From: a virus
Lineage: Duplodnaviria > Caudoviricetes
IMG/VR virus record: IMGVR_UViG_3300030376_006356
Location: 1 to 48,280 of that record
Reading direction: 5' to 3' (one strand)
Length of the DNA stretch: 48,280 nucleotides
Shown: piece after piece, positions 1 through 48,280 of the stretch
How the letters are laid out: each line of letters starts with the position of its first letter
Position numbering within the stretch: the first letter of the stretch is position 1
Made by a program: the position numbers and the translations under genes
Notes under the pieces: generated by a model
What the model was told of the DNA's origin: nothing
Seen by the model: only the letters and a program-made list of their open reading frames with translations
Databases searched by the model: none

Positions 1-1
1 G

Positions 2-283
2 AGACAATCCACCGATGAAGATTTTAGAGCTAACATAACTCGTGGTGGTGAAGGATTTCCATATGAAGTGAATGAACAAATAGAATGGTTATCATCAGAA
101 TCATCAAAAGCTTTGGGATTAGATATTGCTGGTGTGGATTTATTATTTGATAATGGTGGATATAAAATATGTGAAGTTAATTCCAATCCTGGTTTTGAAG
201 GTATGGAAAACTTTACAAAGAAAAACATCGCTGGTGAAATTGTATCATTTATAAAATTAAAACTTGGATTAAACAATGAATAA
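2..283 (+). CDS. RimK/LysX-family ATP-grasp ligase, C-terminal part (5' end outside window)
   Basis: Frame is open from base 2 and reads DFRANITRGG...GLDIAGVDLL...CEVNSNPGFEGME, matching the RimK motifs FRxNxxxGG, GVD and EVNxxPG. Confidence 0.85.
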   Translation, partial: RQSTDEDFRANITRGGEGFPYEVNEQIEWLSSESSKALGLDIAGVDLLFDNGGYKICEVNSNPGFEGMENFTKKNIAGEIVSFIKLKLGLNNE

Positions 284-635
284 TAAAATTATAAAAATAG
301 ATGATGTTGAGGGTGCTGTTTATGAAATTGATGAATGGAAGCCTGCTCAATCTACCCAAGTAAAAAAACATTTTACAGAAAGATTCAAAGAATTAAAAGA
401 AGCTTATGACAAATTGCTCGAAGATTTTAATTGGAATAAGATTATATTTGAAAGTGAAATGTTATTTACACCTGTTATGGGGAAAACATATTATTTATTT
501 CAGAGGAAAGATGGGACAAATTTTATGACACTTATTTCATCAGAGGAGTGGGGTGACAATGATTTTAAATATATTGGTGCATTCAAACAAGATTCAAGAC
601 AAAAATGGAATCATATAGAATTAGAGGAAAAATAA
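276..635 (+). CDS. DUF2452-like hypothetical protein
   Basis: Coiled-coil followed by FTPVMGKTYYLFQRKDG...LISSEEW, a pattern recalled for DUF2452. Confidence 0.55.
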   Translation: MNNKIIKIDDVEGAVYEIDEWKPAQSTQVKKHFTERFKELKEAYDKLLEDFNWNKIIFESEMLFTPVMGKTYYLFQRKDGTNFMTLISSEEWGDNDFKYIGAFKQDSRQKWNHIELEEK

Positions 636-638
636 TGC

Positions 639-667
639 TTGTTTATTTACAAGAAAGGTTGTATATT
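639..667 (+). promoter_or_regulatory. sigma70-type promoter, probably giving a leaderless mRNA
   Basis: TTGTTT(639-644)-N17-TATATT(662-667); ATG at 673 with no Shine-Dalgarno sequence. Confidence 0.6.
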
Positions 668-672
668 TAAGT

Positions 673-1530
673 ATGGGTAGAATATCATACAGTCAATTAT
701 CAATGTTTAGTGAATGTCCACAAAGGTGGAAACTAAATTATATAGATAAAATAACAGAACGAGAACCAAGTATTCATTTATTGTTTGGAACAGCAATGCA
801 TGAAGTTATACAAACTTGGTTAGAAGTTATGTATCACGATAGTGTGAAGAATGCAAATAAACTAAACCTTGAACAAAGACTACACGATAAAATGATGGAG
901 TTGTTTAAACAAGGTAAAGAGGAGTATGGTAAAAACCCTTGCACACTAGAACAATTAAGAGAGTTCTTTCAAGATGGTGTGGACATATTAGATTTCTTGA
1001 AGAAGAGAAGAGCTGATTACTTTAGTAAACGAGGATACAAACTTATAGGTTGTGAAGTTCCAATTGAAGTAGACTTAAAAAAGAATGTTAAAATAGTTGG
1101 TTACTTGGATTTAGTCATATTGGATGAGTTCCATAATACAATAACAATTTATGATATAAAAACATCTACACAAGGTTGGAACAAGTGGATGAAAAAAGAT
1201 GAGAACAAAACACAACAATTATTATTATACAAACAATTCTATGCTAAACAATACAATCATCCTATAGATAAGATAGAAGTGGAATACTTCATTGTAAAGA
1301 GAAAACTATGGGAAAACGCTATGTTCCCACAAAAGAGAGTTCAGAAGTTCTCACCAGCAAGTGGGACTGTAAGTATGAATAAGGTAGCTAAGAGGTTGAA
1401 TACATTTTTAGACTTAGCATTTGATGATGAAGGTGAAAGAATATCAGAAAACATAATCCCAACACCAAGTAAGAAAGCTTGTAGATGGTGTGAATTTAAA
1501 AATACAGAATATTGTAGTGTGGGAGTGTAA
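673..1530 (+). CDS. PD-(D/E)XK nuclease, Cas4/RecB-like
   Basis: ISYSQL..CP, GTAMHE, GYLDLV, YDIKTS, QLLLY and C-terminal CRWCEF...C (split 1+3 Cys cluster). Confidence 0.85.
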   Translation: MGRISYSQLSMFSECPQRWKLNYIDKITEREPSIHLLFGTAMHEVIQTWLEVMYHDSVKNANKLNLEQRLHDKMMELFKQGKEEYGKNPCTLEQLREFFQDGVDILDFLKKRRADYFSKRGYKLIGCEVPIEVDLKKNVKIVGYLDLVILDEFHNTITIYDIKTSTQGWNKWMKKDENKTQQLLLYKQFYAKQYNHPIDKIEVEYFIVKRKLWENAMFPQKRVQKFSPASGTVSMNKVAKRLNTFLDLAFDDEGERISENIIPTPSKKACRWCEFKNTEYCSVGV

Positions 1531-1931
1531 TGAAAGTAGCTATAATAGGGAGTAGAAGATACGAAAACAAGAAGAAGATTAAAGATTTTATCTTCAAATT
1601 AAAACAACAATATGGTGAGAAAACCATAATAGTTAGTGGTGGATGTAAACAAGGTGCTGACAAATATGCTAAAAAGTATGCATTAGAATTAGGATTAATG
1701 TATGAGGAGTATCCACCATTTCACGAAGTTCATAATTTATATTGTTCTTTACCCCAATCAAGATACGACCAACCATTTAGTATGAGAAACTTTTTTGCTA
1801 GGAATAAAATAATCGCTGGAACAAGTGATTTTATAGTAGGATTCATTCCAGAAGGTGTTGAAGCTAAGGGAACTATGAATGTATTTGAATATGCAAAAAA
1901 ATTAGATAAAAAAAGAATAATTATTTCATAG
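1530..1931 (+). CDS. SLOG-superfamily protein (DUF2493/YspA-like)
   Basis: VAIIGSR, IVSGGCKQGAD, RNKII and GT motifs. Confidence 0.7.
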   Translation: MKVAIIGSRRYENKKKIKDFIFKLKQQYGEKTIIVSGGCKQGADKYAKKYALELGLMYEEYPPFHEVHNLYCSLPQSRYDQPFSMRNFFARNKIIAGTSDFIVGFIPEGVEAKGTMNVFEYAKKLDKKRIIIS

Positions 1932-1947
1932 TTTTTTTATATTTGTA

Positions 1948-1959
1948 TATATTTATATA
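1948..1959 (+). promoter_or_regulatory. Candidate phage late-type promoter motif TATATTTATATA
   Basis: The same 12-mer lies just upstream of the RBS here and at 46776-46787, with no -35 element. Confidence 0.35.
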
Positions 1960-1982
1960 TGTAAATACGATGGAGAATAATT

Positions 1983-2177
1983 ATGAAAAACACAAAATTA
2001 ACATCGGTTAAAATATTAGAATCGTTATATGAAAGATTCAAACTGAACACAGTCAATACTAAAATGACTTTACAAAAATTAACAAATCGTTCAGTTGATA
2101 GATTTTTAACAGATGAAAAATATAGAGAAGAAATTGAAACTTATGATAATTTAATTGTAAGTGGTAGCAACTTTTAA
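1983..2177 (+). CDS. Small protein, possible ribbon-helix-helix DNA-binding protein
   Basis: GGAG RBS; LTSVKI strand followed by two amphipathic helices. Confidence 0.45.
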   Translation: MKNTKLTSVKILESLYERFKLNTVNTKMTLQKLTNRSVDRFLTDEKYREEIETYDNLIVSGSNF

Positions 2178-2194
2178 TTAGGAGAAAATAGGTT

Positions 2195-3574
2195 ATGAAG
2201 AAAAAAAAGATTCTACTCTTGTCAGACGACTTGAGAATGCATAGTGGGATAGCAACACAATCAAAAGAATTTGTGATGGGAACATTACATAAATATGATT
2301 GGGTTCAAATTGGTGGGGCTGTGAAACATCCTGAACAAGGAAAAGTTGTTAATATGTCAGAAGCATGTCAAGAGGTAACTGGTGTAAAAGATGCTTATCT
2401 ACAAATTTATCCTATGTCAGGATATGGTAATCCGAATGTATTAAGACAGATTATAGATTTAGAAAAACCTGACGCTATTCTACATTTCACTGACCCAAGA
2501 TTTTGGATTTGGTTATATAATATGGAACATGAAATAAGACAAAACATTCCTATTATGTATTACAACATTTGGGACGACATCCCTGACCCACTATACAATA
2601 CAAACTTTTACAGAAGTTCTGATTTACTTATGGGTATATCAAAACAAACTTATGGTATTAATAAAAGAATACTTTCTAAATATAATTATGAAGATTGGCA
2701 AACTAAATATGTTCCACATGGAATTACCGATAAACGAATATTTAAAATAGAAGAAAAGGGTGATACCAAATTCAGAGAGTTTGAACAATTACAAGGATTA
2801 GATAAATATAAATTCAAAATACTTTATTTAAATCGTAATATCAGAAGAAAAGCTCCAGCTGATGTGGCTTTGGCTTACAAACATATGATGGACAAATTAA
2901 CACCTGAACAAAGAGAAGAGTGTTGTTTAGTTTGGCACGCAGCTCCAAGTGATGAAAATGGAACAGATATGAGAGCTGTTTGTAAATCACTTTTACCTGA
3001 TTATCCAGTAATATTTACTTGGGATAATCATGTGAACGGAGCTTTTAATGATGTAGAGATGAATTATATATTCAATTCTTGTGATGTTTACATCAACATG
3101 GCTTCTAACGAAGGATTTGGTTTAGGTAGTTGTGAGATGTTACATACTGGTGGAGTAATTGTAGTTAATGTAACTGGTGGATTACAAGACCAATGTGGAT
3201 TCAAAAACGAAAAAGGTGAATACTTAACTGCTGAAGATTATGTTGAACTACAATCTAATCACAGAGGAACTTATAAAGAACACGGAGAATGGGTTAAACC
3301 TGTTTTCCCATCAAACATAAGTTGTCAAGGTTCACCACTAACGCCATACATCTTTGATGATAGATGTTCATTCGAGGATGCTGGTGAGTCATTATTGGAA
3401 TGGTACAAAGTAGGTCCTGAAGAGAGAGAAAGATGTGGTGAATTGGGAAGACAATTTGTAAATGGTGATGGTAGAATGACTTCTAAACACTTATCAGAAT
3501 CATTTATAGAAGCTATAGACACCACATTTGAAAAATGGAAACCAAGAGAAAAATATACATTGGAGGTTGTGTAA
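2195..3574 (+). CDS. Glycosyltransferase, GT4 / GT-B fold
   Basis: SGIATQ, VPHGI, NRNIRRK and NEGFGLGSCE (E-x7-E) motifs. Confidence 0.9.
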   Translation: MKKKKILLLSDDLRMHSGIATQSKEFVMGTLHKYDWVQIGGAVKHPEQGKVVNMSEACQEVTGVKDAYLQIYPMSGYGNPNVLRQIIDLEKPDAILHFTDPRFWIWLYNMEHEIRQNIPIMYYNIWDDIPDPLYNTNFYRSSDLLMGISKQTYGINKRILSKYNYEDWQTKYVPHGITDKRIFKIEEKGDTKFREFEQLQGLDKYKFKILYLNRNIRRKAPADVALAYKHMMDKLTPEQREECCLVWHAAPSDENGTDMRAVCKSLLPDYPVIFTWDNHVNGAFNDVEMNYIFNSCDVYINMASNEGFGLGSCEMLHTGGVIVVNVTGGLQDQCGFKNEKGEYLTAEDYVELQSNHRGTYKEHGEWVKPVFPSNISCQGSPLTPYIFDDRCSFEDAGESLLEWYKVGPEERERCGELGRQFVNGDGRMTSKHLSESFIEAIDTTFEKWKPREKYTLEVV

Positions 3575-4917
3575 TGAAAAAAGTAATGTTAATATGTGCA
3601 CCTGTATCATCAAGAAGTGGATATGGTGACCACGCTAGAGATTTAGTTAGAGCTTTTATGAAACATGACAAGTTTGATATTAAAATCTTTGATGTGCCGT
3701 GGGGTGAGACACCAAGAAATGCTTTAGATAAAGAGTTAGATAAAAACATTATTGATTGTATTTTGTCAGAGCCAAATATAGATAAACAACCTGATGTTTA
3801 TGTAGACATTAGAATACCAAATGAATATCAAACTTATGGTAAGATAAATATTGGGATAACAGCTGGTATTGAAACAAATGCAGTTTCAAATGTTTGGATT
3901 GAAAGTTGTAACAAAATGGATTTAAATATTGTTCCATCAGAACATTCTAAAAAAGGATTTGTTAAAGCGCTTTATGAGAAAATACAACAACATCAAAATG
4001 GACAGAAACAAAAAGTGGGTGAGGTTAAATTAGAAAAACCAATAGAAACATTGTTTGAAGGTGTAGATGATGAGGTGTTTAAACCATTGGATAATTCATC
4101 ATTGGATTTAGTTGATGATATTAAAGAAGACTTTTGTTTCTTACATGTTGGATTGTGGGGTAAAGGTAAATTTGGTGAAGATAGAAAAGATATTGCTAAA
4201 ACTATAAAAGTATTTTATGAATCATTTGCTAATAAAAAGAAACAACCTGCATTGATATTAAAAACAAACCAAGCTACTTTTTCTGTAATGGATAGAGAAG
4301 AATGTTTAAGAAAAATTAATCAAGTTAAGTCAAAATTCCCATCAGATTGGAACTTACCAAATGTTTATTTATTACATGGTTCATTATCTACAGAAGATAT
4401 GAATAAATTATATAATCATCCAAAAGTAAAAGCATTTGTATCATTTACACATGGTGAGGGATTTGGAAGACCATTGTTAGAAGCATCGATGGTTGGTTTA
4501 CCTGTAATCACGAGTGCTTGGAGTGGACAAATGGACTTTCTAACCGCAGAGAACTCTATGTTACTTAGTGGTGAGTTAAAAAAAGTTCCAAAATCACAGG
4601 TGTGGAAAGATATTATCGTTGAAGATTCTAAGTGGTTTAATGTAAATGAACAAAATGCTTATCATGCTTTAAATCATTGTTTCAAAAATTATGATGAAGT
4701 AAAAGAAAAAGCTCTTAAATTGATGAAAATCAACAGAGAGAAGTTTACATTAGATAAAATGGCTGATAGACTTGATAAAATTATAACACCATATCTAAAT
4801 AAAATTTCAACTCAAGTTGGACTTAATCTTCCAAAATTGAAAAAAGTTAATAAATCTGAACCACAAACGATACAATTACCCAAATTAAAAAAAGTTAACA
4901 ATGAGGCTACAGTATGA
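3574..4917 (+). CDS. Glycosyltransferase, GT4 / GT-B fold
   Basis: SRSGYG, DRKD and GEGFGRPLLEA motifs; start taken at ATG 3574 (TAATG overlap). Confidence 0.9.
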   Translation: MKKVMLICAPVSSRSGYGDHARDLVRAFMKHDKFDIKIFDVPWGETPRNALDKELDKNIIDCILSEPNIDKQPDVYVDIRIPNEYQTYGKINIGITAGIETNAVSNVWIESCNKMDLNIVPSEHSKKGFVKALYEKIQQHQNGQKQKVGEVKLEKPIETLFEGVDDEVFKPLDNSSLDLVDDIKEDFCFLHVGLWGKGKFGEDRKDIAKTIKVFYESFANKKKQPALILKTNQATFSVMDREECLRKINQVKSKFPSDWNLPNVYLLHGSLSTEDMNKLYNHPKVKAFVSFTHGEGFGRPLLEASMVGLPVITSAWSGQMDFLTAENSMLLSGELKKVPKSQVWKDIIVEDSKWFNVNEQNAYHALNHCFKNYDEVKEKALKLMKINREKFTLDKMADRLDKIITPYLNKISTQVGLNLPKLKKVNKSEPQTIQLPKLKKVNNEATV

Positions 4918-5360
4918 AAGACTTAATAGGTAATTGTTTTTTATGTGAGGAAAAAGCACTTCATGTAGCTGGAACAGAGGAAGCTCAAGTGATGCAGTGT
5001 ATTAATTGTGGTTATGTAACTTCAACTAAATACATTGGAACAAAAGAAACCAATGAAGAGTTTCAAAAACTTGGTGAAGATATGAAGAAATGGGCTAAGG
5101 AAGAGCATGGTAGAGTTTGGATTCCAAGTCTTATAACATTACCAATTGGAATGTTGTATCCAATTGATATTGATGATAAGATGAAATGGGCTTTCGCACC
5201 AATGGTTGAAATATCTGAAGAAGAAAGAGAAAACTTTCCTAATGGTAATGGTGGTTTTTATGAAAAAAAGATAGACACAGATAATCCAACAATTTATGAT
5301 GAGTTTGTAAGTGGTATGGTATACATAAATAATTTATTAAAAAGTAAAAGTGAAGAATAG
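4914..5360 (+). CDS. Hypothetical protein with zinc ribbon
   Basis: CFLC...CINCGY; coupled to neighbouring genes. Confidence 0.6.
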   Translation: MKDLIGNCFLCEEKALHVAGTEEAQVMQCINCGYVTSTKYIGTKETNEEFQKLGEDMKKWAKEEHGRVWIPSLITLPIGMLYPIDIDDKMKWAFAPMVEISEEERENFPNGNGGFYEKKIDTDNPTIYDEFVSGMVYINNLLKSKSEE

Positions 5361-5743
5361 TGGCTGTAACAAAGATAAATCATAAACAAAGGATTCGAAA
5401 GAGAACATCGGTAAGTATCTCACAAATTGGATTTCAATCTATCATTGAGTTTCGATATAATGCAGAAAACATTAAAGATCCAAAACCTTTAGTTTTTGTT
5501 TTATCTAAAAAAGGTAAAGTTTTAAATGGTATTAATATAGGTTATTTAAAAGAGTATCCTATAGAAAAATTACTTGAAGAGACAAATTTTAAAAAACTAA
5601 AAAATTATTCTTTATATGAAAAAGCTTTTAGGACATATAAAATATCAGATATAAAATCAATCAAATTAATTGAATGGGAAACTTCTTCTGCTAGGAGGGA
5701 TAGAAAAGAAGAAGAAAGAAAAACAAAACAATTAGATAAATAA
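5360..5743 (+). CDS. Hypothetical protein, possibly T4 gp2 (DNA end protector)-like
   Basis: FRY...DPKPLVFV...GINIGYL...FRTY resembles the gp2 pattern D.FPL...GLNLHY...Y. Confidence 0.4.
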   Translation: MAVTKINHKQRIRKRTSVSISQIGFQSIIEFRYNAENIKDPKPLVFVLSKKGKVLNGINIGYLKEYPIEKLLEETNFKKLKNYSLYEKAFRTYKISDIKSIKLIEWETSSARRDRKEEERKTKQLDK

Positions 5744-5754
5744 AAAGGTTACAA

Positions 5755-6375
5755 ATGAAACTAAGTTATAGTATATTGACTCATAATGAAGATGTGTCAC
5801 TACAAAAATTACTTGAGTTTTTAGTCAAATATAAAGACGAAGAAGACGAAATAGTAATTCTCGATGATTATTCAGACAATCCAAAGACAATTGAAATATT
5901 AGATATAATGACATCCATGCATGAAATGACTTTTGAACAAAGACATTTGTTAAAAGATTATGCTGGACAAAAAAATTACTTGACTCGTATGTGCAAAAAT
6001 GACTATATTGTTAATATAGATGCTGACGAATTACCACATAAATCATTAATGAAGAATCTCAAACCTATATTAAAGGCTAATCCTACAGTAGATTTATATT
6101 GGGTGCCGAGAGTAAACACGGTTGATGGATTAACACAAGAACATGTAAATAAGTGGGGTTGGAGAGTTGATGAAAACGGTTGGGTAAACTTTCCAGATTA
6201 TCAAGGTAGAATTTGGAGAAATCGTCCAAACATATTATGGAAGAATAAAGTTCACGAAGTATTAACAGGATATAAAGAACATACTTACTTACCAGCTGAA
6301 GAACAATTTTCATTCTATCATCCAAAAGATATAGATAGACAAGAAAAACAAAATGAATTTTATGAGGGAATATAA
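5755..6375 (+). CDS. Glycosyltransferase family 2
   Basis: SILTHNE, LDDYS, IDADE, PDYQGR and VHE motifs. Confidence 0.9.
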   Translation: MKLSYSILTHNEDVSLQKLLEFLVKYKDEEDEIVILDDYSDNPKTIEILDIMTSMHEMTFEQRHLLKDYAGQKNYLTRMCKNDYIVNIDADELPHKSLMKNLKPILKANPTVDLYWVPRVNTVDGLTQEHVNKWGWRVDENGWVNFPDYQGRIWRNRPNILWKNKVHEVLTGYKEHTYLPAEEQFSFYHPKDIDRQEKQNEFYEGI

Positions 6376-7869
6376 ATGATTTTTTATAGAATATTAGATA
6401 ACGATTTATACGCAGCAGGTGAAGTTGAAAGATTAGGATTTGAAGAATCTCAAGGGTTAAGAATACCAGATGATTATTTAGAGAACAAAGAATTTACAGT
6501 TATGAGAAGTGCTCATGGATTAGGAGATTGGGGTATCATTTCAGCTATACCGAGATTGTTAAAGGAAAAATATCCTGATTGTAAAGTGTATCTTCCATCA
6601 GTAAAACTATTAGAAAAACTATTTGGAAATCAAAAACAAAATTGGGGTTCTTTTGATAACCCCTTTTTAAATGTAGAATACATATTTAAAAATAATCCTT
6701 ATGTTGATGGTTTTAAAGACTACATAGTTGGTGAAATATACCACGACCATTATAGAATTTTTGACAAAGATAAAAAAGATATACCACTTGTAAAACAAAT
6801 GTTGAAATTTTGGCAGTTTGAAAAAAGTGAGTGTGAAAAATATACACCTGAATTATACTTTTCTGAAAGTGAAAAGCAAATTGGAGACAAAATTATAAAA
6901 GAAACTGTCGGAGATAAAGAATTTGGTTCATTACTAATATCTAGTAGATATGAAAGTCAAGATGGAAGATATGATGAGGAAGGAAATAAAAAAATATTAA
7001 CTTATTTTTTAGAAAAAAACAAACTACCTTATTTTTATTTTACTTATAAACCAAAGGAAGAATTTCCTTTTGAATTTGATGGTTGTTTAGATTTAAGAAA
7101 TATGGATGTTAGAACTCAACTATATATCAGAAGCAAGGCTAAATTAAATATAGGTAATCATTGTGGAGTTTTAGATTGTGTATCAGGACACTCTAAAGTT
7201 TACCAAGTTCAAAGAGTTTTTCCATTAAACCAAAATGTGGTTGAGGATGAAATTTATTTAAACAGAGAAAATTATAAATATTTAATTGATGGGAATAATT
7301 ATAAAGTTGATATAATGAAAAATTTACCAGATAAATTTACATCAAAAACAACCACATCTTTAAAATGGAAATCAGACTTAATTGATTACTTTCAAGATGA
7401 TAAATTTAAAGAGATGAAAGTTTTGGAAGTTGGTTCATCTTTAGGACACTCAACAAGAATATTAAGTTTTTTATTTGGTAAAGTTATAGCACTAGATAAT
7501 TTAGCAGAGAGACATGTAAAGTCTGATAAATTAAATCACGACAGAAAAAATATTGAGTATAAAGTTATGGATGTTTATAATGAGAGATGGAACTTTGAAA
7601 ATGTAGATGTGGTTTTTATTGATTGTGTTCACGACTATGAGCATGTAAAAAGTGATATAGACAATTCAATTGAAAATTTTGACAAACCATTATTTGTATT
7701 TGATGATTATGGTTTATTTCCTGAAGTTAAAAAAGCTATAGATGAGTATATAAGTCAAGGTGTTTTTGAAGTAAAAACATTTTTAGGAAATCCAGCTGGA
7801 ACAGAGTTTCCAAAAACGCTAAATGTAACATTAAAAGATTGGGAGGGTATAGTATGTCAGACAATGTAA
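6376..7869 (+). CDS. Fusion of a GT-B (GT9-like) domain and a class I SAM methyltransferase
   Basis: N-terminal HGLGDW; C-terminal VLEVGSSLGHST, VFIDCVHDY and FDDYG (Methyltransf_24-like). Confidence 0.7.
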   Translation: MIFYRILDNDLYAAGEVERLGFEESQGLRIPDDYLENKEFTVMRSAHGLGDWGIISAIPRLLKEKYPDCKVYLPSVKLLEKLFGNQKQNWGSFDNPFLNVEYIFKNNPYVDGFKDYIVGEIYHDHYRIFDKDKKDIPLVKQMLKFWQFEKSECEKYTPELYFSESEKQIGDKIIKETVGDKEFGSLLISSRYESQDGRYDEEGNKKILTYFLEKNKLPYFYFTYKPKEEFPFEFDGCLDLRNMDVRTQLYIRSKAKLNIGNHCGVLDCVSGHSKVYQVQRVFPLNQNVVEDEIYLNRENYKYLIDGNNYKVDIMKNLPDKFTSKTTTSLKWKSDLIDYFQDDKFKEMKVLEVGSSLGHSTRILSFLFGKVIALDNLAERHVKSDKLNHDRKNIEYKVMDVYNERWNFENVDVVFIDCVHDYEHVKSDIDNSIENFDKPLFVFDDYGLFPEVKKAIDEYISQGVFEVKTFLGNPAGTEFPKTLNVTLKDWEGIVCQTM

Positions 7870-9047
7870 AGAACTTAATTACATTCAAAGAAATATCATT
7901 ATCAAATGATTTATTAAAAAACAAAAAAGATAAAGCAAATTTATACGACTTGGAAGTTGTAATGGATACTGAAACTAAATTAGTTCATTTAAATAATAAT
8001 GTAGATTCTAAAGATTTATTCAATCACGAATATGTTTATGATTCTTCAAGGTCTATAACAATGCAGGTTCATTTTGAACAGGCTGCAATATCACTACAAA
8101 AAAGATTAAATCCAAAAAAAGTATTAGAGGTTGGTTCAAATAGTGGTATTTTTATAAAACACTTTCCAAGTGATTCATCTATAGCAGTTGAACCTTGTTC
8201 TAATTTTGCTAAGTTGACTAATGATATGGGTATCAAAACTTACGATGAGTTTTGGAATGATGAGGTATGTGATAAAATTTTAACTGAACATGGAGCTATG
8301 GATTTAATATATTCAGCTAATACTTTTTCTCATGTTCAAGATTTAGATGATTGTTTATCAAATGTAGATAGATGTTTATCAAGTGAAGGAACTTTCATAA
8401 TAGAAACCCCATCATTTTTAGAAGTCTTAAAATATAATGCATTCGACCAATTCTATCACGAACATCATTCTTATTTTACTTATGTAGCTTTACAGAATAT
8501 ATTAGAGAAACATCATCTAAAAATTTATGATATAGAAAAATATAAAGTGCATGGTGGAACTTATAGATTTTTCATTTGTAAATCTTCTTATCAACCTAAA
8601 ACTGATACAGAAAAACTTGTTCAGTATTATAATGAGGAAGTGGAATATGGTGCTAATTCATTTGATATTATTAAGTCTAGAATAGATATAATGCAAAACA
8701 ATATGATTGACATTAAGGAAACATTAGAGACTTTAAAAAAAGATGGTAAGTCAATTGTTGGTTATGGTTCGACTGCTAAATTTACAAATGTAATGAATAT
8801 GTGTGGACTAAATGATAATCATATTGATTATGTATTAGATACTACACCATTAAAGCATTATAGTTATATTCCGAATACAAATGTTCAAATCTTACCTTAT
8901 AATCCAAACAAAGTTAAAGATATTGATTATTTTTATCTTGGCGCATGGAATTACAGAACAGAGGTTATTAATAAAGAATCTGATTATTTAAAAAATGGTG
9001 GTAAATTTATCACCCACATACCAAAAGTAGAGATAATTGATAAGTGA
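7854..9047 (+). CDS. NDP-hexose C-methyltransferase (TcaB9/TylC3/NovU family)
   Basis: LEVGSNSG, FDQFYHEHHSYF, HGGTYR, GYGSTAK, DTTPLK and AWNY motifs. Confidence 0.85.
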   Translation: MSDNVKNLITFKEISLSNDLLKNKKDKANLYDLEVVMDTETKLVHLNNNVDSKDLFNHEYVYDSSRSITMQVHFEQAAISLQKRLNPKKVLEVGSNSGIFIKHFPSDSSIAVEPCSNFAKLTNDMGIKTYDEFWNDEVCDKILTEHGAMDLIYSANTFSHVQDLDDCLSNVDRCLSSEGTFIIETPSFLEVLKYNAFDQFYHEHHSYFTYVALQNILEKHHLKIYDIEKYKVHGGTYRFFICKSSYQPKTDTEKLVQYYNEEVEYGANSFDIIKSRIDIMQNNMIDIKETLETLKKDGKSIVGYGSTAKFTNVMNMCGLNDNHIDYVLDTTPLKHYSYIPNTNVQILPYNPNKVKDIDYFYLGAWNYRTEVINKESDYLKNGGKFITHIPKVEIIDK

Positions 9048-10846
9048 GAGTAGGGTTAATTGGATTTGGATATTGGGGTAAAATTTTATATTCTAAATTA
9101 GAAAATTTAGAAGTTGATATAAAATTTATATCTAATAGTAAATTACCTTATAAAGATAAATTAAAGGATGTTGATTGGGTAATTATTTCCACACCAAATC
9201 AAACTCATTATGAAATAGTTAAAGATTGTCTTTTAGCTGGAGTTAATGTATTTTGTGAAAAGTCATTAACTTTAGATTACGAATCCTCTTTAGAATTATA
9301 TGAAATAGCTGAAAAAACAAATCGTAAATTATATGTCGATGATGTTTTTATGTATCGAGAAAATAAGATACAAGAAATAAAAAAATCTATTGGTAATAAA
9401 AAAGAGATAGATGTTATTTGGACAAAAAACTCAAGGTCTGATTATGGTGAGTTTGTGATGTCAAATTTATATAATTTAGCTTGGCATGACTTCTACTTGG
9501 TATATCACATCTTTGGTAATAAAATTTATGATATACAAAAAATTGAAACTGAAAAGAAATTAAAATTTAGTTTTAAAATTGATGATATAAAAATAAATTT
9601 TACATATGATAGAATGTGTAGTGAAACAAATCACTCTATAAATGGTGTTGGTTTAGCTCATGATGGTGATGACTCTGATGCATTGACTCAAATGTTAAGT
9701 GAAGTTATATCAGAAAAAGTAGACTTTAAAACAAATAAACAACATTCTTTGTTTTCCGCTAAGACAATTGACAAACTTAGAGAGACTTTGTTTAAAAGGG
9801 TGGCTGTTGTTGGTGGTGGAATATTTGGTTGCACTACTGCTTGGATGTTATCTAAGAATGGTTTCTTTGTTGATTTGTATGAAAAGAATAGTGACATAAT
9901 GAATCAGGCATCTAACATCAATCAATACAGATTACACAGAGGTTACCATTATCCAAGAAGTAAAGATACTGCGTTGTCATCGATAAATAGTGAAAATAGT
10001 TTTTTAAAAGAATATGGTGGCGCTGTAGTTAATGGTGATGTAGAACATTATTACTGTATAGCTAAAGATGATAGTAAAGTTGATGCAAAACAATATTGGA
10101 CATTTTTGAATGAAATGAATTTACATTATAAAGAAAAAAAGCTTGACTTCATGCGCGAAAGTGTTGTAAATTTAGTAGTAAAAGTTAAAGAGTTTTTATT
10201 TAATCCAACACATTTAAAAAGGTTGTGTAAAAACAAACTTGGAAAATATTTAGTTAGGTTAAATTTAAATTCAAATACAACAATAGAAGATTTAGAAAAC
10301 TATGATTACATTGTTAATTCAACATATGCAAATTCAAATCAACTATTGTCAACAGATAAACAAAAGGATTATCAATTTGAGTTATGTGAGAAACCAGTTA
10401 TTAAATTACCTGAACAATATAAAAATAAGAGTGTTGTCATAATGGATGGTCCTTTTATGTGTATCGATCCATTGGGAGACACTGGATTACATGTGATGGG
10501 TAATGTAGTTCATGCAATTCATTCTACTAATGTTGGTAAGTTTCCAAAATATAATTCCAAGTTTGATAACTTATTAAATAAAGGTATCATCAAAAATCCA
10601 TCAATAACTAACATTGATAAATTTATTGAATCTGCTAAAAGATTTTTTATAGACATTGATAAGTCAGAACACATTGGCTCTATGTTTACATTTAGAACTG
10701 TGTTACCTAATAGAGATAATGATGATGCTAGACCAACATTAGTTGAAAAGGTAACTGATAATTTATTTAATGTGTTTTCTGGAAAGATAGGTAATTGTGT
10801 TAACGCATCTAAAAAAATTGTAAAGGAATTAAAAGATGAAAAATAA
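9044..10846 (+). CDS. Fusion of a Gfo/Idh/MocA oxidoreductase and an FAD-dependent (DAO-like) oxidoreductase
   Basis: IGFGYWG, STPNQTH, FCEKS and WHD motifs, then a second Rossmann motif VVGGGIFG with RLHRGYHYPRS. Confidence 0.8.
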   Translation: MRVGLIGFGYWGKILYSKLENLEVDIKFISNSKLPYKDKLKDVDWVIISTPNQTHYEIVKDCLLAGVNVFCEKSLTLDYESSLELYEIAEKTNRKLYVDDVFMYRENKIQEIKKSIGNKKEIDVIWTKNSRSDYGEFVMSNLYNLAWHDFYLVYHIFGNKIYDIQKIETEKKLKFSFKIDDIKINFTYDRMCSETNHSINGVGLAHDGDDSDALTQMLSEVISEKVDFKTNKQHSLFSAKTIDKLRETLFKRVAVVGGGIFGCTTAWMLSKNGFFVDLYEKNSDIMNQASNINQYRLHRGYHYPRSKDTALSSINSENSFLKEYGGAVVNGDVEHYYCIAKDDSKVDAKQYWTFLNEMNLHYKEKKLDFMRESVVNLVVKVKEFLFNPTHLKRLCKNKLGKYLVRLNLNSNTTIEDLENYDYIVNSTYANSNQLLSTDKQKDYQFELCEKPVIKLPEQYKNKSVVIMDGPFMCIDPLGDTGLHVMGNVVHAIHSTNVGKFPKYNSKFDNLLNKGIIKNPSITNIDKFIESAKRFFIDIDKSEHIGSMFTFRTVLPNRDNDDARPTLVEKVTDNLFNVFSGKIGNCVNASKKIVKELKDEK

Positions 10847-12536
10847 AAAAGTAATTTATACATCTATGTTTGGTATTGATGGAAATGCTGAGTTTTTTCT
10901 ACACGAACCTTTATGTGAAATGGAGGGATGGGATTTTATATGTTTTACAGACAATGATAAAATTACCTCTGATAAGTGGACTGTTAAATTAGTTACACCT
11001 TTTTATCCAGATGGTGCTAGAGATAATAGAAGATTTAAAATACTACCACATAGACATCTTAAAGATTATGATATAAGTGTTTGTGTTGATGGTGATGTTC
11101 AGATAACAAAAGATATAAATGATATAGTTGATACATATTTATCAGAACATAATTTTGCTGTATTAGACCATAAGTTATGTGGAGTATCTACTACAGGTGC
11201 TTTAAATTCAAGAAGTTGTATTTATCAAGAAGCTCAGTTTATACAGTGGTTAGGTGATAATCATCCAAGAAAAAAATATAAAGACAATATGGATATTATT
11301 CACAAACAAGTAAATAGATATAAACAAAATGGGTATCCTGAAAATAATGGTTTGGCTAGAACCACTATAATATTCAGAAGACACAATGATTTAGAGGTGA
11401 TAAAGAATATGGAAGATTGGTGGACGGAGTATAAGTATAATAGTAGAAGAGACCAATTAAGTTTACCTTATGTAATATGGAAGAATAAATTTAAATTTAA
11501 ATACATAGACATCGATATAGATGATAATGAATATTTTAAATTAATGAAGAAATGGAGACAGATGAAATCAAAAGAAATAAAAAGAAATCACATTGAATAT
11601 GAACCAATAAGTTTTGATTATTTTATGAATATGGAATTGTCAAGTGGTGGTGGAGGAAAAGAAATAATTAATCAAAATCACACCTTGAAAAAAGTAAAAG
11701 ATATAGTTGAATTTTTTTCAATAAATGAAAATATTAAAAATGTAAAAGAGACATTAAATAAAGATAACTGGCAATATTTTAATTGTATGATAGCAGAGTT
11801 TAGAAAAAATGTTGGAGACCACCACAAGATGGGTTGGAATAATATGACAGAGGAATATTATAAATCTTTAGATTTAATGAGTGATGATGAATTACGAACA
11901 TTTTTGAAGAATAGTCCTGTTGAGTTTGATAATGGTTTTATCAGACATAGTTGGCATAGAGCATGTGCTATGATTGGGAGATTAATTAATGGTAAAAAGT
12001 ATATACCATTTTATATGACTAAAAATCAAATATATAATACATCAAGAACTAATGACAGAATACATAGAGTAAAACCCTTGATACAGAATTTAACTGGTTT
12101 ATCATTTATAACGGGTGCTAACATACTGAAAGAAGATTTTACAATTTGTCAATCGGGTATCTTATCACTAATGGGTATTAGAAAAAATGATGATTTGGAT
12201 ATAATAATATCATCTAAAGCTAGGAACAAACTTTTTAATGGAAACAATGGATTTATAAAATTAAATGGTGGGATTGAAATATTTGAAAAAAACAGAGGGA
12301 AGTTTAGAATATTTGGTGCACAAGGTGATGATGATTTAATTGAAAACTATTCTTTTAAAGTTGATGGGTATAATTTCTTAGAACCAAGATTTTATTTTTC
12401 AAGAAAACACAGAGATAAACAACAAAGAGACATAGATGATTGGAATGGAATAAGAGAATTTTTTGAAAAAGAAAATCATAAAGGTTATCCATTTAATAAG
12501 TTAACAGAAGAACAATTAGGAAAGCAATTTATATGA
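10836..12536 (+). CDS. DUF616 (TOD1/MUCI70-like) glycosyltransferase with extra C-terminal domains
   Basis: VIYTS, ICFTDN, KILPHR, VDGD, RSCIYQEA and SRRDQLSLPY motifs, plus about 300 further residues. Confidence 0.75.
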   Translation: MKNKKVIYTSMFGIDGNAEFFLHEPLCEMEGWDFICFTDNDKITSDKWTVKLVTPFYPDGARDNRRFKILPHRHLKDYDISVCVDGDVQITKDINDIVDTYLSEHNFAVLDHKLCGVSTTGALNSRSCIYQEAQFIQWLGDNHPRKKYKDNMDIIHKQVNRYKQNGYPENNGLARTTIIFRRHNDLEVIKNMEDWWTEYKYNSRRDQLSLPYVIWKNKFKFKYIDIDIDDNEYFKLMKKWRQMKSKEIKRNHIEYEPISFDYFMNMELSSGGGGKEIINQNHTLKKVKDIVEFFSINENIKNVKETLNKDNWQYFNCMIAEFRKNVGDHHKMGWNNMTEEYYKSLDLMSDDELRTFLKNSPVEFDNGFIRHSWHRACAMIGRLINGKKYIPFYMTKNQIYNTSRTNDRIHRVKPLIQNLTGLSFITGANILKEDFTICQSGILSLMGIRKNDDLDIIISSKARNKLFNGNNGFIKLNGGIEIFEKNRGKFRIFGAQGDDDLIENYSFKVDGYNFLEPRFYFSRKHRDKQQRDIDDWNGIREFFEKENHKGYPFNKLTEEQLGKQFI

Positions 12537-13303
12537 AAAATATAGTTTTTATACCTAACATTAATTTAGGAAACAATAGGAGTAATGCATACCATTACTC
12601 TGTAGAGAGTTGGAAACATTTTTGTGATAAACATAATTGTGAATTAATTGTTTGGGAAGATTTATTACTACCAGTTGAGGATATGAAAATAACTTGGCAA
12701 AGATATTATGTATTTGACATATTAGAAGCTAATGATATTGATTATAATCAGATTTTAATGGTTGACGCTGACACAATAGTTCATCCAGATTGTCCAAACT
12801 TTTTTGAAGAAACTGAGAATAAATATTGTGGTGTGATAAACAATGGTTGTTATGAATGGGTAACTAGAAGTATTAGTGGATTTGGTGATGAGTTGTTTGG
12901 TGGTAAAAGAATAAAACAATGGAACTACATAAATGGTGGATTTCAAATAGTTAACAAAAATCATAAAGATTTTTATAAAAAAGTAATTCAATACTACAAC
13001 GATAATAGTAAAAAAATTATAGACACTATAGCTAAATTAGAAACTGCAACAGACCAAACAATCATTAACTATCTATTACATGAAAATAATATAGATGTAA
13101 AGTATTTACCTGATTGTTATAATTTAGTTGACTTATATAGAAAAAATTTAATATTTGTAGACAATGCGTTTTGGTTTGAAGACAAACTACACTTTGTAAA
13201 TGCTGGTTGGGTTTATCATTTTAATGCTATACCACCAAATAATTTAAAAAGAGATGCAGCTTATTGGATGGAAAGAACTTATAAGGAACTTTATAGTGTG
13301 TAG
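12533..13303 (+). CDS. GT-A glycosyltransferase (GT8/GT34-like)
   Basis: VDADT, YINGG, DQTIINY and YHF motifs. Confidence 0.75.
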   Translation: MKNIVFIPNINLGNNRSNAYHYSVESWKHFCDKHNCELIVWEDLLLPVEDMKITWQRYYVFDILEANDIDYNQILMVDADTIVHPDCPNFFEETENKYCGVINNGCYEWVTRSISGFGDELFGGKRIKQWNYINGGFQIVNKNHKDFYKKVIQYYNDNSKKIIDTIAKLETATDQTIINYLLHENNIDVKYLPDCYNLVDLYRKNLIFVDNAFWFEDKLHFVNAGWVYHFNAIPPNNLKRDAAYWMERTYKELYSV

Positions 13304-14633
13304 TATATTAGTGACAGATAAAAAAATAGATAACTTTGATGAAGTTAATTATTTTTTAAAATTCAGAGGTCCTGATGATACCAATTTTATTTTAGATGAA
13401 GTTAACAATTTTTCATTCGTGCATAATTTATTGAGTATTACTGGAGACAAAACTAATCAACCTTTTGTTCAAGATGGAGTAGTTTGTTTATACAATGGTG
13501 AGATTTATAACTATAAAGAATTTGGTGATTACGATAGTGATGGTTGTTGTTTAGTAGATTTGTATAAAGAGTTTGGTGTTGAGTTTGTTAAAAAACTTGA
13601 TGGTGAGTTTTCAATTTGTCTATTGGATTTTACAAATGATAAAATTATTATAGCAACCGACCCATTTAAAACCAAACCATTGTTTTATTCAAATACGAAT
13701 AATAGTTTTGGTAGTTCTACTTATGAAACCCCACTCAAAAAAATTGGGCACGAGGTTATAAAAAAAGCTAAACCAAACACAGCTATGATTTTTAAAATGT
13801 CCACATCAGAATTGATAGAGGAGTTTACAATCGTTGAATGGGATTTAAATCAAACAAAAAATCATTTTGAGGATTGGAATAGAGCTTTTGAACTTTCGAT
13901 AAGTAAAAGAGCTAAAGATACATCAAAGAAAGTTTTTATTGGATTAAGTTCTGGTTATGACAGTGGTGTTATATGTTGTGAGTTAATGAAACAAAAAATA
14001 CCATTCAAGGCTTACACTGTTCACGGAACGACAGAAGATATGAGCGTCTTAAATGGAAGACATGAATTGTTTGATAATGATATATTTGAATTGGAACACT
14101 TGTATAAATCTGTTGAAATACGAGAACAACATAGAAAACTATTAAAAGAACATACAGAAAGATTTGCATGGACAATTAGAACCACTGCTAGTGATTATAC
14201 TGAGTCTTTTGATTTAGCTGATGAAAGAGGTTCAGCTTGGATGTCGTTAATTTGTTCTAATTCTATTAAAGAGGATAGAAAGATTTATCTGTCAGGTGTT
14301 GGAGGGGATGAGATATTTTCAGATTATGGATTTAATGGTAGAAGACTTACGAAACATAGTAACTTTGGTGGATTATTTCCTGAAGATTTAACAACTATAT
14401 TTCCCTGGCCAAGTTTCTATTATAGTTCAATGGAATCTTATATAGCTAAAGAGGAATATGTTACTGGAGTTTATGGGGTAGAGGGAAGATACCCATATTT
14501 AGATAAAAAAGTTGTTCAAGAGTTTTTATCTTTAAGTCACAATTTGAAAAATAGTCAATATAAATCAGTTTTAGATAATTACTTTATAGAAAATAATTAT
14601 AAATTCAGTAGAGGAAAAAAGGTAGGATTTTAA
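13296..14633 (+). CDS. Asparagine-synthetase-like glutamine amidotransferase
   Basis: GTG start gives M-C-S-I-L (Ntn Cys2); RGPD, YNGEIYN, LDGEF, LSSGYDS, SGVGGDE and EGRYPYLD motifs. Confidence 0.85.
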   Translation: MCSILVTDKKIDNFDEVNYFLKFRGPDDTNFILDEVNNFSFVHNLLSITGDKTNQPFVQDGVVCLYNGEIYNYKEFGDYDSDGCCLVDLYKEFGVEFVKKLDGEFSICLLDFTNDKIIIATDPFKTKPLFYSNTNNSFGSSTYETPLKKIGHEVIKKAKPNTAMIFKMSTSELIEEFTIVEWDLNQTKNHFEDWNRAFELSISKRAKDTSKKVFIGLSSGYDSGVICCELMKQKIPFKAYTVHGTTEDMSVLNGRHELFDNDIFELEHLYKSVEIREQHRKLLKEHTERFAWTIRTTASDYTESFDLADERGSAWMSLICSNSIKEDRKIYLSGVGGDEIFSDYGFNGRRLTKHSNFGGLFPEDLTTIFPWPSFYYSSMESYIAKEEYVTGVYGVEGRYPYLDKKVVQEFLSLSHNLKNSQYKSVLDNYFIENNYKFSRGKKVGF

Positions 14634-15608
14634 ATGAAAATAGCATTTTTTAGTGAGTCTGGTTTTGATGGAAAGATACCAAGAGACTTTGATAATATGA
14701 GAACAGAATATGCTTGGTATGTTGGTCTTGATGCTACACACCATCACATCGGTAGTTTATCCAATATGGAAGAGAATATGTATGATGTGGGGATAGTGAT
14801 AATACCAAAAACAAAGATTGAAGATTTAATGCAATTTGATTTAATTAATCAAATGAAGAGAGTTTGTAAAAAGATAGGAACTATGCAAGAGGGTCCTCAT
14901 TGGTATTTCCAAGATTATCCATTACATCAACAAATATGGTTTTTCAATACATTGGTGGAGATGGATTTCATATTTGCACATAATGAAATTGATGTGGATT
15001 ATTACAAAGGATTAACAGGAAAAGAAAATGTATTTCAAAACAAATCATTAATGATTGAAGATAAAATAGAACCACACATTGTTAATCCTGATGCTAGAGA
15101 TGGAGTAATCATTGGTGGTAACATGGTTAGATGGTATGGTGGTTTTGATTCTTACATTGTAGCTCAAGAGTTTGATGAAGATATATTTGCACCATCGATG
15201 GGTAGAAAGATAGAAAATGAGGAACAAATGGAAAACTTGACTCACTTACCATATATGAATTGGTTAAGTTGGGTTAACAATTTATCAAGATTTAAATATG
15301 GTGTTCATTTGATGACAACACATGCAGCTGGAACATTCGCATTGAATTGTGCTTATCACGGAATACCTTGTATTGGTTACAAAGGTTTAGATACTCAAGA
15401 ACTTTGTTTTCCACATTTGAGTGTTGATATGGGTGATTTAGAAAAAGCAAAACAATTAGCAAGAAGACTTAAAACAGATAAATCATTTTATGATGATTGT
15501 AGTAAATTGTCAAAGAAAAGATATGAAGAATGTTTTAGTGAAAAAAGCTATATTAGTGATATGAATAAGATTTTAAAAAAATTAAATAAAGAAACACAGG
15601 AGTTATAG
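14634..15608 (+). CDS. Putative GT-B glycosyltransferase
   Basis: KIAFFSE start, GTFALNCAYHGIPCIG and C-terminal helices typical of GT-B; genomic context. Confidence 0.55.
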   Translation: MKIAFFSESGFDGKIPRDFDNMRTEYAWYVGLDATHHHIGSLSNMEENMYDVGIVIIPKTKIEDLMQFDLINQMKRVCKKIGTMQEGPHWYFQDYPLHQQIWFFNTLVEMDFIFAHNEIDVDYYKGLTGKENVFQNKSLMIEDKIEPHIVNPDARDGVIIGGNMVRWYGGFDSYIVAQEFDEDIFAPSMGRKIENEEQMENLTHLPYMNWLSWVNNLSRFKYGVHLMTTHAAGTFALNCAYHGIPCIGYKGLDTQELCFPHLSVDMGDLEKAKQLARRLKTDKSFYDDCSKLSKKRYEECFSEKSYISDMNKILKKLNKETQEL

Positions 15609-15611
15609 ATT

Positions 15612-17252
15612 ATGAAAATATTAGGATTTCAACCAGGACATGATGTGTCGTATTGTATATTAGATAATGGAGTTCCTACGATACACGAAGAGTTAGAAAG
15701 GTTTATCAGAGAAAAAGAACCTTTAGGTGATGGACTTGAGATGGCTTTTGAAAGATTACCTGAATCAGAATTAAATGATATGAAATATTTTGTCAATGGT
15801 TGTCCAAGAGCTAGAAAAACTTATCCAGATATACTCGCTAAAAAAGAACCTGAAAGAAAAATGAAGGAACTGATAGAAAAAAATGGTGGTAAATATTTTA
15901 TAGTTGGACACCACCAATCTCACGCAGCTAATGCTTTTTTCTCAAGTAATTTTGATGAGGCTCTTGTGATTACAATTGATGGTAGTGGAACAGATAAAGT
16001 TAATTGGGAAGATGTAGAAAAAGAATATGGTGAGACAGAAACTTTTTCAACTGCATTTACATTTTGGAGAGGAAAAGGTTTAGACATTGAACCTATAAAA
16101 AGAATACCAATGGAAGAGTTAACAATCGGTTCACCGTGGAGAGTTTATACTGGTAAGTTATTTGGGTTATCATCAGGACATCCACATGGATTAGCAGCTG
16201 GAACGGTGATGGCTATGGCTGCACCAGGTAATCCTGAAAAGTATTGGAAAGATTTTTATGACGCATTTAAAGCGGGTGGTGGAGGTCCATCACCAGCGAC
16301 ACATAGAAATGTTGAAAAGTATAAACCAATTGTAGAGAGAAGTGAACAAGATGCTTTTGATGTTGCTGCTGGATTACAAAAAGCAACTGAGGTTATTTGT
16401 AGAGAAATTATGACACCAATCATTGAACAATATAATCCAAAACATATTTGTATGTCTGGTGGTGTTGTTTTAAATTCTGTGATGGTAGGAAAAATGTATG
16501 ATTGGTTTCCCAATGTGGAACAGATTTATATTTGTCCCGTTCCTTATGATGGTGGTTTATCTATTGGTGGTGCACAATTTATCTATCATCAAGTATTTAG
16601 AAATCCGAGAGTTAAATGGAATGATAACTCTTCACCATATCTTGGAGGAACATATGATTCTGAAGAAATTATGGAGGTGTTGAGTGACAATGAAAATTTA
16701 AAATATCGATTTGTTGATGACTTAGATGTTATAGATTTGTTAACAAAAGAAAAAATAGTATCAGTATTTGGTGGTGGCTCAGAATCAGGTAGGAGAGCTC
16801 TTGGTAATAGAAGTATATTGTGTGACCCTACAAGTCCTGATATGAAAGACATTATAAATGAAAAAGTAAAACATAGACAATGGTTTAGACCATTCGCTCC
16901 ATCTATTTTAAGAGAGGAAGTGAATAAATGGTTTGAATATGATGTTGATAGTCCTTATATGACTACGGTTTTAGAGTGGAAAGATGAAGTCAAAGACAAA
17001 GTTCCAGCAGTTGTTCATTTAAATGGAACTGCTAGATTACAAACCGTTACTGAAAATGATAATGAATGGTATTATAATTTTATTAAAAAGTTTGGTGATA
17101 AAACAGGTGTCCCTATTTTATTAAATACAAGTTTTAATGATAGAGAACCAATAGTAGAAACTCCTGAACACGCTGTAAATTGTTATATGGGAACTGATAT
17201 AGACTATTTATATTTTTATAATTATGGTATTTTGGTAGAGAAAGTAAGTTGA
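15612..17252 (+). CDS. O-carbamoyltransferase (NodU/CmcH/TobZ/NovN family)
   Basis: GHD, EELERF, HHQSHA, IDGSG, SGGVVLN, RALGNRSIL, FRPFAP, ARLQTV and LLNTSFN motifs. Confidence 0.95.
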   Translation: MKILGFQPGHDVSYCILDNGVPTIHEELERFIREKEPLGDGLEMAFERLPESELNDMKYFVNGCPRARKTYPDILAKKEPERKMKELIEKNGGKYFIVGHHQSHAANAFFSSNFDEALVITIDGSGTDKVNWEDVEKEYGETETFSTAFTFWRGKGLDIEPIKRIPMEELTIGSPWRVYTGKLFGLSSGHPHGLAAGTVMAMAAPGNPEKYWKDFYDAFKAGGGGPSPATHRNVEKYKPIVERSEQDAFDVAAGLQKATEVICREIMTPIIEQYNPKHICMSGGVVLNSVMVGKMYDWFPNVEQIYICPVPYDGGLSIGGAQFIYHQVFRNPRVKWNDNSSPYLGGTYDSEEIMEVLSDNENLKYRFVDDLDVIDLLTKEKIVSVFGGGSESGRRALGNRSILCDPTSPDMKDIINEKVKHRQWFRPFAPSILREEVNKWFEYDVDSPYMTTVLEWKDEVKDKVPAVVHLNGTARLQTVTENDNEWYYNFIKKFGDKTGVPILLNTSFNDREPIVETPEHAVNCYMGTDIDYLYFYNYGILVEKVS

Positions 17253-18625
17253 GTAAAAAAATAATAAATATATCAGGAAGTTCAGGTGTTGGTAAGACAA
17301 CAATAGCTAAAATGATTGTGTTTCTTTTATCAAATAAGAATACAGATGTTTTACATCTTAGTGGTGATGACTTACATAAGTGGGAGAGAGATGATGATAA
17401 TTGGAAAAAGTTCACTCATCTAAATCCTAAAGCTAATAATCTTGACATAGGAAACATTCAACTTATGAATTTAGTCAGAGGTAGTAAAATTAAAAGAAAT
17501 ATTTATAATCACGACACTGGAAAGTTTGTCAGAGATGTAACTATAAAGCCAGCTGACATAATTGTAAATGAGGGATTACATACACTCTATGATTCTGATG
17601 TATGCGATGCATCTGATTTAAACATATTTGTAAACACAGATTCTGAACTTACCAAAGAATGGAAATTGAGTAGAGATATAGAGAGTAGAGGATATACCGA
17701 AGAACAAGTTTTGTCAATTATGAAAATGAGGGACAAGGATGATAAAAAATATATTCAACCACAAATTGAAAACGCTGATGTAATTGTAAACTTTAGTAAA
17801 AAACCATATGATTCGGTAGATATGAAAATATTTTCAAATGTTGAGGATTCAGATTTAATGGTTAAATTACAAAAATTTTATGATTTACATAAAGAATTTT
17901 TAATATCTTGTAGAAGTTTATCTTTTGAGTATGATTTGATACAAGGTGCTGGTGGTAATATGTCGTATAAATTTGATGATAAAATTGTGATAACATCTTC
18001 AGGTTATACTATGTCTGATGTTTCAATGTTAAATGGATATTCGGTTTGTAATATGGGTGGATTTCCTATTAATAATAATCAAAAGAAACCATCAATGGAA
18101 ATTAATTTACACACCAAGATTAAACAACCAATAGTTTTACACACACATCCGATTTACTTAAACACCATTTTATGTTCACAAAATTCAAGGGAAATAATGA
18201 AAGTAGTTTTAAAAGACTATGATTATCTTTATATTCCATATACCTCACCTGGTGAAGATTTAGCTAGTGTATTTCCAAAAACTGATAAAGAAATAATATT
18301 GTTAGAAAATCATGGATTGATATGTTGTGGAAATAATTTTAAAAAGATCTTGGATATTAGTTTAAAAATCACTAAATTATGTAAAGATTGGTTAGTAAGA
18401 AATACAAAAACATTTACTAATTATTCTACAAAATTTAAAACAGATAATTGTGAACATTTTCTTTTTCCAGATGCTGTTGTGTTAACTGAAGAGAATAGTT
18501 CAATTAATGATTATATGTTACATATACAAAGAGAGGTTGGACTTAATCCAAGATGTTTAAGTCAAAAAGAGATTGTGAAACTTAGAAATATGGAAGAAGA
18601 AAAGTATAGAAGGAGTTTAGTTTGA
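17249..18625 (+). CDS. Fusion of a uridine kinase/phosphoribulokinase-like P-loop kinase and a class II aldolase domain
   Basis: GSSGVGKTT, GDDLHKWER and EGLH; then GAGGNMS, PSME, LHTHP and ENHG. Confidence 0.85.
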   Translation: MSKKIINISGSSGVGKTTIAKMIVFLLSNKNTDVLHLSGDDLHKWERDDDNWKKFTHLNPKANNLDIGNIQLMNLVRGSKIKRNIYNHDTGKFVRDVTIKPADIIVNEGLHTLYDSDVCDASDLNIFVNTDSELTKEWKLSRDIESRGYTEEQVLSIMKMRDKDDKKYIQPQIENADVIVNFSKKPYDSVDMKIFSNVEDSDLMVKLQKFYDLHKEFLISCRSLSFEYDLIQGAGGNMSYKFDDKIVITSSGYTMSDVSMLNGYSVCNMGGFPINNNQKKPSMEINLHTKIKQPIVLHTHPIYLNTILCSQNSREIMKVVLKDYDYLYIPYTSPGEDLASVFPKTDKEIILLENHGLICCGNNFKKILDISLKITKLCKDWLVRNTKTFTNYSTKFKTDNCEHFLFPDAVVLTEENSSINDYMLHIQREVGLNPRCLSQKEIVKLRNMEEEKYRRSLV

Positions 18626-19443
18626 GAGTATTAATACCGATGGCTGGTAGGGGTGATAGATTTGTTGATAAGGGTTATACGAATCCAAAACCACTAATTA
18701 AAGTAAATGGTAAAATGATTATTGAATACATATTAGATATGTTTGGTGAAACAGATGAAATAACTTTTATATGTAATGACGACCATTTAAATAATACTGA
18801 TATGAAAAAAGTATTAAATAAATTGTCACCAAATTCAGATGTTGTGTCACTACCTAATCATAAGAAAGGTCCTATCTACACAGTGATGCCGTTTTTAGAT
18901 ATGGTTAAAGATGATGAGGAGGTTATTGTTTGTTATTGTGATAACCCATTGATATGGAATAAATATGATTTTTTTGACTATGTGAACAATAATGACTTAG
19001 ATGGTTGTATATTGACACATACAGGTTTACATCCTCATACTTTAAATTCAACCAAGATGGCTTTTCTTAAAACAAATGGTATTTTGATGGAGGAGATAAA
19101 AGAAAAAGAGTGTTACACAGATAACCCAATGAGTGAACACGCTTCTACTGGTGTTTATTATTTTAAAAATGGTAAAGTGATGAAAGACTGTTTTAAAGAA
19201 ACTATTGAAAAAGATTTAAATCACAATGGTGAATATTATGTGACTCTCGCATATAATTTATTAGTTGAGAAGGGTATGAGAGTTGGTTATTATGATACAG
19301 ATTTTGTTACTGTATTTGGAACACCAGCAGAGGTTGAGAGTTTTGAAGCTTGGGTAACGATATTAAAATCAGGACAAGTTAAAAGTGAAAAAGATGTTAT
19401 AGAGTGTTATAATTATTGGAGAAAATATCATGAAAATTCATAG
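18622..19443 (+). CDS. Sugar-phosphate nucleotidyltransferase
   Basis: IPMAGRGDRF...PKPLI, YCD, NGEYYV and FGTP motifs. Confidence 0.85.
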   Translation: MRVLIPMAGRGDRFVDKGYTNPKPLIKVNGKMIIEYILDMFGETDEITFICNDDHLNNTDMKKVLNKLSPNSDVVSLPNHKKGPIYTVMPFLDMVKDDEEVIVCYCDNPLIWNKYDFFDYVNNNDLDGCILTHTGLHPHTLNSTKMAFLKTNGILMEEIKEKECYTDNPMSEHASTGVYYFKNGKVMKDCFKETIEKDLNHNGEYYVTLAYNLLVEKGMRVGYYDTDFVTVFGTPAEVESFEAWVTILKSGQVKSEKDVIECYNYWRKYHENS

Positions 19444-19756
19444 TAAAAATAATGTAGGAAAACAAAAAGTTTTTGTTGATATTGATGAAACTATCTGTTT
19501 TTATGATGGTGATAGAATTTATGAAAATGCTATACCAAGTAAAGAAAATATAGATAAAATAAATAAATTATATGATGATGGTTGGGAAGTTACATATTAC
19601 ACCGCTAGAGGTTCTTTATCAGGTGATAATTATAAAAATTTAACAAGAATACAATTAAATAGTTGGGGTTGTAAATATGACTATTTAAGTGTTGGTGAAA
19701 AACCATTATATGATTTAATAATAGATGACAGAGCAAAAAGGATAGAAGAGTTATGA
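19430..19756 (+). CDS. HAD phosphatase (capsule EcbF/BcbF-like)
   Basis: VDIDETIC, YTARG and KP..D..IDD motifs. Confidence 0.85.
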   Translation: MKIHSKNNVGKQKVFVDIDETICFYDGDRIYENAIPSKENIDKINKLYDDGWEVTYYTARGSLSGDNYKNLTRIQLNSWGCKYDYLSVGEKPLYDLIIDDRAKRIEEL

Positions 19757-20193
19757 TTTTAATATCTCATAGAGGAAACATTAATGGAGTCAATCTTGAA
19801 AGAGAAAATACTCAATCTTATATTCAAGAAGCTATTGATTTAGGTTATGATGTGGAGATTGACATTCGTTACATTGATGGAAAGTTTTGGTTAGGGCATG
19901 ATTATGCTGATTATGAAGTTGAATTTGATTGGTTACAAAAGAGAAAAAATAATTTATGGATACATTGTAAGAATTTTGAAGCACTATCTGAATTGGTAAC
20001 CACTAATTTAAGAGTTTTTTATCATCAAGAAGAAGATTATACTATAATAAGTGATAAACACATTTGGGCTCATATGACAAGAGTTGATGAGAATTGTATA
20101 ATTCCATTAATAAACAAAAGTGACATTGAAAATTGGACACCAGAATTAGTTTATGGTGTTTGTTCAGATTATATAGGATTGTTGAGTGATTAA
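19753..20193 (+). CDS. Minimal GDPD/PLC-like phosphodiesterase
   Basis: ISHRGN, EN, DVEIDI, LGHD, IHCKN and GVCSDY motifs. Confidence 0.75.
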   Translation: MILISHRGNINGVNLERENTQSYIQEAIDLGYDVEIDIRYIDGKFWLGHDYADYEVEFDWLQKRKNNLWIHCKNFEALSELVTTNLRVFYHQEEDYTIISDKHIWAHMTRVDENCIIPLINKSDIENWTPELVYGVCSDYIGLLSD

Positions 20194-20905
20194 TTTAATA
20201 ACATTAGCAGGTAAAGGAAATAGATTTTCAAAAGAGGGTTATGATATACCAAAACCTTTGATTAAAGTTAATGGTGATTATATGATTCACGAAGCTGTAA
20301 AGTGTTTACCAACTGCAGATAAATATGTTTTTGTTTGTTTGAAAGAACACATTGATAAGTATGAGATAGATAATGTGTTGTTAAGTAAATATAAAAACTC
20401 TGAGATTGTTGTTATTGATGAAGTTACAGAAGGACAAGCTTGCACTGCAGAACTTGGTATTGATGGTTCTAATATTGACTTAAATGAACCACTATTAATT
20501 AGTTCTTGTGATTATGGTCTTGAATGGAGTGAACAAAAATACAAATCAATAGATGCGGATGTGATAGTTTGGACTACAATACATAATGATGCTTTTTCAA
20601 ATAATCCAAGTTCATATAGTTGGTTAGAGGTTGAGGGTGATAAATTATTAAAAACATATGTTAAACAAAAAGTGTTTGATGACTCTTACAACAATCACGC
20701 AATAGTTGGAACTTTTTATTTTAAAAAAGCTAAGTATTTCATTGATGGTGTTAAAAAAATATATGAAAACAATATAAGAAGTAATGGTGAATTTTATATT
20801 GATAATATTTTCAATACACTAACGGATTTAAACATAAAGATATTTGATGTAGATAAATATCATTGTTGGGGAACACCAAAGGATTTGGATAATTATGAGA
20901 ATTAA
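20186..20905 (+). CDS. Sugar-phosphate nucleotidyltransferase (second copy)
   Basis: LAGKGNRF...PKPLI, TEGQACT, SCD, NGEFYI and WGTP motifs. Confidence 0.85.
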   Translation: MINLITLAGKGNRFSKEGYDIPKPLIKVNGDYMIHEAVKCLPTADKYVFVCLKEHIDKYEIDNVLLSKYKNSEIVVIDEVTEGQACTAELGIDGSNIDLNEPLLISSCDYGLEWSEQKYKSIDADVIVWTTIHNDAFSNNPSSYSWLEVEGDKLLKTYVKQKVFDDSYNNHAIVGTFYFKKAKYFIDGVKKIYENNIRSNGEFYIDNIFNTLTDLNIKIFDVDKYHCWGTPKDLDNYEN

Positions 20906-21971
20906 ATATTGGGATGAATCAACCAAAGGAACTATTTACAGACTTTCAGATGAAAGAGATGTAAAGGTTGGTTATTTTAAGAATTGTGTTATTGAAGGTA
21001 TTAGTAATCATTATCCACAACCATTAATCAAGACAGATGAAGAGTTACTTCTTCCCACTATTGAGAAATTTATGTCTCTCAACAGAGGAACTATTTATGA
21101 AGAAACTATGGAGTGGGATTGTAAAAATAAAATTGTAGAAAGAATAGAAAAACGACCTGTTTTTTATTTCGTATACAATTGTGCAAATTATTTTCATTGG
21201 ATTTATGATACTATCCCTTATTTGTATACTTACTTTGAAGAGAGAAAAAAAATAAAAGATTTAAAAATATTAATAAATGTTCCTGATGGGGAGGATGATT
21301 TATATAGATTTGTTTATGAAACTTTAAGTTTGTTAGGTATAGAAAAAAATGATTTAATATTTCTAAACCCTAAAGTAAAATATGAAACTATGATAATTGG
21401 TTCTTCGTTGACTCACAACAGAATGTCTTTAGAGCCACCACATAGTTCTATGTTTTCATTAATAGATTCTATGATTGGTGATGATTCTATTAACGAAGAA
21501 AAAATATATGTCTCACGAAGAACTTGGACACAGAAAAAGTCAGATAACATTGGAACTGATTACACAAAAGAGAGAATGTGTGTTAATGAGGATGAAGTTG
21601 TTGAGTTATTTAAAAGTTATGGTTATAAGGAAGTTTTTTGTGAGAATTTTTCAATGAAAGAAAAGGTAGGATTATTTAGAAATGCAAAATATGTTGCGGG
21701 TTGTATTGGAGGTGGAATGTCAAATGTTTTATTTTGTAAACCAGACACTAAAGTTATTTCTATAAATAGTCCTGAATTTTTTACAATCAATGAACGATTA
21801 AAATATGCTATGTGTCACACAGACTTAATTATGATTGATGACACAAAGTTTGTCAATCGTAAAGAGGATGTAATTATAAATAAAAACGCTTTATCTGTTT
21901 CGGGTGGGATGAACTCGTCTTGGATAGTTGACATAAATAAATTAACTAAAAAAATAGAGGAGAAATTATGA
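20895..21971 (+). CDS. Glycosyltransferase family 61 (DUF563)
   Basis: NYFHWIYD, KIYVSRR, R..VNEDEV and GGGMSN motifs. Confidence 0.85.
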   Translation: MRIKYWDESTKGTIYRLSDERDVKVGYFKNCVIEGISNHYPQPLIKTDEELLLPTIEKFMSLNRGTIYEETMEWDCKNKIVERIEKRPVFYFVYNCANYFHWIYDTIPYLYTYFEERKKIKDLKILINVPDGEDDLYRFVYETLSLLGIEKNDLIFLNPKVKYETMIIGSSLTHNRMSLEPPHSSMFSLIDSMIGDDSINEEKIYVSRRTWTQKKSDNIGTDYTKERMCVNEDEVVELFKSYGYKEVFCENFSMKEKVGLFRNAKYVAGCIGGGMSNVLFCKPDTKVISINSPEFFTINERLKYAMCHTDLIMIDDTKFVNRKEDVIINKNALSVSGGMNSSWIVDINKLTKKIEEKL

Positions 21972-22759
21972 GAGTAGCATTATGTCTATCTGGTCCTGTT
22001 GGATTTTTATATCACAACAAAAGAGCATATGCTTGGAATCAGGATGTAGACTATAGAATAGGACATGAACATTATAAGAAACATTTGTTTGATGTAAATG
22101 ATAATGTTGATGTTTTTATATTTAGTTGGTCTGGTGGATACAAAGATGAAATTAATAAATTATATAAACCAAAAAAATCAAAATATGCTGAACAAATTGA
22201 TTTTAAACCATTGATGAAACACGAGTCAACTAAAGATAAGTGGTGTCCAAGATTTAATCATAAAATAAGTAGATGGTATGGTTTTCAACAGGTTATAAAT
22301 TTAAAATCAGAATATGAAGCTGAAAATAACTTTAAGTATGATTGGGTTATATCATCGAGATTTGATGAAGCATTTTTATCAGACTTAGTTTTAGAACACT
22401 ATCCAAATGATGGGAGTATTTATTTTCCATTTAATGGTAATTTTATGCCAAATCGTCCAAGATGTTTAGAATATTTTTATTTTTCAAATTCTGAAGTGAT
22501 GGATAAATACTCAACATTGTATGATAATTGGGAAGACTATGGTTTTTTCGACCATCACGATGAATCATATCATCACGCTGATAAGTTAGGATTACCTATA
22601 GTTATGATTGAGAGTTTTAAGGAAAGTGTTAATCATGACCTTGTTAGGGCTATTTATGATGATTGTCATTATATGGGAGATGAGTATCCTGGAATAGATA
22701 AGTTAACAAAATTAAATCAGTATCCAAGAGGTGATGCTCCAAAGGGTGGTAGATTTTAG
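21968..22759 (+). CDS. Hypothetical protein, putative glycosyltransferase
   Basis: RVALCLSG, DVFIFSW and YDWVISSRFD pattern seen in glycan loci. Confidence 0.5.
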   Translation: MRVALCLSGPVGFLYHNKRAYAWNQDVDYRIGHEHYKKHLFDVNDNVDVFIFSWSGGYKDEINKLYKPKKSKYAEQIDFKPLMKHESTKDKWCPRFNHKISRWYGFQQVINLKSEYEAENNFKYDWVISSRFDEAFLSDLVLEHYPNDGSIYFPFNGNFMPNRPRCLEYFYFSNSEVMDKYSTLYDNWEDYGFFDHHDESYHHADKLGLPIVMIESFKESVNHDLVRAIYDDCHYMGDEYPGIDKLTKLNQYPRGDAPKGGRF

Positions 22760-23596
22760 ATGTTACATATTTATACACTACATTTTAAAAATGATTATTG
22801 GGTTGATTTACAAGTGGAGTCATTTAAAAAACACATAAAAGTTCCATATAAAAGTTATGCTATTTTCTCACATATGAATCAAGAAATGTATGATAGAAAT
22901 GAAAATAATTTTGATTACTTTGAAGTTCGTGAAGAGGGTAGACGACTTCACAAGGGTGGACACTATCATCCAACTGATGGTAATAGACACATTTTTCCAA
23001 TAATTAAAGAAAACTTAAATGATGGTGATGTGGTTATTAGAATAGATTCAGATGCTTTTTTAATTGATGATATAACTGATGAGTTCATAGATAAAATTAA
23101 TGATAAAAAGTTTATCGCTATGTATGAGCCAGAACATGAGTGGGACTTAAACTATAAAGCTCCACATCCAGCTTTTTATGCTTTTCGTAGTGAGTATCTT
23201 AATCAAGGATTGGATAAAGCTATGGGTGAAATGCATGAAGATGGTCAATCAAATTGGTGGGGATTGTTATTAGATTGGTTCACAGATAATAAGATAGATT
23301 GGTATCCTTTAAATAGGTCTAATAAAATTAATTTACATCAAATATATTTTGGAATATATGATGATTTAGTTTATCATCATTTCGCTGGTTCAAGGGATAA
23401 AATTACAAGAGTTGACAGAAAAAAAGCTGGACAGACTCAATTTGTTAAAATCCCAACAAAAAAAATGATAGAAAATCTTGAAAAAATAAAAGATGAAAAT
23501 CATTTAATAGACACAGATGTTAGAAAACAATTATCAGAACAACCTGAAGTGTTTATAAAATACTTGAAAGGTGAGTATGAGGGGGAGTTTGAGTAG
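22760..23596 (+). CDS. Hypothetical protein, putative GT-A glycosyltransferase
   Basis: IDSDAF DxD motif, late YHH motif, genomic context. Confidence 0.5.
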   Translation: MLHIYTLHFKNDYWVDLQVESFKKHIKVPYKSYAIFSHMNQEMYDRNENNFDYFEVREEGRRLHKGGHYHPTDGNRHIFPIIKENLNDGDVVIRIDSDAFLIDDITDEFIDKINDKKFIAMYEPEHEWDLNYKAPHPAFYAFRSEYLNQGLDKAMGEMHEDGQSNWWGLLLDWFTDNKIDWYPLNRSNKINLHQIYFGIYDDLVYHHFAGSRDKITRVDRKKAGQTQFVKIPTKKMIENLEKIKDENHLIDTDVRKQLSEQPEVFIKYLKGEYEGEFE

Positions 23597-25167
23597 TGAG
23601 TAGAAATCCAAGAGTCTTGTTGTTATATCCACCAGAACAAAATTGGCCTGACACATTGTGTAAACCAAATGGTTCTTTAGCTTATCCGATGTTAGGTGGA
23701 GCTTTAAGGGATATGGGTATTGATGTGGAGGTGTATGACGCTTGTGTTGGTAATGATGATGATAACTATAAGGACTTTTTCTTTAATCCAACACCTCTCG
23801 ATAGTGGATTGTTGAGAACAGGTGTTACTGATGACAGAATTTTAGAGGTTGTAAAAGATTTTGATTTTGTAGGAATAACATCCATATTCTCTCTACAAGA
23901 AACAATGGTATTACATTGTTGTAGATTAATAAAGAAACATTTTCCAGAAAAAATATTGTTCTCAGGTGGTGTAAATGCTAGAGCTAGATATGATGTTTTT
24001 TTAGATGCTGGATTTGATATAGTCTGCACTTCCGAGTCTGAAATTACAGTCCAAGAAATTATGAAAGTGTATATAAGTGGTGGTGATGATTGGAGTTCTG
24101 TTCCAAAGATACTATATAGAAAAGATGATAAAACTATTAACACATCTGGTTTAGGTGAAGTAATTTGGGATTTAGATAAGTTACCAATGCCTGCTTGGGA
24201 TTTATTACCAAACGAAAGGTATTGGGAAATTGGAAGACCACATGGGGGACATTTTGGTGAGGATGAGGATTTAAAATATGTTTCAATGATGACATCTTTA
24301 GGTTGTCCGTTTGCTTGTTCTTATTGTCACATAGCACATGAGAAGAAAGGTTCACTGGCTGGTGAGATTGGTAAATTTAGAGTTAAGTCAGACGAAAGAG
24401 TTTTAGAAGAGTTGTTATACTTGAGAGATACAATAGGGGCTAAACAAGTTTTTATAGAAGATGATTCAATTTTTGGTAAAAAGAAAAGAGCTATCAGAAT
24501 GTTAAAAAAGATAATAGGTCTTGGGATGGATATTCTTGATGTTAATGGTGTAAATGTAATTCATCTTACAAAAAAGACACCAGCTTCTAAGATGTGGTTA
24601 CCTGATGTTGAAGTCATAGAGTTATTAGCTGAAGCTGGTTTTAGAGATATTGTTTTACCATTTGAATCTGCTAATCCAAGAATTATTCAGAAATGGTGTT
24701 CAAATAAATGGAGAGTAGATAATTTTGATGTTGAAGCATTAGTTAAAGAAATAAAAAGAGTTGGTATGAGAGCAGCTGCTAATTATATGATTGGATTTCC
24801 AGATGAAACAGAAGAGGAAATAAATCAAACGATTGAATTTGCTAAGAAAAATATGACTTATGGTTTAGACGCATCCAATTTCTTTTTAGTTATGCCCTTA
24901 CCAGGAACACCAATGTTTGATGAAGTTATAGCAAATGGTCAACTACCAAAAGATTATAACATAGATAAAATGCAGTGGACAAGGGCAAACATGATAAATA
25001 CTTCTGTTCCACCTGAAAGATTAGAAGAAATAAGACAAAAAGCGTGGGAAGATTGTAATTTAGCAGATTTTAAAGATAATAGAAAAAGTTGGGTTGTAGC
25101 TGATAAAAATACAGGTGAAATACACAAAGGTGGTTGTGAGAGTGTAAATGCAAATAACTTGTCATAA
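23596..25167 (+). CDS. Cobalamin-binding radical SAM enzyme (class B)
   Basis: N-terminal B12-binding region (VGITS, GGVNA), SLGCPFACSYC, IEDD, MIGFPDET and PLPGTPMF. Confidence 0.9.
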   Translation: MSRNPRVLLLYPPEQNWPDTLCKPNGSLAYPMLGGALRDMGIDVEVYDACVGNDDDNYKDFFFNPTPLDSGLLRTGVTDDRILEVVKDFDFVGITSIFSLQETMVLHCCRLIKKHFPEKILFSGGVNARARYDVFLDAGFDIVCTSESEITVQEIMKVYISGGDDWSSVPKILYRKDDKTINTSGLGEVIWDLDKLPMPAWDLLPNERYWEIGRPHGGHFGEDEDLKYVSMMTSLGCPFACSYCHIAHEKKGSLAGEIGKFRVKSDERVLEELLYLRDTIGAKQVFIEDDSIFGKKKRAIRMLKKIIGLGMDILDVNGVNVIHLTKKTPASKMWLPDVEVIELLAEAGFRDIVLPFESANPRIIQKWCSNKWRVDNFDVEALVKEIKRVGMRAAANYMIGFPDETEEEINQTIEFAKKNMTYGLDASNFFLVMPLPGTPMFDEVIANGQLPKDYNIDKMQWTRANMINTSVPPERLEEIRQKAWEDCNLADFKDNRKSWVVADKNTGEIHKGGCESVNANNLS

Positions 25168-25318
25168 ATGTGGTGAAAAGTTTGTGTGTGGAGTAAATAA
25201 AAATAAGTGTTGGTGTTTTGATTTACCTAAAGTGAAAATAAAAGAAAATAATGCTTGTTTATGTCAGAAATGTTTATTAAATTGTATAAATAATATTGAG
25301 GAAAATTCAAATGAATAA
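25148..25318 (+). CDS. Cysteine-rich CWC-family small protein (56 aa, absent from ORF track)
   Basis: MQITCHKCGEKFVCG...KCWCFDLP...ACLCQKCL; fills the gap and overlaps both neighbours. Confidence 0.8.
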   Translation: MQITCHKCGEKFVCGVNKNKCWCFDLPKVKIKENNACLCQKCLLNCINNIEENSNE

Positions 25319-25958
25319 ATTTAAATATGATACTAAAAAGTATGATTTTAAACCTTTATTTTGTGATTGGTTGAACACAGATGATTTAACTCAATTACAC
25401 GAAGAAAAAGAATATCCTGTTTTGAGTAGAGAAGAGGATATGTATATGCATTGGAATCAAATTTACTATAAGAGATGGAGAGAGGATTCATCGATTAATA
25501 ATTTATATTTAAAGTTTTTAGAAGAGGTTATAAAACCAAGATTTAATGAAGAAATAATATATCAAGAATTACCTGATATTAGAATACATTTACCAAATAA
25601 TATAGCCGTTGGTGAGTTTCATAAAGATAAAACATACAGAAACGCGGAGTGGGCTGAAAAAGTAAATGAATTAAATTACTTCATACCATTAACTAAAGCT
25701 TATGGAACAAATACTTTATGGGCAGAAACTGAAGAGGATAAGGGAGATTATATTCCCTTTGAATCTGATTATGGTGAATGCACTGAGTGGTATGGAAGTC
25801 ACTTAAAACATGGAAACAAAATTAATAAAACATCAATCACGAGAGTTAGTTTTGATTTTAGAGTTATACCTAAATCAAGATACATACCAAGTGAACATAC
25901 ATCAATTAATATGAAAATACCTTTCAAAATTGGTGGATTTTATGGAGGAATGTTATGA
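25311..25958 (+). CDS. StrG-like Fe(II)/2-oxoglutarate oxygenase-fold protein
   Basis: FHKD (HxD), PLT.AYGTN and HGNKIN.T..TRVSFDFR motifs. Confidence 0.7.
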   Translation: MNKFKYDTKKYDFKPLFCDWLNTDDLTQLHEEKEYPVLSREEDMYMHWNQIYYKRWREDSSINNLYLKFLEEVIKPRFNEEIIYQELPDIRIHLPNNIAVGEFHKDKTYRNAEWAEKVNELNYFIPLTKAYGTNTLWAETEEDKGDYIPFESDYGECTEWYGSHLKHGNKINKTSITRVSFDFRVIPKSRYIPSEHTSINMKIPFKIGGFYGGML

Positions 25959-26188
25959 AAAAACCAAATTTAAAATCATCGATAAGCACTAACTATTTTT
26001 TAAAATCAGAATCTGTGACACAGATAATTCATTTTAAAGATGGAGTGAAAAGAACATTTTCAGGTATTTTACCTGATACATTAAAACAAGGACAATACAC
26101 GAAGATGTCAACTGTTGATGGTAGAATGTTAATGGTTAATGATGATAATGTTTTGTGTATAGAGGTTTTTGCTGAGGGCGAAGAGTGA
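25955..26188 (+). CDS. Hypothetical protein
   Basis: GGAGG RBS; overlaps neighbours. Confidence 0.6.
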   Translation: MKKPNLKSSISTNYFLKSESVTQIIHFKDGVKRTFSGILPDTLKQGQYTKMSTVDGRMLMVNDDNVLCIEVFAEGEE

Positions 26189-26898
26189 GAGTCTTAGTCA
26201 CAGGAACGAGTAGTGGGTTAGGAAAATGGTTAAAGAAACAATTTTCTGATTGTGATGAATTTAAAAGAGGTGACAATCTTTTTGATTTTCCAGAAAAAGA
26301 CTTTTCACCTTGTGGTGGGGCTTACTCTTATAAACCATACGATTTAATAATACATTGTGCTGCTGTCGTGAGTCATTGTGATTGGAGTAATGTAGAGGCA
26401 AACTTGTTTGAAGACAATGTTTTTTTGACAAGAGAACTAACAAAGATTCCACATAAGAAGTTTGTATTTATATCATCAATTGATGAAGCTAAAGATTCAC
26501 CATATGGTGTCACCAAAAGAATTTCAGAGTTGATAGTAAGAAATTTGTGTGATGATTATTTAATATTAAGACCATCAGCTTTATTGGGTAAAGAGATGAA
26601 AAAGAATACTTTTCAAAAAATAGTTAGTGGAGAAGATATAGCCTTGACACCAAATACAATTATGAATTATATTTCATATGAAGATGTGTTAAATGCTATA
26701 AAGTCTGATATTAGTGGAACAAAAGTATTGAGGTCTAATGATGACATAAGTATAAAAGAGGTTGTTAATATTTTTGATAAGGATTTAAAATATGGTGATA
26801 TTCATTATGAAGTAGAGTATGTCAAATCTGACATTGATACGGAAAAAACATCAAAAGATAATATTGTTTTATATAAGGAGAAATATGTTAAAGGATAA
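26185..26898 (+). CDS. NAD(P)-dependent epimerase/reductase (extended SDR)
   Basis: VTGTSSGLG, IHCAA, ISS, YGVTK and LRP motifs. Confidence 0.8.
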   Translation: MRVLVTGTSSGLGKWLKKQFSDCDEFKRGDNLFDFPEKDFSPCGGAYSYKPYDLIIHCAAVVSHCDWSNVEANLFEDNVFLTRELTKIPHKKFVFISSIDEAKDSPYGVTKRISELIVRNLCDDYLILRPSALLGKEMKKNTFQKIVSGEDIALTPNTIMNYISYEDVLNAIKSDISGTKVLRSNDDISIKEVVNIFDKDLKYGDIHYEVEYVKSDIDTEKTSKDNIVLYKEKYVKG

Positions 26899-27598
26899 AA
26901 TTTTAGATTTATTAGATAATGTTGATAGTAATGTTGAAGATAGATTGAATCATTTTTTAGAGTGTATAGATAATAAAAAAGGTATAGAAGATGTTTTAAG
27001 ATGGTTACAAGATATAAAAGATAATTTACCAGCTACTGTGTCAGAGATAAACTTGAATGAGGTTAACGATGGTTGGGGATTAAATTCTGAAACAGGAACA
27101 TTAGAACACAACACGGGTGGGTTTTTTAAAGTCATTGGTGTTAAAACTGAAACCAATATAAGAGAGTCAGGAAAGGGATGGAATCAACCAATGGTGGATC
27201 AGGGAACTGAAGCTAGTGTTGTTGGTTTGATAAAAAAGGATAATTTATATTTGGTAGAGGCTAAATTTGAACCAGGTAATTATGATAGAGTTTTACTATC
27301 ACCTACACTTCAAGTTACATATGATAACTTAAATACATTACACAGTGGAAGAAAACCATTGTTTTCTGAGTATTTTGATGGGGTGGATAAAAAAGGTGAT
27401 GTCAGATTTGAACATTGGTATCCAGAGGATGGCGGTAGATTTTATAAAAAAAGAGTAAAAAATATGTTAGTGGAAACCAATGATGAAATCAAAATACCTG
27501 ATAACTTTATTTGGTTAAATATGTATCAGTTGAAAGAATTGTTAAAGTTAGATAATATAATGAATCCACATTTAAGAAGTATCATATCTTATTTATAG
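26885..27598 (+). CDS. NDP-hexose 2,3-dehydratase (EvaA/TylX3 family), single repeat
   Basis: GGFFKVIG, WNQP, AKFEPGN, LSPTLQ and EDGGRF motifs; GGAG RBS before ATG 26885. Confidence 0.85.
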   Translation: MLKDKILDLLDNVDSNVEDRLNHFLECIDNKKGIEDVLRWLQDIKDNLPATVSEINLNEVNDGWGLNSETGTLEHNTGGFFKVIGVKTETNIRESGKGWNQPMVDQGTEASVVGLIKKDNLYLVEAKFEPGNYDRVLLSPTLQVTYDNLNTLHSGRKPLFSEYFDGVDKKGDVRFEHWYPEDGGRFYKKRVKNMLVETNDEIKIPDNFIWLNMYQLKELLKLDNIMNPHLRSIISYL

Positions 27599-27606
27599 GA
27601 GTTAAG

Positions 27607-28134
27607 ATGAAGAAGACACCATTAAAAATAAAAGAAATAGTTTTAATAGAGCCAAAGGTTTTTCATGATAATAGAGGTTATTTATTTGAAAGTTACACAG
27701 AAAAACATTGGAGTGGTGTAAATTTTGTTCAAGATAATGTGGCTTTTAATCATAAAAAAAATACTATAAGAGGTATGCATTATCAAGAAAAAAACTATCA
27801 AGCTAAACTTGTAAGTTGTGTTAGGGGTTCGATATTGGATGTGGTTGTTGATGTAAGGAAAGATTCTAAAACTTTTGGACAATGGGTTTCAGCTATTTTA
27901 AGTGATGAGAATCATCACCAATTATGGATACCAAGAGGGTTTGCACACGGATATAGAACATTGGAAGACAATACTATTGTAACATACAAAGCTGATGAGT
28001 TCTATGACCCAAGTGATTATAGGGGATTTATTTGGAACGATAAAGATGTTGACATAGATTGGGGAGTATCTGATAATGATGAAATTATATTATCAGAACA
28101 AGATAAAAAATTTGGAGAGTTTAATTGTGAATAA
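27607..28134 (+). CDS. rmlC: dTDP-4-dehydrorhamnose 3,5-epimerase family
   Basis: DNRGYLFE, FVQDN, RGMHYQ, QAKLV and GFAHG motifs. Confidence 0.95.
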   Translation: MKKTPLKIKEIVLIEPKVFHDNRGYLFESYTEKHWSGVNFVQDNVAFNHKKNTIRGMHYQEKNYQAKLVSCVRGSILDVVVDVRKDSKTFGQWVSAILSDENHHQLWIPRGFAHGYRTLEDNTIVTYKADEFYDPSDYRGFIWNDKDVDIDWGVSDNDEIILSEQDKKFGEFNCE

Positions 28135-29875
28135 AATTCAATTAGAAGACATAGCTCATTGTTTTGGAAATACTTTTGAGACAATAAGAGATAAATACGA
28201 TAGAATAGATGATATGGGTGTCAATCACGGAAGAGCTATTTATTATGATAGAGAATATGATGTGTATTACAAGATATTTCATAAAGACTACATTAGAAGA
28301 ACTAATTTTGAAATGGCTATCAAGAAAAACTTTTTTGATGGATTAACACCAGCTTTACTTGGATTGATTGTTGATGGTGGTAGTGTAGTTGGTTATTATT
28401 CAAAGGGTGGAAAAGTATTATCTGATAATGAATTTGACACACATTTGATACCTGATGAATTTACAGAGAAGTTAGTGAGTAAAATGAAAGATACAAACTT
28501 ATTTTTTTATGATTTTGTTCCATCAAACATAATTAGACTTGGTGATGGACAATTAAGTTTGATAGATTTAGAAAGTGTTTATGAAATAAGTGATTTATTT
28601 AATATTGGGAAACATAATGCGAAAATAAAACCTGATTCTTTATATGATGTGGTTTATAATGAATGGAGAAAACAAATGAAACCAATTAGTTTTATACAAC
28701 CGAGTAGAAATAATTTAAAATATTTAAAATGGAGTTACAATTCAATTAGAAAGAATCTTGGATATATTCACGAGATATGTATGGCTGATGATTTCTCAGA
28801 TGATGGAACTTGGGAATGGATGCAAGAGATTGCTGAGAAAGATAAGAATGTCAAGATTCACAGAAACGAAGGTCCAACAAGATTAGGACATACAATTCTA
28901 TACGATACATTGATTAATGATTATGCTACCAATGATATTGTCATGATATATCATGCTGATATGTATGCTTTACCAGGTCTTGATGAAGAGATAAATAAAC
29001 ATATCAAGAAAGGTGTTGTGGTTAGTGGAACAAGAATAGAACCACCACTACATCCAGATGGTCCTGAAAAGATACTTAAAGATTATGGAATTGAACCTGA
29101 AGAGTTTAATGAACAAGAATTATTGAGAAATTATGAATCATTTAAAAAAGATACAACCACAGAAGGTATATTTGCGCCGTGGGCTATAATGAAAGAGGAC
29201 TTCCAAAGTATTGGTGGACATGACCCATTGTATGCTCCACAATCAAAAGAAGATTCAGATATATTTAATAGATTTCTTTTGAATGGATATAAGTTTGTTC
29301 AAACTTGGAAAGGGTTTGTTTATCATATGACTTGTAGAGGTTCAAGGTTTGCTGATGGCGCTCAAAGAAATCCAGATGGACAAGTGTTTATGAAAGGTAG
29401 AGAGACTGATGAGTGGTTAAAACAGAATCACAAATCTACTCGTAACTTTATTCGTAAGTGGGGACATTTTGTAAAGCATGACGCTCTTTTAAAACCAATC
29501 GTTCCACCGAAGTATGATGTTGGGTTCGTTATAACTAGTTGTAGAGATGATGTTTTGTATGAATTAGAACCCTGGTGTTCAAACATTTATGTTGATAGTC
29601 AAATAGCTAATGCATATATTGAATCAGAACAATCAGAAACAGATTTTGATTTAAAAGATAGAGTTCAAACTTTATTTGATAAAGGTAGTAATGACATAAC
29701 TGTTGAATTTGATGCGAATAATTTTAACCAAGATAGTTTTAATATAATAACAAGTTTATCAGAAATATTGGCTAATGATGATTTAGAGGTAGGTGAGTTT
29801 GAATTAGGTATATTTAAAGTAACGATTAATAAATTAAAAACATATGAAGAGGATTTAATCAAATGCGAATCTTAG
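28127..29875 (+). CDS. Kinase-like domain fused to a glycosyltransferase family 2 domain
   Basis: YDFVPSNI..LIDLE (kinase catalytic-loop-like); then ADDFSDDGT, HADM, IGGHD and EDSD. Confidence 0.75.
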   Translation: MNKIQLEDIAHCFGNTFETIRDKYDRIDDMGVNHGRAIYYDREYDVYYKIFHKDYIRRTNFEMAIKKNFFDGLTPALLGLIVDGGSVVGYYSKGGKVLSDNEFDTHLIPDEFTEKLVSKMKDTNLFFYDFVPSNIIRLGDGQLSLIDLESVYEISDLFNIGKHNAKIKPDSLYDVVYNEWRKQMKPISFIQPSRNNLKYLKWSYNSIRKNLGYIHEICMADDFSDDGTWEWMQEIAEKDKNVKIHRNEGPTRLGHTILYDTLINDYATNDIVMIYHADMYALPGLDEEINKHIKKGVVVSGTRIEPPLHPDGPEKILKDYGIEPEEFNEQELLRNYESFKKDTTTEGIFAPWAIMKEDFQSIGGHDPLYAPQSKEDSDIFNRFLLNGYKFVQTWKGFVYHMTCRGSRFADGAQRNPDGQVFMKGRETDEWLKQNHKSTRNFIRKWGHFVKHDALLKPIVPPKYDVGFVITSCRDDVLYELEPWCSNIYVDSQIANAYIESEQSETDFDLKDRVQTLFDKGSNDITVEFDANNFNQDSFNIITSLSEILANDDLEVGEFELGIFKVTINKLKTYEEDLIKCES

Positions 29876-30813
29876 TAACAGGTGGATGTGGTTTTATAGG
29901 TAGTAATTTTGTGAAGCATATGGTTAAGAGTTACTCTAACTATGAGATTACAAATTATGACAAACTAACTTATGCTGGTGACAGAAAAAATGTATCAGAG
30001 TGTGAATATTTTAATAACTATCATTTTGTAAAAGGTGATATTTGTGACTACGATAAACTTAAAGAAACCATTAAAAGTTTAAAGATAGATACGATAATTA
30101 ATTTTGCAGCTGAATCGCATGTAGATAACAGTATAGAAAATTCTGATGAGTTTATCAACACAAATATAAATGGAACTCACACTTTATTAAAATTAATGCA
30201 TGAATTTCCCATAAAGAAATTTATACAAATATCAACTGATGAAGTATACGGAACATTGACAGAAGATGATTTAGCATTTACAGAAAATTCACCACTTAAA
30301 CCAAATAGTCCATATGCGGCTAGTAAGACTGCAGCTGATTTATTATGTAGAAGTTTTTATGAAACATATCAATATCCAATAACGATTACAAGATGTTCTA
30401 ATAACTATGGTTCAAATCAACATAAAGAAAAACTAATACCTAAATTAATATATAATATCAAAGAGGGTAAAAAAGTTCCAATTTATGGTGATGGTAAAAA
30501 TATTAGAGATTGGGTACATGTTCAAGACCATTGTGAAGCTATTGATGTAGTTTTACATAAGGGTGAAGATGGTGAAGTTTATAATATTGGTGGTGAGTGT
30601 GAGATGAGGAATATTTCAATTGTAGACCATTTGTTACTAAACTTTGAACAATCATATGATTTAGTTGAATATGTGGAGGATAGAAAAGGACACGATTGGA
30701 GATACGCGATGGACATAACAAAGATAAGACAGAGACTTGGTTGGAGTCCAAGAATTACTTTTGAAAAAGGTATGAGTGACTTAATGCATGAAGCGATGGG
30801 GTGGAGAGAATGA
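29863..30813 (+). CDS. rmlB: dTDP-glucose 4,6-dehydratase
   Basis: GGCGFIGSNF, DKLTYAG, AAESHVDNS, STDEVYG, YAASK, CSNNYG and RDW motifs. Confidence 0.95.
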   Translation: MRILVTGGCGFIGSNFVKHMVKSYSNYEITNYDKLTYAGDRKNVSECEYFNNYHFVKGDICDYDKLKETIKSLKIDTIINFAAESHVDNSIENSDEFINTNINGTHTLLKLMHEFPIKKFIQISTDEVYGTLTEDDLAFTENSPLKPNSPYAASKTAADLLCRSFYETYQYPITITRCSNNYGSNQHKEKLIPKLIYNIKEGKKVPIYGDGKNIRDWVHVQDHCEAIDVVLHKGEDGEVYNIGGECEMRNISIVDHLLLNFEQSYDLVEYVEDRKGHDWRYAMDITKIRQRLGWSPRITFEKGMSDLMHEAMGWRE

Positions 30814-31646
30814 AATATTTAGTTACAGGTGGTGCAGGATTTATTGGAACGAATTTAATTAAAAGATTATTGAAAGATGGGCATGAGGTTGTTTCACTTG
30901 ACAATTATACAACAGGTGATAGAAAAAATCAATTAGTAGATTGCACATATATCACACTTGATATTACAGAAAGTTTTACTGATTGGGTAGAGAAATTTGA
31001 TGTAATATTTCATTTAGCTGCATTACCGAGAGTTGGTCCATCTTTTACAAATCCAAAAGAGGTTTGTGATGTAAATGTTAGTGGCACACAAAATGTTTTA
31101 GAATATGCTAAAAAACATAACACTCCTGTAATTTACGCTGGTTCAAGTTCATTTTGGGGTGGAGTATATAAAAATCCATATACATTCAGTAAATGGCAGG
31201 GTGAAGAATTGTGTAAAATGTATGAGATGATATATGGATTAAATGTAACCATATGTAGATTTTATAATGTATATGGTGATTTTATGTCAACAGAGGGTGA
31301 ATACAAACTAGCATTATCAATATTTTTAGAACAATATGAAAATGGTGAACCATTAACAATTACAGGTGATGGTGAACAGAGACGAGACTTCACACATGTA
31401 AATGATATAGTTGATGCTATGGTTAAAGTGGTTCAATTAAATAAATGGGGTAGTATCTATGAATTAGGTAGAGGTAAGAATCATTCCATAAATGAAGTTG
31501 TTGATATGTTTGGTAGTGAAAAAACTTATATACCTGAAATAGAAGGAGAGGTTAGAGAGACATTGTGTAGGTCTGAGTTAGCTAGAAAAAAACTAAAATG
31601 GAATCCAAAAATTAATTTAGAGGATTGGATTAAGGAGAAGTTATGA
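30810..31646 (+). CDS. NAD-dependent nucleotide-sugar epimerase/dehydratase
   Basis: GGAGFIG, HLAA, YTFSK, RFYNVYG and GDGEQRRDF motifs. Confidence 0.9.
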   Translation: MKYLVTGGAGFIGTNLIKRLLKDGHEVVSLDNYTTGDRKNQLVDCTYITLDITESFTDWVEKFDVIFHLAALPRVGPSFTNPKEVCDVNVSGTQNVLEYAKKHNTPVIYAGSSSFWGGVYKNPYTFSKWQGEELCKMYEMIYGLNVTICRFYNVYGDFMSTEGEYKLALSIFLEQYENGEPLTITGDGEQRRDFTHVNDIVDAMVKVVQLNKWGSIYELGRGKNHSINEVVDMFGSEKTYIPEIEGEVRETLCRSELARKKLKWNPKINLEDWIKEKL

Positions 31647-32491
31647 ACATAGGAATAGTAGGACAAGGTTATGTGGGAACTGCAGTTAAAGAAGTGTTTA
31701 GTAAACATTATGATGTGGACACATATGATTTAGATAAAGATAAATGTAGTGTTGATTATTTAGAGGACTTGGTTGAATTAACAAATATCATATTCGTGTG
31801 TGTTCCAACACCAATGAAAAAGGATGGTAGTTGTGATACAAGTATAGTTGAGGCTATAGTTAAAGATATAAATGATATGGTTGTAAGTAGGAATGTATCA
31901 GGTAGAATAGTTGCAATTAAATCTACGATACCACCTGGCACAACAAATAGATTAAATAAAGAATGTAAAAACATATCAGTAATATTTAATCCAGAGTTTT
32001 TAACAGAGGCTAATTTCATAGAAGACTTTAGAAATCAGAGTAGAATCATAATTGGTGGTGAAAGACCATCAACAACAAAGTTAAGACAAGTGTATTCATT
32101 AGCGTTTCCTAATGCGAAAATAGTCAAGACAGGTTCTATAACTGCTGAGATGGTTAAGTATTTTACAAATACATTCTTGGCTACAAAAGTATCTTTTGCA
32201 AATGAGATGAAAATGATATGTGATGGTTTAAATATTGATTATGATAAGGTTGTAGAATATTCCACCTATGATGAACGATTAGGTAAATCACATTGGGCAG
32301 TTCCAGGTCCTGATGGTAAATTAGGTTTTGGTGGTAGTTGTTTTCCAAAAGATATTAATGCACTGATAAAGGTGGCTGAAGAATTGGATATATTTACAAG
32401 TGTATTAAATTCTGCATGGGATACTAATTTAGAAGTAAGACCAGAAGAAGATTGGAAAGAATTAAAAGGTAGAGCTGTTGTTGATGAATAA
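31643..32491 (+). CDS. UDP-glucose/GDP-mannose dehydrogenase family, lacking the C-terminal domain
   Basis: GQGYVG, VPTP, KSTIPPG, NPEFL, AEMVKY and GFGGSCFPKD motifs; only 282 aa. Confidence 0.9.
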   Translation: MNIGIVGQGYVGTAVKEVFSKHYDVDTYDLDKDKCSVDYLEDLVELTNIIFVCVPTPMKKDGSCDTSIVEAIVKDINDMVVSRNVSGRIVAIKSTIPPGTTNRLNKECKNISVIFNPEFLTEANFIEDFRNQSRIIIGGERPSTTKLRQVYSLAFPNAKIVKTGSITAEMVKYFTNTFLATKVSFANEMKMICDGLNIDYDKVVEYSTYDERLGKSHWAVPGPDGKLGFGGSCFPKDINALIKVAEELDIFTSVLNSAWDTNLEVRPEEDWKELKGRAVVDE

Positions 32492-32496
32492 AAAGC

Positions 32497-32526
32497 TTGA
32501 CTTATATAGGAAATTATCCTTATATT
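32497..32526 (+). promoter_or_regulatory. sigma70-type promoter (class B)
   Basis: TTGACT-N18-TATATT; same form at 40030, 41865 and 42668. Confidence 0.7.
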
Positions 32527-32560
32527 ATTACTATATAATATAATAAAAAGGATAAAAAAA

Positions 32561-33019
32561 ATGATGAAAAATGTAATTAAATATATATTTATATATATCA
32601 CAATGATGTTAACAATTGGTTGTGAAAGTAATGTATTTGGATTAGATGGTAATCAATGTTCAAATTGTTCTTTGGAATTAGAAGCACCAAACTTACCAAT
32701 GGATGAAAATGGTATTTATCATTTAGATTACATTGATGGTGATTTACAGACATTTACTCAATTGAGAGCATATGTTGGTTATGGTATGGAATACTTGGGG
32801 TGGCAGTCAGATACAGAATATTGTGTTCAAATGTGGAATCATACGGAGTGTAATGATGTAGTGAATCCAGCTAGTTATTCAGGTAGTGATGGTTATGCTA
32901 CACAAATTATGGGTGTTCATCAAGAACACATTGGAGATACAATAACTGTTCATTGTGGTTATTATGATGATTATGGAAATCAGTATTTAAATAGTATAAG
33001 GATAATAATAGATGATTAA
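32561..33019 (+). CDS. Putative lipoprotein
   Basis: Basic N-terminus, hydrophobic stretch, LTIG-C lipobox-like site. Confidence 0.55.
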   Translation: MMKNVIKYIFIYITMMLTIGCESNVFGLDGNQCSNCSLELEAPNLPMDENGIYHLDYIDGDLQTFTQLRAYVGYGMEYLGWQSDTEYCVQMWNHTECNDVVNPASYSGSDGYATQIMGVHQEHIGDTITVHCGYYDDYGNQYLNSIRIIIDD

Positions 33020-33242
33020 TAAATTAGGAAGTTATATAACAAAATTAATGACAATTGTTCTTGATAAAGAACAAGAACAATTTGTTAAGGATTTAGCATT
33101 AAGAGAGATAGAAAAACTTAATGTTGATGTAAACGACTTTATCAGAAAAAATAAAGAAGATGTTTTTGATAGAGCTAAAAAAGAAAAACAAGAAAAAGAT
33201 AAACAACTACTACAGGAGGACAAAAATGTCAAAGATAAGTAG
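33012..33242 (+). CDS. Hypothetical protein
   Basis: Coupled ORF, coiled-coil character. Confidence 0.6.
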   Translation: MINKLGSYITKLMTIVLDKEQEQFVKDLALREIEKLNVDVNDFIRKNKEDVFDRAKKEKQEKDKQLLQEDKNVKDK

Positions 33243-33429
33243 AGAGGGTTATGAACAAATAAAAGTAATCAAAAACGCATTGGATTCAATGTATGATAAA
33301 CTTGATACACAAGTTTTTACCAAAGAGGGTAAAAATTATAAGTCAACTAACTTGTTCAATAGTGTAAAAGATGAGTTTGAAGCTATAGCAGGTATAGTTG
33401 AACAAAGTGGAACTTGGGAGGAAGCGTAA
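33226..33429 (+). CDS. Hypothetical protein
   Basis: GGAGG RBS before ATG 33226. Confidence 0.6.
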   Translation: MSKISREGYEQIKVIKNALDSMYDKLDTQVFTKEGKNYKSTNLFNSVKDEFEAIAGIVEQSGTWEEA

Positions 33430-33662
33430 TGCCAGTTAATAATCCAACAGGTGATTACTTTAACCCACCAAGTAATTTGAGTCAAGACTTTGAAGAATAT
33501 TTATTTGAAGATTTAGAGGTTGATGAATTATTTTGGCAAACTAATAAACCAAAGGAAGAACAAATCCCTTGGCGTAAAACAAGTTTGACAGAGGGAACAA
33601 ATCTGAAAACTCAAAAAACTTATAGTTTTCAAAGAAAAACAAAAGTATTTCAGAAAATATAA
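33429..33662 (+). CDS. Hypothetical protein
   Basis: TAATG coupling at both ends. Confidence 0.6.
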   Translation: MPVNNPTGDYFNPPSNLSQDFEEYLFEDLEVDELFWQTNKPKEEQIPWRKTSLTEGTNLKTQKTYSFQRKTKVFQKI

Positions 33663-34165
33663 TGAGTGCAAATCGTCCTTTAAACATTCCTGGTAGAAGA
33701 AAAGTAATAACCAAGAATATGATTTTAGAGGCTCAGAAACATACGAAGTCCAATATGGCTGCGGCTAAATGGATGAATGTATGTTACACCACTTATAGGA
33801 AATGGGCCAAGTATTATAAAGTATTCGACCAACATTTGAATCAAACAGGTGTGGGTATTCAAAAAGGTTGGGTAAGTAGAACAACAAATGTTGAAGATAT
33901 AATACTTGGTAAGAGAAAAGTTCCAAGAAAGTGGAATCAATCAACAGTCAAAGGTGAATTGATTAAGAAAGGCTATTGGTTGGAAGAGTGTCATAATTGT
34001 GGTTATAATGAAACTAATTTAGCTACTAATGAGGTTTGTTTAGGGGTAGATTTCAAAGATGGTGATAGTAAAAATTGGTTGGATGGTAACATTAGATTAT
34101 TGTGTGCGAATTGTTATTACTCGTTTAATGGTTACTTTCCAAGTGCTAAGAAATTTTGTAAATAG
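33662..34165 (+). CDS. HTH domain plus degenerate HNH zinc-finger protein
   Basis: SNMAAAKWMNVCYTTYRKWAK (HTH); CHNC...VDFKDGD..N...NIRLLCANC. Confidence 0.65.
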   Translation: MSANRPLNIPGRRKVITKNMILEAQKHTKSNMAAAKWMNVCYTTYRKWAKYYKVFDQHLNQTGVGIQKGWVSRTTNVEDIILGKRKVPRKWNQSTVKGELIKKGYWLEECHNCGYNETNLATNEVCLGVDFKDGDSKNWLDGNIRLLCANCYYSFNGYFPSAKKFCK

Positions 34166-34178
34166 GAGATAGTTATAG

Positions 34179-34379
34179 ATGAAAGATGTAAGAGGTTCAA
34201 AGTTAAGTGTCGGTGAAAGAGTTTGTATTCAACAAGATATACCAACAATTGATGGTATGTTGTATGAAAATACCATTGTTAAAGTTGATAGTCTTGAAGA
34301 AAGTAAATTAAGAGTTCAAGACAGAAGTGGAAAACTTTGGTGGGTTCAATATAGTCAAGTGAGTGCGAGTTTTTTATAA
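34179..34379 (+). CDS. Small hypothetical protein, SH3/KOW-like
   Basis: GGAG RBS; LSVGERV and beta-rich pattern. Confidence 0.5.
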   Translation: MKDVRGSKLSVGERVCIQQDIPTIDGMLYENTIVKVDSLEESKLRVQDRSGKLWWVQYSQVSASFL

Positions 34380-34627
34380 TGGGATATGATATGGAAATGG
34401 AAGATTTTCACGAAGATAGAGAGTTTGACGAAAAAGAACTCGAAAGATTAAAAAAAGAAATTTTAGAAGAAGCTAAAAAGGTTGTGGAAAACTATGTTGA
34501 TAACCCAAGTGACATATCAGGTAGTGTGGTTAACATACATGAAAATAGTCCATTCTTAGAAGAAGATGATAAGGGTGAACCAATGTTTAGTGGTAGTCGT
34601 TGGACTAAAATAATAAAGAGTAAATAA
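34379..34627 (+). CDS. Acidic hypothetical protein
   Basis: TAATG coupling. Confidence 0.55.
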   Translation: MGYDMEMEDFHEDREFDEKELERLKKEILEEAKKVVENYVDNPSDISGSVVNIHENSPFLEEDDKGEPMFSGSRWTKIIKSK

Positions 34628-35037
34628 TGTTAATAAGAGAATTTATATCAGAAACAAATAAAAATAAAATGATTTCAGATTTGTTGAAACACTACAAAGT
34701 TGGTAGTGTTAAGGTAAAACAGAAATCAATGAAAGACCACGCACATTACAATGTTGATACAGGTACATTGGAATTATCTACACGATATAAAACCATTAAA
34801 AACAGGCAGTTAGAAGAGTTCTTGATTACAATCATACACGAGATTTATCACGCTATGGATGCTAAGAAATATGGTTGGAAAAAGTTCAAAGAAATGTATG
34901 AATATGAAATGAATTTACAGATAGCTAAAGGTAAACATCAGTATAAAGACAATAAGTATGAAATAAATGCAGAAAACTTTGGACAAAAGAATTGGTCTAA
35001 ATGGAAAAGAAAATTTAAAAAAGAGGGTTTAATATAA
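34627..35037 (+). CDS. Zincin-like metallopeptidase domain protein
   Basis: TIIHEIYH (HExxH) with downstream YEINA. Confidence 0.7.
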   Translation: MLIREFISETNKNKMISDLLKHYKVGSVKVKQKSMKDHAHYNVDTGTLELSTRYKTIKNRQLEEFLITIIHEIYHAMDAKKYGWKKFKEMYEYEMNLQIAKGKHQYKDNKYEINAENFGQKNWSKWKRKFKKEGLI

Positions 35038-35198
35038 TGTATGAATTAGTATTAAGAGATGAAGTAGTGGATAGAGCGCCATTGGCTAACTTAGAACAAG
35101 CTAAAGTATTCTTTATGAAAAGAAAACAAATGACTGAATCACAATTTGATTCAATAGGTTATTCTGTTAGATTGTCACCACCACAAGAAAGAAAATAA
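35037..35198 (+). CDS. Hypothetical protein (53 aa, absent from ORF track)
   Basis: MYELVLRDEVVDRAP...; TAATG coupling. Confidence 0.55.
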   Translation: MYELVLRDEVVDRAPLANLEQAKVFFMKRKQMTESQFDSIGYSVRLSPPQERK

Positions 35199-35203
35199 TT
35201 AAT

Positions 35204-35276
35204 GGGGCTGTAACTCAGTTGGGAGAGTGCTTCCCTTGCACGGAAGAAGTCGTAGGTTCGAATCCTATCAGCTCCA
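35204..35276 (+). tRNA. tRNA-Ala(UGC), CCA not encoded
   Basis: GGGGCTG/CAGCTCC acceptor stem with G3:U70, CTTCC-CTTGCAC-GGAAG anticodon arm, GGTTCGAATCC T-arm, A73 followed by CAA. Confidence 0.97.
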
Positions 35277-35296
35277 CAATCCAAATGTAACAATTC

Positions 35297-35351
35297 TGTT
35301 ACAAACTGTTACAATTTACCTGTTGTAACCTAGCCATATTCTTCGTATATT
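35297..35351 (+). promoter_or_regulatory. Class A promoter cassette 1
   Basis: TGTTACA-aac-TGTTACA, N9, TTGTAA, N17, TATATT. Confidence 0.8.
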
Positions 35352-35389
35352 ATAGTATGATAAGAAATGATAATAAAGGAGAAAAGGTT

Positions 35390-35698
35390 ATGAGTTTTAT
35401 TGATTTAAATAGTGTAGGTTCAACACTTACAGAAGATTTATTAGTATTCCCACAAAATATAGTAGAAGCACCAACAACAGCGAGTGAAGCTGATGAATTG
35501 ATGGGTGTTCACATTTATGATTTAGATAATGAATGGTATTGTAATTTAAGTTCAGATGATTTAAAATCTTTCTTTAATTTCATAGTTGAGGTTAATGAAG
35601 ATAATATGGTTATGTCTGTTTTTAACCAATGGAAGACTCAAATATGGGGTTCTTGGGAAGAATATAATAATTGTTATATGAATTTGGAGGTTGCATAA
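35390..35698 (+). CDS. Hypothetical protein
   Basis: AAAGGAG RBS; first gene after cassette 1. Confidence 0.65.
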   Translation: MSFIDLNSVGSTLTEDLLVFPQNIVEAPTTASEADELMGVHIYDLDNEWYCNLSSDDLKSFFNFIVEVNEDNMVMSVFNQWKTQIWGSWEEYNNCYMNLEVA

Positions 35699-35787
35699 TG
35701 AGTTGTGATAAATGTAAAAAACATAGTTCAACAATAACATATAAAAATAAAAATTATTGCACTTGGTATTGTGCAAAGAAAGGGTAA
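35698..35787 (+). CDS. Tiny Cys-rich protein (29 aa, absent from ORF track)
   Basis: MSCDKC...YCTWYCAKKG; GGAGG RBS and TAATG coupling. Confidence 0.5.
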   Translation: MSCDKCKKHSSTITYKNKNYCTWYCAKKG

Positions 35788-35789
35788 TT

Positions 35790-35996
35790 ATGAGTTTTTT
35801 ATATAAATGGAATGTATCAAATGGAGATGATGTTCAAGTAGAGTATTGTTGGTCATCTGTTGATTATTGTGTTAAGATAGTAGAGATGAGAGTTAATGGT
35901 AAATTTCATCGTGAAACTTGGATGTCACAAAAAGGCAGAGATGAATTAAATAAACTCTTACTTGATGATTACATGAGTAAGAAAAAAGTAGCATAG
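35790..35996 (+). CDS. Hypothetical protein
   Basis: Purine-rich RBS; ends just before cassette 2. Confidence 0.55.
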   Translation: MSFLYKWNVSNGDDVQVEYCWSSVDYCVKIVEMRVNGKFHRETWMSQKGRDELNKLLLDDYMSKKKVA

Positions 35997-35997
35997 T

Positions 35998-36052
35998 TGT
36001 TACATACTGTTACAATTTATTTGTTGTTTATTTGCAATATATTGACTAACTT
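35998..36052 (+). promoter_or_regulatory. Class A promoter cassette 2
   Basis: TGTTACA-tac-TGTTACA, N9, TTGTTT, N17, TAACTT. Confidence 0.8.
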
Positions 36053-36087
36053 ATAGTATGATTAGAAATGATAATAAAGGAGATTTT

Positions 36088-36345
36088 ATGAATGACATCA
36101 CTCAAGGTTACCAACCACTACCAAAAGACGAATTAGGTTTTGATGTAACAATTCACGAAGAAGCTAATGAAGATTGTATCGCTTGTTGGGGTGATGGTGA
36201 GGTTCAATGTTGTGCTGGTGAACATTATTATACAGACACTTGTTATTGTGTCTTGATTAAGTATTGGAAAAAAATTGGTAATAAATTTATGGTTGATGGT
36301 ATGGAAAAACTATTGGCTAATGTAATTAGATTAAAAACACTTTAA
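36088..36345 (+). CDS. Hypothetical protein with CxxCxGxG...CxC motif
   Basis: AAAGGAG RBS; CIACWGDG...CYC. Confidence 0.6.
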   Translation: MNDITQGYQPLPKDELGFDVTIHEEANEDCIACWGDGEVQCCAGEHYYTDTCYCVLIKYWKKIGNKFMVDGMEKLLANVIRLKTL

Positions 36346-36358
36346 AGGAGATTTAAAT

Positions 36359-36550
36359 ATGATAAATAATAACGAATATATTTACGGAGTTCATTGTGGA
36401 GATTCAAATTGTTACGCTTGTGCAACACAACGACACAATTGTGATGAGTTGGATAATTTAGATGCTAAAATGGATGACGCTATTGAAGAGTCAGATGCTG
36501 TGGCTCAATATGAGGGTGGTAATGTTGATATAGATTGGGGTTCAATGTAA
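36359..36550 (+). CDS. Hypothetical protein
   Basis: AAAGGAG RBS. Confidence 0.55.
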   Translation: MINNNEYIYGVHCGDSNCYACATQRHNCDELDNLDAKMDDAIEESDAVAQYEGGNVDIDWGSM

Positions 36551-36777
36551 TGGCTATATTAAAGAAAGATAAATTTAGAAAACGAGTTATTGACTTAAAT
36601 GGTCCTGAAGGTAATGCATTTTGTCTATTAGGAACAGCTATGAGTTTATGTAAACAAATAGGTATAAGTTCTGAAAGAACAGAAGAAATAGTTGATGAAC
36701 TGAAATCATCTGATTACGAACACCTTATACTTACATTTGATAAATATTTTGGTAAATTGGTAGATTTAGAAAGATGA
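36550..36777 (+). CDS. Conserved phage hypothetical protein
   Basis: IDLNGPEGNAFCLLG...DYEHL...FDKYFG, recalled from other phage small proteins. Confidence 0.65.
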   Translation: MAILKKDKFRKRVIDLNGPEGNAFCLLGTAMSLCKQIGISSERTEEIVDELKSSDYEHLILTFDKYFGKLVDLER

Positions 36778-37310
36778 TGACAGAGGGTGATTTAAAATGG
36801 ATAAAGAATTGGCAACCACAACAAATTGGAAATAATATGAATAGATTTTACAAGAAACCTAAACCAGAGACTATGAAGAGGAATAGAGAAACCTATGCAG
36901 AACTCTATAAAGAAGAAATCAAATGGTTTAAGGATAATTTACAGACATTGACAGAAACTAAAAACAATTTTATGATTGAGATGTATACAATATTAATTAC
37001 TGGTGGTAGGAAGATTACACCTAAGATGTCGGATGCTATCAAGAATGGTATCAAGAGATGTAACAACAATCCAAGATTTAATGATGTCGTGAGACTTGAA
37101 CAAGAAACCAAACTAAAACCTATATTAGAGAAAATTGCTATGGTTGAGAGATTAGCTGAAGCTAAAGGTGATAAGGCTTTGGAGTTTGTACAAAGTGTAA
37201 AGAATTATGTTCAGACAAATTACAGAGTATCCAAGAAACAAATGCAAGGTTTGAACAAAGTATATAAAAGATGTAGTGAAGATTTATTTAAAGGAGATGA
37301 AAATGACTAA
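36774..37310 (+). CDS. Hypothetical helical protein
   Basis: 178 aa ORF with two similar segments (KITPKM.. and RVSKKQ..). Confidence 0.65.
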   Translation: MMTEGDLKWIKNWQPQQIGNNMNRFYKKPKPETMKRNRETYAELYKEEIKWFKDNLQTLTETKNNFMIEMYTILITGGRKITPKMSDAIKNGIKRCNNNPRFNDVVRLEQETKLKPILEKIAMVERLAEAKGDKALEFVQSVKNYVQTNYRVSKKQMQGLNKVYKRCSEDLFKGDEND

Positions 37311-37488
37311 ACAAGAGATATTAGATAGAGTACAAAATGTATTAAATCAAGGTGTTGATACAGAATCACAAGATTTAGATTTACTACGGCACGATTTAGA
37401 GAATGATATAATTCAAGGTAAATCAATTAGGAATGAAATAGAAGAACGAATGATAAGAAGAATAAAATTTAATCAGGAGTGTGGATAA
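37303..37488 (+). CDS. Hypothetical protein (starts MTKQEILDR)
   Basis: AAAGGAG RBS. Confidence 0.55.
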   Translation: MTKQEILDRVQNVLNQGVDTESQDLDLLRHDLENDIIQGKSIRNEIEERMIRRIKFNQECG

Positions 37489-37489
37489 G

Positions 37490-37642
37490 ATGACAAAACA
37501 AGAACTATTAGATAGATTAGAAAGAATCAGAGATGGTATATTAGACGCGAGTGATAGACATATGATTGAGGGTATGTGTGAAGATATAACAACTTTAATG
37601 TGGGAAGTTAATACTCAAGGAATCAAGATAGAGGTAAATTAA
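37490..37642 (+). CDS. Hypothetical protein (starts MTKQELLDR, 50 aa, absent from ORF track)
   Basis: N-terminus nearly identical to the preceding ORF; TAATG coupling to the next gene. Confidence 0.55.
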   Translation: MTKQELLDRLERIRDGILDASDRHMIEGMCEDITTLMWEVNTQGIKIEVN

Positions 37643-37899
37643 TGAAGGGGACTAGATTGAAAGATGTATTAGACAATAAAGTATTTAATAAAGATAAGTG
37701 GAATGTAATATTCGGTAAATTAAAAAAACTTGGAACAGCAATAGAGATGTATTATGGTCCAAGTATGAATATTGATAATGTGGATTACAGATGGGTTAAT
37801 GATAGAATTGAATACTATGAATCAGAGAAAAGATTGTTAACCAAAGATGAAATGCAAACGGCTAACGATATGTGGAATAAATATGGGACGAAATCGTAA
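37642..37899 (+). CDS. Hypothetical protein
   Basis: GAGG RBS; coupled. Confidence 0.55.
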   Translation: MKGTRLKDVLDNKVFNKDKWNVIFGKLKKLGTAIEMYYGPSMNIDNVDYRWVNDRIEYYESEKRLLTKDEMQTANDMWNKYGTKS

Positions 37900-38077
37900 G
37901 AAAAAGAAAAAGACTTTACAACAGATAAAAGACTATCTGAATGACCAATCTATTAGGATAAAACAAATCAGTAGAGAGGTGTTTATGGATGCTGATACTA
38001 CGACTCGTGTTCATAAAGATAAGAGGAAGTATAGTAGAAAAATTAAACATAAAAAGAGGTTAGATAAAGATGGATAA
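37883..38077 (+). CDS. Very basic small protein
   Basis: RNRKKKKK...VHKDKRKYSRKIKHK. Confidence 0.55.
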   Translation: MGRNRKKKKKTLQQIKDYLNDQSIRIKQISREVFMDADTTTRVHKDKRKYSRKIKHKKRLDKDG

Positions 38078-38264
38078 AAATCAATACAAAGAATTAGTGG
38101 CTGAATATATGAGAAGAGAATCAAAGTTAAAAGAAGAGAACACTAAGTTACGAATAGCACTGTGTAACCTGAGAGATAACTTTTTAGATATAGGTGGAGA
38201 TGTAAATCAATTAGAGTTATTCGATAAAAATGATGTTAGTCAGTTAAAAATTTTCGAGGATTAA
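38070..38264 (+). CDS. Hypothetical coiled-coil protein
   Basis: GAGG RBS; contains QLELF and QLKIF (sliding-clamp-binding-like peptides). Confidence 0.5.
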   Translation: MDKNQYKELVAEYMRRESKLKEENTKLRIALCNLRDNFLDIGGDVNQLELFDKNDVSQLKIFED

Positions 38265-38309
38265 AAAAGTGGTAAGGAAAATTTTTGTGGTAATGAATAT
38301 ATATAGAGT

Positions 38310-38364
38310 TGTTACATATTGTTACAATATAAATGTAGGATGTTAGCCATTTTATCCTTAATTT
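38310..38364 (+). promoter_or_regulatory. Class A promoter cassette 3
   Basis: TGTTACA-tat-TGTTACA, N9, TAGGAT, N17, TAATTT. Confidence 0.75.
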
Positions 38365-38392
38365 ATAATATGATTAAAAGGGAGTATATTTA

Positions 38393-38497
38393 ATGGAAAC
38401 AATAGTTCAAGAAATAGCCAATGTAGGATTCACTTTATTGGTATTCATAGTAGCGTTGATTATAGTTAATAAATTTAAAGGAGATATGAATGATTAA
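38393..38497 (+). CDS. Small single-pass membrane protein (34 aa)
   Basis: GGGAG RBS; VGFTLLVFIVALIIV. Confidence 0.55.
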   Translation: METIVQEIANVGFTLLVFIVALIIVNKFKGDMND

Positions 38498-38912
38498 TGG
38501 AATAAAACCTCAAATGACAACAACCACCAAGTTACGAATAAAACCGACTTCATTCGATGAGGCTATGGTGGTGTTTTGTAATAAATTAGAAGAGAATTGT
38601 AAGCCTTATGTAGATTCATTTAATCACATGGATTCGGTTACATTTCGTCCAGATGGTGGTGTGAAGTATATCAAGGTTAAATCATTTCAAGTAAATATTG
38701 AAATGAATCACGAGACGGGTGTGAAAACATTAGTTGGTGGTGAAAGAGGTTCAATTCATTGTTTTGTAGAAAAATCGACGGGAGATATATTTAAACCTGC
38801 CGGTTGGAAGACACCTTATACAAAGGGTAACAACGCAGTAAGGGGAAACATATATGATGCGTCTTCTTTCGAAAAAACTGACTTGCATGGTGGGTGGTTG
38901 TATGCTAGATAA
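38490..38912 (+). CDS. Conserved phage hypothetical protein
   Basis: SIHCFVEKSTGDIFKPAGWKTP..G..RGNI, recalled from large-phage early proteins. Confidence 0.7.
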   Translation: MINGIKPQMTTTTKLRIKPTSFDEAMVVFCNKLEENCKPYVDSFNHMDSVTFRPDGGVKYIKVKSFQVNIEMNHETGVKTLVGGERGSIHCFVEKSTGDIFKPAGWKTPYTKGNNAVRGNIYDASSFEKTDLHGGWLYAR

Positions 38913-39039
38913 ATTAATGATTAAGTTATTGGTTAAATGGGAATATTGGAAATTCTATGTGAGGAATCCAATGAAGTGGTGGGTTATGTATAGGATTAAA
39001 TATTTTAATTGGTTAAATAGGAGTAATGATAATGGATAA
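38902..39039 (+). CDS. Small Trp-rich protein
   Basis: MLDKLMIKLLVKWEYWKF...; overlaps neighbours. Confidence 0.4.
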   Translation: MLDKLMIKLLVKWEYWKFYVRNPMKWWVMYRIKYFNWLNRSNDNG

Positions 39040-39190
39040 TATGTTGTTAGGAGTGTTAACATTAATAGGTGGATTGTTCGGTATGATGCTTTCATTTTAT
39101 ATCGCTCTCTGCTTTATTCAATGGGTTTCAGAGGTAATTGATGAGAAGCGTTGGTATGTATGGAAGGAGTGGTTTACATATGATAATTAA
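39032..39190 (+). CDS. Small membrane protein
   Basis: AGGAG RBS; MLLGVLTLIGGLFGMMLSFYIALCFI. Confidence 0.5.
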   Translation: MDNMLLGVLTLIGGLFGMMLSFYIALCFIQWVSEVIDEKRWYVWKEWFTYDN

Positions 39191-39281
39191 TATATTGGTA
39201 GGAATTATGTTATGTAGTTTAATGGCTGGTGTTATTTATGCATTGTATATGGCCATATGGGGGGTGTATGAAGAGAATTAA
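39180..39281 (+). CDS. Small membrane protein (33 aa)
   Basis: AAGGAG upstream; MIINILVGIMLCSLMAGVIYALYMAIWGV. Confidence 0.45.
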   Translation: MIINILVGIMLCSLMAGVIYALYMAIWGVYEEN

Positions 39282-39429
39282 TTGGGCATGGATAGTGATA
39301 ATATTAGGAACAATTGGTGTATGGTATAGTGTGTTTCAAAATGGTTTCTTTACCACTGTAATAGGATTAATAATAGGTAGTTCAATAGCTGGAATAATAA
39401 TTAAATTAAGAGAGGATACAAGAGTATGA
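39268..39429 (+). CDS. Small two-helix membrane protein
   Basis: WAWIVIILGTIGVW and FFTTVIGLIIGSSIAGIII. Confidence 0.55.
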   Translation: MKRINWAWIVIILGTIGVWYSVFQNGFFTTVIGLIIGSSIAGIIIKLREDTRV

Positions 39430-39632
39430 CAATACAAGATATAATGAATCAAATCAAAGCAATAAAAGGTGACTTCGTGAATGGGCTTTTAACCTCTGAA
39501 GAGATGATAGAACATTTAGAGGATTTAATCCACGATACGGAAGGTAATGACGCTTATCAAGGGTTTGGGACTACGATGGAGGACGATGGGTTTTACGACA
39601 CGCCTGACTTCACTCAATTGGTAATCGACTAA
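39426..39632 (+). CDS. Acidic hypothetical protein
   Basis: GAGG RBS; ATGA overlap. Confidence 0.55.
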   Translation: MTIQDIMNQIKAIKGDFVNGLLTSEEMIEHLEDLIHDTEGNDAYQGFGTTMEDDGFYDTPDFTQLVID

Positions 39633-39775
39633 TGGATTATCAAGGGAAAACTAAGGAACAAGTAGAGTTCAGCGAGATGATGGTTGGACTCTCAATACTT
39701 GGATTTCTCTTACTAATCATCGGATGTTCTACTTACTACATAATAAGTTCACTACTACATTATATAATGGTGTAG
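39632..39775 (+). CDS. Small membrane protein (47 aa)
   Basis: MDYQGKTKEQVEFSEMMVGLSILGFLLLIIG...; TAATG coupling. Confidence 0.5.
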   Translation: MDYQGKTKEQVEFSEMMVGLSILGFLLLIIGCSTYYIISSLLHYIMV

Positions 39776-39802
39776 AGTGGTGTGTGGTGGGGAGAAATGG
39801 TG
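39767..39802 (+). promoter_or_regulatory. Four RTGGKG boxes at 10-bp period (MraZ-operator-like)
   Basis: ATGGTG-taga-GTGGTG-tgtg-GTGGGG-agaa-ATGGTG. Confidence 0.55.
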
Positions 39803-39918
39803 TAAACACCATAATATCTGGTAGTTTTTTGATATAAATCTTTATATACTACATACGAAAATATATAGTAGCCATACATATCAAGCTTTTATTTTTTTCG
39901 TGGGAAAAAGACACTAAT

Positions 39919-39973
39919 TGTTACATATTGTTACATAATTACCCTTGTATATTAGCGCTTTTATTCGTAAATT
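39919..39973 (+). promoter_or_regulatory. Class A promoter cassette 4
   Basis: TGTTACA-tat-TGTTACA, N9, TTGTAT, N17, TAAATT. Confidence 0.8.
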
Positions 39974-40029
39974 GTAGTATGATTGGGGGATATGAACCCA
40001 AAGTTTTTTAAAATAAATGAAAAAAAAGC

Positions 40030-40059
40030 TTGACTTATATGGCATTTTATTCGTATATT
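40030..40059 (+). promoter_or_regulatory. Class B promoter upstream of tRNA-Gly
   Basis: TTGACT-N18-TATATT, with an A-tract upstream. Confidence 0.75.
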
Positions 40060-40089
40060 GTAGTATAAGATTTTTGAAATAAAGGTTTT

Positions 40090-40161
40090 GCGGAGTAAGA
40101 ATCAAGAGAGATTCGCTGGATTTCCAATTCAGAGGGTTAGGGGCAGTTCCTAAACTCCGCT
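40090..40161 (+). tRNA. Non-canonical tRNA-Gly(UCC)
   Basis: GCGGAGT/ACTCCGC acceptor stem with U73; GAAT/ATTC D-stem; CTGGA-TTTCCAA-TTCAG anticodon arm; TTAGG-GGCAGTT-CCTAA T-arm; no CCA. Confidence 0.85.
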
Positions 40162-40165
40162 CTAA

Positions 40166-40360
40166 GAGAAGAACGCTCATACTTGGGATGTAGTAATACA
40201 ACCTCAGTCCCTCAGCGTTCTCTCCTCACAATTATGTTCTTTAGTCATTACAGCACATTACTAAAATAATGATAACAAAATAAATCAAAACAATCGACTA
40301 CCGCAAGGCTGAACATATAAATGGTTATATACAAGGTGGTCCTTATAGGAGAATCCTTGT
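40166..40360 (+). ncRNA. Candidate structured non-coding RNA co-transcribed with tRNA-Gly
   Basis: Stems AGAACGCT/AGCGTTCT, TGTA-GTAA-TACA, TATGTTC/GAACATA, TAGTC/GACTA, CC-GCAA-GG and ACAAGG/CCTTGT; no plus-strand ORF in the track. Confidence 0.5.
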
Positions 40361-40362
40361 CT

Positions 40363-40403
40363 GGGCTCATCGTTTAACTCCTTTCCGATGGGCCCTTTTT
40401 TTT
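40363..40403 (+). terminator. Intrinsic terminator with anti-SD loop
   Basis: GGGCTCATCG-TTTAACTCCTTTC-CGATGGGCCC followed by T8. Confidence 0.85.
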
Positions 40404-40457
40404 GTTACAAACTGTTACAATTAAAAACTTGATTATTAGCCATATATGTTGTAATTT
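40403..40457 (+). promoter_or_regulatory. Class A promoter cassette 5
   Basis: TGTTACA-aac-TGTTACA, N9, TTGATT, N17, TAATTT. Confidence 0.8.
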
Positions 40458-40492
40458 ATAGTATAATGAAAAGGAAACAAAAAGGAGATTTT

Positions 40493-41668
40493 ATGAGTAA
40501 AACAATTCAAACGCCCGACGCTGTTGTTCGATGTGAATGGTCTGGTAATAGGGCAAATGCGTGGGATACAGACGGTAATAAGAGAACCTCTGAGATAACA
40601 GTCGGCGCTAGACAAAAAGCGGCTGATGGTAATTATCTATTAGGTAGGTTCACTAATAAGGCCGGTAAAACTTATTGGAAAAGATGGGATGGTGAAATAT
40701 CGTCTCCTGTCCACGATACCCCTTCAGTTGATGTTCCTACTGACCACGCTGAAGTTCTTAATTTTATACACACTTCTTACTCTTTAAAACCACGAAATCT
40801 AATGATGTCAGAACTTAAATGGAAGTATCTGGTTAGAAGTGGTGTCAGAGGTAAGAATATTATGATGACAGGCCCTGCTGGTTGTGGTAAGACTATGGCA
40901 GCAAAATCGTTGGTTAATTCTTTAGATAGGCCTGATTACTACTTTAACTTAGGTGCGACACAAGATCCTCGTTCTACTCTAATAGGTAATACTCACTTCG
41001 ATTCTAAGAAGGGAACTTACTTCGCTGAGTCACACTTCGTTAAAGCTATTCAAACACCAAATGCGGTTATATTATTAGATGAGTTATCAAGGGCTCACCC
41101 TGATGCTTGGAACATCTTAATGACTGTATTGGATTATGGACAAAGATATTTAAGGTTGGATGAATCGACTGGTTCAGACACTATTAAGGTTGCAGAGGGT
41201 GTTACCTTCGTAGCGACTGCAAACATCGGTAATGAGTATACTTCTACTCGTGTAATGGACAAGGCATTGATGGATAGGTTCACTATCGTTGAAATGGATG
41301 TCCTTACAGAGGAAGATGAGGCTACTCTATTGAACTATATGTTCCCTTCGGTGGATTCAGTATTATTAGGTAATGTGGCTAAGATAGCTACTCTAACCAG
41401 AACAGAGTCTAATAGTGAGACAGCGAGAATAACAAGTGGTATTTCTACAAGAACCACGGTTGAGTTGTGTGGGTTGTTATTCGATGGGTTCTCATTAGAA
41501 GAGAGTGCTGAAGTAAGTATCTACCCTCAGTATGACAACACAGGCGGTGTTGATAGTGAGAGAACCTTCGTGAAACAGATTGTTCAGAAGTTCTGTGACG
41601 ATGGCTCTTCAGATGACTTGTTCAATGAGGAAGAGATGGCTGAGGCTACTGAGGACACAAATTCATAG
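40493..41668 (+). CDS. MoxR/CbbQ/CobS-type AAA+ ATPase
   Basis: GPAGCGKT, LLDELSRA, VATANIG, DKALMDRF and ISTR motifs; AAAGGAG RBS. Confidence 0.9.
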   Translation: MSKTIQTPDAVVRCEWSGNRANAWDTDGNKRTSEITVGARQKAADGNYLLGRFTNKAGKTYWKRWDGEISSPVHDTPSVDVPTDHAEVLNFIHTSYSLKPRNLMMSELKWKYLVRSGVRGKNIMMTGPAGCGKTMAAKSLVNSLDRPDYYFNLGATQDPRSTLIGNTHFDSKKGTYFAESHFVKAIQTPNAVILLDELSRAHPDAWNILMTVLDYGQRYLRLDESTGSDTIKVAEGVTFVATANIGNEYTSTRVMDKALMDRFTIVEMDVLTEEDEATLLNYMFPSVDSVLLGNVAKIATLTRTESNSETARITSGISTRTTVELCGLLFDGFSLEESAEVSIYPQYDNTGGVDSERTFVKQIVQKFCDDGSSDDLFNEEEMAEATEDTNS

Positions 41669-41680
41669 GTAGGTAGTGTA

Positions 41681-41720
41681 GGGTGGCTCGTTTACTCCTT
41701 TTCTCGGGCCACCCCTTTTT
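41681..41720 (+). terminator. Intrinsic terminator with anti-SD loop
   Basis: GGGTGGCTCG-TTTACTCCTTTTCT-CGGGCCACCC followed by CTTTTT. Confidence 0.85.
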
Positions 41721-41864
41721 GACAACTTGAAAAGGTTTTTCGGAAAAAGGCTTTTATGTTAAATCGTCGCCTTATCGATAAGCATCTCGAACCTGGTTTT
41801 TTCAATACCAGATTAATAATACACTTCGTGTATCTACTGACTACACTTAGTATAAAGAAAAGGC

Positions 41865-41894
41865 TTGACTTATATGCATATTATGTATTATATT
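41865..41894 (+). promoter_or_regulatory. Class B promoter
   Basis: TTGACT-N18-TATATT, then AGGAG RBS. Confidence 0.75.
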
Positions 41895-41913
41895 ACAATA
41901 GGAGAATTTAAAT

Positions 41914-42432
41914 ATGATTAATGGAATTAAACCTAAAACATTACAATGTTCAAGATGTAGTGATGAGATGCCTTCTCAAAGATTAGATATGGGATACACT
42001 ATATGTATTAAGTGTTCTACTGAAGAGAAAGTTAGTTGTCATACCATATACCCACATAAGACAGGTGGTTATATTCAAGTTGTATCTAAAGAACAAAGTC
42101 AAAGATTAAATAGATTGGATAGAAGAGGTAGTTCTCAAAAGACAGCTAAGAACTATAAACCCTTTACCATTCAACCTACTGATGAACCTAAACAATATAA
42201 CCATCGTAAGTGCACTAAGACTTATACCACTTATGAAACTGCTTTACAAATGGTTAATCAATATTATGATGAATGGGGTTATAAACCTACATTGAAATAT
42301 TTAAGAAAACTAAACAGCTCAGGTGATATACCTTTAATGACACGAGTTAAGATTCAAGACATTATTACTGATAGGTATTTAGAACCTTCACCAAGAGCAT
42401 TAACACGACACTTTAACAATAGGAGAAAATAA
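41914..42432 (+). CDS. Protein with DksA/TraR-like C4 zinc finger
   Basis: CSRCSDEMPSQRLDMGYTICIKC fits CxxC.e.ip..RL......CxxC. Confidence 0.6.
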   Translation: MINGIKPKTLQCSRCSDEMPSQRLDMGYTICIKCSTEEKVSCHTIYPHKTGGYIQVVSKEQSQRLNRLDRRGSSQKTAKNYKPFTIQPTDEPKQYNHRKCTKTYTTYETALQMVNQYYDEWGYKPTLKYLRKLNSSGDIPLMTRVKIQDIITDRYLEPSPRALTRHFNNRRK

Positions 42433-42433
42433 T

Positions 42434-42664
42434 ATGATGGGTGCAAATTACGGAAGACGAAAAGAAGATACTAATGGAATATCTATGTTACCACAATGGA
42501 TGGATAAATTTATGAATGTATGTAAATACTTTCTATACATCGTTCCATTCTTATGTTGTAGTATAGCTATGTTATTAGAAGGAACATTAACAAGTCATAG
42601 TTATGTATTAACAGCAGTATGGTGTTTATCATTACTAAAATTAATTGACTTAGTAGAAAAATAA
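42434..42664 (+). CDS. Small membrane protein
   Basis: AGGAG RBS; two hydrophobic segments. Confidence 0.55.
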   Translation: MMGANYGRRKEDTNGISMLPQWMDKFMNVCKYFLYIVPFLCCSIAMLLEGTLTSHSYVLTAVWCLSLLKLIDLVEK

Positions 42665-42667
42665 TGC

Positions 42668-42697
42668 TTGACTTTAATATAAATTTATTCTTATATT
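42668..42697 (+). promoter_or_regulatory. Class B promoter heading the UvsE-Mom operon
   Basis: TTGACT-N18-TATATT. Confidence 0.65.
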
Positions 42698-42799
42698 ATG
42701 TTATCGAAACGATTTTTAATTAGACAAAAACAATGTTGTGGAAGGGGATGCTTAATGTGTCCCTATTCACCTAAACACACAGAAGGGAGTTATAAGGTT

Positions 42800-43717
42800 A
42801 TGAATAGAATGGGATACGCTTGTATCAATATGCAACTATCTTCACAAAAACCGAAGATATATACTGGTAGAAGTATGATTAAAAGAACCTTTAAAGATAA
42901 AGGTATTAAGTATGCATCTGAACTTGGTTTACAAAACACCAAAGATTTATTTGAGATTATCAAATGGAATAAAGAGAATGGATTTGATTTCTTTCGTATC
43001 ACATCTAATTTATTCCCGTGGAGTTCAGAATACAAATTAGAAGATATGCCCGACCATTGGGAGATTGCTGGTATATTGGGTGAGATTGGTAAATATGTAG
43101 ATGAACATAAAATGAGACTTACATCACATCCAGGCCCTTTCAATGTATTGACATCACCACACGAACATGTGGTTGAAAATTGTATCAAGGACTTATCCAT
43201 ACACGGAGAGGTATTTGATATGATGGGATTATCAAGAACACCATACAACAAAATCAATATACATATTGGTGGTGCTTATGGTGATAAGGTTTCAGCTATG
43301 GAAAGATTCTGTGAGAACTTCCATCGATTACCTAATAGTGTTAAATCAAGATTGACTGTTGAGAATGATGACAAGGCTACAATGTATTCAGTTAAGGATT
43401 TATATGAAGGTGTGTATTGTAAGATAGGGATTCCTATCGTATTTGATTACCACCATCATAGATTCTGCACAGGTGGATTATCAGAAGAAGACGCATTAGA
43501 GGTTGCTGTATCTACTTGGGGTGATGTTGTGCCTGTTGTTCATTATTCAGAATCAAGAAACATCGAACAAGAAGATGATAAGATTCGTCCACAGGCTCAT
43601 TCAGATTATGTGTATGATTACATTGATACCTATGGTAATGAGGTTGACATTATGGTGGAGGCTAAAGCTAAAGAACTCGCAGTATTGAAATACAAAGAAA
43701 TACACGAGGTAGTTTAA
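42800..43717 (+). CDS. uvsE: UV damage endonuclease (in-frame upstream extension from 42698)
   Basis: GYACIN, FFRITSNLFP, HPGPF, IHIGG, VENDD, FDYHHH, VHYSE, AHSDY and EAKAKE motifs. Confidence 0.93.
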   Translation: MNRMGYACINMQLSSQKPKIYTGRSMIKRTFKDKGIKYASELGLQNTKDLFEIIKWNKENGFDFFRITSNLFPWSSEYKLEDMPDHWEIAGILGEIGKYVDEHKMRLTSHPGPFNVLTSPHEHVVENCIKDLSIHGEVFDMMGLSRTPYNKINIHIGGAYGDKVSAMERFCENFHRLPNSVKSRLTVENDDKATMYSVKDLYEGVYCKIGIPIVFDYHHHRFCTGGLSEEDALEVAVSTWGDVVPVVHYSESRNIEQEDDKIRPQAHSDYVYDYIDTYGNEVDIMVEAKAKELAVLKYKEIHEVV

Positions 43718-44226
43718 TGCCGTTATCAAGATGGAGTAGAAGACACAAACGAACCTTTGGTAAAAAGAAACAAGATGAGTCAAAGGTATTTTTAGAAGAA
43801 CATAGAATACCACCTAAACCTACAGCTTATTATACTGAAGATAAAGGTAAGTGTAGATATTGTGGACATTGGATTTATACTGAACGAGGTGAATTGAATA
43901 CAAGAAAGTCTTGGCACTCACGATGTGCTGATGAGTATATGTTTATCTATCATTCAGGTGAAACACGAAAGTATATTTGGAAAAGAGATAATGGTGAATG
44001 TGCTCATTGTCACGAATTGTTTCCTTGGCGTTCTCGTAGAAATTCAGAGAAGTGGGATGTCGACCACATCAGGCCATTATGGGAACAAAAGGGTAAAACC
44101 TTTGATGAGATTGATTTAACATATTGGGAAGAAGAGAATTTACAAACCTTATGTTATAGTTGTCATAAGAAGAAGTCAGCAGATGAAGCTGCTCGTAGAG
44201 CTAAATTAAATAAGGAGAAAAAGTAA
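43717..44226 (+). CDS. HNH endonuclease
   Basis: RDNGECAHC, VDHIRPL and NLQTLCYSCHKKK; additional N-terminal CRYC finger. Confidence 0.9.
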   Translation: MPLSRWSRRHKRTFGKKKQDESKVFLEEHRIPPKPTAYYTEDKGKCRYCGHWIYTERGELNTRKSWHSRCADEYMFIYHSGETRKYIWKRDNGECAHCHELFPWRSRRNSEKWDVDHIRPLWEQKGKTFDEIDLTYWEEENLQTLCYSCHKKKSADEAARRAKLNKEKK

Positions 44227-44696
44227 TGAAACAAATATTGAAACATAAAATAAACTACAAGCAAGTATCTAAAGGATTAGGTATATCAGAAGACTTAGTA
44301 GTTAAGTTTTTTAATGATGGTCGTATAATAGGTAGACTTGGTGAGTTTATATTAGAAGATAAAGATGTAGGTAAGAGAAGTGATAATGAAGGAACATCTT
44401 ATGACAATGTAACTGATGATAATAAACATTTAGAAGTTAGGTCTATAACTAATAGATTATCTTTTGCACCATCAAAAGAAACTGGTTATGGTAGAACAGT
44501 AACAGAAGAGGGTTTTAATGAAAAGTTAAATGCTGTAGATTCATTTGTAGCTATTGACTTTAAAGATAATCCAAGTCAATTAGATTTCTACAAAATACAA
44601 TCAGAGGATGTTAAACGCTGGTGTGATGAGGGGTTTATTGGTAAAGGTAAAGCAGTATCAAGAAATAAAATATTGTCTAAAATTGAAAGTAACTAA
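44226..44696 (+). CDS. Hypothetical protein, PD-(D/E)XK restriction-endonuclease-like
   Basis: GRLGE...SYD.......LEVRS spacing matches motifs I-III, with Arg in place of Lys. Confidence 0.45.
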   Translation: MKQILKHKINYKQVSKGLGISEDLVVKFFNDGRIIGRLGEFILEDKDVGKRSDNEGTSYDNVTDDNKHLEVRSITNRLSFAPSKETGYGRTVTEEGFNEKLNAVDSFVAIDFKDNPSQLDFYKIQSEDVKRWCDEGFIGKGKAVSRNKILSKIESN

Positions 44697-45409
44697 TGAG
44701 TTTTTTTGATTATAGTAATCAATATGATTATCCTATATTTTTTGAGGAATGTAAAGTTCCTCAACAAACAAAGATATTCAGAGAGTTAATTAATAAGTAT
44801 CATTCTTATGTCAAGTATTCGGATGTTCCTCAACGAAGAATAAACTATCTTATATACAGAACATCAGATAGTAAAGTTATAGGAGCTATTGGTATATCAT
44901 CTTGTGTTCTTGCTATATCAGTTAGAGATAACTATATAGGATGGGATAAGGAAACAAGATTAAAGAACTCTAATATGGTTGCTAATAATTATAGGTTTTG
45001 TTTAGCGCCCGACAATGGTATAAAGAATGTGGGAACTATGGCTCTTAAACTACTTCGTGTAGAAGGTGGTAAGAGATGGAAAGAAAAGTATGGTGATGAT
45101 TTGGTTATGTTAGAAACATTTGTCCAACCACTTATAAAGGGTAGTGATAATAAAAGAAATGGTGCTGTGTATTTAGCAGACAATTGGAGTATGGTTGGTA
45201 AGACAAAGGGAACATCAATCAAGAAAGCACCTGTATCATTGTGGCAAAGAGAAGATAGCACAAGAGGTGAACTATCAAGAAGAGACCCAGCTGCAGCTAT
45301 TAAGAAGTATGCTGTGGGTAGAGAACATTATGTGATAACCGAATCACCTATTAAAAAAGTTTTTATCAAACCACTTAATAAGAAATGGAAGAAGATGTTG
45401 AATGGATAA
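44696..45409 (+). CDS. DUF4338 (DruA-like) / Mom-superfamily GNAT protein
   Basis: INKYHSY, IGAIG, NNYRFCL, LETFV and GAVYLADNW..VGKTKG motifs. Confidence 0.75.
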   Translation: MSFFDYSNQYDYPIFFEECKVPQQTKIFRELINKYHSYVKYSDVPQRRINYLIYRTSDSKVIGAIGISSCVLAISVRDNYIGWDKETRLKNSNMVANNYRFCLAPDNGIKNVGTMALKLLRVEGGKRWKEKYGDDLVMLETFVQPLIKGSDNKRNGAVYLADNWSMVGKTKGTSIKKAPVSLWQREDSTRGELSRRDPAAAIKKYAVGREHYVITESPIKKVFIKPLNKKWKKMLNG

Positions 45410-46145
45410 ATATTGTGATACATCTAAACTATCTGTCAGACAAATAGATAAACCAACTGCTAAGAAGATGGTTGTTAAATACCATTACTCTAAACTATGG
45501 ACTAAGTGTAGTGTAGCATTAGGTTTGTTTATTGATACAGGTAAGGAACATTCATTCTTTGATGAGGCTGAAGAGAAAATGGTTGGTGTGATTGTATATG
45601 GAGACCCAATCGGAAGATTGACTGGACAATCCATATCAGATGAAATAAAAAGAACTGAAGTATTGGAACTCACGAGACTATTTATACACGATGGTTATGG
45701 AAGTAATATTGAATCTTGGTTTATATCTCAATCCTTTAATTGGTTACGAAAAAACAAATCAGAAATCAAAGCTCTTATATCCTACGCTTCTCCTGTTGAG
45801 GGACATAGTGGAACAATCTATCAAGCAACGAATTGGATTTATCAAGGTAACAACAATCGTTGGAATGATGGTTGGATATTTAAGTTCGAAGAAGATGGTA
45901 GATGGATTCATGGAAGAACTATCTTCCCACATTACAAAACTAATGACCCATATGAAATACAGAAACAAGTTAACAAAACTTTTTGGATAAGGAAAGAATT
46001 ACAGAAACATAGATATGTTTATATCTTGGCTGGTAAGAGAATAAAGAAGAGGATAATGAAAACATTAAAACATGAAACCTTACCATATCCAAAGTCAAGA
46101 GATACAAATGAATCAGAAATAATAACATTGGAGCCAGTTAAATGA
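45402..46145 (+). CDS. Mom-family adenine-modifying GNAT enzyme
   Basis: KYHYS, GVIVYG, LELTRL, ESWFISQS, LISYA....GHSGTIYQATNWIYQG and KHRYVY motifs. Confidence 0.85.
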   Translation: MDKYCDTSKLSVRQIDKPTAKKMVVKYHYSKLWTKCSVALGLFIDTGKEHSFFDEAEEKMVGVIVYGDPIGRLTGQSISDEIKRTEVLELTRLFIHDGYGSNIESWFISQSFNWLRKNKSEIKALISYASPVEGHSGTIYQATNWIYQGNNNRWNDGWIFKFEEDGRWIHGRTIFPHYKTNDPYEIQKQVNKTFWIRKELQKHRYVYILAGKRIKKRIMKTLKHETLPYPKSRDTNESEIITLEPVK

Positions 46146-46360
46146 AGTATAAAAATAAAGATGGTATTGAATTAAATTACAAAGGTGATGATATACATAG
46201 AGTCTTAGTAAGAGAAGTTATAAGTGAAGCTATTAGGATATTGAACTCACATAATCATTTTGATAGTCAATCAAAGAGTTGGGCTATTGATAGAGGTATT
46301 AATTTTTTAGAAACTAACTTTGATATAAAGGAGGAGTGTAATGAAATTTCTAACTCGTAA
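46142..46360 (+). CDS. Hypothetical protein
   Basis: GGAG RBS; ATGA overlap. Confidence 0.55.
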   Translation: MKYKNKDGIELNYKGDDIHRVLVREVISEAIRILNSHNHFDSQSKSWAIDRGINFLETNFDIKEECNEISNS

Positions 46361-46703
46361 ATTAATAACACCAGCAGATTTAAATCCAAGAGGAACTTTA
46401 CATGGAGGCCAGTTGTTGAAGTGGATTGATGAGGAAGGTGGTATACATGCTGCACTTGAATTACAAACGGGGTTGATAGTAACGAAGTATATTTCAGAAA
46501 TAGATTTTAAATTTCCAGTATTAGAAGGTGATGTAGTAGAGATAGGAATGCAAACTTTAGATATAGGAAAGTCAAGTTGCACATTAGCGTGTGATGTAAG
46601 AAGTCTACAAGCTGATAGAGTTGTATGTTCGATAGATAAGATGGTTTATATCAGAGTGAACAAGTATGGATTACCAAAAGCTCATGGTGGAATGAATGAG
46701 TAA
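46341..46703 (+). CDS. Hotdog-fold acyl-CoA thioesterase (YciA-like)
   Basis: PADLNPRGTLHGGQLLKWIDE, DFKFPV..GD and GKSS motifs. Confidence 0.85.
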   Translation: MKFLTRKLITPADLNPRGTLHGGQLLKWIDEEGGIHAALELQTGLIVTKYISEIDFKFPVLEGDVVEIGMQTLDIGKSSCTLACDVRSLQADRVVCSIDKMVYIRVNKYGLPKAHGGMNE

Positions 46704-46801
46704 ATCTATATATATTCACAAAAAAAAATTTCAAATTTTTCTTCTTTACTTTTTAATGGTTTTGGAGTTTTCAATTATATTTATATAAGGAGGACATAAT
46801 T

Positions 46802-47377
46802 ATGAAGAACAAAAAAAATAAATACATACTAATAACAAAGGACTTACAAAAGAATCTTATAGATTTTTTAGATGAAGTTCAATTAGAAGCAGCTAAACTT
46901 AATACAACTGATAATATGCATATAGTTAATTTCTGTTCGTTTGCAATTGAAGAATTATTAAGTGGACTTGATGCTGAAGTAAAAAAGAAACATAAACCTC
47001 AAAAGAAATCAAGAGACCAATACTTGGATGAAACATTTATGGATTGGAATCTACCTGAGATGTCCGATGAAGAATACAATAAACTTGTAGACCAAGTAGA
47101 TGGATTCTTGAGAGGTTGGGAAAAAGAATATCAAAAGAAACATCCAAACGAACCTATACAAAAGAGACCATACAAACCAGAAGTTGATGATGTAATGGAG
47201 TATTGTTCATTAGATGAGATAATTGATTTTCTTAAAGACGACCCTGAGTTATCTGATGAAGAACGATTCGAATTATATTATGATGAGAGAGATAAAAGAA
47301 GAGAAAAGAAATCAGGTATGTCGTATGAACAATTGTTAAAGAAGTCTGGCGTATTACCACCATCAACTAAGAAATAG
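46802..47377 (+). CDS. Acidic hypothetical protein
   Basis: AAGGAGG RBS preceded by TATATTTATATA. Confidence 0.65.
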   Translation: MKNKKNKYILITKDLQKNLIDFLDEVQLEAAKLNTTDNMHIVNFCSFAIEELLSGLDAEVKKKHKPQKKSRDQYLDETFMDWNLPEMSDEEYNKLVDQVDGFLRGWEKEYQKKHPNEPIQKRPYKPEVDDVMEYCSLDEIIDFLKDDPELSDEERFELYYDERDKRREKKSGMSYEQLLKKSGVLPPSTKK

Positions 47378-48280
47378 TTTCTCTTCTTCATCCTTGATGT
47401 AGTTACCAATATCTTTACCCTTTAATCCTTTAGATATAGCATCCTTTGCTGTAATGGATAACTTCCAATTCCACAACTTCATTATGTATTTGTTGGAGTT
47501 GATATTAACCCATTGTTTAATTTGTGATGTAGTGAGTTTACTATTGTCTTGTAGTTTCTTATATGATGGTAAGTCTTTAATCACTTCAGCTGGTCTTGAT
47601 AACTGAATCAACAATGATATATCCTTAACCTCTTGATTAGTATATTTCAAACTATTTAATTTAGATTTAACTTTATCCACACCATTGGTTTGTAACATAT
47701 ATGCAATCTGTAATTTATAATCATTGGTATCTACTTTTCTATGTAGAACACTTAGTCCAGGAAAGATTTGTTTAAACATTCCCAATGTTCTTAACATTTT
47801 AAAATAGTTGGGAACATTCTTAGCTTTGGTGACACCCTTGATAAATTCATCTCTTATACGCTCCGCTGATACTCCTGATATATCGGAGTTCTGTTTAAGG
47901 GCGCTCCAAGTATCTTTAGTCATCTTACCACCAACACTACCAGCGAATCTAACGGCCCGAAGTTTACGAAGTGGGTCTTCATCAAATCTATCCTCTGCTT
48001 TACCAACGGTTCTGATTTTCTTTTTCTTCAAGTCAGCTATACCACCAACTAAGTCAACGATTTGTTTCTTACCAATATCGTAGAATAAAGCATTGATGGT
48101 TAAGTCTCTTCTCTTAACATCACCTTTAATATCTGTGAAGTCAACTGAATCAGGTCTTCTTCCCTTACCAATATCTTTTCTGAATGTAGCAATCTCGTGT
48201 CCACCTATAATCACAACACCGAATTGTTTTCCAACCTCTACTGATTTGAATCCACCTTGTTTTGCAATATCCAATACTTC
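47363..48280 (-). CDS. cca: tRNA nucleotidyltransferase (CCA-adding/poly(A) polymerase class II), 5' end outside window
   Basis: EIATFR, RRDLTINAL, EDPLRKLRAVRF and SAERIRDE motifs; frame open to the window edge. Confidence 0.85.
   Translation of the reverse strand, partial: EVLDIAKQGGFKSVEVGKQFGVVIIGGHEIATFRKDIGKGRRPDSVDFTDIKGDVKRRDLTINALFYDIGKKQIVDLVGGIADLKKKKIRTVGKAEDRFDEDPLRKLRAVRFAGSVGGKMTKDTWSALKQNSDISGVSAERIRDEFIKGVTKAKNVPNYFKMLRTLGMFKQIFPGLSVLHRKVDTNDYKLQIAYMLQTNGVDKVKSKLNSLKYTNQEVKDISLLIQLSRPAEVIKDLPSYKKLQDNSKLTTSQIKQWVNINSNKYIMKLWNWKLSITAKDAISKGLKGKDIGNYIKDEEEKLFLS

Follow-up and report, generated by a model that had tools for sequence, protein, structure and literature searches.

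A non-canonical tRNA-Gly of a Caudoviricetes contig belongs to an RNA family usually nested in mom genes and is a probable glycyl donor for Mom

Genetic organization of the locus

The window analysed here is the whole 48,280-nt stretch of the Caudoviricetes record IMGVR_UViG_3300030376_006356. Its right-hand part, where all features lie on the plus strand unless stated otherwise, contains a sigma70-like promoter of the TTGACT-N18-TATATT type (40030..40059), which precedes a non-canonical tRNA-Gly(UCC) at 40090..40164. Directly behind this tRNA lies a second conserved structured RNA (40166..40229), composed of a bulged stem, an internal loop and a variable apical hairpin. A gene for a MoxR-like AAA ATPase is located at 40466..41668 (Pfam AAA_5, E 1.7e-17) and serves as a synteny marker after the RNA pair in related contigs. 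Another TTGACT-N18-TATATT promoter (42668..42697) heads a uvsE-HNH-DUF6998-DruA-like-mom run, in which the genes overlap stop to start. The last two encode a DUF4338/DruA-like protein with a Mom-type GNAT fold (44696..45409; PF14236, E 4e-23) and, in overlapping tandem with it, a Mom-family GNAT (45402..46145; PF25680, E 2.5e-47). A gene for a tRNA nucleotidyltransferase of the CCA-adding class II family (PF01743/PF12627) is found at 47363..48280 on the minus strand, its 5' end being cut by the contig end.

The sequence-only reading of this DNA had placed the tRNA-Gly about 4.5 kb upstream of tandem DUF4338 and mom genes. Both the distance and the tandem were confirmed: the RNA is 4.5 kb from the DruA-like gene and 5.2 kb from mom, and belongs to a transcription unit separate from that of mom. 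The same reading had linked the two units by their common promoter class. The promoter is indeed present at 40030 and 42668, but it also occurs at 41865 and 32497, ahead of unrelated genes; it is therefore a generic phage promoter, and we rejected it as a specific link between the RNA and mom. Free-standing homologues of the RNA in four loci (L022, L023, L050 and L446) have similar promoters 46–209 nt upstream. As for the CCA-adding enzyme, also listed as part of the system, its distance of 1.2 kb past mom holds, but the gene lies on the opposite strand and is truncated. Its best NCBIfam match is CCA tRNA nucleotidyltransferase (E 6.4e-42, below the cut-off for this protein truncated by the contig end), and its PHROG match is tRNA nucleotidyltransferase. 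The predicted enzyme could mature both the window RNA and tRNA-Ala, and its proximity was likewise set aside as generic.

The window layout is repeated in L445–L447, and the RNA pair followed by the MoxR-like ATPase gene appears in the same order in L004/L005, L011 and L445–L447. We found the second structured RNA in the same position in L005/L022, L011/L044, L445, L446 and L447, with both sides changed in 7 of its 17 pairs (6 sequences); it had no match in Rfam. In L044, L446 and L447 the free-standing tRNA-like RNA is duplicated, intact and with covarying stems, and in close relatives of the window the same genes are accompanied by two to four Mom paralogues. Since mom and the RNA are each common in this lineage, their co-occurrence there is not independent evidence, and the link between them rests on relatives in which the RNA is nested in mom.

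The tRNA-Gly and its RNA family

The odd tRNA-Gly at 40090–40164 is real. It forms a full cloverleaf of 7/5/5/5 pairs with the anticodon UCC at 40123–40125, flanked by U33 and A37, and has G1-C72, C2-G71, G3-C70 and U73. U8 is replaced by A8, the D loop AAGAGA lacks G18G19, the T loop GGCAGUU lacks UUC, pair 51-63 is A-U, and the 3' end is CUA instead of CCA, no CCA being encoded. By itself the stability of the fold is modest (z -2.29; 5 of 200 shuffles equally stable), and it is the covariation among homologues which argues that the fold does not arise by chance. ARAGORN did not call the RNA by default, with lowered thresholds it returned noise only, and a call was obtained solely in mitochondrial mode; Rfam gave no match at gathering and E-value thresholds.

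Homologues, designated class I, were searched for with a pattern that fixed only letters of the D loop, variable region and T loop and left all others free. Chance rows (L031, L034, L042, L073 and L076; L100 and L109; L007 and L010) were removed ahead of counting. Among the viral pattern loci, 65 of 70 fold, and the five failing ones are without mom. Both sides changed in 16 of 22 pairs across 39 sequences, a covariation score reached by none of 500 shuffles, and 96.9% of the alignment cells are paired. In turn, the window anticodon arm, used as an exact or near-exact pattern, retrieved nothing from viral contigs, and when the RNAs of class I and of class II (the latter described below) were compared by blastn with the INPHARED phages, no real match emerged.

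Among the 53 distinct class I copies, the letters outside the search pattern include G1-C72, C2-G71, C35 and C36 in all 53 and U73 in 52. The one exception has A73 and comes from a contig labelled Methanosarcinales, where the RNA adjoins an archaeal Hjc gene; A73 is the archaeal Gly discriminator (PMC9976931). As G1-C72, C2-G71, C35, C36 and U73 are the determinants for glycyl-tRNA synthetase (GlyRS; PMC9976931), the class I family carries the complete set, with A73 in archaea. Position 34 is free (C in 37 copies, A in 11, U in 5) and U33 is present in just 28. A8 occurs in 53/53 and U8 in none, G51-C63 is found in 0/53 copies versus 91 of 118 normal-length tRNA-Gly, and no copy has G18G19 or a UUC T loop, these loop letters being fixed by the pattern. 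A G7-A66 mismatch is seen in 38 copies, an encoded CCA is missing from many, and close relatives of the window RNA have anticodon loops of 8 bases. The features of a canonical elongator (U8, G18G19, T54-Psi55-C56 and a strong 51-63 pair) are thus absent from the family. The initial description of a tRNA-Gly(UCC) that retains GlyRS identity and has lost translation features is borne out by the fold and by these 53 copies.

Nesting of the RNA in mom genes

We found that 56 of the 65 class I viral loci are positioned in one frame (frame 0) within or at the end of mom, 53 of them at the 3' end and 3 at the 5' end. In three loci mom is 2.2–8.1 kb away, and six have no mom in the fetched DNA, although the records of L044/L080 and of L050 contain two mom genes in other places. 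Genomic copies behave alike: mom harbours the RNA in 24 of the 26 true loci, and the context was that of a prophage in 6/6 loci checked. In all, 80/91 class I loci, viral and genomic, are nested; these loci are related to one another, and the counts do not represent independent events. Moms carrying a nested RNA are spread over many clusters at 40% identity in a quick version of the Mom tree, in which L154 was entered by its downstream Mom paralogue, though its RNA ends the upstream one. A second type of RNA, class II, has normal loops and an extra T-stem base between pairs 50-64 and 51-63; 70 of its 80 loci overlap mom, 68 of them in one frame. Control normal-length tRNA-Gly overlapped mom in 0/80 loci. 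The co-occurrence of the RNA with mom anticipated by the sequence-only reading is therefore found in a far stronger form than expected, namely as nesting. The genes linked to the RNA family are those of the Mom family, and a Fem peptidoglycan transferase partner was not encountered.

In the 46 nested class I copies, C36 (46/46) and U73 (45/46) fall at silent third codon positions and are kept, whereas position 33 is free, which indicates that the constraint acts on the RNA. A C-terminal protein motif, 'SRE..P..GQFR', was considered as the cause of the DNA conservation and ruled out by this silent-site test and by the free-standing copies. Frame 0 is open in 43 of 46 embedded copies, while a stop is present in 7 of 8 free-standing ones.

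Counted in reverse, from 80 mom loci, a class I RNA was found at a distance of up to 1.5 kb in three, of which two are contigs already counted, and most mom genes are without it. It was found in none of five cultured mom phages, D108 among them. An RNA model search also yielded no copy in three mom-bearing fragments, a result that is uninformative given their completeness of 13–24%.

The Mom and DUF4338/DruA-like proteins

The window Mom protein matches the structure-derived sequence 8bv8 of Mu Mom (phmmer E 4.8e-11) and, aligned with D108 Mom, keeps equivalents of H58, Y59, R111, S124, Y159 and W181. In the Mu Mom study, R111 and S124 are described as essential, D149 and R151 as needed for activity, and loss of D149 as greatly lowering it (PMC13219725). 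The window protein has Ser130 in place of D149 and Val132 in place of R151. Ser occupies the D149 place in 116 of 120 close relatives of the window Mom and Asp in 119 of 120 members of another Mom subfamily; R151 is not conserved across the Mom family. As for the donor, the same study reports that Mu Mom uses Gly-tRNA-Gly, accepting all three ordinary E. coli tRNA-Gly and rejecting Gly-tRNA-Ala (PMC13219725). Gly-tRNA, which the sequence-only reading gave as a proposed Mom donor, is now demonstrated for the Mu enzyme.

The neighboring DUF4338 protein shows a PHROG Mom-like match (E 7.4e-5) and aligns with Mom at an hhalign probability of 87%. Its alignment-based AlphaFold model (pLDDT 85) has Mu Mom 8bv8 as the top Foldseek match (E 3.8e-8) and superimposes on it with a VIA Z of 14.6 (rmsd 4.0, 172 aligned), other GNATs reaching Z 13.3 and below, a margin of 1.3. 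His, Arg and Tyr stand at the places of H58, R111 and Y159, and H36, R100 and Y159 are invariant in 33/33 sequences, while the S124 and D149 places are not clearly kept. A role of this protein as another DNA-modifying enzyme supplied by the RNA, as proposed, found no backing beyond the Mom-like fold, and none of the RNAs found was nested within a gene of the DUF4338 type. Judged from the model, it is a predicted Mom-like GNAT for which use of the RNA is a possible, still doubtful, function.

Proposed role and alternative explanations

As the RNA family usually resides inside mom genes and Mom takes glycine from a charged tRNA, the RNA is likely a private carrier of glycine. We consider it most likely that the window RNA is a rebuilt tRNA-Gly which acts as a private glycyl donor for Mom and not as a translation tRNA. 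CCA would be added to the RNA, the host GlyRS would charge it, and, judging by its sequence, neither EF-Tu nor the ribosome would bind the charged form well. Mom would preferentially use it to attach glycine to the N6 of adenines in the phage DNA, which might shield the DNA from host restriction. In relatives with the RNA in frame in the mom ORF, a single transcript would yield either message or donor; in the large-phage lineage, the RNA, often duplicated and preceded by a promoter of its own, would be supplied in trans to between one and four Mom paralogues. From the original proposal of a non-translating tRNA-Gly serving Mom, the core thus gains from the nesting and from the demonstrated Mu donor, and the DUF4338 link and the promoter and CCA ties are unsupported.

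Alternatively, the RNA might act mostly in cis as a regulator: mom mRNA would contain a mimic of tRNA-Gly, recognised by Mom, GlyRS or RNase P, that limits expression of a host-toxic enzyme through its folding or cutting, the free copies being escaped remnants or Mom-titrating decoys. The in-frame position of 56/65 viral and 24/26 genomic copies, the frame that is open when embedded and mostly closed when free, and the precedent of selC within selB, as given in PMC8124441, agree with this. Yet free-standing copies are intact, have their own promoters and are duplicated with covarying stems; the full GlyRS set is kept, including anticodon C35/C36 and the host-matched discriminator; and the position of the RNA relative to mom varies (5', 3' or free). 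Regulation as the main role appears unlikely on these grounds; as a role it is compatible with that of a donor and does not exclude it.

Distinctly unlikely, too, is that a charged, non-translating tRNA-Gly serves a purpose other than Mom here. It would then be a decoy or a spare in the face of anticodon nucleases and of toxins that attack host tRNA-Gly, or it would donate to a different GNAT, for instance the DUF4338 protein or an enzyme of the cell surface. The 5.2 kb and separate transcription unit between RNA and mom point this way, as do the missing D149, the L075 locus with a DruA-like gene and the RNA and no mom seen in a 17%-complete record, and the reading of U73 and G71 of Gly-tRNA-Gly by TacT (PMC9976931). 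However, a decoy gives no reason for nesting in mom (80/91 class I and 70/80 class II loci versus 0/80 controls), and two to four Mom paralogues stand beside the same genes in close relatives. Finally, an ordinary, though odd-looking, phage tRNA-Gly supplementing translation is highly improbable. The complete cloverleaf, UCC anticodon, U33 and A37 of the window copy would suit it, and GGA ranks second among the Gly codons of the window (250; GGU 465), but the family-wide A8, the lost loop letters and G51-C63, the presence of U33 in only 28/53 copies, the 8-base anticodon loops, the free wobble base (A34 included) and the nesting in mom all speak against it.

Returning to the donor role, we tentatively propose, as a broader possibility, that phages turned tRNA-Gly, at least twice, into an RNA cofactor reserved for DNA hypermodification, with the D/T elbow rebuilt in class I and a bulge at the EF-Tu site in class II. 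The cofactor would usually be encoded in frame inside the gene of its enzyme, and in the large-phage lineage it may have become a separate gene, driven by a promoter and often duplicated, that feeds Mom paralogues and the DUF4338/DruA GNAT. Were this true including the latter GNAT, Druantia DruA would be a Gly-tRNA-dependent DNA modifier too, and the DUF4338/DruA family would acquire a testable chemistry. The RNA would represent the first phage-encoded non-translating tRNA serving as a DNA-modification substrate, provide a co-substrate at hand for Mom-tRNA structures, and explain how genomes are glycylated without draining host translation, a cost of Mom raised in PMC13219725. Class I itself is a tRNA family missed by ARAGORN and Rfam and exposed here.

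Comparison with known systems

The window Mom is a GNAT like phage Mu Mom (PF25680, PDB 8BV8; Silva et al., 2026, PMC13219725) and would likewise move glycine from Gly-tRNA-Gly to adenine N6. Mu differs in scavenging host tRNA-Gly of any isoacceptor, and the consulted sections of the paper do not mention a phage-encoded donor. Mu Mom has D149/R151 where the window protein has Ser/Val, and the Mu-like D108 locus, in contrast to the window, is without such an RNA.

Closest in logic are the staphylococcal non-proteogenic tRNA-Gly, which, like class I, keep Gly identity, have lost G18G19 and U55, have the EF-Tu determinants 49-65/51-63 replaced, and are associated with a GNAT-fold aminoacyl transferase (PMC13443448, PMC9976931). 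Class I RNAs, compared by sequence alone, differ in being phage-borne, in their D/T loop sequences, in their usual nesting in the partner's ORF and in their putative target, DNA instead of peptidoglycan. In Dehalococcoides ssrA islands, a conserved tRNA-Gly-like 'pseudo-tRNA' with a DCC anticodon is located inside a mom homologue, in its first 150 bp (McMurdie et al., 2011, PMC3146451); that report mentions it in passing as a primer target and gives no function. It probably belongs to class II, since it was flagged by automatic pipelines, whereas the window RNA is class I, invisible to ARAGORN and Rfam, and free-standing. The selC gene of Alphaproteobacteria is likewise a tRNA gene in frame within the ORF of its binding protein, SelB, and feedback by processing is proposed for it (Mukai, 2021, PMC8124441); selC translates, while the window RNA would not, and it is not nested in the window. 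In turn, the 44696–45409 protein passes the Pfam cut-off for PF14236 (DUF4338), the family of Druantia DruA. Unlike in Druantia, it is a 237-aa product of a phage gene beside mom, with no other Druantia genes around, and its best structural match is Mu Mom.

The tRNA-Gly-like gene of the window

The window record (48 kb, G+C 30%) belongs to a large phage lineage that includes a relative on a 113 kb contig. The observation of an odd tRNA-Gly upstream of DUF4338 and mom genes, made in the sequence-only reading, was confirmed: the RNA at 40090-40164 (+) folds into a cloverleaf of 7, 5, 5 and 5 pairs, and the genes for DUF4338/DruA and Mom, at 44696-45409 and 45402-46145, are positioned as it had described. 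The RNA has anticodon UCC, G1-C72, C2-G71, G3-C70 and U73, but also A8, the D loop AAGAGA and the T loop GGCAGUU. CCA is not encoded, either here or in the canonical tRNA-Ala(UGC) at 35204-35277. On the window, ARAGORN called solely this tRNA-Ala (at 35204) and not the tRNA-Gly-like RNA, which was not matched by Rfam at either threshold. The TTGACT-N18-TATATT promoter is present before both units, but also before two unrelated genes, and the supposed CCA-adding enzyme is a nucleotidyltransferase gene that is incomplete and lies on the opposite strand.

Class I RNAs are mostly nested in mom

In viral locus L004 an orthologue with compensatory stem changes and anticodon ACC precedes the AAA gene at the corresponding position. 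A D-arm search gave seven loci, five of them true. One of these, from an unrelated phage, has the RNA in frame within the 5' end of a mom ORF; the translated RNA forms the start of 9/120 homologues of that Mom. The search pattern for this family (class I) fixed letters of the D loop, variable region and T loop only, and so contained neither Gly identity letters nor any mom sequence. It retrieved 70 viral loci, of which 65 are true and the other five neither fold nor have mom. The RNA is at the 3' end of the mom ORF in 53 of the 65 (52 read through, one with a stop at RNA bases 7-9) and at the 5' end in three, and all 56 overlapping copies share one frame. Mom is 2.2-8.1 kb distant in another three, and was not found in the fetched DNA of six: one of these ends at a contig end, the records of L044/L080 and L050 each hold two mom genes, and L075 and L077 are fragments (17% and 3% complete). 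Species genomes yielded 28 loci, 26 of them true and mostly labelled Planctomycetota, and 24 of the true ones are nested in mom; one of the remaining two has too little upstream DNA and the other is in a mom fragment. Terminase, portal or primase genes neighbor all six genome loci checked. Both sides changed in 16 of 22 pairs (39 sequences), and the covariation score was reached by 0/500 shuffles; class I is a real RNA family.

At two loci the RNA immediately follows a promoter and immediately precedes mom: in L027 (1364-1438) the mom frame opens within the RNA without a clear start codon, and in L133 (1430-1504) the 3' end of the RNA overlaps the mom start codon. A tRNA-Gly-like locus within a Dehalococcoides mom gene has been noted without an assigned function (PMC3146451), and selC is described as nested in selB (PMC8124441).

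A second nested form

Protein P0204 pointed to another nested form, class II, for which the search pattern combined a T loop of normal type with a single additional base ahead of the acceptor strand. At least 120 loci were retrieved from 46 of 64 database parts; among these, 70 of 80 long-flank loci overlap a mom ORF (58 at the 5' end, 12 at the 3' end), 68 in one frame. In most cases the additional base is an A placed between pairs 50-64 and 51-63. With the same pattern at normal length (2/64 database parts), mom was found at 0/80 long loci and at 1/43 short ones, the exception being a hybrid whose D arm resembles that of class I; the loci are related, so p-values overstate this evidence. At 40% identity the nesting Moms divide into many clusters, and in a quick tree they are distributed over many branches. 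Class II RNAs (L196-L315) have mostly 8-base anticodon loops besides the bulged T-stem base and lie within mom genes from numerous subfamilies, some of which encode short Mom-like proteins (the L201, L204, L238 group). L400 has, at a mom 3' end, a hybrid RNA that combines a class I-like D arm with a normal T loop and could be a link between the two classes.

Features kept and lost

Letters were counted in 53 distinct class I copies, selected solely on their D, anticodon and T stems. All of them keep G1-C72, C2-G71, C35 and C36, and 52 keep U73, which together are the GlyRS determinants (PMC9976931); base 34 is free, U33 occurs in 28 and A8 in 53. The anticodon coincides with a codon in 46 nested or adjacent copies, so that C36 and U73 are silent positions there. 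They are nevertheless kept (46/46 and 45/46), while position 33 shows all four bases, which argues that the constraint works on the RNA. The tight-binding form for EF-Tu, G51-C63, is present in 91/118 control normal-length tRNA-Gly vs 0/53 class I copies. EF-Tu affinity is set by pairs 49-65, 50-64 and 51-63 (PMC11231383). A likeness is seen in staphylococcal non-proteogenic tRNA-Gly, which is described as lacking G18G19, U55 and the EF-Tu T-stem determinants (PMC13443448, PMC9976931). The only A73 copy among the 53 is on a contig labelled Methanosarcinales, beside an archaeal Hjc gene, and in archaea the Gly discriminator is A73 (PMC9976931); this match is a single case, and the L133 copy likewise has A73. 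The A73 copy at L096:5989-6063 is at the mom 3' end, and the element around it, labelled archaeal, also carries integrase, Hjc and primase genes.

We infer that class I RNA probably serves as a private glycyl donor for Mom. Across genomes, the evidence tying the RNA to Mom is strong; within the window it is indirect. Literature searches that covered few subscription journals turned up no earlier proposal that a phage encodes the glycyl donor of Mom.

Mom genes without the RNA and the window lineage

The expected co-occurrence holds from the side of the RNA, class I being nested in mom at 56/65 viral and 24/26 genome loci, but few mom loci carry it. One subfamily gave 574 mom loci; among the best 80 of these, three have class I within 1.5 kb, two of them contigs counted before, and neither class was seen at 5/5 cultured mom loci, D108 included. 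Class I RNA is accessory to Mom, as expected because Mu Mom accepts all three E. coli tRNA-Gly (PMC13219725).

In the window lineage, the RNA is free-standing, has its own promoter, frequently occurs in two copies and, in the reading frame left open by the nested copies, has a stop at bases 7-9. Three of 73 metagenome DUF4338-gene loci extend to the region upstream of the AAA gene (L445-L447), and all three have class I RNA and two Mom paralogues. Window Mom is a match to Mu Mom (8bv8) in which R111, S124, H58, Y59, Y159 and W181 are conserved; R151 is replaced by Val and D149 by Ser, the latter as in 116/120 of its subfamily, which makes its activity uncertain. Relatives have Mom paralogues with Asp at this place. 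By profile comparison the DUF4338 protein resembles Mom, which is also the top match of its predicted structure, a good model. The earlier proposal that the RNA feeds two enzymes is unproven, since no RNA nested in a DUF4338-type gene was found when looked for.

Tandem Mom paralogues, two to four, occur in close relatives (L001:1816-4904, L439, L443, L445-L447, L452), freely mixed with the DUF4338 gene, HNH and DUF6998; phages with several Mom enzymes have been listed (PMC7824862). Immediately 3' of the tRNA-like gene lies a second conserved, structured RNA (40166-40229, +), without a match in Rfam and also present at L005:10070-10182, L011 and L445-L447. Its stem covaries, its internal-loop sequences are fixed and its 3' tail is rich in pyrimidines and unpaired; we would guess at a Y-RNA-like partner. 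A DUF2828 protein is encoded nearby in relatives L005 and L008. Judged from translations, a long gene run at 2195-32491 of the window resembles glycosyltransferases and nucleotide-sugar enzymes.

Follow-up and report, generated by a model that had tools for sequence, protein, structure and literature searches.

To our knowledge, dedicated non-ribosomal tRNAs are well characterized only in staphylococcal cell-wall synthesis. Passages of PMC7826273 describe the non-proteinogenic tRNA-Gly NP1–3 of Staphylococcus aureus as cellular RNAs of a staphylococcus-only lineage that keep U8, carry UGC or UGU in the T loop, and serve the Fem transferases FmhB, FemA, and FemB, with lipid II as acceptor. Their T stem includes A49–U65, U50–A64, and A51–U63; the same passages give G49–U65 and G51–C63 as the tight EF-Tu pairs of proteogenic tRNA-Gly. 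A tRNA-Gly-like "pseudo-tRNA" has been reported in the mom homologue of 16 Dehalococcoides ssrA islands (McMurdie 2011, PMC3146451). It is situated within the initial 150 bp of mom, has a free position 34 ("DCC", with G34 allowed), and is mislabelled by annotation pipelines; the passages of that paper that describe it propose no function. In phage Mu, Mom takes glycine off Gly-tRNA-Gly and attaches it to the N6 of adenine in double-stranded DNA, accepting all three E. coli tRNA-Gly isoacceptors with their different anticodons and rejecting Gly-tRNA-Ala (passages of PMC13219725, 2026). Mu Mom scavenges host tRNA-Gly in this account, and the phrase "phage-encoded tRNA" is absent from those passages. 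Passages of PMC7824862 likewise treat Mom without a tRNA partner, and we found no paper in the open-access literature linking a phage-encoded tRNA to Mom.

The RNA described here is encoded in a complete virus record of 48,280 nt (30% G+C), called the window. It shares with S. aureus NP1–3 the GlyRS identity elements, a weak-type T stem, a T loop without UUC, a 6-bp anticodon stem, and a likely partition from EF-Tu towards a GNAT-fold transferase. Unlike NP1–3 it is viral and has A8, a GGC T loop, a 5-bp D stem, and the elbow pairs A18:G55 and G54:G58, and its probable acceptor is DNA; two of the three staphylococcal T-stem pairs match, the window having U–A at 49–65. It is thus best read as an analogue of the staphylococcal cell-wall tRNAs and not a member of that group. 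The preliminary description of this locus had proposed such kinship, which is not supported, given that the staphylococcal RNAs keep U8, are confined to staphylococci, and serve Fem enzymes, and that no Fem family was matched among the 55 ORFs scanned in this partial genome. With the Dehalococcoides pseudo-tRNA, which we liken to it by description only, it shares a tRNA-Gly-like cloverleaf tied to mom and a free position 34. Its family differs in lying mostly at the mom 3' end or free-standing and in having no G34 among the matches listed, and Dehalococcoides gave no match among 22 strict-loop genome matches. Relative to canonical tRNA (Rfam RF00005), the 7/5 cloverleaf, G19:C56, G53–C61, and the glycine identity set are shared, whereas U8:A14, GG, and UUC are missing.

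The RNA and its surroundings in the window

The elements relevant to this work are the following.

39916–39997, + strand: second promoter-like unit, belonging to a phage repeat present in five copies (family D1); putative function
40010–40067, + strand: promoter-like unit immediately 5' of the RNA (TTGACT, 18 nt, TATATT; repeat families D3/D4); putative function
40090–40161, + strand: 72-nt tRNA-Gly(UCC)-like RNA of a Mom-associated family, identified by cloverleaf, fold, and family covariation
40165–40230, + strand: second conserved RNA module 3' of the tRNA-like RNA, a hairpin with a conserved internal loop
40362–40405, + strand: hairpin and T run, putative terminator of the RNA operon by sequence and fold
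44696–45409, + strand: DruA-family gene overlapping the start of mom (PF14236, E 4e-23), an alternative candidate partner
45402–46145, + strand: gene for a Mom-family GNAT (PF25680, PHROG 1384, PDB 8BV8), likely a DNA adenine hypermodifier and the putative consumer of the charged RNA
47363–48274, − strand: tRNA nucleotidyltransferase-like gene (PF01743; PHROG 2244, E 7.4e-45)

The sequence at 40090–40161 reproduces exactly the cloverleaf of the preliminary description, with all four stems paired. The bacterial tRNA-Gly identity elements given in passages of PMC9976931 (G1–C72, C2–G71, G3–C70, U73, C35, and C36) are all present, the anticodon being UCC. In place of the canonical elongator features U8, A14, G18G19, and U54-U55-C56, the RNA has A8, C14, A18, and G54-G55; its D loop contains no GG, its T loop reads GGCAGUU, and its T stem includes U49–A65, U50–A64, and A51–U63, the loops and these pairs being as previously noted. 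Five pairs describe the D stem better, the fifth being C14–G21 (U14–A21 in a sister form) and the loop AAGAGA. Similarly, the anticodon stem is better represented by six pairs, since positions 32 and 38 pair in 131 of the 135 family sequences among the matches listed. Minimum-energy folding yields this cloverleaf at −24.7 kcal/mol (z −3.02), and 0 of 200 shuffles equaled it. The window copy keeps U33, A37, and a 7-nt anticodon loop, and every one of the three reading frames around it contains stop codons. The gene does not encode CCA, the letters after U73 being CUA; the tRNA-Ala of the window (35204–35277, 68 bits), canonical as had been stated, also lacks an encoded CCA. Addition of CCA would fall to the product of the nucleotidyltransferase-like gene.

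A low score with standard finders had been anticipated, and this was the case. ARAGORN in bacterial mode misses the RNA at thresholds as low as 70, the call coming from the mitochondrial mode alone; a search of Rfam up to E 10 found no match. A covariance model (R1), built with the window RNA included, scores it at 90.6 bits. Each of the 24 RNA-seq runs listed contained at most 0.11 of the query words, and relatives cover the tRNA region in two of four RNA-seq runs, in contigs only, which is neutral on transcription.

The window is likely a fragment of a larger phage genome, since relatives found by means of its AAA gene sit on contigs of up to 169 kb. Its gene content includes glycan genes, the AAA ATPase, UvdE, and the DruA-family, Mom-family, and tRNA nucleotidyltransferase genes. 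About 30 kb (2195–32491) is occupied by genes for glycosyltransferases, sugar-nucleotide enzymes, carbamoyltransferases, and radical SAM proteins. Between 35294 and 40481, a promoter-like repeat of 82 nt in which the motif TGTTACA is doubled occurs five times before small genes. The tandem promoters reported earlier upstream of the RNA stand as two promoter-like units, both copies of repeats that recur 5' of genes across 32.4–42.7 kb. A sigma-70 scan placed one promoter at 40030–40059 (10 of 12 consensus positions), though the region as a whole is not enriched in promoters (11 vs. 8.7 ± 3.1 in shuffles). The hairpin at 40362–40405 was not listed by a terminator scan because its loop exceeds the length permitted by the scan.

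The RNA family and its elbow

A pattern fixing only both loops recovered 55 viral loci, and the addition of fixed C35–C36 gave 22 genome loci. In metagenomes the loop pattern found at least 120 loci, and about 750 stretches are estimated for one strict pattern; a viral pattern with the exact ends of the window RNA was too strict and returned no matches. Of the 206 pattern matches listed, the window included, 192 (140 distinct) are cloverleafs of the glycine type, 11 did not fold, two have anticodon GGU, and one is cut by a contig end. Five of the 140 were dropped as misparsed or as having fewer than 21 pairs, leaving 135 distinct sequences that were scored. Family loci span 27 to 69% G+C. GenBank phages yielded nothing that matches the window RNA; for a nested copy they gave a single match of 26 nt, attributable to chance.

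Among 35 distinct sequences, 97% of cells are paired and 17 of 23 pairs show compensatory change, with a covariation score of 0.754 as compared with 0.170 in shuffled alignments and at most 0.121 in slid registers. Homologues thus carry compensatory changes rather than stem-breaking drift, and the earlier argument for selection over decay is upheld: covariation in the stems far above controls excludes decay, and the RNA is real and not a decayed gene. Among the matches listed, A8 is present in 135/135 sequences, U73 in 133/135, and G3–C70 in 125/135, so that the glycine identity set given in passages of PMC9976931 is kept across the family. Position 34 is A in 49, U in 45, C in 40, and N in 1 of the 135 (among the matches listed). 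G34 occurs in none of these, though GCC is a common host anticodon. At pair 7–66, the mismatch G7·A66 is found in 61/135 and A66 in 127/135 (same set). Two copies from archaeal bins have A73, which fits archaeal identity; the signal is weak because three bacterial host tRNA-Gly(CCC) also have A73 and bins can hold foreign viruses.

Several loci carry the RNA in tandem pairs, often one UCC and one ACC (L105, L277, L294, L304, L325, L357, and L367). Two loci (L115, RNA at 9989–10058, and L110), on contigs of 190 kb and 125 kb with neither Mom nor DruA, have RNAs with the D and T loops of the family but with anticodon GGU, A73, and another acceptor stem; a further unusual tRNA-like stretch lies just upstream of this form. 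A short tRNA-like RNA with anticodon CAU, a reduced D arm, and the T loop GGCAGUA was also seen (L255, G011:23659–23725).

The preliminary description did not see that the odd D and T loops covary as tertiary pairs. With a pattern in which the scaffold was fixed and both loops were free, 88 loci (56 distinct sequences) were obtained. In these 56, only two combinations are seen at positions 18:55, namely A:G (48) and G:U (8); positions 54:58 are G:G in 47, U:A in 8, and C:A in 1; and 19:56 is G:C in 55. The two swaps are independent, as both G18:U55 with G54:G58 and A18:G55 with U54:A58 occur. These patterns suggest that the elbow is rewired and not lost, and that the molecule is probably L-shaped with substituted tertiary pairs. 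Because the elbow pairs covary, the odd loops are explained in a way that is compatible with use on the ribosome. Selected suppressor tRNAs tolerate purine–purine 54–58 pairs; our search of the open-access literature for purine pairs at 54–58 and 18–55 found none.

The anticodon loop is less constrained. Among the matches listed, U33 is present in 99/135 sequences (73/77 free-standing and 24/56 nested copies), and an 8-nt anticodon loop occurs in 36/135, all 36 falling among the 77 free-standing copies. As for the tight EF-Tu pairs, G49·U65 is found in 0/135 and G51–C63 in 2/135 (among the matches listed), as compared with 11/11 and 5/11 in the tRNA-Gly genes of five family-bearing Planctomycetota genomes. 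The A51–U63 pair, counted earlier among the marks of the staphylococcal type, is no hallmark of the present family: it is found in 34/135 family sequences (among the matches listed) and also in a canonical-looking phage tRNA-Gly (L017). Seven canonical-looking phage tRNA-Gly are in fact mixed, with A51–U63 in at least one and G51–C63 in only one, which blunts the argument from the T stem. The T-stem signal for low EF-Tu affinity is suggestive only.

Association with mom genes

The likely partner of the RNA, the mom gene at 45402–46145, was absent from the preliminary description. The encoded protein matches PF25680 (E 2.5e-47, 161.6 bits, curated cut-off 27.1), PHROG 1384 (E 1.4e-53), and PDB 8BV8 (E 4.8e-11), and is homologous to phage Mu Mom. 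It retains equivalents of Mu H58, Y59, R111, S124, and Y159. Passages of PMC13219725 list R111, S124, D149, and R151 as needed in Mu Mom; by a derived +9 offset, the window protein keeps the first two as R92 and S105 and has S130 and V132 in place of D149 and R151. The stretch around D149 and R151 varies across the Mom family, and relatives carry two to three mom genes.

When ORFs near 50 loci were clustered, Mom was found in 41 and the next commonest family in 14. Among 47 glycine-type viral loci, Mom is in the locus in 42 and elsewhere on the contig in three, and of the remaining two one is at a contig edge and the other on a contig of 6 kb; chance loci used as a control had Mom in 0/6. The Mom match of one locus (L087) was not counted, as it was to the tRNA-encoded tail of the profile used. 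In the loop-agnostic set of 88 loci, Mom is in the locus in 74 and elsewhere on the contig in eight, one locus is a DruA fusion, and five have neither, all five on contigs of 4–30 kb. Of 21 genome copies, 20 are in frame within the mom 3' end and 17 are in Planctomycetota records. Loci L225 and L233 belong to a cultured strain of the Anaerohalosphaeraceae. Among the matches listed, 92 of the 192 copies overlap the mom 3' end, three are just upstream, and 97 are free-standing. The free-standing arrangement is the commonest marine form and is mostly found on contigs too short for a whole-contig Mom test. The window copy is free-standing, with mom 5.2 kb downstream.

The association was also evaluated on contigs selected by the AAA gene, namely 48 contigs from the 50 longest of 80, with an R1 cut-off of 50 bits. 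Mom is present on 8 of 12 contigs with an R1 match and on 3 of 36 without (p 1.6e-4), a p value that overstates independence since the contigs are related and fragmentary. The corresponding figures are 9/12 and 8/36 for DruA and 12/12 and 8/36 for Mom or DruA. Three of the 12 R1 matches have the exact loops of the window RNA. The other nine belong to sister forms whose T loop is canonical; two of these nine lie directly before mom and five directly before a DruA-family gene. Other tRNAs, used as a control, show no link to Mom (4/23 vs. 7/25, p 0.5). The reverse relationship is weak. An R1 match of at least 50 bits is found on one of 38 mom-selected contigs (those of at least 20 kb from 80 loci), within 6 kb of mom at one of the 80 loci, and in 0 of 4 cultured mom phage regions. 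The link is therefore one-way: the RNA family tracks Mom, and Mom usually occurs without the RNA.

Nested copies always lie in one frame, and the mom frame runs through the RNA in 48 of 56 (among the matches listed). Dual coding is nevertheless not the source of the loops, because the RNA lies beyond the end of the Mom domain, frameshifts occur in some tails, and, of the 77 free-standing copies among the matches listed, 61 have a stop in the nested frame and still keep the loops. At one locus (L445:555–1244), an ORF without a Pfam match ends at the RNA precisely where mom usually ends. At another (L257/L259, G089), tandem mom genes beside a family B DNA polymerase each have a tRNA-Gly-like copy in the 5' part, a nesting that resembles the Dehalococcoides arrangement.

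The second RNA module, exemplified by 40165–40230, has a covarying stem and fixed internal-loop motifs, and Rfam gives no match to it. It occurs upstream of the AAA gene whether or not the tRNA is present. Among the matches listed that have 200 nt of downstream DNA, it is 3' of 44/92 free-standing and 0/88 nested copies. A fuzzy match to it was found at 12 of 80 AAA loci, two of these being far away and perhaps due to chance. The module was seen at L001, L002, L003, L004, L006–L008, L010, L012, and L055.

A candidate glycyl donor for Mom

The non-ribosomal role suggested by the preliminary description is borne out as probable from sequence comparison. The RNA is probably the phage's dedicated glycyl donor for Mom-family DNA hypermodification and not for protein synthesis. 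It would be transcribed from the upstream promoter-like units, trimmed, provided with CCA, and charged by host GlyRS through the retained identity set. A T stem without tight pairs and a drifting anticodon loop may lead to weak capture by EF-Tu and the ribosome. The charged RNA would be handed to Mom, which would move glycine to adenines in phage DNA, and the glycylated adenines may shield this DNA from host nucleases. That Mom tolerates different anticodons but rejects Gly-tRNA-Ala is in keeping with an RNA whose position 34 is free and whose acceptor end is fixed. Against the donor reading, Mom does not need the RNA, as Mu uses host tRNA; in addition, the window copy is 5.2 kb from mom, and the encoded Mom shows Ser and Val in place of D149 and R151.

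The RNA might instead be a working translation tRNA-Gly with its elbow rewired to evade host tRNA-targeting defences, on which Mom merely draws. Since the window copy keeps U33, A37, a 7-nt loop, and the swapped elbow pairs, it could still decode. The covariation that maintains these pairs, the tolerance of suppressor tRNAs for purine–purine 54–58, and the retention of U33 in most free-standing copies are consistent with decoding, as is the fit of UCC and ACC to the common glycine codons of the window (GGU 246 and GGA 146 of 428 in 16 ORFs). This reading is nonetheless unlikely given the 8-nt anticodon loops of 36 of the 77 free-standing copies among the matches listed, the loss of U33 from most nested ones, the absence of tight EF-Tu pairs, and the fact that ordinary phage tRNAs, unlike this family, have no tie to mom. 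For free-standing copies the partner could be a DruA-type protein, and a similarly unlikely reading is that the RNA donates glycine to the DruA-family enzyme, or to another phage tRNA-dependent transferase, and not to Mom. A sister form with A8, a 5-bp D stem, and a canonical T loop lies directly 5' of a 397-aa DruA-family gene on five contigs; one copy (L433) lies within a DruA fusion of a complete phage (89 kb) that has no Mom; the DruA gene is beside mom in the window; and DruA co-occurs with R1 matches in the AAA-selected set. However, copies with the exact loops of the window RNA nest in mom and not in DruA genes. The window DruA-family ORF has a weak Mom-like match to PHROG 1384 (E 7.4e-5), but DruA gave no profile match to a Mom-like fold or to a tRNA-using GNAT, and its GNAT lead in the atlas is weak (0.83).

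A decoy or cis element, either a sponge for a tRNA-Gly toxin or a processing site that cuts mom mRNA, seems slightly less plausible still. Where the mom frame runs through the RNA, excision of the tRNA would cut the mom message before its stop, and in the clade of the window the RNA shares an operon with another conserved RNA module. A cut site would, however, have no need of C35–C36 and U73 and would not explain the 97 of 192 copies outside mom (among the matches listed), and there is no reason to expect that a general decoy would track mom. Donation of glycine to the cell wall or surface, as in staphylococci, is very improbable. The RNA has A51–U63, U50–A64, G55, and a 6-bp anticodon stem in common with the staphylococcal tRNAs, and the window has many glycan genes; no Fem family was found among the 55 ORFs of this partial contig, and, of the 50 loci, Mom is a neighbor at 41 and every other neighbor family at 14 or fewer. 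We give almost no weight to a pseudogene or to a by-product of a Mom C-terminal peptide. The RNA is missed by finders and nested copies share one frame, but covariation is far above controls, free-standing copies keep the loops despite stops in the nested frame, and the Mom domain stops short of the RNA, with some tails frameshifted. The compensatory changes had already refuted this reading.

The donor reading for Mom may be one case of a wider class, which we propose tentatively. Such a class would be widespread, its members being virus-encoded RNAs that carry amino acids, have a re-engineered elbow, are orthogonal to translation, and feed DNA hypermodification of the Mom and DruA types. Excision of nested copies would limit Mom expression, and the GGU form (L110 and L115) would carry other amino acids for undescribed modifications.

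The passages of PMC13219725 on the supply of Gly-tRNA leave competition with translation to late expression. A virus-encoded donor, if true, would answer how Mom-type enzymes obtain glycyl-tRNA past EF-Tu without draining translation. The family escapes standard finders, and about 750 metagenome stretches are estimated for a single strict pattern. Its natural A18:G55 and G54:G58 elbow variants should be useful to work on tRNA structure, and the RNA family may serve as a marker for new tRNA-dependent DNA modifiers.
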